Source: Sphagnum compactum (Eukaryota). Taken from it: 64,000 nt of DNA. The notes under the pieces are model-generated. The model was not told the DNA's origin. It saw only the letters and a list, made by a program, of their open reading frames with translations, and ran no database searches. The position numbers and the translations under genes were made by a program. This document shows, piece by piece, positions 1-64,000 of this stretch; position 1 is the stretch's first letter, and each line of letters begins with the position of its first letter. The stretch is taken from contig OZ234493.1 of NCBI GenBank assembly GCA_965153455.1, forward strand, positions 4,030,001-4,094,000, written 5' to 3'.

Positions 1-1596
1 CCAATGAATTTTGCACTTTCTCTTCTCTGCTGACCTGCACACAAAGCAGATATTGGGTTTCATTTGTCCTCTATCTCAAAAGAGCAAAGTCATGTGTTCT
101 TTATAGGTAGTAGCATCATGCAGCAAAGTATGTATGCTTCACTGTGTACTTGACATTTGGTAGAAACAAGAAAGATGTAAATGCACTCTGTTGAAAAATT
201 GACACAGGACAAAAGAATACAACAATGTACATGGGTAGCTTCAAGCAGTTGCCAGAGACAGACTGAGGTACTCAAAATCCTACAAATAACTCCCATCTTC
301 AATAGAGAACAATATGAAGTGCAGATAGCAAAGGCTGGACTCACCATAATCCTGTGGAGAAACCTGCTAACTTGCACATGACATTAAAAAAAACCCAATG
401 CACACAACCAACATTGTCAGCACCAAGTTGTATGACCGACAAAAAAAAGAATACCCTTTAACCCTTTTGGTAGCTACAAGTCAAAAACATTGATGCGACA
501 GGGAAAAAAGCCAGATGGTAAAACACAGCAGGACAGAGACATACCTCCTTTGGAAGCCTTCATCCGCTCTTTGATGTGCATGCTGGATTGGGGTTCCGGG
601 GCGGCAAGCTTAACCATCTGCCAAGAAAATTGACAAAACAAAGATGCTCCTGAGAAACGCACTCACATCCCTTGTTGCAGCCACCTGGACAAACCCTTTA
701 CTCTTCAAAGTAGAATTTGAATGGGAACTCACATTTTCATAAGGCCATGTACATCATGGAAACACATACATACCTCATGGTGGACTCTCTCAGCTTCCCT
801 CTGTGCCATCCTTTTAGCTTCCTCCCTGGTCTCTTGCTGATTCAGCTCCTCCATAGCAGCTCCCAGCAACGGTTTGTGTAGCAACCGTGAAGAATCCTGG
901 TAGAAAGAAAAACAATAAGTCCATCTTTCATACCTCCTTTCTCACAGCTCTTGATGCAAGTCAGTCATACCGAAGGCAAGACTGCACATCAACCAAAGAT
1001 CTTGCAGTTTGTAGGGGGGTTCAAGAATTCACAAGAACAGCTCTTACCATGACATGGGCTGCTGATTTACTCCTGTTGTAGACAGGGTTTTCGCCTCCTT
1101 TCCCTGTATCTGTCAAGGGCACAGCAACAGCGCGACCCATCTCACTCCTCCCGCTCCCCATGGGCCCCATGGACTTCATTCTCGTAATCTCGGAGGCTCC
1201 TGCAGCAGGAGGAACGCTACTACTGATGGCCAGTACTCCGCCAGCAGCGCTTTGAGCAGCGGGGGGAGGAGCCGAGGCGTCGAGCTCGAACAAGTCACTG
1301 TCCATCAGATTCCATTGCTGCAGAGGCGGTGGGGTCACAACGGCTGCATTCTCCAGATGTGAACTAGCAGTCCCCTCCACACCCGCGCCGCCGTGTGGTG
1401 CTTGTGGCTGAGCGAAGGTTTCTTGAGATTTAGTGGTTCCCCAGTCGATCAGGTCCACCTCGTTCCAATTCCTTGCCACCGCCGTTGTTGTCGTCGTCAC
1501 GTTACCGTTCGCCTTCGCTAAATCATTGGCCGCGTCCTCTGCGACGCCTTCTTCTCCGGACTCATCAGTGCTCCCCCTAACATCCCTTTCGATCAT
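1..1596 (-). CDS. Unidentified protein, 5' part (low-complexity N-terminus then a charged helical segment); continues beyond the left edge
   Basis: In-frame GT-AG exon chain: 1596-1048 (MIERDVRG...KSAAHVM), 896-774 (DSSRLL...AERVHHE), 617-545 (MVKLAAPE...KASKG), possible 19-nt exon 363-345, then 34-1. An acceptor-like site near 1662 and CT-rich sequence to about 2500 suggest a 5' UTR intron. No domain recognised. Confidence 0.7.
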
Positions 1597-2724
1597 CGTG
1601 TCTCTCTGGTTCTCTTCCTCTCCACTTTTGCACAAATCGCCTCCGACACTCCAAACTACACCTGATCAGAAGAACCCCAAGTCTCACACACCACTGATCC
1701 TCCTACAGGAACCTCGTCACCTGAATACTTTTATCTGGATGTCTCGATCACTCGCAATTTTGTCAACAACACCACCTTGAAGAACCTGCAGGGGCAGCAG
1801 CCCACATAGCTAGCACACCCACAAAAGATATTTCAGTGTAAGGCTCAAGAAAGCTCCTTAAACCCTACACATTTTGGTACACAACCCCCCCCCCCCCCCC
1901 CCAAAAGAAGACAGAAGACTGTTGCCAAAAAAAAAAAGAACCGCGAGAGTATTTTGGTTATGGAAAACGAACTCAAAAGCAACTCCGAAGAAGAAAGAAG
2001 CAGCAACAGCAGCAGGAGATAACGAACCAACAATCTCCAGAGAGCAGGAAACACGATGAGCGGGAAAAGAGAAGCTGAAAAACAGAAAGAAATAGTACCG
2101 TTCGAGAAGCGAAGAGTTGGCGAAGGAAGAAGAAATCTCCAGAGCAGGAAAAGGGAAGCCGACAACCGAAAGAGAGTTCAAGGAAGGAAAAGAATGGGCG
2201 GAAGAATAAGAACAATAAGCATTAGCAGGAGATGAGGAGATGAGAAGGAGGAGGAGGAGGAGGAAGCAACAATAGGGGCACAAAATGGTGAAGTAGAACA
2301 AGAGAAAACACGCCCAAAAAAAAAAAAGAAACAGAAGATATTTGGGGAAGGGAAAACGCGATGAGGAAGGAAAGGAGGAAGATGAGGACGATCGAGTAAA
2401 TTGGCAAAGAGAGCGCGGAATCGGCACAAAGGATTTGACAGAATCTACGGAATCTGATAAGAACTGGGGACAGATATACCTGAAGAAGAAAGGAGAAGAA
2501 CAAAGAAAGGTGGAGACCCGAGAAGGTTGAGACTCGACACTGTGTGCTCTTGACCAGGCCGTCTTTACCGCCGCCGTAAAGACCTGGCTCCCCCATTCTT
2601 TCTTTAGCGTGAATAGGCTTAGCCCTACTCGGAGGGCGCATTACTGCGCGTTTTTTTTTGGTTGGTGGCTAACTTCTTTCACCATGTGAAAATTATTTTG
2701 ACAAGTTATAGAGTACCTTCCGTG

Positions 2725-2982
2725 TTGTATAACTTGTTGTTGTTGCATAACTTGTTGTTGTAGTATAACTCCTTCTTGTTGTTGTTGTAATATAACTTCT
2801 TGTTGTTGTTGTATAACTTGTTGTTGTTGCATAACTTGTTGTTGTTGTTGTATAATTTCTTCTTGTTGTTGTTGTAATATAACTTCTTGTTGTTGTTGTA
2901 TAACTTCTTGTTGTTGCAAAACTTGTTGTTGTTGTTGTAATATAACTTGTTGTTGTTATTGTTGTATAACTTGTTGTTGTAA
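2725..2982. repeat. Compound minisatellite of TATAACTT(C/G)(TTG)n units
   Basis: Repeated 'tataacttgttgttgttg' and 'tataacttcttgttgttg' units; these produce the poly-Q and poly-N ORFs on the minus strand. Confidence 0.9.
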
Positions 2983-3333
2983 ATCATAGCCAAGGTTTCA
3001 AAAGGAACATGAAGAGCAAGGCGTATTTTAACAAGAATGTAAGACATAGTTAGGGTTTTGAAATGAACATGAAAGGTCATGCACATTTTTTTGATGGGAA
3101 TGTAAGTCATAGCCAAGGTCATGCACGTTTCAAAAGAAACATAAACCATAATTAAAGTTCCTATAGGAACACGAGGGGCTATATGCGTTTCAAAAAGGAC
3201 GTTGTTTATCATAACCAAGGAAATGATGAAAACAGTATGGGCTAGGTGCATTTTGAAAAGAATGTTTTACCAAAGCTAACGTCCCAATATCGGAGATTAT
3301 GATATTGTTTATGGAAGCACACAAATGTGTGTT

Positions 3334-4147
3334 TATTGTGATGTAGATTGGGTTGGCAATATGGATGATCACAAATCCACATCAAGTTATGCTTTCCTGT
3401 TGAGAAATGGTGCTATTAGTTGGAATAGTAAGAAGCAAACCTCCATTGTTATGTTATCAACATAAACTTCATATATGGCAACTTCACAAGCAACAAAGTA
3501 AGCAATGCGACTTTCATCAAAGTTGTATATCTTTAAATAAAAAAACAAGGCATTTCATACTTGCATGAAGCATATTGAGATTCATTATCATTTGGTACGA
3601 AAGAAGACTAAAGAAGACTTTGTTAAATTGGCTTATTGTAACACAAAGAATATGGTTATAAATATTTTGATCAAGGATTTTCTATTGACAAGCACGAATA
3701 TTTTTGACACTTGATGCGTGTGATTAAATGAGTAACTTCATAGTTTGTTGAATGAGGGTTTTGAATATCAACTTCGTACCAAGTCACTTTAGTTACATTT
3801 ATCAAATTATAGTTACTTGAAATATTTATGTTACATGCACATATTTTTGAAAATATAAAATATGTTAAAATAAGTTTATTTAAATATCTTTAGTTAAGTT
3901 TAGTGTGAGTATGTCAGTGCATGAGATGATGACCTTGTACATGTGCATGCATTTTTAGGGTAAGTGATATTTGCATGAGGTGTTCACCTCCTATTTAGAT
4001 TAGGCAAGAGCTTGAAGGTAGATTGTAGGTTTGTAGCAACATCTATGTGATCCTAAGGTTGAGTGGATAGGCGAAAAACTTGGTGATAAAAGCCATGTTT
4101 TTATCATCTTTATTCTTTCATCGATCTACTATTGTCAATTTCTAACA
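3334..4147 (+). mobile_element. Degenerate Ty1/Copia 3' end: RNase H remnant plus probable 3' LTR
   Basis: 3334 onward reads YCDVDWVGNMDDHKSTSSYAFLLRNGAISWNSKKQTSIVMLST*, and later FHTCMKHIEIHYHLVRKK...YCNTKNMVINILIK. These match the Copia YxDADWAG...SWxSKKQ and KHIEIxYHFVRE...ADILTK motifs, with stops. A decayed PPT precedes TGTCAG (3912)...CTAACA (4147). Confidence 0.85.
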
Positions 4148-4404
4148 TGCACAAGGAAAACAAAAACTAATGCGAACATTTAACTTCAAAATGCCCCAAG
4201 AGCTTTTACACACTGGAAGAGCACCTCCAAATATACTACAAAACTTGTGGGAGGTTTTTATAGTTTTTGAAATGCCTTCCTGGCTATTTTATTTTTCCCA
4301 TGATACCCAAAAGGTACCAATGCGAAAAAAATTAAAAACGTATAATATTTTTGGAATGGGTCTTTGTGTTGCCTTGAGCTTTAACTCCACACTTAAAAAC
4401 TTTT

Positions 4405-4725
4405 TATTGGCCTTGCCTACCAAGGCAAGGATATTGTGTTTAGATTCATTATAGAGTATAGTAGCTTAAGGGATTTTGGCCCCTAGGTAATAATAATAAT
4501 AATAGGTCTATTTTTATATGAGGATTTTTGAAAGATGATATTTAGGCTTGTGTTGAAACTTGAGATTAGTTATAGAGTTCTAATATCTTGAAGGACTTTT
4601 GGTTTCTTTTAGAGGGTTTTTTGAAGGTTATATTTTGGCATGGTGAAATATTTGAGTTTCCATAATTCTTCTTTTTGCCTTAAGATACTCTTTAATGTAA
4701 ATGGCAAGGCCACATTTGTGACACA
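4405..4725 (+). repeat. Dispersed repeat ending in TGTGACA (probable LTR 3' end), copy 1
   Basis: The same ~250-300 bp sequence occurs at 19610-19853 (+) and 58492-58805 (-); all three end in TGTGACA. Confidence 0.8.
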
Positions 4726-5515
4726 CCACCCCTTGTTTCTATTTGGAAGCAAATAGGTAAGCAGATCTTATTGCCAAAGAAGAAAGCAACAACCCACAAG
4801 GCCAAAAATTGCCCCCACACTCAACCACTGTGAAGGGTGCATGTGCATGTGTGCTCTTCACCTGTCAAAGACTGCTCCAGAAACTACCCTTTCACACCCA
4901 AAGACTAAATCACATACATACATGCCTTTCACAATTTGAAGGCTCTTCATAAATTTGTTCTAGGTTCTAAAAATATATTGACCCCTAATGAAGCAAAAAA
5001 AAATTTGGGGGGGGGGGGGGGGAGAAGAAAAATTAGGAAATTAGGAAAAAATTATTAAATTTTTAGTCTAATTTTGACTTTTTAAAAAAATTTAAAATAT
5101 TTTCAGATTTTAATAAAAATTTTGAGGGAAAAAAAAAACTTGGAGGTCAAAGATGGAAAAAAATTAAAATTTTCAGTTTTTGGTTAGGTCTTTTTTGAGA
5201 TAGATATTTATATATGTAATGCAATTATTTGATTTTTCAAAAGTGCATGCATTGGGCCTCTAGTTGGTTAGGGTTAGTTGGTCCACCATTTGCCTCCATT
5301 TTGGACTCATAGGGTGTGACCGACAAGAGGTGGTTCCAACATTGGGATTCTTTCAAAGAAAAATTGTCACCTAGCGTGACATTCCAAAACATGGAAAATT
5401 CAAAGGTTTCATTCTTATTTGAAAAATAGCATTTTGAATTTGACCTTATTACCCCGTGGTGCTGTACTTGGTCAATACGGTTGGTTGCCGTACTAGGATA
5501 CATGGATTGTCAAAA

Positions 5516-6110
5516 TATTTATTTATTTATTTATTTATGTATTGGGCCCTGCCCCCACAGGGACGGGGACTATCGCATTGGATCCAACTTTTGGAAGTTT
5601 TACCTTATTAGAACCAGTTTCACATTAGGTGAACGGATTTCTTTGGTGAAAGTTTTTAGACTGTTTTGGCGCCCCGATCTTAGATGTAGGTTGACTAACC
5701 GTCGTTGGTGTCAGCTGCGAAGCCAATGTTTAGCCGGCGCAGTCACAGGCAATCAGCTGCTCCCCAATGCCTCGTTGGAGCACGACGAAAAGGCGCTGAT
5801 TGATCTGGTAGATGGTCTGTCCTCAAGGTCGGTTGTGTTTGTCAGCGTGACGGATGACAATCTTGCGGATCATGATGCGCGTCTCAAAGACGAAGCCGCT
5901 GAACGTCTCTCAGGCCATGACGATCAAGCGCAAGCCATTGCGGTGACACTTCTCGTCGTCGTCGGAATGCTTCTTGATGACGACGACCTTGGCAACGACC
6001 AGACTGTTTAGAGTGGAACAGATTTTTGGGTGTTGAAATTGTGGACACAGTACGTAGATGTACAAAATCTTATCTATTGGCAGTGTTTGTGATGCCTTGT
6101 TCAACCTCGG
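5516..6110 (-). mobile_element. 5'-truncated non-LTR retrotransposon with a restriction-like endonuclease C-terminus (CRE-like), 3' UTR and (TAAA)n tail
   Basis: One minus frame reads KKHSDDDEKCHRNGLRLIVMA*ETFSGFVFETRIMIRKIVIRHADKHNRP*GQTIYQINQRLFVVLQRGIGEQLIACDCAG* (stop 5732-5730). This resembles the KxxKY...ETFG(G)...QRxSxxxQRG end of CRE-type elements. A (TAAA)n run follows at 5538-5516. Confidence 0.7.
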
Positions 6111-6950
6111 GCAAAGACTTGCCTTGTCCTCTACATGAGTTCAAGTTAACTTTGTTATATCATCGCCATTTTCCTTGATTGGTTTTTTGGTTGAATTTTT
6201 GTACCAAAAGCTCTTGAGCAATGTAAACTTTGAATCCGACAATTAGATATGTAATCACATTCATGATTGATATAGAGTGGATTGGACCATATATTCCTAC
6301 CAAAGGCTTCCCAATAGAGATAAAATGAATGTGAAAAGGGCTTAAGCTCTTAAGGATTAAAGACTCATCAACAAGTTATATATCTTGTAAGCCCTATATA
6401 GTACACTAATGTTATAATCCTTGTAAGTATTACAAGTAAGGTTTACAATATTGGTAGGTTCTTTGAGTGTAGGTTGGAGCTCAATTCTTCAAAATTTTAA
6501 TCTGTTTTTTAAATTTATTTTGACACATTTTTTCAGATTCAAGAAAAATTGGGTCCAATTTCAAAAACTAAGTTCAATTCCACATATACATAACACACTC
6601 CTTAATACTAAAAACAATATATATAGGTAGAGAGATTTACAACAAATTAAAATTGAAGAATGGATAGGCATGGAGTCCAATGTTTTTTTTCTTTTTTTCA
6701 AGCTTGTGAAGTTGCCACATTGAGAATTGGTCTCTAGGGGATTTAGCCACATTTAACTTAGACCAACTATGAAGATTAAAAAATTATTAAAATTCTTTAA
6801 TATCCTACATTCTTGAGCAATGTATAGAAACATAGTGATTTTTTCGGGAAAAATAAAATGAACTCATCAAATGATGAAAAGTCGCCCAAAGAAAAAAAGT
6901 GGGTCTCGCAACTAATTAAGGCCCACATTAAGGCCCGTTAAGTTGCAAAT

Positions 6951-7164
6951 CTTGCTTCCCTTATGTACTCTATATGTATTTTATAACATCTTAACAATGT
7001 GTTCAAAATTAAATGTTAATGAAAAATAGATCAATCATTAATATGATGTTGTATTGATAATGTAATGCAATTTCTATTATCACAATGTGTTACAATGTCA
7101 TCATAATTTCAAATCAATGATCGTGTCAACATTTTATTAACACTTAACTTTGAACACATTGTTA

Positions 7165-7203
<39 letters not shown>

Positions 7204-7317
7204 TAGCACTTAATTTTGAACACATTGTTATAATATTATAAAAACATATATATTAACACTTAACATTGAATACATTATTAAAATGTTATAAAAACACAAA
7301 TATATGAAGGGGGCAAG
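6951..7317. mobile_element. MITE-like foldback with a triplicated right subterminal segment and a (TA)n run
   Basis: Ends CTTGCTTCCCTTAT and ATGAAGGGGGCAAG are imperfect inverted repeats. 6981-7020 is inverted relative to three copies of 'ttaacacttaactttgaacacattgttata' near 7137, 7203 and 7252. No TSD seen. Confidence 0.55.
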
Positions 7318-8177
7318 TCATCCCAATATACTTATCAAACTATTATACTCCCTTATTGAATTCAACAACAAACTGTCAAATAATTAATTAAAATTAAAAT
7401 TTTACCTTCGACACACTTTTGATATTTTCATTTTTAATTTTTTAATTTTTTGACAAGTAATGATTATAAAAAAAATTCAATAAACACTTCTTTTTTTTAA
7501 AAATGTTTATGGGAGTCTCAGTCTTAAGTTTTTGAACTTTAAGGTCTGTCGTTCAAACCTGAAAGTCGAAAACTTGCAGATTCTTAATTATTGTAATAAT
7601 TTCAAAAAAATTGACAAAATGAAAAATAATTTAATTTATGCTGAAACCATTCATGTACTTACAGTATGTGAAATATTATAAATAAATTTATAAATTAAAA
7701 TAAATTTTTTATTAATAATTAAAATTAAAATTAAAAATTAAAAATTTTATTAATTGACTCAGAGGGCTTGAAGATGGGGTCCCTCCCATCAGCCTTTTTT
7801 TTGCTGACTATATATTTATATATATATAGCCAAAAAAAGCTATGTCAAAAGTTAAAAGTGCCAAAATCAAGTGATTTTTGGGGATTTTCAATAAGCCATA
7901 ATTTGATTTAATAGAAAATAAAAATCGCCATATTTCTATCAGATTCGTCGCATCGGTTCTTCTCTCGACGCTGCTTCTGGGGCCAGCGACGCTTTGCACA
8001 AGCAGAGAATTTCACTTCTTGTCACGGCGTTGCTGATTCGGCCAGCAACCCCGTGATCCTAGTGCGCACAGTTTTTCTTCAGCTCTACATCTTGCTAGTT
8101 ACGGAGATCACCATCTCGCTAGTTACGGAGATCAACCGCCAAGAGAACCTACTAGTGAGCTTGTCAAAATAAACCCC

Positions 8178-8185
8178 AAACCCTA
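8178..8185 (+). promoter_or_regulatory. Telo-box AAACCCTA in a GC-richer leader-like region
   Basis: Exact AAACCCTA with degenerate neighbouring copies, upstream of exon-like sequence. Confidence 0.45.
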
Positions 8186-9468
8186 AAACCTAAACCCTGT
8201 ATTGTAGTTTGCAGCAGGAATCGAAATCTGAAACTTGTATGACCACAGTGCATTTTTGTTTCTCGCATTTTTGTTTAGATAATCCCTGGCGTAGGAGATG
8301 TTTTGGCAGCTTCCTTCAAATTTGGAATTTCTTGACATTTGTTGAAGGAAGCTGAAAAGCAACAATTCCCTCATGAAGCTTTTTAGTCGACTGGGAAACT
8401 GGATGGGGGATAAGAATTTTCTGTTTCCAGCTCAAGGATGTAGCTGAATCGAGGATCAAAGATGTGATTTCTAGCAAGATGACCCATTTGACATTGAAAC
8501 AGAGAGTTTGAGTTTAGGGTTTAAGATTTAGGGATTTCCCCAACACAAGGATACTTGATCAAAATTCAGAACTTCTTCCTCAATCAGTTGTTTTTTCTGG
8601 GAGATGCAAGCAGAGAAGGTGCCTATCTACCTACCTATTTAAGTGCTGACCTTCTCAAAAAACTCTGCCATAAAGTTTAAAGAATCAGAAAGTGCGCTTG
8701 CTTACAAGTTCTTCCACCACATCCTCCCCCAATTCACATTCACCACCTCTATGTCCAATTTTCCATGATCCCATCCCAGGTTGCACAATAGCATTAGGGG
8801 TGCATGGACTGGATGGACTTGTGGTGGCTCCTTGATGCAGCTACTACTGTTGGAACTGATGAAGCCAATGGGGATGACATGGTGTGTGGGTATTTGTCAT
8901 TTCCATACATGTTTTTGTTGAAAATCCCTGAAAACGCATATGACTGCCGCTGTCATTCAAACCACTCCTCAGTTTTCATCTTGTTTTCTAATTTTGTTTT
9001 TTCTTTTCTTCGGGGTTGGGTTTCCTCTTTTTCATGCTTGCTTGTCAGGTCTGAAATATTCATAACCCTATATTTTTGGGTTATCTCTCAATTCTATTCA
9101 TGTTGAGTAACATTGTAAGTATTGAGAAGTTTTCAGTACCTACGAGGGTATCTTTTGACTAGGCTGTCTGCTTTCTCAGATACATTTTGTGTCTATTTAC
9201 TGTCAGGTTGTGCACTACGCTTAAATACAAGCTAGCGTTCTCAGAGCAGAGATGTGAGATCATCAATGCAATTAGGGTAGCTGATCTGCAATTTTGGGGG
9301 AATTTTTTCCCTCAAGGTCACAATCATCCACTTTCATCCTCTTGTAGTGCAAAGGCAGGAGGATTTACACTGGAGCTCTATCACTGTTTGTCTTATACCA
9401 GCATTTGATCATGGATTTGTGTAGGTGATGTACATCATTCTCTTCAAAGCAGATTGAAGACTCTTTGA

Positions 9469-10588
9469 GATTCTTTAGAAACAGCTTGGAGGGCAGAGAT
9501 GGACTCTTTGAAATCTATTCTAAATGGGGCCTCTCCATCAAAACTTGGACAGATAGCCCTTGTTTAAACTCTTGCTCAGCAAATTCAAAAGCAGGCTAAA
9601 CAACATCTTCCAACTGTCATATCTGGGTGTGTCCTGGCCTCTTTTCCTAAACTAGTTGACCATTTGACATTGGTGAACAGAAATGTTTTTGTGGGTGATG
9701 GGTTTATTAGTGTATATCTTTGAGTCCAATTTGAACTTTTAAGTCTCTGCACAATTCTGGGTCAAGGGTTGTGCTGCCAAAAAGTAAGTGTTAAGTCAAA
9801 GAAATATACATAATGCACACTTGTTCCCATGGAACAATGAGTATTATGTTCTTGGAAGAGTTGGCAATTGAATCCAAGAATGACAAACCTACTGACACAC
9901 TGATCTGGAATTGTTATTCCAAAGTTCTAAATGGTGGAGTGCTGCTCTGGCAGATTGGAGGGAAGATCACAACTTGTAAAACAGGAGTTGGTAAGGCTAG
10001 GAGAGCAATGGGTGCAGACATCTGAAGCAACAAGGGCAATTGCTTTGGAGCTTTGTCATGAGTTGGAAGACATGTTTTTACAGCATATTGATACTGGAGA
10101 AGTGAGGAGCTACCACCACTAGTTGTAGTTATATGTTGTGTGTTGATGCACTGAAATGAACTGTCACAGTTGTTGACACCACAAGACTTGTTCTTTCCTT
10201 GCAAGTAACACCCCTGACATACGCATACTAGTGGCTATCATGCATTTGACAGGGTGCATGTGCAACTTCACAGGGAACTAGTGGGAAAGTGGTGGCAAGT
10301 TTTAAAGGAATACTTCTAAAAAGGATCAAAGGACTTCCACTGGATAGTATGTTTGAGATGAGCAGTATTAAGAAGGTAAGGTGTGTATCGGTCCATGGGA
10401 ACTTGCTCAACTCACTTGGACATGTTGTAATGCTGCAGAATTTAAGATCTTGTTGCCTTGTATCAGTTGATCCTTGAGGCAGATGGCTACCAGCCATATT
10501 TTTTGTCCCCTGAAAAGGGTCACAGAGCACTTATTCAAAAGGCATTGGAGTTGGCCAAGGACCCCCTGCAAAACTTTGTGTAGATGAG
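9469..10588 (+). pseudogene. DRP2: Dynamin-related protein 2 (DRP2A/B-like) internal fragment, four exons, disabled
   Basis: Exons 9469-9626 ([38 protein letters not shown]...), 9954-10101 ([18 protein letters not shown]...[11 protein letters not shown]), 10274-10375 (KVVASFKG...RIKGLPLD) and 10467-10588 ([16 protein letters not shown]...[13 protein letters not shown]) match the recalled DRP2 sequence. There is a TAA at 9565-9567, a frameshift near 10565 and no GT donor after 10588. Confidence 0.9.
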
Positions 10589-10779
10589 AAATCTTTGTAT
10601 TTTCCCTTCATTGATCCCTGTTCATGAATTAGACCACATTTGTCAAGTTCAAGTGGGCACTTGTAAATAATTGTCTAAAAGTCCAAGATTCCATGAAAAT
10701 GCAATAGGCAAAATTTGACCTATCTATGCAAAAGATCCAGAATATTGTCATTACAAACACATCATGGAACTACTCATTG

Positions 10780-11477
10780 GATTAAAGAGTTATTTATACC
10801 ATTAGAAAGCTCTTGAAACGTAAATGTTTAAAATGAGCTCGCATAATTCATTTGAGTACTTAAAACACAAGTTATGGTCAAAAAAAGGGTCGGGAGTCAA
10901 AATGTCAATTTGATTCTCGACCATTAAAAGTTTAGAATCACCCTGAAATACGTTTATGAAGGTGGCATGCCACATTTCTTTGGAAAGCTCTCGACAAGGG
11001 TTACAACTTTGTTTCAAACTTCACCTCAATCAGAGGTCTACACAAAAAGTTATGGGCCGTCAAAATGCCAGGAGTCTCAATTTCGAGAATTTCGGGACTC
11101 CCAACTTGAGAGTTCTGGGAAAAATGACATTTGGATGTAACCCCGGTGGCTAATCAGAAAGAATACTATAAAGGGGGAGGTTATGGCTTCCCCCAAATCC
11201 GGTCCGTGGTGAGTCTCATGAGTCCATGTATGCCCATGGCTCGTCCGTGCACCAAAAGTGTTCCAAATATGCACTAACCAACTTGTTGTTTGACCTGTGC
11301 AGGTCTGTGTGAATAGTTGACCTGCTTGTCACTCATCATAGTCCCCATCTCGGAGTTCCAACATGCCCCTTTTACCCCAAACTGTTGCAAATTAAAAAGT
11401 GTGCCCAACTTTTTTTTCCATTATTTTCACCTTCGAACTCACATTTGAATCTTTCAAAGAGTTTGGGGGTGTGTCAC
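10780..11477. repeat. Probable high-copy interspersed repeat (solo-LTR-like), ending GGGGGTGTGTCA
   Basis: Non-coding block with an internal duplicate of 'gaaagctct(t/c)ga' and a TGTCA terminus. It resembles a repeat I recall from bryophyte genomes, but it is single-copy in this window. Confidence 0.45.
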
Positions 11478-11719
11478 CCCCCCCCTATATTGGTGTTACC
11501 GCATATGGTTCCAGCCCCTTGTTTATGTTCTATCTGAATCTCATGTATTCAATTTCTCATGAAAAAGTTGATTGTAACCATGTTTGTGCACCATTTTTTG
11601 CGATATGAGCTTGCACCTTGTTTTACTACCACCAAAATCTAAAGCTTCAATATGTTTATGTTCTATAGTTTAATAGGGTTTAAGGTTTGAACCTTTTAAC
11701 ATGACACCAGGCCGAAATG

Positions 11720-12920
11720 TAACTTCTGCAGTGGTAAACAAATATGCCCCATACGACGACACCCACTAATCCAAGAGCCGTGTAGGGCTCTCAACTTTTT
11801 TTATTTCAAATCTGAATTTGTATGAAAACCATGTCTTGCACTTTTCCCTATACATGTGGGTAATAGTTTAAACTTTGTCTCTGGTTTTACAGCCATGTGA
11901 GATATGGCCCTAGGTTTCTGCCAACTATTCACAACAAATATACCCATGGTAAACATGATGCACAAATGATCGCCATAGTATATGTAAGCTAGGGCCACAT
12001 TTTGACACCGTAAATGTTCTAAAGGTGTTGTTTGTGGAGTGAGGCTATTAGCACGCAACCAGATTTTGAATAGGGACAAACTTCTACACCTATCAAATTG
12101 AACACATGGGTATGTTACTATTTTCATAGACACAACTAACAGAATGTCTACAAAGGAAAACTTAACATATTTTAACCATCCAGATCATGGATCCATTTGG
12201 GAAGGTTTTTGTCATGTGTTAATTGTCATCTAGATGGGGACCTATAAATAAACAGATTGAGTTGTGGCCTTGTCTTCTTTGGAAATTAACAGCTCAAATG
12301 CCTCCCAAATGTGTGCCGTTAACATGGCCTAATTAGTGCATATGTAAGCGAGCAAGTAAGGGATGACAAGTTGTGGAATTGGGAGTTTACATGGGCTTCA
12401 CAACATGGGGTGAATAAAATGTAGTGCCCGTGTAGCAAATGTGAAGGGAGGGGCTACCCAATTTTGCTTCACGCAAATCATGAACATCTCATTCATAATG
12501 GGAGGCATCCATTATTCAAGGTGTGGAAAGGCCCTAGGCTAATTGACAATTTTAATGAAGAGTGGGCTGCATCAACCAAATCACCACAATAAACAGGGCA
12601 ACAAGTGGTGGATGAGGGCATAAATCTGAGACAACTTTTGGATCATCTTTTCCCACTTGCAAAGATGCAATGAAGGGGTCATTGATGTAACAAATGATAT
12701 TGTACATGACCAACCTGCTGCCTATGGAATGAAAGAATTATAGATTATGCAAGATGCATGTGAGATCAGTTGGCATCCATACTTGAGAGCATGCATGGCT
12801 AATTAAAGGGCATTTGTGATGATGGTGATGTAGCCCAACCCATGGGAGAAGTGAACCCTAGGATGGGAGCAACAAGGGTGGCACTTGACATTGATGGCAT
12901 TTCAAGTGAAATAAACCAGT
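11720..12920. mobile_element. Degenerate CACTA (En/Spm) transposase fragments
   Basis: Plus strand near 12380-12535 reads WEFTWASQHGVNKM*CPCSKCEGRG...HEHLIHNGRHPLFKVWKGP, similar to the transposase-associated CPCxxC...HL domain. Weaker minus-strand fragments lie at 11720-12300. Confidence 0.5.
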
Positions 12921-13179
12921 GCACCACAAAGGATGGATGGTATTTAAGTTTTTCATCTATTTTTATTGTTCATTTATTTTTATTTTTCATCCATAATTAC
13001 TGTTCATCCATGCTCAGTTACTTTTTTATTTATTACCGACCTACTAATAATCTACAAGCAAGATTTTAGTGGGTTGTTAGTAGGTAGGTAGTACAAATAG
13101 TCCATACCTATGTACAAACATATAAACTACAAGCCATCTACATACTTACCAAGTAATCATTTATTTTCCTACCTATCTA

Positions 13180-14600
13180 TCTACTTATATAATATCCTTG
13201 GCTGGTCGTCCTTTCCATCCATCTGTCCCGTCATCCATCATCATCCGTCCCATCATCCGTCCCCTCATCCGGACTGAAGATATTTTGTGACTCCCCATCC
13301 TCCTCCTGTTGCAGCAACCACCCATTCAAGGTCAACGATGATTGGTTGGGCTATCCCCATTATAGTAGTCATATCCTGAACTTCTCAACCACAAAATTTC
13401 AATTAGATTTAAGTTTTAATCATCCACAAGACCTAACCATAATGTTTCATGAGATTGATGTGGCACAACTGCAGATTGCTGCTATAGCAAAAGAGGAAGA
13501 GGAGGAGGATCCAAGCTCGACTTGCGGTGGATGCGAAAGAAGAAGAAGAAAAGGGGAAAGTGGAGTGGTCTCCAACTCCCACTGCAACAGCAAGCTGCTG
13601 TGACCCAAAAGAAGAATCTGTAGATTGTTGCTGCAACAGTAGCAAAGGAAGAGGAGGAGGATCCAAGCTCGACTTGCGGTGGATGCAAAAGAAGAAGAAG
13701 AGGGGAAAGTGTAGTGGTCTCCAACTCTCGCTGCAACAGCAAGTTGTTATGACCCAAGAAAAGAATTTGTAGATTATTGCTGCAGCAGCAGCAAAGGAGG
13801 AAGAGGAGGAGGATCCAAGCTCAAGTTGCAGTGGATGCGGAAGAAGAAGAAGAAGAGGGGAAAGTGGAGTGGTTTCCAACTCCTGCTGCAACAATAAGCT
13901 GTTGTGACCCAAGAGAAGAATCTTCAAATTGTTGCTGCAACATCAGCAAAGGAGGAAGAGGAGGAGGATCCAAGCTCGACTTGCGGTGGATGCAGAAGAA
14001 GAAGAAGAGGGGAAAGTGGAGTGGTCTCCAACTCCCGCTGCAACAGCAACGACAACAACAACCTGGGAATTCCAACAACAACAACAACGGCAATAGCAGT
14101 AAGAAGAGCGAGAGCCGGAGTAGGAACAAGAGCAGAGGTAGGAGCAACAGGAGTTGACGGACGTGGGAGTCATGAGTTCAACTTCCAATGGGTGACCTCG
14201 CAGCAGCAACAACGACAATGGAGCAACTGTTGCAGCCGGTAATGGAACAACTGCTGCAACCAGCAATGGGGCTGCTGCTGCTGCTGCTCCTATGACCCAA
14301 GAGAAGAATCTGCAGATTGCTGCTGCAACAGCAGCAGAGGAGGAAGAGGAGGAGGATCCAAGCTCGACTTGCAGTGGATGTAGAAGAAGAAGAAGAAGAG
14401 GGGAAAGTGGAGTGGTCTCCAACTCCCGCTGCAACAGCAACGACAACAACAACTTGGGAATTCCAACAATAATAACAGCAGCAGCAACAAGAAGAGCGAG
14501 AGCCGGAGCAGGAACAGAAGCAGAGGCAGGAGCAACAGGAGTTGACGGAAGTGGGAGTCATGAGTTCAACCTCCAATGGTTGACCTCGCAGCAATAGCAA
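13180..14600 (+). repeat. Left arm of a long inverted repeat; internal tandem array
   Basis: Reverse complement of 16882-18299. GGATCC sites at 13507, 13659, 13811, 13966 and 14354 give spacings 152, 152, 155, 388. Confidence 0.97.
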
Positions 14601-14639
14601 TAGCAATAGCAATTTCAAGAGTTGGATCATAAAAGATTT

Positions 14640-16330
14640 TACTCACATCCATTCTTGAAAATCTAGAAAGCACACTGTGATTTAACTCCAGCCACAGAAG
14701 TTTTGCATACAGCTCACATGTATGATATTCAAGGAAAGTAGACCTTCAGAGGAAACCTCCAAATTTGAATGAGGGAACACTAAAAAACTTCACCTCTTTT
14801 CTGGCACTATATTACGATACAAAAGTATATCCAGGCAGGTGCTGCTTGCTGATACCTTAAATTTTGTGTCTTCATAGTAGCGTATCACATAACCCCAGCA
14901 AATAAAACTCATACAGTTGCAGCTACTCGTGCACTTTCTGCCAGAAGTGGTTCATGTGTCTCCTTCGTTTTGTGACCTGCATTAATTGGTCACCCACCCC
15001 AAAAATCCAACAACCATCTTTCTTCATCAGCCATGATTGAACTCTGTAATGAAACATTGAAATCTAATGCACAGTATTTGTAAGTTCTGTTTCAACAAAA
15101 CAAATTTTGCATGATCACCACATTAGCCAAAAGGATCATCACATAGACATGATCTAAGAACTATGAGAAGCAAAAAACATTCTATTGTTGTTGAAATGGT
15201 AACAATTTGAGGCTGAGGAGGTATCAATTTGAGGATTAGAAGATACCGATTCATGGAATCAGAAGGTACCAAATTGAGGATGAGAAGGTACCCATTTGAG
15301 GCTGAGAAGAATTATGTAAGGAAACCTACAATTTGAGGTTGGCAGCTGAGTAAAAGATCTAATGTAAGATTTAGAAGAGATTTGACATTCATACCCAAGC
15401 GAGCCATGAAGGCAATTAGCATCAAAGACACTCCTGTCAAGCAGAGATCAGCTCCAAAGAAGATACCAATCACTTTCAGAGACTCGTTGAACAACCAAGA
15501 GCTTATAGCCAGAATTGTGAAAGCCAAGATGATTGATGTTAAGCCACTGATCATCACTGCTGGCCATGTTGTCAGATACCGCAATTGGCATGTCAACAGC
15601 AGCTTCAACACTCCCTGTAAGCTCCCACAACATGATGCCATCAGATCATGGCACAAAGCTCCAACTGTCAAGTGATAGTATAATGGAACATTGTTTCTTT
15701 GATAAAGAGTGGATCTCCATCAGAGAAACCATGATCAAGGGTTAATGGAACTGGGAAGTCGTTCTGAAACTTGCATTGTCCACAGTACCAAGAAGACTGA
15801 GTAACTCACTCATGGCTTCAGGAATCACAACAGGATCTTCAGGAATGGTGATAGGATCCATTGCTGCAATGTTATTCACATCATCTAGTTGCTCAGTGTC
15901 GCTTGGAGCGTTTGGTTCATGCTCCAACAACTCCTGAGCCTCCATTTCATTAAAGAGATCATGAAATGTCGTCAGTGTGGAGGGGATTCCATCGAGAGGT
16001 TGCTGCTTTAGGACGAAGTTGAAATTCTCTCTTGCCTCTTTTTCTTCTTCCAAAGCCACTACGGCATCATGAGTAGGAACTTCTGCCGCCTCTAACTTTG
16101 ATGGAAGGCGTTATGAACACTGTACCAAAAAGTCTTCGTCTTTCTCCTTTTTCCCCTCTGCTTCTGCCATGCCCAAGTCAATCGTCAGGGGTCAATCGTT
16201 AGGCTATCTCTAGATCCATATCTCACCAGCTTCACAAATTCCACTCCTTGCAGGAAGACGATGACTAAAGCTTGGATCACGAAGCTCGCTCTTCCAGAGG
16301 CTCTGCACAACTGCAACTCATCAATACTGG
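14640..16330 (-). pseudogene. Unidentified gene-like fragment in the foldback spacer
   Basis: Acidic protein-like frame LPSKLEAAEVPTHDAVVALEEEKEARENFNF...TTSQFH (about 16110-15742) bounded by stops and a frameshift. Minus-strand splice-like signals occur near 15044, 14977, 14855 and 14646. Confidence 0.45.
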
Positions 16331-16881
16331 CACTCTAATTGCCTTAGACTATCCAAAGTTGGCTCGATGATGTTAACTATTTAAAACCGCAAACATTTCA
16401 GCCCCCCCTTTGCAACAGTTGCTCAAAACTCAAAGTTTTAGTGTATGTAGGAATGAAATGATCAGGGCGCCTGGGCCCACGTCCTAGGTTTTTGCAGAAT
16501 TGACGTAGCCACCTCTCAAGCCATCTGAGGACCCACTTTTGATCTCGGACCCATCAAATCTCTGGGCAGATTGATGGCTGCTAAGCTGCACCCGCGCCAG
16601 TGCTGCACAGTTTTCTTTCACAGCAACAGGTGAGAGGAAGAGGAAGAACCTTGACACCCTTGGAGGCGGCTTGCTTGAACCATGGATCCTCTTGTCCTAT
16701 GGATTCCATTTTGCCCTTCTGTGGTTTCTTCTGGATTTCAGCAGCTGTTGAGAGTGCAGCTCCATTTCTGGTCTTGTTGTTGGCATTCTTTTCTTGGGTC
16801 ATAGCAGCAGCAGCAGCCCCATTGTCGGCTGCAGCAATAGTTGTTCCATTGCCGGCTGCAGCAGCAGTTGCTCCATTGCCG

Positions 16882-18299
16882 TTGCTATTGCTGCGAGGTC
16901 AACCATTGGAGGTTGAACTCATGACTCCCACTTCCGTCAACTCCTGTTGCTCCTGCCTCTGCTTCTGTTCCTGCTCCGGCTCTCGCTCTTCTTGTTGCTG
17001 CTGCTGTTATTGTTGTTGGAATTCCCAAGTTGTTGTTGTCGTTGCTGTTGTAGCGGGAGTTGGAGACCACTCCACTTTCCCCTCTTCTTCTTCTTCTTCT
17101 ACATCCACTACAAGTCGAGCTTGGATCCTCCTCCTCTTCCTCTGCTGCTGCTGTTGCAGCAACAATCTACAGATTCTTCTCTTGGGTCATAGGAGCAGCA
17201 GCAGCAGCCCCATTGCTGGTTGCAGCAATTGCTCCATTACCGGCTGCAACAGTTGCTCCATTGTCGTTGTTGCTGCTGCGAGGTCACCCATTGGAAGTTG
17301 AACTCATGACTCCCACGTCCGTCAACTCCTGTTGCTCCTACCTCTGCTCTTGTTCCTACTCCGGCTCTCGCTCTTCTTACTGCTATTGCTGCTGCTGTTG
17401 TTGTTGGAATTCCCAGGTTGTTGTTGTCGTTGCTGTTGCAGCGGGAGTTGGAGACCACTCCACTTTCCCCTCTTCTTCTTCTTCTGCATCCACCGCAAGT
17501 CGAGCTTGGATCCTCCTCCTCTTCCTCCTTTGCTGATGCTGCAGCAACAATTTGAAGATTCTTCTTTTGGGTCACAACAGCTTATTGTTGCAGCAGGAGT
17601 TGGAAACCACTCCACTTTCCCCTCTTCTTCTTCTTCTTCCGCATCCACCGCAACTCGAGCTTGGATCCTCCTCCTCTTCCTCCTTTGCTGCTGCTGTAGC
17701 AGTAATCTGCAAATTCTTCTCTTGGGTCACGACAACTTGCTGTTGCAGCGGGAGTTCGAGACCACTACACTTTCCCCTCTTCTTCTTCTTTTGCATCCAC
17801 CGCAAGTTGAGCTTGGATCCTCCTCCTCTTCCTTTGCTACTGTTGCAGCAGCAATCTACAGATTCTTCTTTTGGGTCACAGCAGCTTGCTGTTGCAGTGG
17901 GAGTTGGAGACCACTCCACTTTCCCCTTTTCTTCTTCTTCTTTCGCATCCACCACAAGTCGAGCTTGGATCCTCCTCCTCTTCCTCCTTTGCTGTAGCAG
18001 CAATCTGCAGTTGTGCCACATCAATCTCATGAAACATTATGGTTAGGTCTTGTGGATGATTAAAACTTAAATCTAACTGAAATTTTGTGGTTGAGAAGTT
18101 CAGGATATGACTACTATAATGGGGATAGCCCAACCAATCATCATTGACCTTGAATGGGTGGTTGCTGCAACAGGAGGAGGATGGGGAATCACAAAATATC
18201 TTCAGTCCGGATGAGGGGACGGATGATGGGACGGATGATGATGGATGACGGGACAGATGGATGGAAAGGACGACCACCCAAGGATATTATATAAGTAGA
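16882..18299 (-). repeat. Right arm of the long inverted repeat
   Basis: GGATCC sites at 17123, 17508, 17663, 17815 and 17967 (spacings 385, 155, 152, 152) mirror the left arm. Reads TCTACTTATATAATATCCTTGG from 18299 on the minus strand. Confidence 0.97.
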
Positions 18300-18896
18300 T
18301 AGGACCTACTTCTTACAGAAAGGCTTACCCAGGTGAAACCAGCCATTAACCCACTTGAGGTCCATCCTGACTGAGTTGTAATGGGCAATACAGTGAATGG
18401 TGCACTGGTGGGTGCAGGTTCACTCTGGCTGGCTGGGTAAGAGAATCTCCACCCCGCACCGGCAACCAACTCCTTTTAATGATCATCGTCCCCACCCACC
18501 CACAAACGTCATAAAAGTCCCTTTAAACACTCAAAGACCATTTATGTCTTTACATCTGGACGAGTAATAGTCACTGTCCAAATCCATAGTAGAAAAAAAA
18601 AGCTTCTAAAGGGGTTAAAATGACCACTGCAAAATGGACCATCAATACCAGAGAGCAGCAGGATTTGCACTATCCCTGCTGCAAGAAGATTTGGCTCGAG
18701 TGCTGGAGGGTTTTTGCCGATGTGGGGGTGGAGATGCTCTCTCTAAGGGACATTCATGGAGACATTCCTGAAATGCCCTCCCCTGGGAGATTCCCTTTCA
18801 CGTTCTCAAGAGCACATACAAAAAAAAATATAATTGGGAAAATAAGTTTGTCCTTGGGCCCTTAGTTCATGAGTGGCCTCTAGCACCTGTGGTGAA

Positions 18897-19208
18897 CAGC
18901 CTCTTTTTCTAGTGGTGAAATTTTGCCAAAAAGCTAAATTCAAATTTCAAAAATCAAGTGGTTTTTGAGCTTTCCATTTGCCAGAAGTGAGAGGGGAACA
19001 AAAAAAAGTAGTGAAAATCGCCAGATTTTGTACTTGGTTTTTTTAATGTTTAGCCAAAATATAGAAAGATGATTAATGATTTGTATTTCATGTTTGGTTT
19101 ATAGCCAGATTTGACAACCTTACCAGAGACGATTGCTCACTTTTTCTTAATCTTCCTATGGATGATAGCCACTTTGGCTAGAAACCAAAATTCTTTGACA
19201 AAACACTG
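18897..19208. mobile_element. ~310-bp MITE-like element, CAGCC...CACTG termini
   Basis: Starts CAGCCTCTTTTT and ends AAAACACTG. Shares 'aaaatcaagtg', 'aaatcgcca' and 'atagcca' motifs with 7790-7938 and 60094-60400. Confidence 0.5.
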
Positions 19209-19609
19209 CCTGTGAGGGTCAGCGTAAGCTTTGTGAAGAGTAGAGACAAATTGATGAAACCCTGCTAATCATAAATAAATCAAAGCACCCCAAAAAAATA
19301 GGGGGAGTACAAAGAACAAAATGAAAGGACCCACATCCAAGAAGACAAAACGATCACCTAAGAAGGTAAACCACAAAGGGAACATCAAGTTCTCGAAACC
19401 CCTCTTTTTGCAAGAAGCATATCAAATAAGGAAAGGGGAGGACCTCCTAAAAGGATGCCTAGCCTAAAAGAACCCTCAGATACTGTAACAGCACATCTCA
19501 AAATAGAGACCGCTTGCACACACCATAACACCCTTTGTCTCTAAAATGTGTACAAAATTGAGAGAGGAAGGCCTCCAGCTCCCTTCGCTCCCTACAAATC
19601 TAAACACAA

Positions 19610-19853
19610 TAGCTTAAAGGATTTTGGCTCCTATGTAATAGAACTATTTTTATATGAGGATTTTTGAAAGATGATATTTTGGTTTGAAACTTGAGATTAG
19701 TTATAAGAGTTATAATATCTTGAAGGATTTTTGGTTTCTTTTAGAGGATTTCTGAAAGATTATATTTTTGTAGGGTGAAATATTTGAGTTTCCATAATTC
19801 TTCTTTTGCCTTAAGATACTTTTTAATGTAAACGGCAAGGTCACAGTGTGACA
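19610..19853 (+). repeat. Dispersed repeat ending in TGTGACA, copy 2
   Basis: Aligns by eye with 4463-4725. Confidence 0.8.
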
Positions 19854-21049
19854 TGCCCCCTGTTTTTTAATGAGGAAGAAAACATAAAGCCCCTAAAACC
19901 TTAATGTAAACTTAAAACCTAAATCCAAAACCCTAAACATTAACCTACTACCTTAACCTAAATCCAAAACCCTTAACCTTAACCTACTACAGTAAGGCCT
20001 TAGGGTTAGATAAGGGGCCTAGATCAGTGTCTTTTTAGGTTTAGAAAAAAATCAGATTAGAATATAAATTTTAGGCTTTTTAAAATTACATTATATATAT
20101 ATATATATAATTAATTAATTAATGATTAAGAAAATTCTCAAAATTACCTTTAAGGTAAAAGAAGGGGTCAAAATTATAGTGCTAACTGGTTATATTGCCA
20201 ATTTTTCACATTACGGACATCGTCGTATGGACCGCCTCCTCCTCCTTCTTAAAAGAAAGGCTGGCCTACATGATGCCTTCAGCCATGAATTTGGTAATGT
20301 CCCCCCCCCCCCAATGAACCTCACTCATATTCAAGCACCGGGTTAACGTTATGATGAACTTAAACATCTGTAAAGATCTCTTCCTGTTTCGCCTTTGGTT
20401 CTATAGGCCTATTTTGGGGCCAAATTTTGCCGAGTTTGGGGCACTTCCTATGTGATGCATTATTGCACACATAAAGGCCCTTGCTTGGGGGTATTGAACA
20501 CATGTAAGACCCCTTTACAAAGGGATGTTACTATTTATACTAGTTTCAACAGGTTTTCATGAAGGATAAGGCTCACCATTTTGGGTATTCTGGCTGTAAG
20601 CTTGGATATAGGGAGCTTTACAACCATAACACCCTTAAGGGGGAGCCTTATGCTCTAAATAGATCACTAGGGGATGGAGTGGAAGGCACCTTATGCATGG
20701 GTGGACTCATAGTACCTAATCTCTTTTTTTGGGAAAAAAATTGCCAAAGGGTGACACTAATGGAAAAAAACCAATTGTTTTATCACAAATTTTGGTCAAT
20801 TTTTGCTTCTTTTTTTTTTTTTTCTTGGAGAGCATGCTGCCATGATTTTGTCTACTTGCACTTGTTTTAAATATCCTTTATTCCTCTTTTGAGTGGCAAA
20901 TAGTAGTGGGATTCCTTGCAATGTGACTTTGGTCCAAGTGGGAGGTGCCTTCTAATTTAATTTTGAGGATGCATACAATAGGAAATTTCTTCCAATGCTT
21001 TAGAAATAAGACATTTTTTAATCTCTCAAAATTTAAAGGAAAGAAAGTT

Positions 21050-22200
21050 GTTTTATTTAGAGCTATGTAGTTTTGAGTTCAAGTGATTGCCAAGGGTTTC
21101 CAACAATAGCCAAAATTCAGCAACAAGATCAGCACTTACACCTTTGCTTTTGCCATGGCTTACCATGTGCATGCTCTCATTCTTAAGTTTACATTGCCAC
21201 ACCCCAATGGAAAATTCCAGTGCAATAGTTACACAAAATTTGATGATGGGCAAGCATTTCATTGTTTGATCAAGGAATGTGACTTTGACTATTGTCTTGC
21301 TTGTGCTAAGGTTAAGCCTCCAACAAATGTTCAACTTGATTTGTCCTAAACACCTACATCATGTTCTTATCTCCATAAGGTTTCAACAAATCTCCATAAG
21401 GTTTTTGTGGAGCATGGAGGTGTGATATTTGCTAGTGTGAATAAGGCTTGTAGCGGGCTTGCCCATTGTGTAAACTGTGGGTGAAAACCTCCATGAAGCT
21501 TGCGCTCATGTTGCGAATTATGAGGTTTATTTTGATCACCCACATCCAATGGAGCTCCCTATTGTTCAATTTTTATACAAATAGGTGGATGTAAGGAGTT
21601 GTTGTGTGATGCATGATGGATTTACACTTGTTTCTAGTTGCAATTTTGATTTCCTTTTTTATGCTAAGCACCCAAGCATAAGTATCATCATAGGGTTCAC
21701 AATTCCTCCTTATGTTCCATCAAAAATTGCCAAACTATCTTAAAATCTTCAAAATCATTTGTAATGAATGTTTGGGCATCATCACTGATGCATATTGCCA
21801 TTAATTGTGTGATCAATGCAAATACTATGTACTTGCTTTGTGGTCAATCAATGCATATTTGAGTCCTATTTAAACAATTCTAAGTAAATAACTCTAATTG
21901 CTTGAACAGGTGCAACTAATTTAACATGTTGTCCAAGTTCTAAATTGTAAGTATTTTTCATCAAAGAGACAAGATCCTTCGTATAAATGCATCCAACTTA
22001 GCCCCCAACTAGGGTAAAGAGGTCGGTCATAATACACTTGAAAACTTAAACAAATGTTTTGATCTCAATAGACTTCAGTTGCCTTTGTGGTCCAAAGATG
22101 GATTGTAGAGGAGCTTGGGTGCACCAACTACCCTTTAGATCACTAGATTTGGTCTATAGACGCAAAAGATATGGCTTTTGAAAGTTTTCAGCCTCATTGC
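21050..22200 (-). mobile_element. Possible highly degenerate MULE/SWIM transposase remnant
   Basis: Scattered minus-strand pieces (ICISDDAQ; VGDQNKPHNSQHERKLHGGFH; ACTW) occur in the order expected for MULE DDE and SWIM motifs. The match is weak. Confidence 0.3.
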
Positions 22201-22539
22201 CTAAAAAAAAAACACAAAATATTTTAACTTATTTTCAAGCAATGCACACCCTATCAATGCACATACTAAAGTTGACACATGTCACAAATCCATGTTATCA
22301 CCAAACAATTTCAAACTCAAATTGATCATTATCCTTGGTAAAATTGAACACATTTATTCAATGGTTGAAATCAAAACCCTAAAAAAAATAAAACTTTGTT
22401 TAGTGATAAAACCTTAAAGGTTTGGTAGACCTTACTTTTGAACATTCTCCAACGCAATGTCATTCTAGATCTTTAAACCCCCTCACCCCATTCCCTCTCC
22501 TCTCCCCACCCATTGTTGTTTGATAGGGATTAAGCTCCC

Positions 22540-24210
22540 ACCCATACTCTTTTTCGCAAAACTATTGTGACTCTCTCTTGTGAAGCTCTTGCAACATTTG
22601 CTCATGGACCATTTTCTGGAGTTCTTGGAATGTGCTCAATGCATGTTTTTCCATGAAGGTACAACTAGGTGCATCTTTGCAACTTTTTTGAAGATTTAAA
22701 CTAACTTCAAGTTGTTTATGTGTGCAAATGTTCATGTTCATCAAGATGTCTTCTTTTTTATTGATCACAGTGTTCCTTTTAGAGTTTAACAAGCTCCTTT
22801 CCTAGTGTTATATAATAACAACTATTGTTACTCTTGTGTATTCTCTTTTAGTATGAATCTCTGAAGGTGTTCCTTTTAATGTTTTTGAACATCCTTGGCA
22901 TGAATTCCTTAATTATTGTATTTCATGGTTTTCAAAGGAATTTGGTTCTTTCGAGTTCAAACCTTTTGTTAATCTTCAACTAGTGACCCTCATGATGTTC
23001 TTGTTATTCCAGTTGTTGCTCCTCTTCCCAATCCTTTTGTTCATCCTCAAGAGTTGTTATTATTCTTAATCCTCTTGTTCATTTTCAATAGCTACTATTT
23101 TTAACCCTTTATCATTTTCAACCCAACCCCTACTACTATTTGTCCTCATGTTTTATTTCATTGAACATCACTCCCCCCCCCTCCCCCCAATTTCTAACTT
23201 TCGTTGTGTGTCTAAAGTTATTGCAAGGATGTTGCCACTCCCCTTTTCATTTGCATTCGAGCCATGGCTTGTTGTTTGTCATGTTTTCGCAACTCTATTG
23301 TTGAACCAAGGTTCACACCCATATATCCGAAAAGGTGAGTTCACATGCCTTCTTTGAAATTATAGTGAAATATGTTTATTGCCTTTCTAACTTCTCAACC
23401 AAGTGTTCATATACATGGTTAATGATTGTAAGAATCCTAGACATATTCACATAACACTTAGTTTGATTTTGAGATATACCATTAATTGTGGAATCATGAG
23501 TTGTAATTTTTGTTGTTGAACCTATGTTGATGAGCTTTTCTGTAGTTGCATGTTCTATCCATTGCATCTCACCATCCTCCTCATTTGAATGGTAATCATC
23601 ATCTTTTTCTTCCCTAGTCTACAAGGTACTAGGGCTAGTTTTCTCATCCATGGCCCTAAGGGTTAAGTGGTCAAATCCTTGTACCTTTGAACCTTGATAT
23701 AATATAGTTTTGGTAAATGTTTGGTCCAAGGCTTTGTCTACCCATCTTGCCAATGTTATTTTATCTAATTCAATGTACTCTTACATGGGCGAATATTGTC
23801 AATCCCTATGTTTGGCTAATATCCAATCCTTTAGCTTGATGAATGTTGAGCACAAGATATTTCCATTTGAACCAATACTGCCAAGAGGTCCCTAGTACTC
23901 CTTGAAAAGGTGTTGACCTTGTTTGAATGAGTTTTGCGCCTTTCATCTTGAATTATTGTAGGCTAATTGAAAGCCCGACTTCTTACATAGCCAAAATCTA
24001 AACAACCATAACCTAATTTTCCTCTACTATGAACACACCCATTAACCCAAGTTTCTTATATCTTGTTTTTTTCGTACAAGTGATTAAACAATGAGATAAA
24101 GTATATGTTCTAGTGCCTACTCCCTTTCGTAATGAAGTTGTCTCATTTTCAATTACATCCGTGGCATCATCCAATGCTTCATTGGTCCATTTACCTCTAG
24201 TGTCCATAGG
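22540..24210 (-). mobile_element. Internally deleted pogo/Tigger-like (Tc1/mariner, DDE_1) transposase remnant
   Basis: RGKWTNEALDDATDVIENETTSLRK (psq-type HTH), then VWILAM*EVGLSISLQ*FKMK and GTSWQYWFKWK...IHQAKGLDIS (CENP-B-type HTH), joined almost directly to DKITLARWVDKALDQ. The DDE core is missing. Confidence 0.7.
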
Positions 24211-26902
24211 ATTGCATCTTTTAACTCTTATTTATTTTCTTATTGGTTCTTGTCTAAAAGATGGTGGGACATTTTCTTCATCTTGGTTTGGTTAGTCCTC
24301 CAATCCACTTTGCCTCCTACAATTCAACACCATGATCTAGGTCCCCCTAGCCCCAACCTCTAACACGTTTGGGGTGTCTGTTCTAACCTTACAAGAAATA
24401 CATACTTGAATTTTTTGTATTTTTCCTAGCTCTCAAGAAAGTATGAAAGGTCAAGGTAAGTGTGAAATGCATATGTCTTTAATTGTTGGGAAGAAGTGAT
24501 CAATGCATATAATTGTTCAAAATCATCCCAAATTAAGTTTGGTCAATAGTTTTATGCAAGTGATAAGTATGTACAACAAACTACAATTTCTTCGAGTTGG
24601 ATGAAATATGTCTTTTTTATGATTACCTATATTGTATTTACGAACAATATAACTTTGCACCCAATGGTAATATAAAAACTTCTTAAACTTTTGGTTGTAA
24701 AATTAATCTATTGCAACCTTTCCTAGTTGTCCTTTTACATCCACCCCTGAATCTTGGTTTTTTATTTTTTCTTTGACAACAATAGGATTTGATCTTTGAT
24801 GTTCAAACTCTTGTAGCTCCATTTTGGTTAATCTAATGTTTGGATTGTGTTGATATACCTCTTGTGGCTCCTCTTTAACTACTATAAGATGCCTTCCTTG
24901 TTTTTGTTGATCTACGAGGACTATTTGTGTTTTTGATCTACAATTCTCTATTCTTTTTATGTTGTTTAACCTTTGTTAGTCTAACCCATATTCACTAGTA
25001 GGAACTGACCATTTTGCAATTGTCTTTACAACTAAATTTTAATTGTAAGCAACATTTGTGATTAAAATTTTAATAGTTGCATGTAACATTACTTGCAAAT
25101 GACAAGGAATTATAACTAGAAAAATAATTAACAAAATACATTTTTATCTTTTGGCTAATTATATACATATTATCATTTGCAATTAGGATGTGACTTTTTT
25201 GATGAATGATGAAAAGAAATGATGTGTTGTCACATGTTTCAACTATTATTATAATTTTAAATGTTTAATTTTTATGCTTGATGATTTTAAATTGTGACAT
25301 GTGATGCAATAAAAATTTGTCATGTGACATATGAATTAAATATAAATTTAAATCAATATTTAGATATGTAGGTTGAACTAAGTAAGTAAGTAGGTAGATA
25401 CTACCTACCCACCTAGGGTTTAAACCAGGGATTTTTTTGGGGCGAAAAATCGCCAAATGGTGCAACACAGTTTTTGGAAGGCAGAAATATTCTGTCGCAA
25501 ATTCCCTGTTTTTGAGGGAAAAAAATATTCGCCAAAAAGCTTATGCAGTGTAATGGTGCATTCACACTTGATGTTAAGTTAGTGTTAAATGAAAATCTAA
25601 GTGGCATCCTAGGTGGCACCCAATGTTAAATGTGGGACCCCGGGACTTGGGTTCATTTGGGGATTGCCCCACCTTAGGGCCTTACCCTACACTTCATAGG
25701 CCTCACAACTTATCCTTCTTCCTCAACTGGCCAAAAGGAGGTCATTCTCAGTTCTATAAAAATGACATCAGCTCAAAACAATTTATTTTCTATTAGTTTC
25801 CAGGTAAATTTGTAAAAAAAACTATTTGGAAAATCGGTCATGCTCACAAAAATTCTTGAAAATATGTATAAAAAAAAGATAGTGCATTTGAAAATGTAGT
25901 CAAAAGATTTTTTGTTCATTTAAATTATGTGTATTTATCTTAATTATGAGTTATCACAATTCACATTATTAATCAGTTTATAAAATTACATATTTACACT
26001 CATCCCATATACAGGTAGCCAAATATAGGAGTTATATTACCATAGAAGTATATTTTGGAGGGCACCTTAAATGAAAAAAGCACATGTAAAATTTTTGCTA
26101 AGTGTATTTGTGCTTATGGCTCCTAGAAAAGATAACAGGTCTTATGCCTACTTTTTGTGGAGTGAGAGGGACCTTACACCTACCTATAGGCACCTAAATA
26201 GTAGTTGTAAGATCCCTCCAGTGACCTCAACTGTCTCATGATTTAAGCTTATTTGAGCTTCACATTGCTTCGCACTACTAGTGACGATGATTAAATTATT
26301 TTTTGTTGAAAATAATAATTTTGTTTGTAAATCAAATTTATTTTTTCAAAAGATGAATATTTTATAAATTTCACTGTATTCATTTTGTTCCATTAATATA
26401 TTTTTTGACAAAAAAAAAAAAAAAAAAAACGTTGAAAAAGTGTTTTTAAAAATAACAAAATACAAATAGATGAAAACATTGAAAAGTGCAAAACAAATAA
26501 ATAATAATAATTCTAAATAGGTGCCTATTTTCCAAAAACGGGAAAATATATATATAATATAATATAATATAATCAAAAGACTTTGCTGCCCCATCCCTGG
26601 CTCCTCCGTTAACTGTAACGGTAACTTTTGCTGCCCGCAGTGACCGTTGCAAAACACGGTCTGATTCTCCTTCCTTTCCTTTCCTTTCCTTTTCTGTATC
26701 TTTCTTCGTTTCTCTCTGGTCCTTTCTCGGTTTCTTTTTTCTTCATCGCCATCGCCTCTTCTTCTCCCTCTTTAGAGCGTCTTAACTTTTGCTTCCAAGA
26801 GTTTCTTCCCAAGAGGAAGAAGTTGTAACTTTCTTGTCCAAGAGAAAGAAGTATTCAATTTTGATCATTTTGAGCCTGTTGATTTCTTTTATTGCTTCCT
26901 AT

Positions 26903-26912
26903 TGTGTGTGTA

Positions 26913-26957
<45 letters not shown>

Positions 26958-26993
26958 AGCTCAGTTCAGTTCAGCTCAGCTCAGCTCAGCTCA
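26903..26993 (+). repeat. (GT)n(GA)n microsatellite plus (CTCAG/TTCAG)n in a leader region
   Basis: Directly visible upstream of the coiled-coil gene. Confidence 0.9.
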
Positions 26994-27487
26994 AACAAAT
27001 CTTGACCTAGAAGTGTGCAGTGAGAATTTCTTTCTAGCGAGAGAAACTAATTGAGAGTTAGTTGAATCTGCTTCCTTCGAATTGCTGCTCAAATCTCCAA
27101 TGAGTCTTTCACAATAAGGGCTTGCAGTATTCGCAGCATTCGTAACCAGGTTTGGAGGAGTCGGATTTCGCTCCTAGCAGCAGGTTCTTCACTCAAGAGC
27201 TTTCGATCAATTTTTTTTTATCGATAAAGAATTCTTTATTCACGGGATTTGGAGCGCGAGATCCTGATATACGGCATTAAGTAAAGGAGGAGAAGCGTTG
27301 TGGTTGGAGTTAAGAAGTACTCGATTGACTTCAAGAGCATCGCAACTGAAAAACAAACTTGGAAGTGCTTTTGGAGTGGTTTTCTCGCGCCTTTGCATTG
27401 GCAGGTCAAGGATCTGGAAAATTCTCGCGACGGAAACAGAAGCACAAGAAAGAAAGAAAAGCTAAATAAAATTGTTGATAGAAAAAG

Positions 27488-30400
27488 ATGGATGGAGATA
27501 CAGGGAGTGGGACATTTGCGCTGCCGCTAGAGCTGGATATATATGTGCAAAAATCCATTGCGCATCTGCTGGAGCCCTGTGCTTGTCGCCAGCATCTGGA
27601 TTCAAAGCTCTCCGAGTCCGAGGATCACCGGAGACAGTTGCAGCTGCAAGTGCATGAGCTGCACTCTCGCCTCGAAGAGGCAGACTGCAAGTGCGCCAAA
27701 GCGAAGGTACAATGATCTCTTCTTCATTATCGCAAGTGGAGATTAGGTTCTCTTCTGCGCGATAATTCCATTATGTCATTTAAAGCTTTCTCTGGAACAA
27801 GATTCGTACGTTTCTGGCTCAGCATGCAGCACTACTCGTGTTGGATGGCAGCAAGAGGCATGCTTGAATGCGCAAGCTTTGAAGCGGCAGATCGCAGATT
27901 GGCAGAAACTGGCGGATCATTGCAAGGCGGTGACGCAAGAATGCGCATTACTGACTCAGGAGTGTGCACGATTGGAAAGTGAGTGTAATTTGTACTACAA
28001 CGACCGGGAAGTATTCATGCAAGCTGCAGATGAGGCGGAGGAGCGTGCGGCTGCTGCACAGGAGAGGGCAGCTGCTGCAGAGACAAGGATCCAGGAACTG
28101 ATTACAGAATTAGAAAGTCATGAGCACTATGAGACACCTCGGGATTCTTTCGAGAAACCAAAGGTCGGTCGTCTGTCTATCCTCCTCCAGATTGTAGCTT
28201 CTGTTTTAAACCCTAAACCCTTCTCTCAACAGTGTTGACAACATTCCTTGCCTTCGATCTCTGGTGTAGCTTACAGTGATTACTTGCTGAGTCTATTGGT
28301 AACACACAATTCGACAGACAGTGATGATTTCTCTTGTTTGTGTTAGCAGACTAGTGATGGAGAAGATGTGGTTGCTCTACAAGTAAAGCTTACTCAGATG
28401 GAGAAGGATATGCAAAGGTAATGGATTCTTAAATGTTTCAGTTCATGGCTGCAAAGGTTTCTCTTCATCAAGTGCTCACTACATTTTTGCCACATTGTTC
28501 AGGGTTAGGGTTTAGAGATCCCAACTATCTCCTGCATGACCAGTTTCCAGTGCAAGTTGCAATTGGGGATTTCGAATCTTTGTTGGACTATTATTTGACT
28601 CCATTTCTGTTGCAATGCAATCAAATCACGAAAGTGTGACTGACTGTTTGCAATTCTCTTTTTTTTTTAATCTTCTGATACGTGAGGGACAATGGTGACA
28701 GTATGCAGAAGGAGTTAGAAAATGTGAAGGCTGGTGCAAAGGCAGAAGTAGATGCAGTGTACAGGCAACTTGATGAACACAGTTCAAAGATGCATGCCCT
28801 TCTTGCATCAGCAAACCAGGTGTGTCCTGATCAGCTGCATGATATTGTGCAGGCCCTGTTATTCTAGCCATTATAAAGTTTCCTGATACAAAAAAGGGAT
28901 GGAGGTAGAGTGATGTGTTTAATATCTTAGCTGCACCCTCTGGCCCTGCTTCAATTTTATGAAACTGATTGAGAAGCTTGCAATGGTGAGCACAGTGGTA
29001 TGAGGAGTCACTGGCGGAGCTGAGAACAGTACAAGAAGCCTACACAAGAATTGAGGCAACTCACAGGGATGAACAAACAGTGCACTTGATGGTTATGTCA
29101 GCCATTAATTATGGTGTTTGTAAGGCACTCGAGGATGAGAAAAGGAAAACCATTGAATCATTGAAATTGCGTTTCCAAGCTGTTGTGAAGCGATTGAAAG
29201 CAGAAATGAGAGCAGATCGCGAAAGGTTAGGCCCCCTATCAGATCACCATTATCAACCCTTTGTTAGGACACCAATAGTAATCTTTTGGGTCTTGCTCAA
29301 TACCCATTGTGCAGGAGTCAAATTCACGGTGAAACCTTTCCTATTTGGTGAGAGAGAACCAGCACTGCACCTTGCACCTATTGATGTCCTCCCTGATCCA
29401 TCTAAAACAACATGTGAGTGTTGGCAGAGATGACTTAGTGCTGTAAGAAATGTATTTATGTAACTTGCCACCACCCCACACATCCAGTATTTATGAGAAT
29501 TATTACTGCTTTGGAAGGAGTCCCCATGCCAAAAATTACTACCATTTCATGTCAGAAGAGTGAAAGTACGTCTTCCTGTTGACCTCAGTTTTTTGGAACA
29601 TTGGAACCATGCGATATGTCCAAGAAATGTATGCAAGTATATTATTATTGGGAGGCACAGAGCACCATCAAAGCAAATGTGACTTACCTCCAGAGCGAAT
29701 GTGACAGTGAGTGAATGCTGCTGATGTCATTTGTGTTCTGTCCACGACCAACTTTCTCAGTAACTTCTTGTTGACCTCAGGTTGTTTAAACATGGGACGC
29801 AGGATGAAGGTGGCCGAGAAAGGTATGAAAGCATCGCTTGTGGAGGCACAGTCCCTGAGACAGGAAATGGCAGTGTGTACAAACAATCTAAACAAAGCAG
29901 AAAATGAGGTACCAGCTCCCACATGTCAGTCTACTATCGCTGTAAACTGAAGTAGAGAAAACCAATCATAGAAAGAATGCTTTGTGAATGTACTTCAAGA
30001 GAGGTGCTACCTGCTGGAAAGTAGTGATTGGGTCTTTCAAAGATATCCATTGTTTTGAGAGGCTGAGTTACAGTGGTGCACCTGTGGTGGTGTCAAAAAT
30101 ATCAGGTGCAATTGTTGGCAGATGAGAACAAGGAGCTTTGGTTACTGTTGAGAGGCAGACATCCCTCATGCTCAAGCAGCCCCACTGAGTCGCCTTTGTA
30201 TACTAAAGCAGTATGACTCATAACCACTCCTTGTTCCAGGTCATGATGCGCAGTCTTTGGCATGTCTTGTACTATATCTGTTCCTCCGCTTTTCTTAGGG
30301 GATGGAATTATCAATGATTTGGTTTGTTAACCAATATAGCAGAGGGTTGACCACAAATGAGGGAAAGTGGAATTCTCTGATGTCAACAGATCTCAGTTGG

Positions 30401-30879
30401 GTTTGAAGAAGACCCATACCAAGCGGAAGATGAGGATGCAATTGTTAACCGTCTGTGGAAGTCCCTCATGGAGAAGACAAGATTCAGAAAGCATTGTTGT
30501 GTTCCAGTCCTTCGAATTAAGTTGCCTGTAGACCAGAGCTATAGAAGCTTTCATAACATCAAAGAATTACTGTACATACATGTGTCTGGATTTTTAGAGA
30601 TTTGGTTCCACACAGTCACTGACACACTACACCACTGGTCTAAGCTGCTTGCTTCAGACAGAAAATAGAAGGCAGTTAGTAGTGTGCAGATGGGACAGGG
30701 CAATTGACTTGTGGAGTGTTCTGTGACAGAATAAAGGCATGACAAGAAGTAAGTCCCAAGGAAAATTGCAAGACAAGTGTGAGCCAAGGGGACAGGATAG
30801 CATAGCAGCAACAGCAGCAAGAAGGCCCCTCACTCCCTTGCGAAGTAACTCACCAGAGTGCAGATTACGCCATCGATAG
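27488..30879 (+). CDS. Coiled-coil protein, At1g14680/At4g09060-like family; about 435 aa, 8 exons
   Basis: Phase-consistent exons 27488-27706, 27852-28163, 28350-28417, 28702-28819, 28996-29225, 29803-29908, 30106-30210, 30730-30879 (1308 nt). Motifs LPLELDIYVQKSI, EACLNAQALKR, ECNLYYNDREVFMQAADEAEERA and the C-terminal RRPLTPLRSNSP match the recalled family. Confidence 0.85.
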
Positions 30880-31619
30880 CACCTTACTATCGAGGTGCAA
30901 TACATACCCAAATTAAGCCACACTGCAATCAATAGCTAGTTTCTCTGCATAAATACTGATTTAGATCAATAGCTAGTCTTGTGGTTTCTCCTTGCTGCAA
31001 GAATCTAACTGCTGCAAGTGGCACATGAAAGATTTAGCAAACATAAATTTGATTTTGGTGAACTATACTATACCCTCCTGTGCACAAAAACCTCTGCCAT
31101 TTCTGCACTCCCTTATGGATGAAGATTTGGGGTGTGGGATGTGCAGTTCACACATTTCCCGCAGGAAAGGTATTGTCACCCTTTTTCTGACTCAGTTTAT
31201 CACATCTTCATACATTTATATTCTGGGAATTGGACCCCAATACACACCTAGCTGTTTTCTACCATTTCTGCTTTCATGTAACTTGTTCTCTGCAAGATTC
31301 AATTTCCTTGTTACAGGAAGAAAACTCTTTTGAGACGAGGCTTCCAAGTTTTGATGTCCTCATGACACATTAAATTGCTGTGTTTGGACTCTCTTGTGTT
31401 CACCAGAATCATGGATTGTTGTTAATTCACATATTATACAAATCAGAATAGATCTATGTGCTCCTTTACAGACAGCCAAGGACGTGCCTTCCTCCGAATG
31501 TTGATGTTGATGTTAAAATTATCTATAAAGTATGCAAAACAACACTAGAACCCTGAATTTGATCATAAATAGGGTGAGTTTCAAAAAAATTGTAATACAT
31601 TATATTCAAGGGTCGGGGG

Positions 31620-31772
31620 AGCTCAGTTTTTGTGGTGAACTGAGTCTTTCCTGTTTTTTTTAGGGCCTCCACTGATGCTGCATATATTTTCACTGCTTCT
31701 ACTTGTAAAAGCTACTTTACTTAGTCTTGAACCTTGTGCACTAAATGCTGATTTTCAGCATTTCATTCCCAT
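31620..31772. repeat. Dispersed repeat with an inverted second copy at about 59415-59570
   Basis: 'taaatgctgattttcagcatttcat' and 'catatatttttcactgct' are the reverse complement of 'atgaaatgctgaaactcagcattta' and 'agcagtgaaaatatatg'. Confidence 0.7.
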
Positions 31773-32051
31773 ATTTAATAAAATTTCCTTACTTTATGGA
31801 TACCCTTGTAAGCAGGGTTTGGGGTGAAAGGAGGCGCAAAGACAGGGGTGACTTTACAAATAAATTTTAGCTTTTACACTTAAACGCCCTAAAACATTTA
31901 CACAGGACCATGTAAGTGTAAAAAAGAATATATACACACTGCAACAGGATAAGTGTAAGTGTAAAAAAATTGGATGTGTAAGTGTAAATCACTGGATTTA
32001 CATGCCGTATATATGGCTATTGACACTTACATGCATAACACTAGTACAGAC

Positions 32052-35000
32052 CAGTATGAGGCGGGTACTAGAAAAATCTCCAAACCCTTGCTGGGTATCA
32101 GCCCAGGTATACAGATGTAAAACTGGCAGATGTGAAATTCTCTAAATCCCACCCCTGCCTCATACCTCTCAATAATATCATGAACTTACTTGCCTCCACC
32201 TCATACCCAACCCTTTTACTATATATATATACCCGTACCCAACCCGACCCCAAACTAAAAGAAGGGTATTTGACAAAAACCTGGGTACATTTTTAAAAGT
32301 GTACTTAAGAATGGTATATACATTAGGGTTAGGTTGGCTCTTGTTTCTCTACTCCCCCATGTCTCCTTCAACAAGCGTTTGTGGACATAGCATTACTTTT
32401 TCAATCCTTTGTGAATCAAAGTTGGGTGGTGGAGGATTTGGAAATTCCTTTGTTTAAAGTTAATGCTTCTTGTTTTCCATTGTGTTGCAAGAGAACAATG
32501 TGAAGGGGATAAGGTTTTAAATAGCTTTGAAGCTCTTTGGTTTTGCTCTTCAAGGTTTTTGCTTTTGCTTTGTTGCCTCAACTCTAAGGACTTAAACGCA
32601 ATTGGGAAGAGCATGGGTGCAAGAAGCAAGCCAATACTTGAGGTCTCAAGCTTTGAGATCTGTCACTAAGTGTTTTGCCTTCCATCTCTGTCTCCCATTC
32701 TTTTTGTTTTGTTTTTTTATGTCTCTTGACTTGCATTTTGTCTTGGTGCTAATTTTAAGGTTTAAGTTTTCAACTTTGTTTTTTTTGGCAATTGGAAGGT
32801 TTCATCTTGATGGTTTCCTTAAATAAAGTCAAGTTATCATAAACATTGAAGATTTAAGTATTAATCAAGAGACCCAATTGTTTCCAGGTTATGACAACAA
32901 CATGAGTGTTAAAAGTTTACCACAAGGTGGAAAGTTGCAGATCCTTAAAGATATTCCTCTTAATGATTCATACATGTTTGAGTTACATATGATAAACTTG
33001 CAAAAACAACATGTAGCTTAAAAACCTCATAATCAAAATTCACCAATTGGGTTTTTTTAAAGGTGAACAACAACCAACCCATAGACCTTTCTTGAACCAC
33101 AGTGCATAATTTGCCATAGTAATGTTGTTGGTAATGATATTTTGGAATTGCACATCACATTACAAAAAGGTATTATTGCTTACCATAAATCAAATGGCAT
33201 AACAACTATGAAAAAACATCTTGAGCTTCATCACAATACCCTATTTAAGAAGTTTTTTCACTTGTAGAAGTTCTGTCCTTTGCAACCAAGGAAATAATTT
33301 GACTAGTTGTCTTAAATGATTCTATTGATGACCACAATCACATATTATAATGTCATTATCTATGTGGAATAAGTATGAATAATAGGATTAATCATTTATA
33401 TGATTGATGGATAAAATTTACAAAATAAAATTATTTCATCCACTTTCCATCGACCATATTTCACCCATTATGGTTTTTGGGTGTGTTTAAAAAAAAACAT
33501 TTACGTGAAATATCCAACTATCATTTTTTCAAATAATGAAATACATAGATGTAATTTATGATTGAATTTCGATTATTTCAAATGATGTGGAAAATATTGT
33601 CATGATGTCGTGACATTTTTTATATTTAATTAATTAATTAATATCCTACATGATTGGAAAATGGGTCCCATTATATGTTCTAAACTTTGGAGACTTATAA
33701 AATGATTTATATATGACTAAGTAATTATTGCTACATGGACAATGGGGCACCTTGTATAATTATAAAATCATTAACCTTAGATGATGTGGTACCTTGAGTG
33801 GTCATACACTTGTTTTATAATGATTCAACAATGAATGTAATAATTTAATATGTATACAAATGGACATAATCAATTACAACATGTAAGGAACTTATTTTGA
33901 TTAATATTATACATATAAGTAATATTTAAAAAATCATTACACTTTTCTTAAATATATTCGATATATAATCCATTAAAAATATTCAATATGACTAAATTAA
34001 ATATTATACATTGAAATATTTTTTAATGGTAAAAGTATGATATATTATAAATATTTTTTATATCTCAATTTGAAAATAAAATAGAAGCGTAAGATGTGCG
34101 AATATATAATTTATTTGTACATTAAACTTTTATCATAAATTAAACAAAAATTTATATAATATATGTATACATGTGTAAAAATATATTATTACACAATTAT
34201 ATTAGATTATATGTGTAAAAATGAATAAAATTTATAGTTTCAGAAAATTAGTTAATATTTTAATACTAATTTATGTTATTCAAATCAAATTAAATTATTT
34301 AGATTGAATTATATTTCATATTTAAAATGACTAATATAGAAACATTTAATATATATAAATTTAATTGATTTATGATGCATTAATAAATATTTTATGTGGA
34401 TAAATTACATGAATTCATATGTGTAAAATAAAAGTTATTAGAAAAATTCTGATATATTGGGAAAAAAATTGTAATATAAATTCCTAAACCAAATGAAGGT
34501 TTAAGATATCAATATTCTATTTTATTTATTCATGTGTTAGCCATAAAGGTTTTTTCATTTACAAATCATGTGTTTGAATTTAATTTTTCCAAAGTATGAT
34601 CATTGAAATGTTATTCAATAACAAAATTCAAATAAATTTTTTTTGAACTGAATTTATATATATGTATATTAAATAAATTTTATAGTTGTGTACATTATTG
34701 AAGGAAATTTATCAATAAGTTTTCAATTTTTTCATTTGGACAAATTATTAATAAAATATAATTTATTTTATTTGAAGTTTTGTGTAATGTTTAAATAAAG
34801 TATGGTATGGTTTAAATAGAATAAACATTATAATATTTATGCAACAAGCGGGGTGGCTTGGTGGCAAGAAAGTTGGATTTCATCCTTCAGGTCCAAGAAT
34901 ATTGGCTGGATATTTTGTATTTACCTAGATTACCTAGATTAAGTGATTACCTAGGTGAGCCTAAATAGGTAGATTAGGGGGTCTACTTTACCCATTTTAA

Positions 35001-38000
35001 TTATGTTTTAAACCTAATCTAGGTGGTGACATGTGTCAACTTGACAAGATGAGAAATAATGAAATTAAAAATAATTTACATCTTATTATCTATATAATAT
35101 ATAATAAATATATAATCATTAATATTATAAATTTAAAAAATGTTTCCCAAGTTTTTGGGTCAATTTGTAATAATAAAAAATGATTAAACAATGATTAAAC
35201 TATCACTAATGACTTCACAAATGTCCTTCATGACTAATGGATTATATTTGCCACATCATGTCCTAAATGACTATTGTCATAAACGATTCATTTGTAATGA
35301 TTTTAGGGCCATTAATCATTTTTGTCCTTTATGACTAAATTAATAATCATAAATTCAGCCATATATTTGAAGATTTCTACTTGTGTTTGAAAAGTAAACA
35401 AATGTTGTTTTATGAATTAGCCAAAAGGTGACCACATGTGATAGCAAATGCCATATTTGGTTTTTTTTCTTCTATAAACCAATGCATAAAAATTAATGAA
35501 ACCCAAGTTGGTCTCTTGAAGAATGTGATGTTACTTGTGATTAAGGGTTATTTGCCCATGAGGACATAGATTACAACTTGCAACCCAAAAATTAAACACA
35601 TTTATCAACATAAGGTATGCTAGTTTTATTTCATCTTTTGATCAATTTCATGGGCTATGTATTTTGAAAAGGTTTTTGAAAACTTAACTAGAATGGTGTT
35701 GGATTGATGGTGTTTGCAAATCATGTTTTATTATTCCAAAACACTTTCTTTTTTTGCCATTGCACTTTATTATAGTTAGTAGACAATTTGAATACAAAAT
35801 CACATACCTTCTCATCGGATCTAGGTTGTTTGTGAATTTTGTCACCCATTGTGAAAGGTAGAGTTTTGAACCATAATTAGGGGCATTGGCTCCTTGGGGG
35901 TGCCCTCCATTTTATTATTTCCATGCATTAGGAACTTCATGAAATTTTTTTTCACCACAGGGTTTTTGATAGCCTTGTTAAAAAGGAAACAATTGTTTTT
36001 TATTTTGAACTAGAGTATTTTGTCTCTCATATGAAGCGCCAAGTTTTAGAAAAATTTCTACCTTTCATTTCCTTTATGCATGGATTTGATTTTTAAAAAA
36101 AAATCCATACCATGTTGGCTTTGATACTGGAATATCCCATGTATAAATCAATGTGGTTGGTAATTACTTATTTGGGTTGTGAAACTATTATTGCCCTAGT
36201 TGCAAATTATGATGAACAATTATTATTGCCTCTACCATTGGAGGTGTATAAAGTTTTCATGCCCAATAGGATTGACTGTGTTAATGAGTCTACTTTGTTT
36301 ATGGACTTTTAAGATGTGTTTTAATAGACCAACACAAATGCAGAAACCTACAAAGACATTGTGAGGTGAGGACTTGGTGGATTTCATCACTATCAAGTTG
36401 ATGCAAAAACTTGCAAATGTGCTTTAATGTGGTGGCTGACAAAATAGCACAAGTTCCCAACTATGGCTATATTTGCACAACGAATTTTGGGAATCCCAAT
36501 TCGCTAGATGGAGACTAAAAGCATTTTTTTTCATTTTTGGAATCCTCACAACATTTTTGAAATGTTAAGCTTCAAACCAACAATTTGGATGTTGATTTTT
36601 GTGAATAAAAATTAGCCATTTGATCTTCATGTTGGCTAGTTAACACCATTGGACGTTGGCAACTACATGTGAGGCAAAATACAATTTGATGCAAGAGTCG
36701 GATGTTGAGTTTCTGGATGAAGTGGAATGCAAAGAATTTCCAAATGGAGATTTTTAGTTTTGGATGCATCACAATCATCCATGTGTCCTTTTCTATACAT
36801 AAGTGATGACTAACTGAATTTTAAAATGATGCATGGTGTTTCCATGTTAAGATTTTTGTGCAATTTTAATTTTTTTTGTGTTTTTAGATCAATGCACAAG
36901 ATCTTCATTGTGTTTCAACTTCAAGAATGGGCTGCATGTTGTTATTATGTGGAAAAACACTAACATTTGTGTTTTTTCTATTTTTTGGAATTTGATGGAG
37001 ATCTCCTTGTAATCCATTTATAAAATGGCATGTGCGTATACTTTGGCTTGTAATTCCATGTAGTCCATTTGCAAATGGAAATTGAGTGTGTTTTTAATTT
37101 TTTTGATGAGATGTGTGTTATATGTTGGGTGTTTAATGCTTACAATGGTAAGATGAAAAATTTGTTTAGGATTGTGTGACTTTTTAAGGGTATGTGTGTC
37201 ATCTATTTGTGTCCTTAAATGTTAGTTTATGTTTGTGTCTTTGAGGCTATGTCTATGTTTTTAAAGGTCTGCTTATCTTTTTGTTTATGTCTTTGAAGGT
37301 TTATTTGTGTCTTTGAAGGTCTATTGTTTATTTATCTATCAATGTTTATTTAGCTTTGAAGGTTTTAGTATTTGGGTCTATAGGATTCAAGGTGTGTTTG
37401 TGTTTTTGAGGTCTATGAGATTCAAGGTTAATAAATGTTTGAATGATTAAAAGTATGTATATGTTTGAAAGGAATCTAGAATTGGCCTATTTGCAATTGG
37501 GGTTATGTGTTACTTTGAGGGGATTATTTTTTTGGAGCATATGAAGCACATTCATGGAAGCAAGATCATGGAAAATTTGGATGCAAAAGAATAATATTTA
37601 ACAAAACGAAAAAATAATTGTAATTCAAATCAAGATTCACATTAAGATTACTTCTTTCATTTTACAAGTTTAGAAAAATTTCAAAAAAAGTTTTGAAAAC
37701 TTTGTGATTATTGTTGGATTCATCTTTGTTAATAAAGTTTTCAAACTCTTTGTATTTGTTGTTGGTTATGTCAATATAAATTCCATACAAGGCTAAGTGT
37801 GAATAAGTTTTGTGAATACAACAACAAATATTGAACCTTCCATTTTAAGACTTGGGTAAAAAATCAATGAATGTACTTGATCAAATTTTTATCAAAAAAC
37901 TAGGATAACTTTAAAAATTGATATTAGTTAGGGTTTTTGTTAAATACTTGAGATTATATATTGACCTTCAAACATATTCAACCCCTAGCCTTGCTTCATA

Positions 38001-38129
38001 CCCCAAACACAACATGTTCTTTCAAATTCCAATTTTTATAAGCCCAAATACAACCTATTATTTAATTTTTTAAAATTGAAACCTAAAACCAACAATTTTT
38101 TTTTAAAATCAAATACTCATCCCACATTG
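32052..38129 (+). mobile_element. Full-span decayed hAT DNA transposon with TIRs and 8-bp TSD
   Basis: TIRs CAGTATGAGGCGGGTA and TACTCATCCCACATTG differ only by transitions. Flanks GTACAGAC and GTATAGAC match at 7 of 8. BED finger CIICH...TTMKKHLELHH at about 33100-33235; dimerisation-type motif WWLTK*HKFPTMAIFAQRILGIP at about 36430-36500. Confidence 0.9.
33259..35385. mobile_element. Non-autonomous CACTA-type element nested in the hAT transposase
   Basis: Ends CACTTGTAGAAG and TTTCTACTTGTG, flanked by TTT on both sides; very AT-rich interior; transposase-like sequence resumes after it. Confidence 0.75.
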
Positions 38130-39719
38130 GTATAGACCAATTTACTACTATGGGTGGTGAAGATGCTCAAGTAGTTGAATGAAAATGTTTTACCAACAAA
38201 ACATATGTTGTATTAAATTTGTTCAAATCTTTTTTTACTTGGACCTATTGGTGAGGAATTAAAGAACTTGTCACAAAGTTTAAGAAATGTCTATTACAAA
38301 TCATACATGGGAGTTCATTTCAATGCCATTTGGCAATTCTAATGGAGTGCCTCTAAAACTTTTCGAATCTTGCCAAATAAAGCAAAATGGAAAAATAGAT
38401 AATGAAGAATCAAAAGTCGAAAGTGTTGAGTATTGCATGATGCTAGAGTTCCTAAAATTGCAAGTAAACCAATAAATAATTATATAAAACTAAAACTTTA
38501 TGTATAGGCTAACAGACCTTTTTAGATTTGAGATCCCAACCCAAGGTTGATAAGTTGAAGGAATGAGTTGAAAACATGGAAAGGTCTATTTTCAAACCCT
38601 TCACCTACATAAAGACCAACCTAATTTTTCTTTTTGCTTCTTTTAACAAATAAAGATAAAATATGAAAAAACGAGAGAAATGTAAATAAATAAAAGATAA
38701 AATAATAAATTTGAAAACTACATCTTTCGAAATATGCAAGGTCTAATATAACTTGTTAGACATCTTATACTAGGCCTTTCACATGCCAAAATATCACATT
38801 CCAAAAGGTATATTGCAAAATTTAAAGCAATGACCGTCCTAAAAATACAAAGGGAAAAATGAAACTAGTCATTTCGTGTGGTAAAAGGATAGGTCTAGAA
38901 TCTAAAGGTGTTTGTATTGTAACTTGTGTGAAGGCATGTCAATGAAGGTAGTAACCTAGTTCCCAAGGCCAAGAACATTATAACCCTTAATGTGACTTGC
39001 CTTTCCTTTAGATTAAAAAAATTGACATAATTCAAATCTATCATGTAATCAACACATTATAGGTTTGTATGGTGCCTTCTAGACTTGGAAGAAGATTATG
39101 TTTTGTAAGGAACCATTAAAAAAAAATTTATGTTGAGAATTTATGTACACAAGCTAAACATGACTAAAACAATAACAACTCGTTAGTCATGGTTTATTTC
39201 TCAATTTCGTGATTAGGTGGACAAGTGATCATACACAAGAAGATTTAGCCAAATTTGGCTATATGTTGTGTAATTCTTCTTTTGAAATGCCTTTGGTCCG
39301 GATTTTGAAATTTGAAATTTAGTTGGAGGTTTTTTGTTTTTTTCATTTTTAAACCTTTCAATTTTGGTTGTGATACACTTTTTCAAATTCAATTTTTTAT
39401 AATCTAGTTCAAAAATCAAATCCAATTTAATATATAGTCTCCACATTTTCCATTGTATGGGGTTTTATCACAAATTAAGACATGGGTCTATATAAATATG
39501 TAGCAATGTTGGTCTACTATCAACCTATTTGGATACCAACTGATACTAATATCAAACTAATATCGGATTTAGGTCATATCAAACTCGTATGATATTTGAT
39601 ACCAATGTTGATATCAATATCCATACTAGCCCTTTGATCTTATATATCATATCAACATTGATACATAGTTCAAAAACTAATTAAAATTGAAATTCAATTA
39701 TAAAATTTAACTTACTTAT

Positions 39720-40112
39720 CAAGTTTTCATAAAAAATCAAATTGCATACTTAAAGAACTTGTTCTTGTGTTTTAGAATATTTTTTCCATATTTTTGGTTT
39801 CAATTTGAATTGAACAAAAGACTAATTTCATGATTTGATTCTTAATTTCATGATTTGGTTCTTGTGCTAGTTCCAACAAAAAGATGTCTACTTGGGTCTA
39901 GGTCACAAGAACATGAAATGAACCCTAAACCCTAGACCCAAGTAAACATCTTTTTGTTGGAACTAGCACAAGAACCAAATCATGAAATTAAGAATCAAAT
40001 CATGAAATTAGTCTTTTGTTCAATTCAAATTGAAACCAAAAATATGAAAAAACATTCTAAAACACAAGATCAAGTTCTTTAAGTATGCAATTTGATTTTT
40101 TATGAAAACTTG
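39720..40112. repeat. Near-perfect hairpin: 183/182-bp arms, 28-nt loop
   Basis: 39720-39902 versus 39931-40112: 3 substitutions and 1 indel counted by eye. Confidence 0.97.
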
Positions 40113-40780
40113 GATCTTTCATTGCAAAACCATATATCTTATAACATTGGTCCAAACTCACAACGGTTAAAATAAAATCGTTTTATCAAGTGCCCAAAGA
40201 AAGAACTCATAGTTCCTTGTGAGTAACACTTGCAAAACATTGCTCAAAGTTGTGAGACCAAATGAAAATTCTACATCATTCCATAGACTCTCCCTTAGAG
40301 GGAGAGAGCCAACCAAGAAGTGGACTAAACAAACGAAGCCAAAAAAAACCAAGAGAAAACAAAACATGTTAGGCTTTAATTTAAACTTCGTCCTTGGAGG
40401 ATTACAAAGCCAAATAAAATAAATTAAGAAAAATTGGTTTAAACTAATACCTTCCCTTATTAGCCCTATCACTTTTCTTAAATTACAATATCTTTTTGGA
40501 CAAGCCTTCTTTTGGATGCAAAATTTCACAATGTTCCAAAAAATTTCAACTGCAAAATTTGAAATGAATTTCTAAAAAATCGCCAGATTTTTACACATGG
40601 TTCAAGCGAATAGCCAAAAATATATAAGAATGTTTTTTTCCTTGCATATTTTTAATAGCCAAATTTGGCTAAATTGGCTTACGAGTGATCACCTCCTCGG
40701 CTACATGTCAAAATTCGGGGAAAAAAACTTTTAAGAATAAACACACACACACACTTGCTCGCGTGTGCGGGCACAGAGTT

Positions 40781-41242
40781 CCCAAGGTGCAAAGTGTAAA
40801 CCCAAGTTGGATGAATGAGGGTGCCCCTTGTTTGGAGACTAATAATATGTTGGGGTACATCCATCCACCAGAAACCTCAATTGATGTGGGGTCTAATGTA
40901 TTGCTCCAGCATTAGTGGGGGAGCCCGGAATTGGTCAAACCCAAGGTGGAAAGTGTAAACCCAAGTTGGATGAATGAGGGTACCGAATTTGGAGACTAAT
41001 AATACGTTGGGATTCATCCATCAGAAATCACAATTGACGAGGAGTTCAATGTATTGCTCTAGTATTAGTCTGGGACCGATGACCGGTCAAACCAAGGTGA
41101 AAATTGTAAACCCAAGTTGGATGAATGAGGGTGCCAAGTTTGGAGACTAATCAAGACGTTGGGATTCATCCACCAGAGACCACAATTGATGAGGGGCCCA
41201 CAGTATTGCTCCAGCATTAGTGTGGGGCCGACAACCGGTCAA
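40781..41242 (+). repeat. Three tandem copies of a ~150-160 bp unit just upstream of ATP3
   Basis: CCCAAGTTGGATGAATGAGGGT at 40801, 40960 and 41111. Confidence 0.95.
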
Positions 41243-41438
41243 GCCGGTTACCGTCTCTCTCGTTCCGCCAGCGTTCCTTTTTGCGTCGCGTCTCGTCCCA
41301 TTTTCCGTTTTGCTGTTGTTTTGTGTGGCGGAAGTGTTTGTGTGCGAGGTGCTTGCAGCCGAGGCGCGGTGTGCCCTAGAGATCTGCATCTGGGTTTCTA
41401 GAGATTGGCTTGCACAGCGGAGTTTTATTTTTTGCGCC

Positions 41439-42452
41439 ATGGCTTCGGGAAGTGCACGTCCTGGAGGTACGCGCCTCGCGAAGCTTTTATATGGAAATGT
41501 GAACTCGTATTTGTCTTCGGGAGCCGCGGGGGTTAATGGCGGTGGCGCCGTATGGGGTTCGACTACGGGTTTGTCGTCCGCGGAGCTAGCTCCCTTCGGA
41601 GCTAGATCCGCTTCGGGGCAGATCGTGAGGAATAGAATGAAGTCGGTGAAGAGTATCCAGAAGATTACCAAGGCGATGAAGATGGTGGCAGCTTCCAAGT
41701 TGCGGAATATTCAGGTGAAGGCGGAGAACTCACGGGGACTTTGGCAGCCGTTCACGGCTCTGTTGGGCGATGCACCGGCGACTAAAGTGGATAAAAAGCT
41801 GATCGTGACCATCTCGAGTGATAAGGGATTGTGCGGGGGTATCAACTCCACGGTTGTCAAGTATTCCCGGGCGCTCTTTAGGTTGAATGGCCTTGATGGA
41901 CCAGACAAGGATGTCAAGTACGTGATCGTGGGCGAGAAAGGGAAGGCGCAATTGCAGCGTGATTCTAAGAAGCTGATCAGCATGTACTTTGGAGAGACGC
42001 AAAAGAGCAGCATCTGTTTCACGCAGTGCTCCATGATGGCAGACGAGATCATCAAGTCCAATGAGTACGATGCCATCCAGATGGTGTACAACAAATTCAA
42101 CTCTGTCGTCTCTTTCCAACCCACCGTTGCCACCCTGTTGTCCCCGCAGCTTCTGATTGGAGACCAGGAAGTCACTGGAGACCTAGATGCTTACGAGATC
42201 GAGGGAGCAGACACTAAAGAAGAGGTACTTCATAACTTGTCAGAGTTTCAGTTTGCATGTACCATGTACAACGCCATGTTAGAAAACGCGACCAGTGAGA
42301 TGGGAGCCCGTATGTCAGCCATGGAAAACTCCACTCGGAATGCCAGTGACATGCTCGACCGCCTCACTTTGACCTACAATAGGTCACGGCAGGCATCCAT
42401 CACCACAGAGCTGATTGAGATTATATCAGGTGCTGCCGCTCTGGAGGGTTAA
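41439..42452 (+). CDS. ATP3: Mitochondrial F1 ATP synthase gamma subunit, 337 aa, intronless
   Basis: GCCATGG start and a presequence poor in acidic residues. Motifs RMKSVKSIQKITKAMKMVAASK, ISSDKGLCGGINS, SEMGARMSAMENSTRNA and RQASITTELIEIISGAAALEG. No chloroplast-type dicysteine insert seen. Confidence 0.97.
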   Translation: MASGSARPGGTRLAKLLYGNVNSYLSSGAAGVNGGGAVWGSTTGLSSAELAPFGARSASGQIVRNRMKSVKSIQKITKAMKMVAASKLRNIQVKAENSRGLWQPFTALLGDAPATKVDKKLIVTISSDKGLCGGINSTVVKYSRALFRLNGLDGPDKDVKYVIVGEKGKAQLQRDSKKLISMYFGETQKSSICFTQCSMMADEIIKSNEYDAIQMVYNKFNSVVSFQPTVATLLSPQLLIGDQEVTGDLDAYEIEGADTKEEVLHNLSEFQFACTMYNAMLENATSEMGARMSAMENSTRNASDMLDRLTLTYNRSRQASITTELIEIISGAAALEG

Positions 42453-42745
42453 GGCTCTTGCCTCCTATCCAGTCTGATCTGCTCAGCTTCAAAAGGCAAA
42501 GTGGGTGAATATTGTGCTATGCAATCTTACATCCAGCAGGCATGCATCATGTTGCAGTTTGCTTGGTGAAGCCCATGCAGATCAGTGCAGGTAGGATTTA
42601 CATATGGAGTCACCTTTCGTTTTCTGATGCAGCTCTATGGTCTGCAAGTACCTTGGGGAACTGTCACAATATGGTAATGGCAGCTGAAGGATGTGACTGG
42701 AAAGCTCCTAGGCAGCAATCTGGGCTTGGTTGTTTGCAAAAATAA

Positions 42746-42835
42746 AAAGTCTGTGGCACACCTTTGCATCAAAGTCTGTGGCACACCTTTGCATCAAAGT
42801 CTGTGGCACACCTTTGCATCGAAGTCTGTGGCATG
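42746..42835 (+). repeat. 25-bp tandem repeat (about 3.5 copies) downstream of ATP3
   Basis: AAAGTCTGTGGCACACCTTTGCATC repeated head to tail. Confidence 0.95.
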
Positions 42836-44109
42836 CATTTGGGTCGAAGTCTGTAGTACTTATTTGCATCAAGTGCAAGGTTCCAGAGATTTGCATACAG
42901 GTTTTGATTACTTTGTGGAGTATGTATCTTTGGAAACTTTACTGGAATGCTGCACCCATTTTTCTAGTGCTGCAGGTGTAAAGAGATGATGTACAACCTT
43001 CACTCTTGTGATTGGATGTATGGATCAACTTTTCCTGTGGCTTTTGTTCTTCTCCCTTCTTGGTTTGCCTCTGCTCATCTACACTCTTGAGCTGCAAATC
43101 CTGTCTTGATTCTGTGCTCATCTTCATCTAGGTCCCCCTTTTGTTCTGATTATTCTTTGAACTATCTATGCTTCTCCAGAACTAACTACTTTCTCATTGT
43201 GAGGAAGAGCTTCATTGGTAGTCATGGAAGAAAAGGCTCAGGTAAATATAATTCTGGATACCTTATGCTGCTCTGCAGGGATGTAGACATCACCGATGGT
43301 AGTTGCCAGAAAATTTAGAAGGGCATTTACTGGGTTGCCTGATCTGACAGGAACTCTGTTTCGTGAGAAAACACATTTGTTTGAGAACATTGAATGGGTT
43401 TATGTGTTTGTGCCAATACACTGTGCTCTATTAATCCATCAGGTCATCTCTGTCTTTGCAGTGATTGATAGTAGAGTTCTATCACCCATGAACACCAATG
43501 TTCTGAGGGCCGTTGTATTTCTGAGACTAACTTCTAATTTGATTGTGCTTTTTGTGTAAATCAATCTCTCTGTGTCTCTCTCTCATGCAGATTGCTAATG
43601 TTTCATGCTTTATTGAATTCAACAGAGTTGATACTTGAAGCAGCAGAAGATGTGGTTGTGTATGGTATCTGTTGTCATCCATTATTACCCAAGAATGATG
43701 CTGACTATTTGTCCATGTTGCTTCTTGTGGCATGGTTAGATTTTCTAAGTTTGCAGGCAACAAGAGCATCAGACTTTTCTAGAGATTGTTTCCACCACTT
43801 GAATCACATACCATTAGAAGTGTGTCTAATGACAGGGAGAACTGTTCTCATTCTCATAAGCTGCTTCCATTCGGTTCCCAAAAGAGTGCTATTGAGTTTC
43901 CAATGTGTACATGTGGCTGTTTTCAGTGAACTACCTGTCTGGCTGCTTTATTTTTGAGTATAATAACCCACTATTGCTACAGATCTCCTTGCTTTGGATA
44001 TGAGATTGTTGCAGAGATTGGATATCCATGAGAAGGAAAAGTTGACAGGTTAAGTCCTTTTGCTGCAGTTCTAACTCAAACTCAGTAACACAAGCAGTTA
44101 TTCCTCAGT

Positions 44110-45750
44110 AGACACCACAGTCCATGGCAGGGTCTATTCTGAATGAATCTAGAAATGTGATGAATTTCAGAGAACTTCCTCATTTCACAGTAAGCATCAA
44201 CTAGAACTCAATAAGTCACCTCACTTGGCCTGCAGCCACGCTTCTTAATAGGTTTGATTCTGTTCCTAGAACTTCCCAGCACTTGCATAGCAGCTGATGG
44301 AAGTGTTGTATGTGAAGATGTCAGGTTGAAAGCCACAGCAATCATCTCATGTAAGATCCTAGCAGCTTCATCCATCAGCCCATGCTTTTGAAATGCAAAG
44401 ATGAGTGTGTTGTATGACACAAGGTCTGGCATCTTTCCAACTGCTAGCATCTCCCTTCTGTCCTTCTATGCATCCCTTCTTCCCCATACATGCTCATCAT
44501 GCAGTTATAGGTGACAATATCTTGAGCCAAACCTGTCACCTTCATCAGCTCTAGTATCTCTGTGGCCTAGTCCACTCTTCCATACAGGGCAACTGTAGCA
44601 TTGAATGTGTTCATGTCTGGCAAGTGCCCATGCTGTTTCACTTTCTGAAATGTGAGCTCTGCTTCCTCAAGCAAACTGCACTTGCCATAAATGAGAACAA
44701 GAGTCTTGAGAAGAATTTTACTTAAGGGGAATTGTTCTGCAGACAAATTCTCAATTGCCTTTTCTAAGTCTTGGCACTTGCCCATCTCGTGAATAAGCAT
44801 GCAACAAGGAAGCATAACCAACATCATTGGGCTTGTTTGTAGTTGGCATTCTTCAGCTCTTCTAACACCAACTCCGCTTGCTCCCACCACCCTTTCTCTT
44901 ACAAGGGCAGCCAACAATGTGTTGAAAGTAGCCATGTCAGGTGTGGATCCAGCCCATAACATGCCATTGTAATATCCCCAAAGCCTGCTCTGCAGAACCA
45001 CATCTCCCATTGGCATCATCAATTGGTGTGTTAAATGTGGCCTTCTCTGGCTTACACCCTTCCTTCTTCATATCACAGAACACCTGACAACCAGCAAAAC
45101 ATTAGAAGATCAATGCCTGACCTAGGAAATGGCATTCACACTTGCACAATGCATTCAAAAGGGTCACAAAACGTCTTCATGCAAGCCGTTCTTGCCAAAG
45201 ATGACTCCCAACAGAGTGTTCCATGTCACAATGTCTGGGGCACATCCACATGCCTGCAGTCACATCATAACATATTCAAGGACTTAGCCATAAAGGAGCT
45301 CTGAGACATGAAACATTGCTGAAGAAGCTACTTCTCCTCTGTATGTTAGTGTATGCATGAAATTGAACCTCTTAATATTGGTCATGCAGACTGCCTAGCA
45401 TGGTAGAAAAGTTCATTTATGGCTTACAACATTCGGAGGACACCCAACATCCTCCATATCTTTCAACACTTTGGATGCTTCCTCATGCTAACCTGCCTTT
45501 CCATAAACATCCACAAGTGCATTATTTGTAACCTAGTCTGGCAAACACTTGGCTGCCTTCATTTGTGCAAAGATTTTCTAGCTTCACATAGTGGTGCCCG
45601 ACACACGCATAGTGATTGCAGTGGTGTAGGTGTATTCATCACACCAAATCCCCTGTTCCTTCATCTGCCCATAGATCTCAAGTATCTATAATTCTCCCTC
45701 CACTACCCTTTCTTTCCATATAGGTCTATCACTACATTACATTGTAACAC
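44110..45750 (-). pseudogene. P-class pentatricopeptide repeat pseudogene, At5g02860-like, 5'-truncated
   Basis: PPR motifs in shifting frames: NVVIDLYGKKG, CDEYTYTTAIT, NALVDVYGKAG*HEEASKVL, PDMATFNTLLAAL, LLKTLVLIYGKCSLLEEAE...LPDMNTFNATVALYGR, PDLVSYNTLIFAF, GCRPSEVTY*. Many stops and frameshifts; no introns evident. Confidence 0.9.
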
Positions 45751-48700
45751 CATTCTTTCCTCCTCAAAAAATTCTCACATATTAGAGTTTTCCATGAAGT
45801 TGGGCAAACATAAAGCTTCTAGTGACATGTTTTCCCAATTGAAGGGCCGTCATCATAGACACAACTCTTAAAAAAACAAAGGGCTTTGACAAGGGCCAAA
45901 ACACGTTTTTGCTCCTCAACTTGTTATGAAACTAGTTTCACGCCAAGTTGCACTCTACTTGTCGCAAAACTTCAAGGAGCATGTGAAGGTCGTGCACAAA
46001 GATCTTCTTCTCTTCTTTTGTTTTGTTTGGAGCTCTCAATTTTTTGCTTGAGATGGTAGGCAACACAAGTGCAAGGAGAACACTCTATAGAAAAGCTTGA
46101 GAAGTGTGCAAGAACAATGAAGTTTAGAGAGGAGTATGTAAAAGGAGCAAAGGGGAAAAAAAGTTGTGCAAACGAATGATTTCAAAAGAAACTTGGTAGC
46201 AAGTCAATTTGTAAAAACCTTTTGATGCAACTCGTTTTTTCAAGTGAGGTCTTTCCCTAGTTAAATATATGGTTTTAATAGCCTACAAAACTCAAGAGGA
46301 CGATGTCTTTTATGATTGTTTCAACCCAATTATCACCTTTTTTTGACAAGTTAGGGTCGAGTTTAATGCACATTTGGCACATCCTTTATGCCCTCGGTAG
46401 GGTTATGTAGGTATTTTATTGATGCACATTTTCCCTGGTGAGTTCTCATCCTCATTTGGCAACTTTGTAAAGACTAACTTTAATTTTATATGCATGTAAT
46501 TGATTTCGAAAAGTTAGGGTCAAGTCTACTACACATTTGGCACATCCTTTGTTACCTTGGGAAGTTTTATAGGTATTTTATTGATGCACATTTGCCCTTG
46601 TGAAGTATGATCTTCGTGCTCAAACCTTAAACCTTAAATCTCGCATTTTAAAGTCTATGTCCAGATTAAAGCTTTTAAAATTTAAACTTTAAGCTTTAAA
46701 TTTTAAATTTAAACCCTAAATATAAACTTTAAAACTTATATGCAAACGCTAAAACCTTAAATTTCATATTTAAAACCTTAAATCCAAACCTTAAAGCCCA
46801 CAACCCATAGATTGTAGCCCATAGCTTCTAGTCACTAACATAGCCCCTAGTGGTTAAAATTGTTGGAATCAATTTTGGGATTTCATGTTGGGTTTTCCTT
46901 TTTAGTCCCTTTTTGAAGACTTTGCTAATGATAACCAAGATGAGTTGATGAGCCAAACCAAAGTCCAAAATGAGGCCCAATAGGCCACCAGTTTAAGGAA
47001 GACTCTATTATGTTATGAATGTTTGGGTTTGGATCTCAATTGTCATGTAATTTACAAATTTTGATTTAAAGAACTTTGATTTTATAACTTTAATTAATTT
47101 TGATTTTGAACATTTTATATTTCCCCATGTATTATAATTTTTTATATTTTTTCTTTAATGAAAATAATTAAATTAAAATTACACAATTATTAAATAGAAT
47201 GAAATGCATTACAATGGAATAGAACTTTGAATTAAATGGAATATAAATCACTAGCATGCCTTTTATTTACTTTTGGAACTTTGAAATATGAATTTTAATG
47301 TTTTGTCTTAAATTATAAGATAATAGGTCTTTTATGTGGGTGCATTTGAAGATTGTTTATTTTTATCCATAAGGTCCAAACTACTTCTAGCATAAAGTGT
47401 AAGGTAATGCCCAAGGAGCATAAATGAACACCCATCATTTTGAAGGCATTGCCATATGTAAAACATTAGTAAAATCATTTTCTTCATTTTTTCCCATTAT
47501 CCCCAACGGGAACCCATTGGATATCATGAGAAAAAAAGAAAAAAAATGAGACATTTCATTTCGCAAAATGTTTCATTGTTTGAAAATAATTTTTTCTTGA
47601 TAACATTACCCCATTAAATACATTGAAAATGTTTTGTTGGTGCTTTACAATGTTGTTGTAGCACAAGTATGAAAGATATTGGAAATGTTGTCATATTTTG
47701 ATTGTGGGTCTAGCAAACTATTGAAATTAGGGTTTGAAAGTTGTCTAATTAGTTGCAATGTGTAATGGAAGGCACCGAAGGGCCTTTTCCAAATACAAAG
47801 GCCATAGTTGAGTGCATGCCCCTTAAATATCAAGTGTGCCTATTTTTGGAAACTTTATTATAGGGCATGAAGGCTTTATTACTTAACAATAGTCTTTTAT
47901 AGCAAATTGTATTGAAAGGTTTATATCAATACCTTGTGACAAATTTTTAAAGGTCACGATCATATGTGAAACCTTAATTAAACTTGTTAGTTGCTTATGT
48001 TTCATTGTGCATGATGTGTGTACCATTACTCCCATTGGGGATTTGGAACAATTGGAGTTTGTGTTTAAAAAACAAATGTTTAAGGTGTGTTGTAAACAAC
48101 TTTTAAAACAAAGTTATTAAAATTTTAATATCTTAGGGTTTAATTGAAACTTATGATAATAATTGACACTTGATTTGTTGGCACCCTACATATTCATTGC
48201 ATTTTGAACTTGAATAAATTATGGCTATATGGGTAAACCAACTTCATGATATTTTTCAAAGACACAATTGGTTTTAATTTATTGATGTGATATGCATAAA
48301 ATCTTATGACCCAATTTGTCATGTAATTATAAATTATAAATCTTCCAGTAACTATTTTCAAATTTTTTTTAGTCACACAAATCACGATCACTTAAAACAT
48401 GTGTCTGCAAGCAAGACCAACATGTTTCCAATGCCTTGTTGAAAGTGAACTAGCACATTGATACTTTCACAACCTTCTTGAGTGAGGTCTATCAATGCCT
48501 ACATTTTAACTTGAAAAAGTTAAATTTATATTCAAAGACTTTGATTTAATCTTATGACACGGGGCAACTTTATGTTAAGATAGGTCATGTTTGTTTATTT
48601 GTTATTTGTTTGATGTGATCATGTGGTTCAAATTTGTCCTTTAATTTTTAATTTTTGTTGTGTGGAGGAAAACAAAAAAAATGTGCCACCCAAAAACCCA

Positions 48701-49149
48701 ATAATTTGACACATTATTGTAATTGTTATCAATTCAATAAATGAATTAATATTGATATTATTAATTTAGATTTAAATAAAGCTAATTTTACTTACCCATT
48801 TGTTACTAAATTATAAAAAATGTTTGATTGAAAATTGCCCAACACTAAATTTAACCATAGTACCGATGCAAGTGTTAATTTATCCAAAGTATTTGCAATT
48901 ATAACCACAAGCTTACATTTAAAACTAATACAAGAAAATGGGGAAATCACTACTACAAAAATGGGGTGTAGATCATTGACTTAAACCACTATGGGACCTT
49001 TAAAATGAAATAGACTTACTACAATTTAATGATTTCACTTTGATTAAAGTTATTTCACCATGGGATCATTATGTAAACTTCATGTTTCAATATTAATTAA
49101 CATAATTCACTATTATAATTTGATATGGTAAAAAAAATCATTTTTATGT

Positions 49150-50450
49150 TGTTGTTTTAAATATCGTAAGTTATTTTAACCTAGATTTTATGTTATTTTA
49201 GTTTACCCTGGTTCTTTTAATTGATACCCTAAGTTGTTATAAATTATTATACAAATTTTACTTTAATTATATTTAAAATTATTTTATCCTAAGATGTAAT
49301 AATTTAAAATAATCAATAATAGCCTTATTAAAATAATTATAAATAACCCAAAATGGCATATGGTAGAATAACAAATAATAGTTTAAAATAACTTGCAAAA
49401 AAATGATTTTAAATAGCCAAGAAATAATCTAGAATAATAAAAAATAACCTACAATATAATAGTTAATAATAATTATGATAGAATATCAAAAAATAACATA
49501 CAATAAATAGCCTAGATTAACCAACAATAACCTATAATAAAATATCCAAAAATAACATATGATAAATAATTTAAAATAACCAAAAATAATTTAAGATAAA
49601 ATACGCTAGAATAATTAACAAAAGCTTATGATAGAATGAGTAATAATAACTTAAAATAAAATAGCCAATAATAACCTATGATAGAATAACCAATAATGAC
49701 TTATGGTAAAATGGTTTAAAATAACCAATAATGACTTATGGTAAAATTGCTTAAAATAACCAATAATAGCCTACGATAAAATATCCAAGAATAACATAGA
49801 ATAAAATAATCTAAAATAACCAATAATAGCCTATGATAGAATAACTAACAATAACATATGGTAAAACACTTTTATGCTAACAATAACTTGCAATAAAATA
49901 ACCAACAATAACTTATGAAAGAATAACCAAAAGTAACCTATGGTAAAATAGCTTTAAAATTTTCAAAATAGCCTATGATAAAATAGCCAACAATAGCTTA
50001 TGTAAAATAACCAAAAATAGCCAATGGTAAAATAACTTTAAATAACCAATAACAGTTTATAATAAAAAAACCAATAGTAACATAGCCTAAAATAGCCAAT
50101 AATAACCTATGATGAGATAATGTAAAATAACCAATAATAGTTTACAATATAATAACCATTAATAGCCTATGGTAATATAATTAAAAAAAGGCAATAATAG
50201 CCTAGAATAAAATAGTCACCAATAACATATGGTAATGTAGCCTAAAATGATCAATAATATAATAGTCACCAATAGCATGTGATAATATAACTTAGAATAA
50301 CTAATAATGGTCTATTTTATAATAGTCTAAAATAAACAAGAGTTGTCAAAAATAGCCTATGGTAAAATAATGTAGAATAACCAATAATGGCTTATTATAT
50401 AATAGCTTAAAATAACCTATTGTAGAATAGCCAAAATTTGTTTAAGGTGA
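49150..50450. repeat. AT-rich degenerate satellite (AATAACCTATGATAAAATAACC-type units)
   Basis: Many degenerate 'aataacc/aatagcc' units; a related array lies at 54620-55290. Confidence 0.8.
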
Positions 50451-52005
50451 AAAAATGTGTATAATCATATGTGATAACAAAAACTACCATTTATTTTATT
50501 CACATTTGCACCTTAAATTGGTGTGTCTAGGTGGATTAGGTTATTAACTAAGGCTAGATAGTCTAATGAAGGTTCCTAGGTGTTTAGCTTCGGAAAGATG
50601 CAACTATTTTGGTCACAATTGAGGGCAAATGATGTGTTGCCACGTGTCTTAATATTTGATTATTATTATTATTATTATTGTGAAATAATTTAGGATGTCC
50701 AATTCAAATACTTGGATGATACTATATTAAGACACGTGGCCGAATGTAAATATGCCACATGGCATTAAAAATATATTAATATTAGGTTGGTAGGTACCTA
50801 GGTAGGTACATAAATAGGTGCCTACAAACCTAGGCTACATACCAACCTACTTACTCAGGTAAAAAAATAGGTAAGTAGGTTTTACCTTCCTAGGTTAAAT
50901 ACATATTCATATAGGTACGTATTTAGATAGGTAGCTACATAGGTCGACCTAGGTGGGTAGGTCAAACTAGGTACCTACTTAGCTAGGTAGATAAGTAGGT
51001 TGGGAAGGTAAGTACTTTAAAATGTGCATAATTTGTTTTTTTGGTTTTCGGTTGAGCCTTTTGATTAGTTCATCCCATGTGCACAAATTTCTTAATGTGA
51101 AATTGGATGACCACACCCCTTTGTTTATATAATGTTCAAAATAGGAATGAGAACAAACAATATGGGATAAGTTTTGAAGTACCAACTTCTTCACAAACTA
51201 AGTTCTAATTCCAAAACTTTTTTCATTCCTTACTTTTTAGTTTTTAGATTTCTAAACAATACAAGTATTAGATAATTAGATAATCATTTAACTAATAATG
51301 CTTAAATTTACATATATTTAAATTATAAATTATACACTACAAATATTCAATATTCATTATAAATTACTAAAATAAGTAAAAACTTCTTAATATTTAACAA
51401 ACTAACTATCTAGGTACTCATAAGTTATTAATACATAACTCATAAATAATCAGATAATTAAAATATTTTAAAATATTTTATTACTTTTTAAAATCTAATC
51501 GACTAATATATAATATAATTAATATGAAACTAATTTAATGACAATAATTTAAAATTTACATATTTTAAATATTTATGTTAAAATTATAGGTAATGAATTA
51601 ATAATGCTTCGTATCCTGTTCAGAACCAGATCACTTAACTTGACCAAAGTGCCATTTTGGACAAGTCAATTTGGACACATTCCTTTGACCAGGTCTTTTT
51701 GGTTGGTTATTTTGATAGGTTTTTTTATTGGGTTTTTAACTAGATTTTTGAATTACTCAAATGAGATAACAATATATGCACAACAATTAATCAATAATTT
51801 TAAATTATTTAAAACATAATGGCCAAATAATATTTGTCTACCTACATACCTATTTACCTTAATAAATTACCTACCTACTTTAACATATTTAAGCTAATAG
51901 GCTAGCCTAGAGGTTTGGAGTAGTTGACTTTCTTAAATATGTTAGTTAGACACATTCAAATAATTGAAAATGTGAAGATTTGAACCTTTCACCTCCACAC
52001 TAAAA

Positions 52006-54523
52006 CACTAGGAGAAAAAGAAATGTTTTGCAACAAACCTTGTAACTCAATTACAATTATGTCTAAACAACTCATTTTCAACTACTATGCAACTCCATTA
52101 CAAATGCACCCATGATGTCATGTTGACATCATTAAATTTTGTCATCTATTTATTAAAATTTGACATGTGGCATTATGAAAATATTTGGACATAAAATTTA
52201 TTTTCTTTTCGAAATATTGATCTCCATCATCCATTATAATTATTAGTGATGATCTATGATGGTGACATGTGGCACAATAAAAATTGCCACATGACATATT
52301 AATTGGAAAAATAAATAAATTTAAATATCTATTTTAGTAGTTACGTAGGTCGTACATAACCATAGGTAGGTAGGTTTTAAAACATACATACTTACATATT
52401 TACCTAAGGCCTATCTACCTACCTAGGTAAGGTAAAAAAAAAAAGGACCTATTTACCTACCTAAATAAAATACACAAAACTAAATGAACTAAAAAATAAC
52501 TATGAAATTTTATTTTTTATTTTATGTTTTGCCTTTTGGTTAAGCTTTTCTGAACTCATCCCAAAATGACACATGTATTTTAATGTGATAACAAAAGAAA
52601 ATAAACATTTTTTATAGTTGGTAACATGGAATTCAAAAACAAAACATATGAACTAAATATTTTACGTTGAAAATTGAGTTGTAATTGAGTTTCAACTATA
52701 GGGTAAATCGATCAATGATCAAACACTTAAGCACTTAGGGCATGCCAGATCCAAGGGGGGAGCTCCATTGTTTATGGTGTCCAAATAAAACTTGAACCCT
52801 TCCTATTAATGCATGTGGCACATTCAAAATTGTTAACAAAAATAGAATTAAAAAAGTTACGGTCCCCCAAAGTAGAGGGGGTCAAGAATTCAAAAAAACA
52901 AACCACCGAATGGTATAAAGGCTAGTTCCTAAACACCCAAAAAATTCCTTATATGTTGTTCTATTGCTATCAAAATTCAAAGATGATTTATAGAACTTCA
53001 GGTGACGTTCTTATAACACTTTAAATCATTTAAAATGAATAATTATTTTTTATAATTAGGTTTGAAAGTAGAAGGGGTCTAAAGAGGAAAAAAATGTTTT
53101 GTAAATTGGAAAGTTTGTTTTTCTTCTTGTTACTTTTTCATCACTCCTTTTCTTTTTCACTTCAAAGATGAATTATAAAGCTTGTGATAGTGCTCCCATA
53201 ACATTTTAAATCATTCAAAATGAAACACATATGATGAAGATATAAATAAATGTTTAATAAGCAAGTGATTAGTGATGGGTTAGTTTACCTTAGAAAGATT
53301 TTCCCACATGCTTTGTGTTTGTTTTCCATTATGTAAGTTATATAATTAAATTAGTGATTATATGATAATTAAATATGTGAAATAATTATTTAATATTTAG
53401 TTATTTAAAACAGTGATTTGAATTATTTGAAAATTTCAGATAATTTATTATTGGATGATTCATTATCTAAATTAATATAATTAGACACTTATCATTTGAA
53501 ATTGTGAAAAAAATTAATAGTTATTTTAATTAATTAATGAACTAATTATATGAATCAAATTTATTTACAAATCATAATAATTAATTAATTACATATGAAA
53601 TAATATTAATATGTAATAAATTATTGAAAGTAACTCATTACTAAATATTAAATATGAATTTGGGTCAAAAAGATGAAGTTATAAATTGGCATATTCATTT
53701 GTTCATTGAATTGAATTTTAAATACAATGTACACATTGTTTTTGTTTCACATTTAAATTAATTGTCCAATTAATTAATTGTTTAATGAATTAAGATAATT
53801 AACAATTTGGTAATTATTGATGAATTAGTAATTATCTTAAATAATCGATTTAATATATTATGAAGTATCCCCAACTTGGATAAATATTAATTTTATAGTA
53901 ATCAGTTTGTTATTTAGTGGTAAATTAATTTTATGAATTAGGTTTATTTATTCATATTAATAGTCAAATTATTGAATTAATAATATTTATAAACCATCAC
54001 ATATGAATAGTCATAACATAATCGAATAATAGTACTTTAATAATGGTGCATTAGTGACCATACTAATTGTATCAATGGGAATCATAGTCAAAAATTGGTT
54101 GAAACTATATCCCATAATGGGTAGTGGAAATGTGGACATGTGGCATGATCGCATGTATGTACATTGTATAATAGTTACAACATAATTGTTGATTTAATGC
54201 CACATTTATAATAGTTCTAAAATAGTTGCCATATGCAACTACAATGTAACTCCTGAAAAATTCAAATATAGTTGACACATATATATGTACGATGTGTATA
54301 AATGATTGTATAAAAACCATTTTCAATTCACTTGCAACTATAATATAACTAACTAATTTTTTGACATGACAATTTATTTATTAATTATACACTTATTTTT
54401 AAAAGGATAGTTGCATAGTAGTTGTAATACCTAAGGGATAGTTGCGTAATAGTTATATATGAATTTTTTTTGAATTTTAGTTACAGGGTTGTATGGTTTC
54501 AATGGAGTCAATTTTTCATAGTG
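52006..54523. mobile_element. Non-autonomous CACTA-type element with AAA TSD, inserted into a tRNA-like sequence
   Basis: Begins CACTAGGAGAAAAAG and ends TTTTTCATAGTG, with AAA on both sides. The flanks rejoin into an A-box/B-box sequence. Confidence 0.65.
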
Positions 54524-54619
54524 AAAGTCCAAACCTTTAACCATTACACCATTTTTTTCAACAAATGATCATTATTATCATCACATCATTATGAACATTT
54601 TTTCCTATTTTACCTAGTA

Positions 54620-55290
54620 ATTTTAGATTACCTTGAGCTATTTTAGGATAATTTTAAGCTACTTTAAATTATACTTAACTTATTATAGGTTAGGGTACCC
54701 TATGTTATTCCAATTTGTTTTACCCTAAGTTTTTTTTACGTTAGTTAACCCGAAACTAATTTTAGTTATTCAAGGTTATTTCACCCTAAGACATTTTAAA
54801 TGGTTTTTAAATTATTTTTATCTTAAGCTATTATAAGTCATTCAAAGTTATTTAACATTAAGTTATACATTTTTTATTGTAAATTATTTTAGGTTATTCT
54901 ATGTTATTATACCTTAAATTATTCTAAGTTACTAAATATCGTAAACCATTTTAATATATTTTAAGCTATGTGATATTAAACTATTCTAAATTATTTTATT
55001 TTAAGCTTGTTTTACCCTAGGTAATTTTAGGAAATTTTAGATTATTTTACTTTAGCTTATTATAGCCTAAGCCTATAATAACCTAAGGTAAAACATCATA
55101 AAATAACCTAGGATAACCTATAATAACCTAGAATAATCTAAGTTAAAATAACCTAAGATAACCTAGGAAAGCTTAAAACAAGCTTTAAAAAAAAACTTTA
55201 AATAACTTGGGGTAAAAGATTGTAAAATAACCTAGGGCAAATAATTTACAACATGTTATAATAGTTTAGGCTTTAGGTAAGTTACCTAGG
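54620..55290. repeat. AT-rich degenerate satellite, second array
   Basis: 'ggttatt' units switch to 'aataacc' units near 55060. Confidence 0.75.
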
Positions 55291-58200
55291 TTTAACAAGG
55301 ATGCTAATTAACCAAATTTGTATGATTAATTTGACCAAGTTTTTGCCATTTAGTATGGCCTATTTGATGAAGCCCTGGATAGCCATCTTCATGAACTTTT
55401 TTTTTAATTTGTCCTTTTTTGACTACATGTACAACATGACACTTGGTCGAAAATGTCATTTTAGTCAAAATAAACAATCAAAAGAAGAATATGTCTTTCA
55501 TGCCATATTGTTTTAATAAAAATGAACATCCCTTTTGTTCAATGTTTTTATTTTGACAAAATTAAACATTATAAAAAGTCACGATTTCTTATAATGTATT
55601 GCAATTTAATTTTTGAATGGAAAACTCTTTAATTCCAATGGGCATTGAAATAAAAGATCATACTGATTTACAAAATACAAATGATAAATTTAACAAACTT
55701 TGGTTATATAGGAATTTCAAATCATGCACATTAGACCACACAAAAAAAATGAATTGTCACAATTAATTAACACTAATGAATCCTATTGGTTGTCCTCATA
55801 ATTACATCTTATGTAGGGAAAGGCACATTTAGACCAATAATAATAAATTATTCCTTGAATTTAAAAACATTTTGATATTCAAATAGTAAAAAACAAAATG
55901 TCAAAGGGTCATGGATTCTTCCATACACAATGTGCATCTACTATGCACCAAGAAATGGTCAAGACCTAAAAAGGTCATATGTGCAACTCATAAGTGCAAC
56001 AAATTGTGGTTTTTTATAAACATCATGATCTATGTGCTCCAATTATATCATGGTTACAACATAATTGAGGATGGTAATATCTAATAATTGTCACAACACC
56101 ACAAAATTACCAAGTTTTCAAGAGAGGCATATTGCCACTTGTTAAAATATTTATAAATTAGTTCCAAAAAAAGTTCTAATTTTTTTTTTTCAAACTTGTT
56201 CGAAAAAACATTGACCTCCAAGTGCATGGTCTACAATCTTTTTAAGGTTCATGTTAGATCATTTAAAAAAGTTGTGGCAAAATAGGCCATTACAGAATAT
56301 GACTCTTATGTGACATTTGAATGTTTTAAAAGTTCATATTTCATTTAAAAAAAGGGCATGCAATGAATTGATCCATTTGAATTGTTAAAGTCAATACCCC
56401 TTATTAGAGAACCTTCACCATAAGAAATAACAAGTACCAATTAAAGGATTGATTTACAATTAATGTAATGAGGGCAATGAAGGCTACGACAATGACCAAT
56501 CAATTTGTTGAAATGAACATCCATAAACACTTCATGGCCTAAGAATTGTGATTCGATAATTTTGTTGATATTGATCCTTTTTCAATACATCCCATCAATT
56601 CACATTTGAAAGCACTAATAGGATGGCCTTTAACACTTTCAATATTTGTTCTTTGAAGGTGAACTTCTCTTTGCAACCTCAATGCTTGGTTTGCATTCAT
56701 TTATGAAACTCACAACAAACAACATTGTATAACCAATGAACACAAACATATTAGCAAGAATCATCAACTTTATCATTTGTTATGATCCCATCTACACTCT
56801 GCTTGCAAAAACCTCATAATTACCCTGAGTACCAATTGTAGCTCCCAATGAGAACATGATTTTTCATGTGCATAGTTACAAAGTGCAGTTAAAACTTAAC
56901 CGCTAAGCAGTACCATGGACTTCAAATCAAATTACATGGAAATGTTGCAAAAATTACATGTGCACTTGAATGAAAAATAAAATCATCACTCTTTTGATAC
57001 AATTAAAGATATACATTAGAACATTCCTTTTTGATAAAGAAGCTTGAAAAATGCATTTTTTCATGTAATTTGAAAAACATATCAATGAGAAGAAAAAGAA
57101 ATACATAGATCAACTATAGAACAAATTTTTTGCATTCATTCTAAATTTATTGGTGATGAGCCACACAATAATATTAACGTTCCATTATTACATAGAAATG
57201 CAAAAAATCAAAATGTGAAGCAAACACTAATGTTTTTGAGACTTCTAACATTTTTTTAAACAAAATTTTGCCACTTGGTGAGAAAGAAGAAAAGGGCTTG
57301 TGAAGGCTCCACATAATTTTTGAAAAAATCCACCGAATTCACTTCTTAGATATTTGTTGTAAGACATTGATTTCTTGTAGTTTCTTATTTGTGATTGAAA
57401 CTTAATCTAGTGTGAATGAGATTTTGATTTTTTTGTGTTTGGAAAGTTTATCCCCATGACGTGGTTTGAGATTCCAAAGCAAACATGAAAAAAATGATAG
57501 TTTTGTGCATTTTGAACTTGGATTCTTGTCATTTGTAAATGGGTTTTCTTGAATTCATGTGCACATTTTCACATGTATGATTTTTTTAGTTTCAATAGTG
57601 CTAGGCATCAATCTTGTAGCACACAACACATTGGGTTTTGAGGAAATGTTTTTGAATTCATTAAATTTAGGAAGAAACCCCAAAGAGGAGGGAGACAACA
57701 ACCTTGTAAAAAATTTAATAAGAATTTAAAAATATAATATCATAAGAAAACATAGATTTAGACAATAGGCAAGTCCGCTTGTCACTTGTCCATAATAAGA
57801 TGTCTAATTTGTTTTCAAATTGCTCATTTGACCTATAGCAAAATTTGGCTAAGTCCTCTTTCAAATGATTACCAATGCACTTTCTTCACAAAATTGAAAA
57901 AAGAAAAACCCTTGCCTTTCACCTGCCTCTCTATTGAAAAAAGTCATTCTCTTATTCACCTCTACTTTCCTATTCATTGGATGGGTTGTTTCCCAAAGTT
58001 CTATTTATTTATTTATTTTCCAATGGGCCATTATGATTGGCACATCACCCAAAAAAAAATTGAAACCTAGGAAGGTCCCCAAAATAACAATTTTTATGTG
58101 AGAATGGGAGTGCTTCCCCTTTGACCCACCTATATGTGAGAAAGTGAGAACTTTTGGGCAGCAAATATGGGATAAAGTGAGGTGCTATTTTTGAGGAACA

Positions 58201-58491
58201 CATTGAGAACTTGAGGAACATAATTGAGAACAAGTTGAGAACATGATAGAACACAAGAATAAAAAAAAGGCCCAAAGGAAAAAAATGAAATGAACCCTCT
58301 TTAGTGTATGTTAATTGGCTGCTGAAGGAAATATTTTTATTCCTATTCCTAGACATGTCCCCCTCCCCCCCCCCTTTTTTGTTTGGCCTTGGTTATTACC
58401 CCTTCTAGAAAGCACGCCATACCTATCCATACATATTTGATTGAGAAAAAAAACAAGTCACAAAATCAAAACCAGTTGTGAACAAGGGGGT

Positions 58492-58805
58492 GTGTCACAC
58501 TATGGCCTTGCCATTTACATTAAAAAAATCTTAAGGCAAAAGAAGAATTATGGGAAATTTAAATATTTCACCACGCAAAAATATAATCATAAAAAAAAAA
58601 TCCTCTAAAAGAAACCAAAATCCTTCAAGATATCATATTAACTCTATATCTAATCTCAAGTTTCAACACAAGCCAAAATTATCATGTTTCAAAAATCCTC
58701 ATATAAAAATAGACCTACTACCTGGGGGCCGAAATCCCTTAAGCTACTAGACTCTACAATGAATATAAGCACAAATATCGTTACCTTGCTTGGTAGGCAA
58801 GGCCA
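58492..58805 (-). repeat. Dispersed repeat ending in TGTGACA, copy 3 (inverted)
   Basis: Reverse complement of 4405-4725. Confidence 0.8.
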
Positions 58806-58817
58806 ACAAAGAATTCT

Positions 58818-59125
58818 TGTTGGGAAATAAAACCAAAGCAAAGAATTTGTCGCCTATGTTCCCTAGGAGCTGTTGAGGATGAAGAGCACCTGTTGCTAGT
58901 GTGCCCAGCTCACCATGACATTCGTTGCAAGTTTGATCAACAGCTAGGGAAACAGTTGACACCATGCAGCTTACTGCCTGAATTGATGCATTCGACTACT
59001 CAAAAAGCGATAGCTTTGTACTTAGTTTCTTGCCTAGATAACAGGAGTGTTTTGCTCAAATCAACTAGGTAATAGTCGTCAACTGGATCTCTCTGGTCCG
59101 GATATTGACGTTAAATAAAAGATTC
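58818..59125 (+). mobile_element. 5'-truncated LINE 3' end with a CCHC knuckle (RTEX-like motif)
   Basis: Open frame WEIKPKQRICRLCSLGAVEDEEHLLLVCPAHHDIR...KSTR* (stop 59070-59072), followed by a short 3' UTR with AATAAA. Confidence 0.75.
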
Positions 59126-60093
59126 AAACATCCGCCAACAGAAGAACATGCACAAAACACAAAGCAGGTACACACTTTGCAAATTGAGCAACAACAAACA
59201 AGGCACAAAGAAACAACTCATTGGCACACACACATTAGCCAACTTCTACATGCCCAGAATACAAAAAGTACACACATCCTTCAAATTGAGCCCTAACAAA
59301 CAAGGTGCAAAGAACAACTGACTCATTAGAGTTATCCATAAAGTCACCCTCTGTTTCACCCCCTATCCCCTCTTTCAGCGGCATCCGCAAAGTAAGGGAA
59401 TTTGATTAAATCTGGGTATGAAATGCTGAAACTCAGCATTTATTGCCCAAGGTTCGAGAGTAATTATATAGAAGTTGTACAAGTAGGAGCAGTGAAAATA
59501 TATGTAGCTAGCAGCAGCAGTGCAGGCGCTTAGGAAAAAGGAAACACAGGATGAAACTCAGTAAGTTTACCCACCAAAATTGGTGGAAAAACTCAGTTTG
59601 GATCCCAGTTATTTCCTTTTGTAAAAGTTTCATTCCCAGTTACGCGTTTGATGCCCTATTATGCCGAAACTGGCCGTTCTCACCCCCTAATCGCCTGACT
59701 TTACCGATAACTCTATTGACCCCAACCTCATTGACCCCCACTGACAAGAACCCTAATAAATTATTCAATTTTGTTAGAAAAATTTAAACTAAAAGAAAAG
59801 TTATTAATAATTTAATTTAATTTAATTCCAAAAATAAATATTATTATTATTATTATTATTTATTTTAAAAAAAAAGTCACCCTCAAACTTTTCTACTTAG
59901 ACAAGGATCTCAGGTCCTGAGATCTGGTTTAAGATCTCAAATAAGGGACAGAACGACGTGGCCTCACCAGCGTCCAGTATTTTTGGACAGGCTCCCTCCT
60001 CAATCAAACAACAACAACAGTCACGAGACTTGATGATGCTCGTCAGGACTAGTTACTTACTAGTTACTAACTGCGCTTCTTTTGTCTTCTTCT

Positions 60094-60400
60094 CAGTGGT
60101 TTTTTTTTTCGGGGGGGGGGGGGAATCAATTTCTGGCGATGATCCCACGAGGACGAAGATTCTTCAGTCAATTTTGGCTATAGACTAAATATGAAACCAA
60201 AAAAATTATACACATCCTTTTATATTTCTGGCTACCTACTTGAAAACAATTGTAGAAATATGGAGATTTTGTTTTTCTTTCAATTTGGCGGATTCTGGCT
60301 ATTGGAATTCTGAAAAAACACTTGATTTTAGCACTTTTAATTTTTTAAAATATAGCTTTCTGGCTATCATTAAATACTAGCTAGCCAAAAAAAAAGGCTG
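60094..60400. mobile_element. MITE-like element, CAGTG...AAAAGGCTG
   Basis: Its right half is the reverse complement of 7790-7938; same terminal style as 18897-19208. Confidence 0.55.
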
Positions 60401-61567
60401 TGAATTTTCTTCACACACACACACACACACACTCTCTTCTTCTCTACTGTTTGTTGCGGAGGGCTGGCGTAGCTTCGCAGAGTGGTGCGCAGGAGTCGTG
60501 GCGGCTGTTGTCGATGCTGTTGCTGCTTACGTCTTGTGCTTGCCTGTATTGTCATCACTGCATTGATCCTCTGTGTGTGTGTCTCTCTTTCTGTTATCGT
60601 GTCTGTTTCTTTTAGCTGTCTTTTGTTCCTAGAGGTATTTACCTTCTGGTTGGATTGATGCGAGCTGGCAGTTGTGCAAAAGGAGTAGGAGGAGGAGGAG
60701 GAGGAGGAGGAGGAGATGATGATGGAGAGGAAAAGCACATGAGTGAATCGGAAGTGTGACATCTTATTTTTTGGGTGTTTTTCTATAGTGGGTTTATTTT
60801 ATTTTATTTATTTATTTTCCGTGTGTGGAATAGGTAGAAATGTGGGAGCCAAGGTTTTCGTTTGAGGCAGTACTATGTGGAGTCTTCTACGAGGATGTGG
60901 TGTGTAGTAGCAAGCTGCTTTTTCACATATGTTGAAGTCGACGGTAGCTGGAGTAAGGAGGAGGGTGGGCTGTGGAGAAGGGTTAGTGTGTAATAATATG
61001 GGAAACCGCACACGTGATCGCTGCTGCAACAAGAACCATCCAGGTACAGGATCTCGCATTTGTGAGGGCAGAGTCTTAAAAGAAATGCTATCACTCTGAT
61101 AGCAGCAGGTTAGGGCTAGGAATGGCCATTTTTGGCCTAGAGACTTGTCAGGACATATGCCATACATGCCCTTGCATTGGACTGTGTTTGATGTGCTCAC
61201 ATTGCACAATGTAAGGAAATGTATTGCAAGGACAATGCTCACATCATGCAATGCCCTAGGAGTAAACATAAGCAAAGGCTGTGCAAGGGTGTTACAGAAC
61301 AAGGTGCCATTTTGCTCTTGGAGGTTAAAGTTCTTGGTACTATCATTGTGGGATGTTAGCTGCATGTACCGCAGTTGGAATTCACATAGTTGGAGGATTT
61401 CAATGGGGTTTGTTTTTTTTCCTGTGTATGGCTTTCTGAAGCTGGGTTGTGAGCAGCAGCAGGGTATTCTTGCAAGTTGGCGGTGCTGAGATTTGTTGAT
61501 GAGAGGGTTCATTGGTTGTGACTGACTATATTGGTGTATTTGTGATGATTTTGTAGGTGGGTTTCTC

Positions 61568-63962
61568 ATGGCAAGCTGGATATCCAAGAGTCCAGGGAGG
61601 AGGACCCTCTTCTGGTCGATGGTTTTCCTTCTGCTTGATGCAAGTGGATGTGTAAGAGCCATGAACTCTACATTCCAGGAGCTTTCTTCTTGTCTATCGA
61701 CAGAGGTGCAGGCCACTTATCAATGCCAGCATCAAGACATCTGTACGTCTGTGGCATTCTCCTTACACATACAGCTTACACTCTGTCAAGGCATGCAAAA
61801 GTTGGGATAGTTGTCACTTAGTTGTCAATCTGCATAGCTGTGCTCATCTTTATGGTTCTGCCAAACCAGTATTGTGTGGTTGATAGGTCTATGCTTTTTG
61901 AGAATCTCTTAAGTTATTTGTCAATTTTGGTTGTGGCAGTGACAGTGGCTCGTGATGGATTTGATTATCCAGAAGACATTTTAACACACAATCGTTGCTT
62001 GCCGCATTGTGAAATGTGCTGGGATGCAAATTGGTGCCCTCTATCTTTGTATGTGTGAATACATACCCTCTCAATGTCAAGGTCTCGTCTAACAATTTTA
62101 CTTCTGCATTGTCTGTTTCCTTCACTATTTTAAGTAATCAACATCAGATTGGACTTAGCAGTGTGGGATGTATTCTATGTGCCATGGCCTGGAGGATCTT
62201 TATTGCTTATAATTGCAGACTTACATTACACCTTTGGAGTCTGTCATCAATCTGAGCATCTTATGAACAGCACTACGTAGGAAGTGGGGATCTCACTTGG
62301 TTTCTCATTGTCATTCTATATGCAACTTGTCTGCAATGTGTCCCAACAGGTCCATTTGATTTGAGCTGGCTGTTGATGCAAGTCTGTCAAGAAACTAGCA
62401 AGCCTATTTTGAATGTTCAGAGTTTCTTTTGCTGTTGGCTGTTGCAGGAACTTTTCAGGCCTTCATAATGGTGGTTACAACCACAATGAAAATCTTTCTA
62501 ACTGGTCACTCTCAGAAATATTTGAACCAAATCAGTACTCAAATGCACAGTGGTTGTCACAAAAGATGAACCTACTGTTCAGTAATGCCACTGTGCAGAA
62601 GACTCTTCAGTATCTCATCCTTCCATTCAACAACATGACAGGCAACATCAGCACTCTGGAGGGCCTCCAGAGTCTACATACCCTGTAGGCTCTCATGTCC
62701 ATGGCTACTTTCATTCTTTCTGCATTTATTGATTATTCTTTGCCCCTTGCGGTCCCCTTTGGTATTGGTCATCCCTGTGACAAAATCCATGGATTGCCTA
62801 GAATGAGTGGCCAAAGCCTACTCTGCAGTGTGACAGTCTTGTGGTGGAAAGGCTAGGCACCTTGTGTTTGGGCTTTTGCATTGACATGCCAGGTATTTAT
62901 TATGCACTAGTGCTTGTGAGTGAGGCTCTGCAGTTTTTTCTTGTGGGGAAACTGCATACAGTTTTCGTGTCTCTAATTTTGCTATTATAAACCTTTGTTT
63001 TCTGACTAACCTCTATTACACACACCATTATCCAGCATGGGTGCACATCTATTTTGATACCAGAGTTTTACTTCAAATGCAGAGACTTGAGGAACAACAA
63101 ACTCTTTGGAAACTTGGACTTCCTTTCAAGGATTCAGACTCTGAATTCCTTGTGAGATTACTTCCCAATTGTGTTTTGGAATTGTTGCACATTGAATTGG
63201 ATCTCTGATAATCTCAAGAGTCTCCTGTTGATTTGCTTATCTCTGCTAATTGCTGTTGCCAAATAATGGTGGTTGGAATAACTGGTTTGAATTCCAGCAC
63301 ACTAATGTGGGTTCTGTATGGGCACATGTCATTCAGGAATGTTTCCTACAACTCAAAACTCAGCATGACCCCATCTCTATTCTCAAAAAGGTTTGGCAGT
63401 TCCAGGTTAGTCTGAAATATTCCAGTTTGTTTGCCTGACATTTTCTTAACAAGACAAGCAAATCTTTGTTGAAGTGGCTGTTTTTCAAGGTTAAACTTTT
63501 GACAACCTTCCACTTGACCATGAGATCTCCTGTGTCTGAAACAGTTTCCTTGGGACAGAAGACATAAAAGATTGGCCAAAACCTGCTGGTTTACAGCTCC
63601 CTCCCTCCAAGGGTAACTCCTGGCCCTTCCTGGAAATGACAACACTTCGCCTCATTTTCATCTATCTATTGCCTTAGCTGGTTCTTTTGTAGCTGGAAAA
63701 AAAGCAAGGGAGGGTTTTTGCCATTGCTGTCTCTCTTTTGCCAACTGGGGTGATATTAGTTCTAAAGAGATTTTGAAGGATGGAGGCCGTTTGGTGATCC
63801 ATGCAGGCTCAGTCTCATCAGGGCATTCAAGACGCATGGGAGAATTCATTGGGCTGACATTTGGGGTTGTTGCCATTGCTGTACTAATTGTCACTGCTCT
63901 CTTGTACTTTCTGAGAGAGGGAGATGATAGCAAAGTGCTCTCCAAAAGTCCTTCACTTGGAG
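61568..63962 (+). CDS. LRR receptor-like kinase or protein, 5' part (signal peptide, short LRR ectodomain, TM helix); continues beyond the right edge
   Basis: Phase-consistent exons 61568-61742, 61940-62048, 62448-62684, 63083-63151, 63337-63405, 63545-63612, 63807-63962. LRRs LQYLILPFNNMTG, LHTLDLRNNKLFG and LNSLNVSYNSKL, then SSSFLGT, a Pro-rich linker and TM FIGLTFGVVAIAVLIVTALLYFL. The kinase domain is not within the window. Confidence 0.85.
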
Positions 63963-64000
63963 GTGAGATCAGATTTTCTGATCCTATGATTTCTTTTGGA

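Follow-up and report, generated by a model that had tools for sequence, protein, structure and literature searches.

A Sphagnum compactum foldback with the 5' head of a Helitron family at both outer ends

What kind of element is a foldback that begins like a Helitron at both of its outer ends? The question is raised by positions 13180 to 18299 of the 64,000-nucleotide stretch of Sphagnum compactum DNA analyzed here (the window). The arms of this foldback, 13180-14600 and 16882-18299, enclose a spacer of approximately 2.28 kb (14601-16881). As claimed in the original prediction, the inverted arms are near-identical: in a global alignment, 13180-14600 and the reverse-complemented 16882-18299 gave 1385 matches, 33 mismatches, and one 3-base gap (97.7% identity over 1.42 kb), and the arm-to-arm K2P distance in a local alignment was about 0.025. 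We also saw again that both arms start with TCTACTTATATAATATCCTTGG directly after an A and that homology stops within 3 bp of this point. The inverted match reaches just 3 bases further outward, CTA/TAG, at 13177-13179 and 18300-18302. Transitions account for 30 of the 33 arm differences, and 23 of these 30 are at CG or CHG sites, to which 216 of the 693 arm cytosines belong. The arm differences show a methylation-type pattern, and this CG/CHG bias indicates that the arms aged separately and rules out an assembly duplicate.

The foldback terminus is a 5' head that is present at 94 metagenome loci, found with a search pattern that left bases 1 to 7 free. Most of these loci start with TCTACTT, and they have 52 distinct upstream flanks. 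The preceding base is A in 36, G in 15, and T in 1 of the 52 flanks, and TA stands directly before the head in just 27. When the loci were grouped into 61 distinct ones, a tail match was located 0.7 to 6.1 kb downstream in 16 of them, 13 ending in CTAG and 15 being followed by T; one of the 16 (L050) ends in TCCC followed by A and is not a true end. The grouping merged some loci that are preceded by a tail, and L054, whose own tail was seen, lies outside the 16. No tail was found in 4 kb or more of downstream sequence at 9 of the 61 loci, and 36 contigs were too short. One locus, L024, is a complete Helitron of 2319 bp that ends in CTAG before T and carries the same exon modules behind its head. 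The comparison strongly supports assigning the terminus, as a 5' head, to a canonical HLE1 family of non-autonomous Helitrons, and the Helitron origin proposed earlier is borne out, since other loci of the family end in CTAG before a T. The subterminal hairpin of the family is predicted as an imperfect stem of 6 to 8 bp (-2.5 and -2.8 kcal/mol), and shuffled sequences were equally good (z of -0.09 and 0.89). The head pattern gave 0 matches in viral contigs.

At the other end, the foldback departs from its family. As noted originally, there is no convincing hairpin-CTRR-T in 13000-19500, and neither type of family tail had a match within 4 mismatches anywhere in the window. On sequence grounds, the foldback is a 3'-rearranged Helitron copy and not an intact family member. 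The original prediction had envisaged that other copies of the head might end in CTAG or in an inverted second head. CTAG ends were found, and a converging second head was present at 0 of the 94 loci; at least 3 kb of downstream sequence was available in only 33 of them and at least 5.2 kb in only 21, and the breakage of short-read assemblies at long inverted repeats weakens this count. Among the 94 head loci, there was no evidence of mobility as a unit.

The family resembles the non-autonomous HLE1 Helitrons of maize, as characterized in the available sections of PMC2267711 and PMC11417382, in the host purine (mostly A) preceding its 5' TC, the absence of target duplication, CTAG before T, several gene fragments with an intron, and the lack of coding capacity of its own. 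Unlike the maize elements, the foldback has no CTAG end and carries its own inverted 5' 1.42 kb there instead. HLE2 elements (Helitron2/Helentron) are described in the same sections of PMC11417382 as having short asymmetric terminal inverted repeats and inserting between two T's, whereas the family here has TC and CTAG ends and targets of A or G followed by T.

The content of the foldback is asymmetric. Sequence and family comparison place the 5' TC of a minus-strand Helitron (18299-18298) directly after a host A at 18300/18299, and the right arm (16882-18299, minus strand) is probably the original 5' part of this element. Rfam gave 0 matches in the 64-kb window, and Pfam, run on 12 window ORFs, returned nothing credible within the arms or the spacer; the identity of the cargo was established through homologues only. 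All features that follow lie on the minus strand. Positions 16629-18006 hold the 5' coding exon captured from an atypical kinase gene of the ABC1 type, with tandem re-copies of 152 to 155 bp and 385 bp followed by an uninterrupted copy (17168-16629) extending past the arm boundary. The exon matches P0012 at 88% over 182 amino acids and residues 1-96 of P0015 at 84%, and P0015 carries the Pfam ABC1 domain (E value of 6e-84). The captured kinase presumably resembles Arabidopsis ABC1K8/OSA1. A 185-base piece in the same orientation as the right head (16281-16465) is shared with another family member, matching L051/L055 at 93%, where it is located at +1052 to +1239 from their head. The N-terminal exon fragment of an RFWD3-like RING/WD40 E3 ligase (15790-16170), with a stop codon inside, matches P0001 at 83% over 127 amino acids and P0003 at 93% over 45 amino acids, the latter a homologue that matches WD40_RFWD3 (E value of 4e-44). 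The 3' part of a membrane-protein gene (14613-15641) was recognized by tblastn with P0004-P0011 at 65 to 97% identity. It comprises an exon at about 15641-15395, a GT-AG intron at 15394-14977, whose ends were read from the sequence, and a last exon to about 14912, beyond which lies 3' UTR or downstream DNA. The donor is a moss gene; 4 homologues tested had no Pfam match, and there was no usable Atlas match.

The spacer cargo is all in the orientation of the right head, and the right copy runs in frame through the ABC1 exon over the arm boundary. The left arm (13180-14600, plus strand) consists of an inverted copy of the first 1.42 kb of the element, namely, the head, the tandem ABC1-kinase exon modules, and a mid-exon break: the tblastn match to P0012 halts at residue 128, at position 14607. 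Both arms are mostly tandem re-copies of the captured exon. The contrast between a continuous right copy and a broken left one, together with the cargo orientation, argues for a left arm that was copied by fold-back from the right.

Both flanks, 13060-13179 on the left and 18300-18410 on the right, lie in a dispersed CCTAC-rich host repeat and would represent the downstream and upstream flanks, respectively, of the minus-strand Helitron. The suggestion that they form one interrupted sequence was confirmed, since they are colinear and contiguous in a paralogous repeat copy (L055/L065). Approximately 8 to 12 target-repeat bases are either absent at the left "head" or concealed within it. In the paralog, the 12-mer immediately preceding the point where the right flank starts agrees with the head in 10 of 12 bases, a level reached at 16 of 117,376 background positions. 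Within the host repeat, 2 of 516 local 12-mers matched at 9/12 and 0 of 516 at 10/12; however, this repeat is rich in CTAC/CTAT, which raises the local chance of a head-like 12-mer above the genome background and speaks against fold-back copying. In a control comparing 16 other tail-bearing loci with the reversed head, none reached 10/12, the best being 9/12 at one locus, a near match that weighs against fold-back copying. The L055 paralog alignment scored 169 when 4 to 12 head bases were counted as flank versus 157 when it was cut at 13179. Also unfavorable to fold-back copying, the paralog is only about 70 to 80% similar to the flanks, and its two flank ends are separated by 8 bases instead of 12. 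In a related organism, B, the orthologous contig aligns to 13191, not 13179/13180, and continues with 216 unlike letters, probably representing an orthologous empty site. Flank divergence between organisms A and B (12 of 314 and 15 of 269 letters) exceeds the 2.3% divergence of the arms. The orthologous flank in organism C was not covered by run X11. A pattern for the empty site had 0 matches in prokaryote genome contigs, a result that carries no information for a moss.

These comparisons single out two short homologies. The outer one (13177-13191, plus strand), made up of CTA and the 12 bases that open the left "head," is host-repeat-like and may be the return point of a fold-back copy. The inner junction (14601-14612, plus strand) contains two extra TAGCAA units behind the arm's own GCAATAGCAA; it is the putative fold-back point, and the units probably represent short templated filler or microhomology. 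The evidence favors the right junction (A before TC, 18299/18300) as a true transposase junction and the left junction as a repair-type one, and such a pair suggests a one-off derivative rather than a unit shown to move. The "double-headed Helitron derivative" of the original prediction fits the locus as a description of its structure, but not as a unit shown to move.

Read data were placed on 12000-13465 only, for 4 of 23 listed sets (X2, X9, X11, and X22). Run X2 has the same organism label as the best-matching run, X1, and comes from a different study. Its 1899-base contig, covering 12000 to 13235, spans the left junction and carries a C at 13202 that is private to the left arm; in X2, this C was at no more than single-copy depth. 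Word depth in X2 was about 37 to 42 on 13242-13465 versus 11.8 on the flank, a rough hint and not a copy number. Derived changes are found on both arms, with 7 on the left and 10 on the right among 17 polarizable of 35. Four arm differences are split between the outgroups L024 and L068, which counts against fold-back copying; all four look like CG/CHG sites by eye, although they may instead be polymorphism shared from two source copies. A further point against fold-back copying is the loop length, as 2.3 kb is long for priming by simple fold-back.

We favor, with a probability of roughly 0.55, a single Helitron that lost its 3' part and acquired in its place a copy of its 5' part by fold-back, with joins at the two microhomologies. 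The starting element would have been a non-autonomous HLE1 Helitron on the minus strand, with three fragments of host genes that read in the direction of the element. The copied strand would have stopped about 3.7 kb along, within the last cargo gene's 3' UTR, and would have re-primed at a (TAGCAA)n stretch on the 5' part of the same element. Copying would then have run 1.42 kb back through the head and probably rejoined the downstream flank, whose first 12 to 15 or so bases resemble the reverse complement of the head and may mark the rejoining point. The normal CTAG end would have been lost, and the resulting foldback would carry a head at each outer end. Both switches could have occurred during resolution of the insertion, or replication or repair at a later time could have produced them. 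There are precedents for both halves of this scheme, as Helraiser moves without its 3' end, some such ends overlapping the target by two bases (PMC4778049, in part), and a fold-back-and-return model for tandem inverted duplications is given in the available text of PMC4689423. Most likely, the structure arose from a single accident of DNA copying and does not represent a new type of transposon, and the outcome is best explained as a single methylated, decaying locus.

The same final structure is expected from two opposed insertions followed by a central deletion. Two copies of the same subfamily would have entered in opposite orientations, 8 to 12 bases apart, at a head-like target, and the palindrome center would have been lost asymmetrically with both CTAG ends. 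We regard this as a genuine but minority possibility. Clustering is common in the family, 15 of the 94 head loci sitting directly behind their own or another tail. According to the portion of PMC4778049 considered, Helraiser in vitro cuts the top strand of the LTS at TC and the bottom strand at an internal AT, so that a head-like flank could attract both orientations, and asymmetric loss of palindrome centers is described in a section of PMC4689423. However, two hits within about 12 bases by a few-copy subfamily (a number resting on the rough depth hint), plus a deletion, are required, no local hopping is reported for Helraiser in the same portion of PMC4778049, and the arms have one module arrangement in common, most of their differences lying at methylated sites.

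It is improbable, in our estimate, that Helitron transposition itself made the foldback, with a peeled strand self-primed, copied to its own 5' end, and resolved at a head-like target, so that a reversed head can substitute for a 3' end. If this were true, such double-headed elements could be mobile as units, or they could serve as hairpin genes directed at host exons they had captured, in this case that of the ABC1 kinase. We give still less credence to a double-headed derivative, formed elsewhere or during strand peeling, that inserted, or is still inserting, as a unit between A and T with the inverted head as a noncanonical 3' end. It would account for A before TC at both outer junctions, arms that match to the first base, and flanks contiguous within about 12 bases, and the 3' end of Helraiser is dispensable, with 24% activity in its absence (PMC4778049, in part). 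Unit insertion is opposed by the missing converging second head at the 94 loci, many on short contigs, and by the private C13202, which in X2 was at no more than single-copy depth, and it leaves unexplained the 8 bases in the paralogs and the match of organism B to 13191.

A cut-and-paste element with long terminal inverted repeats (TIRs), either Foldback/Mutator-like or Tc1/mariner-like with a TA duplication, is very unlikely. Modular arms around a cargo spacer recall Foldback anatomy (PMC4079207, in part), and TA is present on both sides. Nevertheless, no long target duplication was seen in the several registers compared by eye, the flanks differing apart from TA, and a duplication of 8 to 10 bp was absent at every register tried. 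The family flanks, 27 of 52 ending in TA and 15 in G, led us to reject the TA duplication considered in the original prediction. The same head pairs with CTAG before T elsewhere, and the arms are mostly captured exon that continues into the spacer on one side only; these features contradict a long-TIR element. The "undescribed long-TIR cargo element" of the original prediction likewise fails on the count of converging second heads. An assembly artefact, to which long inverted repeats are prone and against which read support covers the left junction only, is almost negligible given that the arms differ by 33 substitutions, biased toward CG/CHG transitions, and by one indel, and that the left junction with its private allele is present in the independent run X2.

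Several known systems share parts of this structure. Helraiser insertions lacking the right terminal sequence, products of one-ended transposition, likewise have an exact 5' junction and a noncanonical 3' end that overlaps target bases; unlike the foldback, those are simple truncations or read-throughs with a 2-base overlap, and the passages of PMC4778049 covered describe no inverted 5' copy. FoHeli of Fusarium oxysporum (PMC5148889) and a head-to-head maize pair (PMC2267711) also have more than one head per structure, and the sections of both papers drawn on here propose that composite Helitrons nested in opposite orientation and then lost their inner termini. FoHeli repeats, as reported there, are direct, shorter than 200 bp, and in HLE2 elements, and the maize partners are dissimilar, whereas the heads of the foldback are inverted and outermost, with arms 97.7% alike over 1.42 kb. 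As in tandem inverted duplication by FoSTeS/MMBIR (PMC4689423, in part), two short-homology switches yield an inverted copy and an asymmetric loop; the foldback would differ in returning beyond the lost 3' part and in an outer homology between a transposon head and a head-like target. The Foldback/Mutator-like Tetris similarly has long arms with internal tandem repeats and a noncoding middle, but elements of its type form families with 8- to 10-bp duplications (PMC4079207, in part), while the foldback has no duplication and a rolling-circle terminus. In the literature searched, most subscription journals lying outside its coverage, we came across no account of a Helitron with two inverted heads like this one.

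The original prediction further proposed a source of hairpin RNA, which is unsupported. In polyA run X22, of which about 12% was read, 43 reads fell on 12000-13465, all of them partial and none 99% alike, and there was no depth on 13323-13465 of the left arm. The stem contains host ABC1-kinase exon sequence, and any transcript across both arms would form a 1.4-kb duplex with it. In maize, captured fragments draw siRNAs onto donor genes (bioRxiv 10.1101/777037, in part).

As a one-off case, the foldback is of modest weight: it shows how a Helitron can come to look like a long-TIR or Foldback element and be placed in the wrong class. It also illustrates cleanly how gene capture can lead to a long inverted repeat whose stem holds host exon sequence. 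Should more copies with the same inner junction exist, or should fold-back be a normal finish when a 3' end is absent, the finding would bear on how Helitron 3' ends are resolved.

The arms of the foldback (13180-14600 and 16882-18299) aligned at 97.7% identity, with 1,385 matches, 33 mismatches, and one 3-base gap, and the inverted match stopped 3 bases beyond the terminal TC. The original prediction of near-identical inverted arms, with homology ending within 3 bp of that TC, was therefore correct. Thirty of the differences were transitions. Of these, 23 fell in CG or CHG contexts, which account for only 216 of the 693 cytosines of an arm. This is how methylated repeat DNA is expected to age at a fixed site. 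A contig from another study with the same organism label (run X2) covered 12000-13235 with three differences and retained the C at 13202 that is private to the left arm. At 12314-12890, 577 bases are present in the window and in X2, and 6 letters stand instead in the contig of a relative, organism B. The skipped part starts with TG and ends with CA and may reflect either an insertion in A, the organism of the window, or a deletion in B.

Using a pattern of the Helitron 5' terminus (head) with its first seven bases left free, we matched 94 metagenome loci, nearly all of which begin with TCTACTT or a close variant. Their upstream flanks comprised 52 distinct sequences, ending in A (36), G (15), or T (1). 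Among 61 distinct loci, a match to the family 3' terminus (tail) lay downstream of the head in 16, with T as the next base in 15; it was absent over 4 kb or more in 9, and 36 were too short to tell. The head stood directly behind a family tail in 15 of the 94 loci. The predicted hairpin of this tail was weak and no better than that of shuffled sequences. One member, L024, shares the head and modules at 91.7%; it is a complete Helitron of 2,319 bases and terminates in CTAG|T, with a stretch of its flank duplicated just after the CTAG. The arm terminus is a Helitron head. This agrees with the Helitron-like 5' termini proposed for the locus, the head being common to 94 loci whose tails, where seen, mostly read CTAG followed by T. 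The reported lack of a convincing CTRR end also held, as the window contains no family tail.

It had been asked whether other copies end in CTAG or in an inverted second head. The former was found in 13 of the 16 tail matches. A converging second head occurred at none of the 94 loci (33 with 3 kb or more downstream, 21 with 5.2 kb or more), a negative limited by the breaking of short-read assemblies at long inverted repeats. The one contig listed twice has both heads on the same strand. In members L045 and L067, an inverted head segment lies upstream in a back-to-back arrangement. In L045 (1-1528), head bases +21 to +207 recur in inverted form (98%) 1.1 kb upstream, back to back with another head; since the contig starts and stops within its two arms, the inverted repeat may extend further. 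This may represent a second fold-back event of this family, with the heads inside. Another member, L068 (head to +1381), has no tail, and about 33 bases of the flank upstream of it recur at its end.

Tandem re-copies of an ABC1 atypical kinase gene's first coding exon, in units of 152-155 bp and 385 bp, make up most of each arm. On the right side, this exon (17168-16629, minus strand; 88% over 182 residues to the homologous protein P0012) crosses the arm boundary, and in the left arm it breaks off at residue 128. The spacer holds, in right-head orientation, a 185-base sequence match common to family members L051 and L055, an RFWD3-like exon, and the 3' part of a membrane-protein gene (its final two exons, the intron, and the 3' UTR). 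The host is a moss, the named best protein matches being from Sphagnum species. P0006 (S. jensenii), a membrane-protein match, begins at the same junction-made ATG as the frame in the window, and a sister copy of the cargo in the S. jensenii assembly is suggested. Because the right exon runs on while the left stops, the cargo follows the right head, and L024 has the same head and modules, the minus-strand stretch from 18299 to about 14613 is a single ordinary Helitron with captured gene sequence but no 3' end, and the left arm an inverted, truncated copy. At the inner junction, two extra TAGCAA units follow the arm's own GCAATAGCAA. The complete 3,790-base L055 carries a multi-exon gene fragment at about +1300 to +3350 from its head, which by eye resembles a dynein heavy chain.

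Both flanks aligned in order to one paralog upstream of L055/L065 (metagenome loci), indicating one host repeat and substantiating the view of the flanks as a single interrupted sequence. Between the flank ends, the paralog has an additional 8 bases, similar to those at the loose ends of five paralogous contigs of run X9. The 12 paralog bases that immediately precede the right-flank point, TCTACCTATACA, agree with the head, TCTACTTATATA, at 10 positions. A match this good was found at 16 of 117,376 background positions and in none of the flanks downstream of 16 other family insertions, where the best was 9. In the orthologous contig of organism B, the match to the left flank reached 12 bases into the left head (to 13191) and was followed by 216 unlike letters; the match should end at 13180 for an exact A|T empty site and at 13179 for a TA duplication. 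By this comparison, the empty site in organism B would be neither. The proposed TA duplication also failed at the family level, with TA ending only 27 of the 52 distinct upstream flanks.

The window contains other features. A smaller AT-rich foldback at 39720-40112 (393 bp, 93% self-complementary, loop of about 28 bases) has no target duplication obvious by eye. An intronless ATP synthase gamma-subunit open reading frame (41193-42452; Pfam ATP-synt, E 1e-77) adjoins a 152-bp tandem array at 40781-41242, and a minus-strand frame at 44567-45067 gave weak PPR-repeat matches below curated cutoffs. A dispersed repeat roughly 300 bases long occurs three times (4395-4753, 19610-19882, and 58481-58818), its copies being 82 to 84% alike; family Helitrons lie in or beside this repeat at several metagenome loci.

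The foldback descends from and works like a canonical Helitron (HLE1), although the present copy lacks the 3' end. Membership tests for Foldback/Mutator, TA-duplication, and HLE2 (Helitron2/Helentron) identities failed; of the double-headed Helitron derivative or undescribed long-TIR cargo element first suggested, the Helitron descent stands and the long-TIR element does not. Among published structures, 8- to 10-bp duplications are a feature of Tetris (PMC4079207), Fusarium shows opposed nesting as well as short 5'-end repeats in direct orientation (PMC5148889), and maize has a dissimilar head-to-head pair (PMC2267711). The features that define HLE1 and HLE2 are given by HELIANO, which also notes an HLE2 family in Sphagnum magellanicum (PMC11417382). 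No description of the exact arrangement was found in the literature searched, which was of incomplete coverage and excluded supplements.

We favor, at a probability of roughly 55%, replacement of the 3' part of the Helitron by a fold-back copy of its own 5' part, rejoined by short homologies. The family identity, arm asymmetry, tail loss, contiguous flanks, and head-like 12-mer in the target repeat are shown directly. The Helitron would have joined by its 5' end at A|TC, and copying would have halted after about 3.7 kb, re-primed at a (TAGCAA)n stretch on the element's own 5' part, gone back through the head, and returned to the downstream flank via 12 to 15 bases of homology. These steps match the fold-back-and-return model of inverted duplications (PMC4689423), as well as the finding that Helraiser can insert without a right end, the new end then overlapping the target (PMC4778049). 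Of 17 changes that could be polarised, 7 were derived on the left arm and 10 on the right. The divergence between the arms is lower than that of the flanks from organism B, as would fit an event later than the split from B.

Two opposed insertions at the head-like site, with subsequent loss of the palindrome's centre, would give the same end product and are a possible but clearly less favored route. A double-headed unit that moves is unlikely, as no second copy was shown and, in X2, the private allele of the left arm had single-copy depth. A cut-and-paste TIR element is contradicted and highly improbable, and an assembly artefact, likewise contradicted, is scarcely credible; mixtures take up the remaining probability. 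The foldback is real and well resolved, a structural variant of a familiar type, and most likely arose as a single accident.

On 12000-13465, the polyA run X22 gave 43 reads, all partial and none 99% alike, with no depth on 13323-13465. Because about 1.1 kb of the stem derives from the ABC1-kinase exon, small interfering RNAs against the donor gene could arise from a read-through transcript. In this Helitron family, 3' ends may often be resolved in a repair-type manner.
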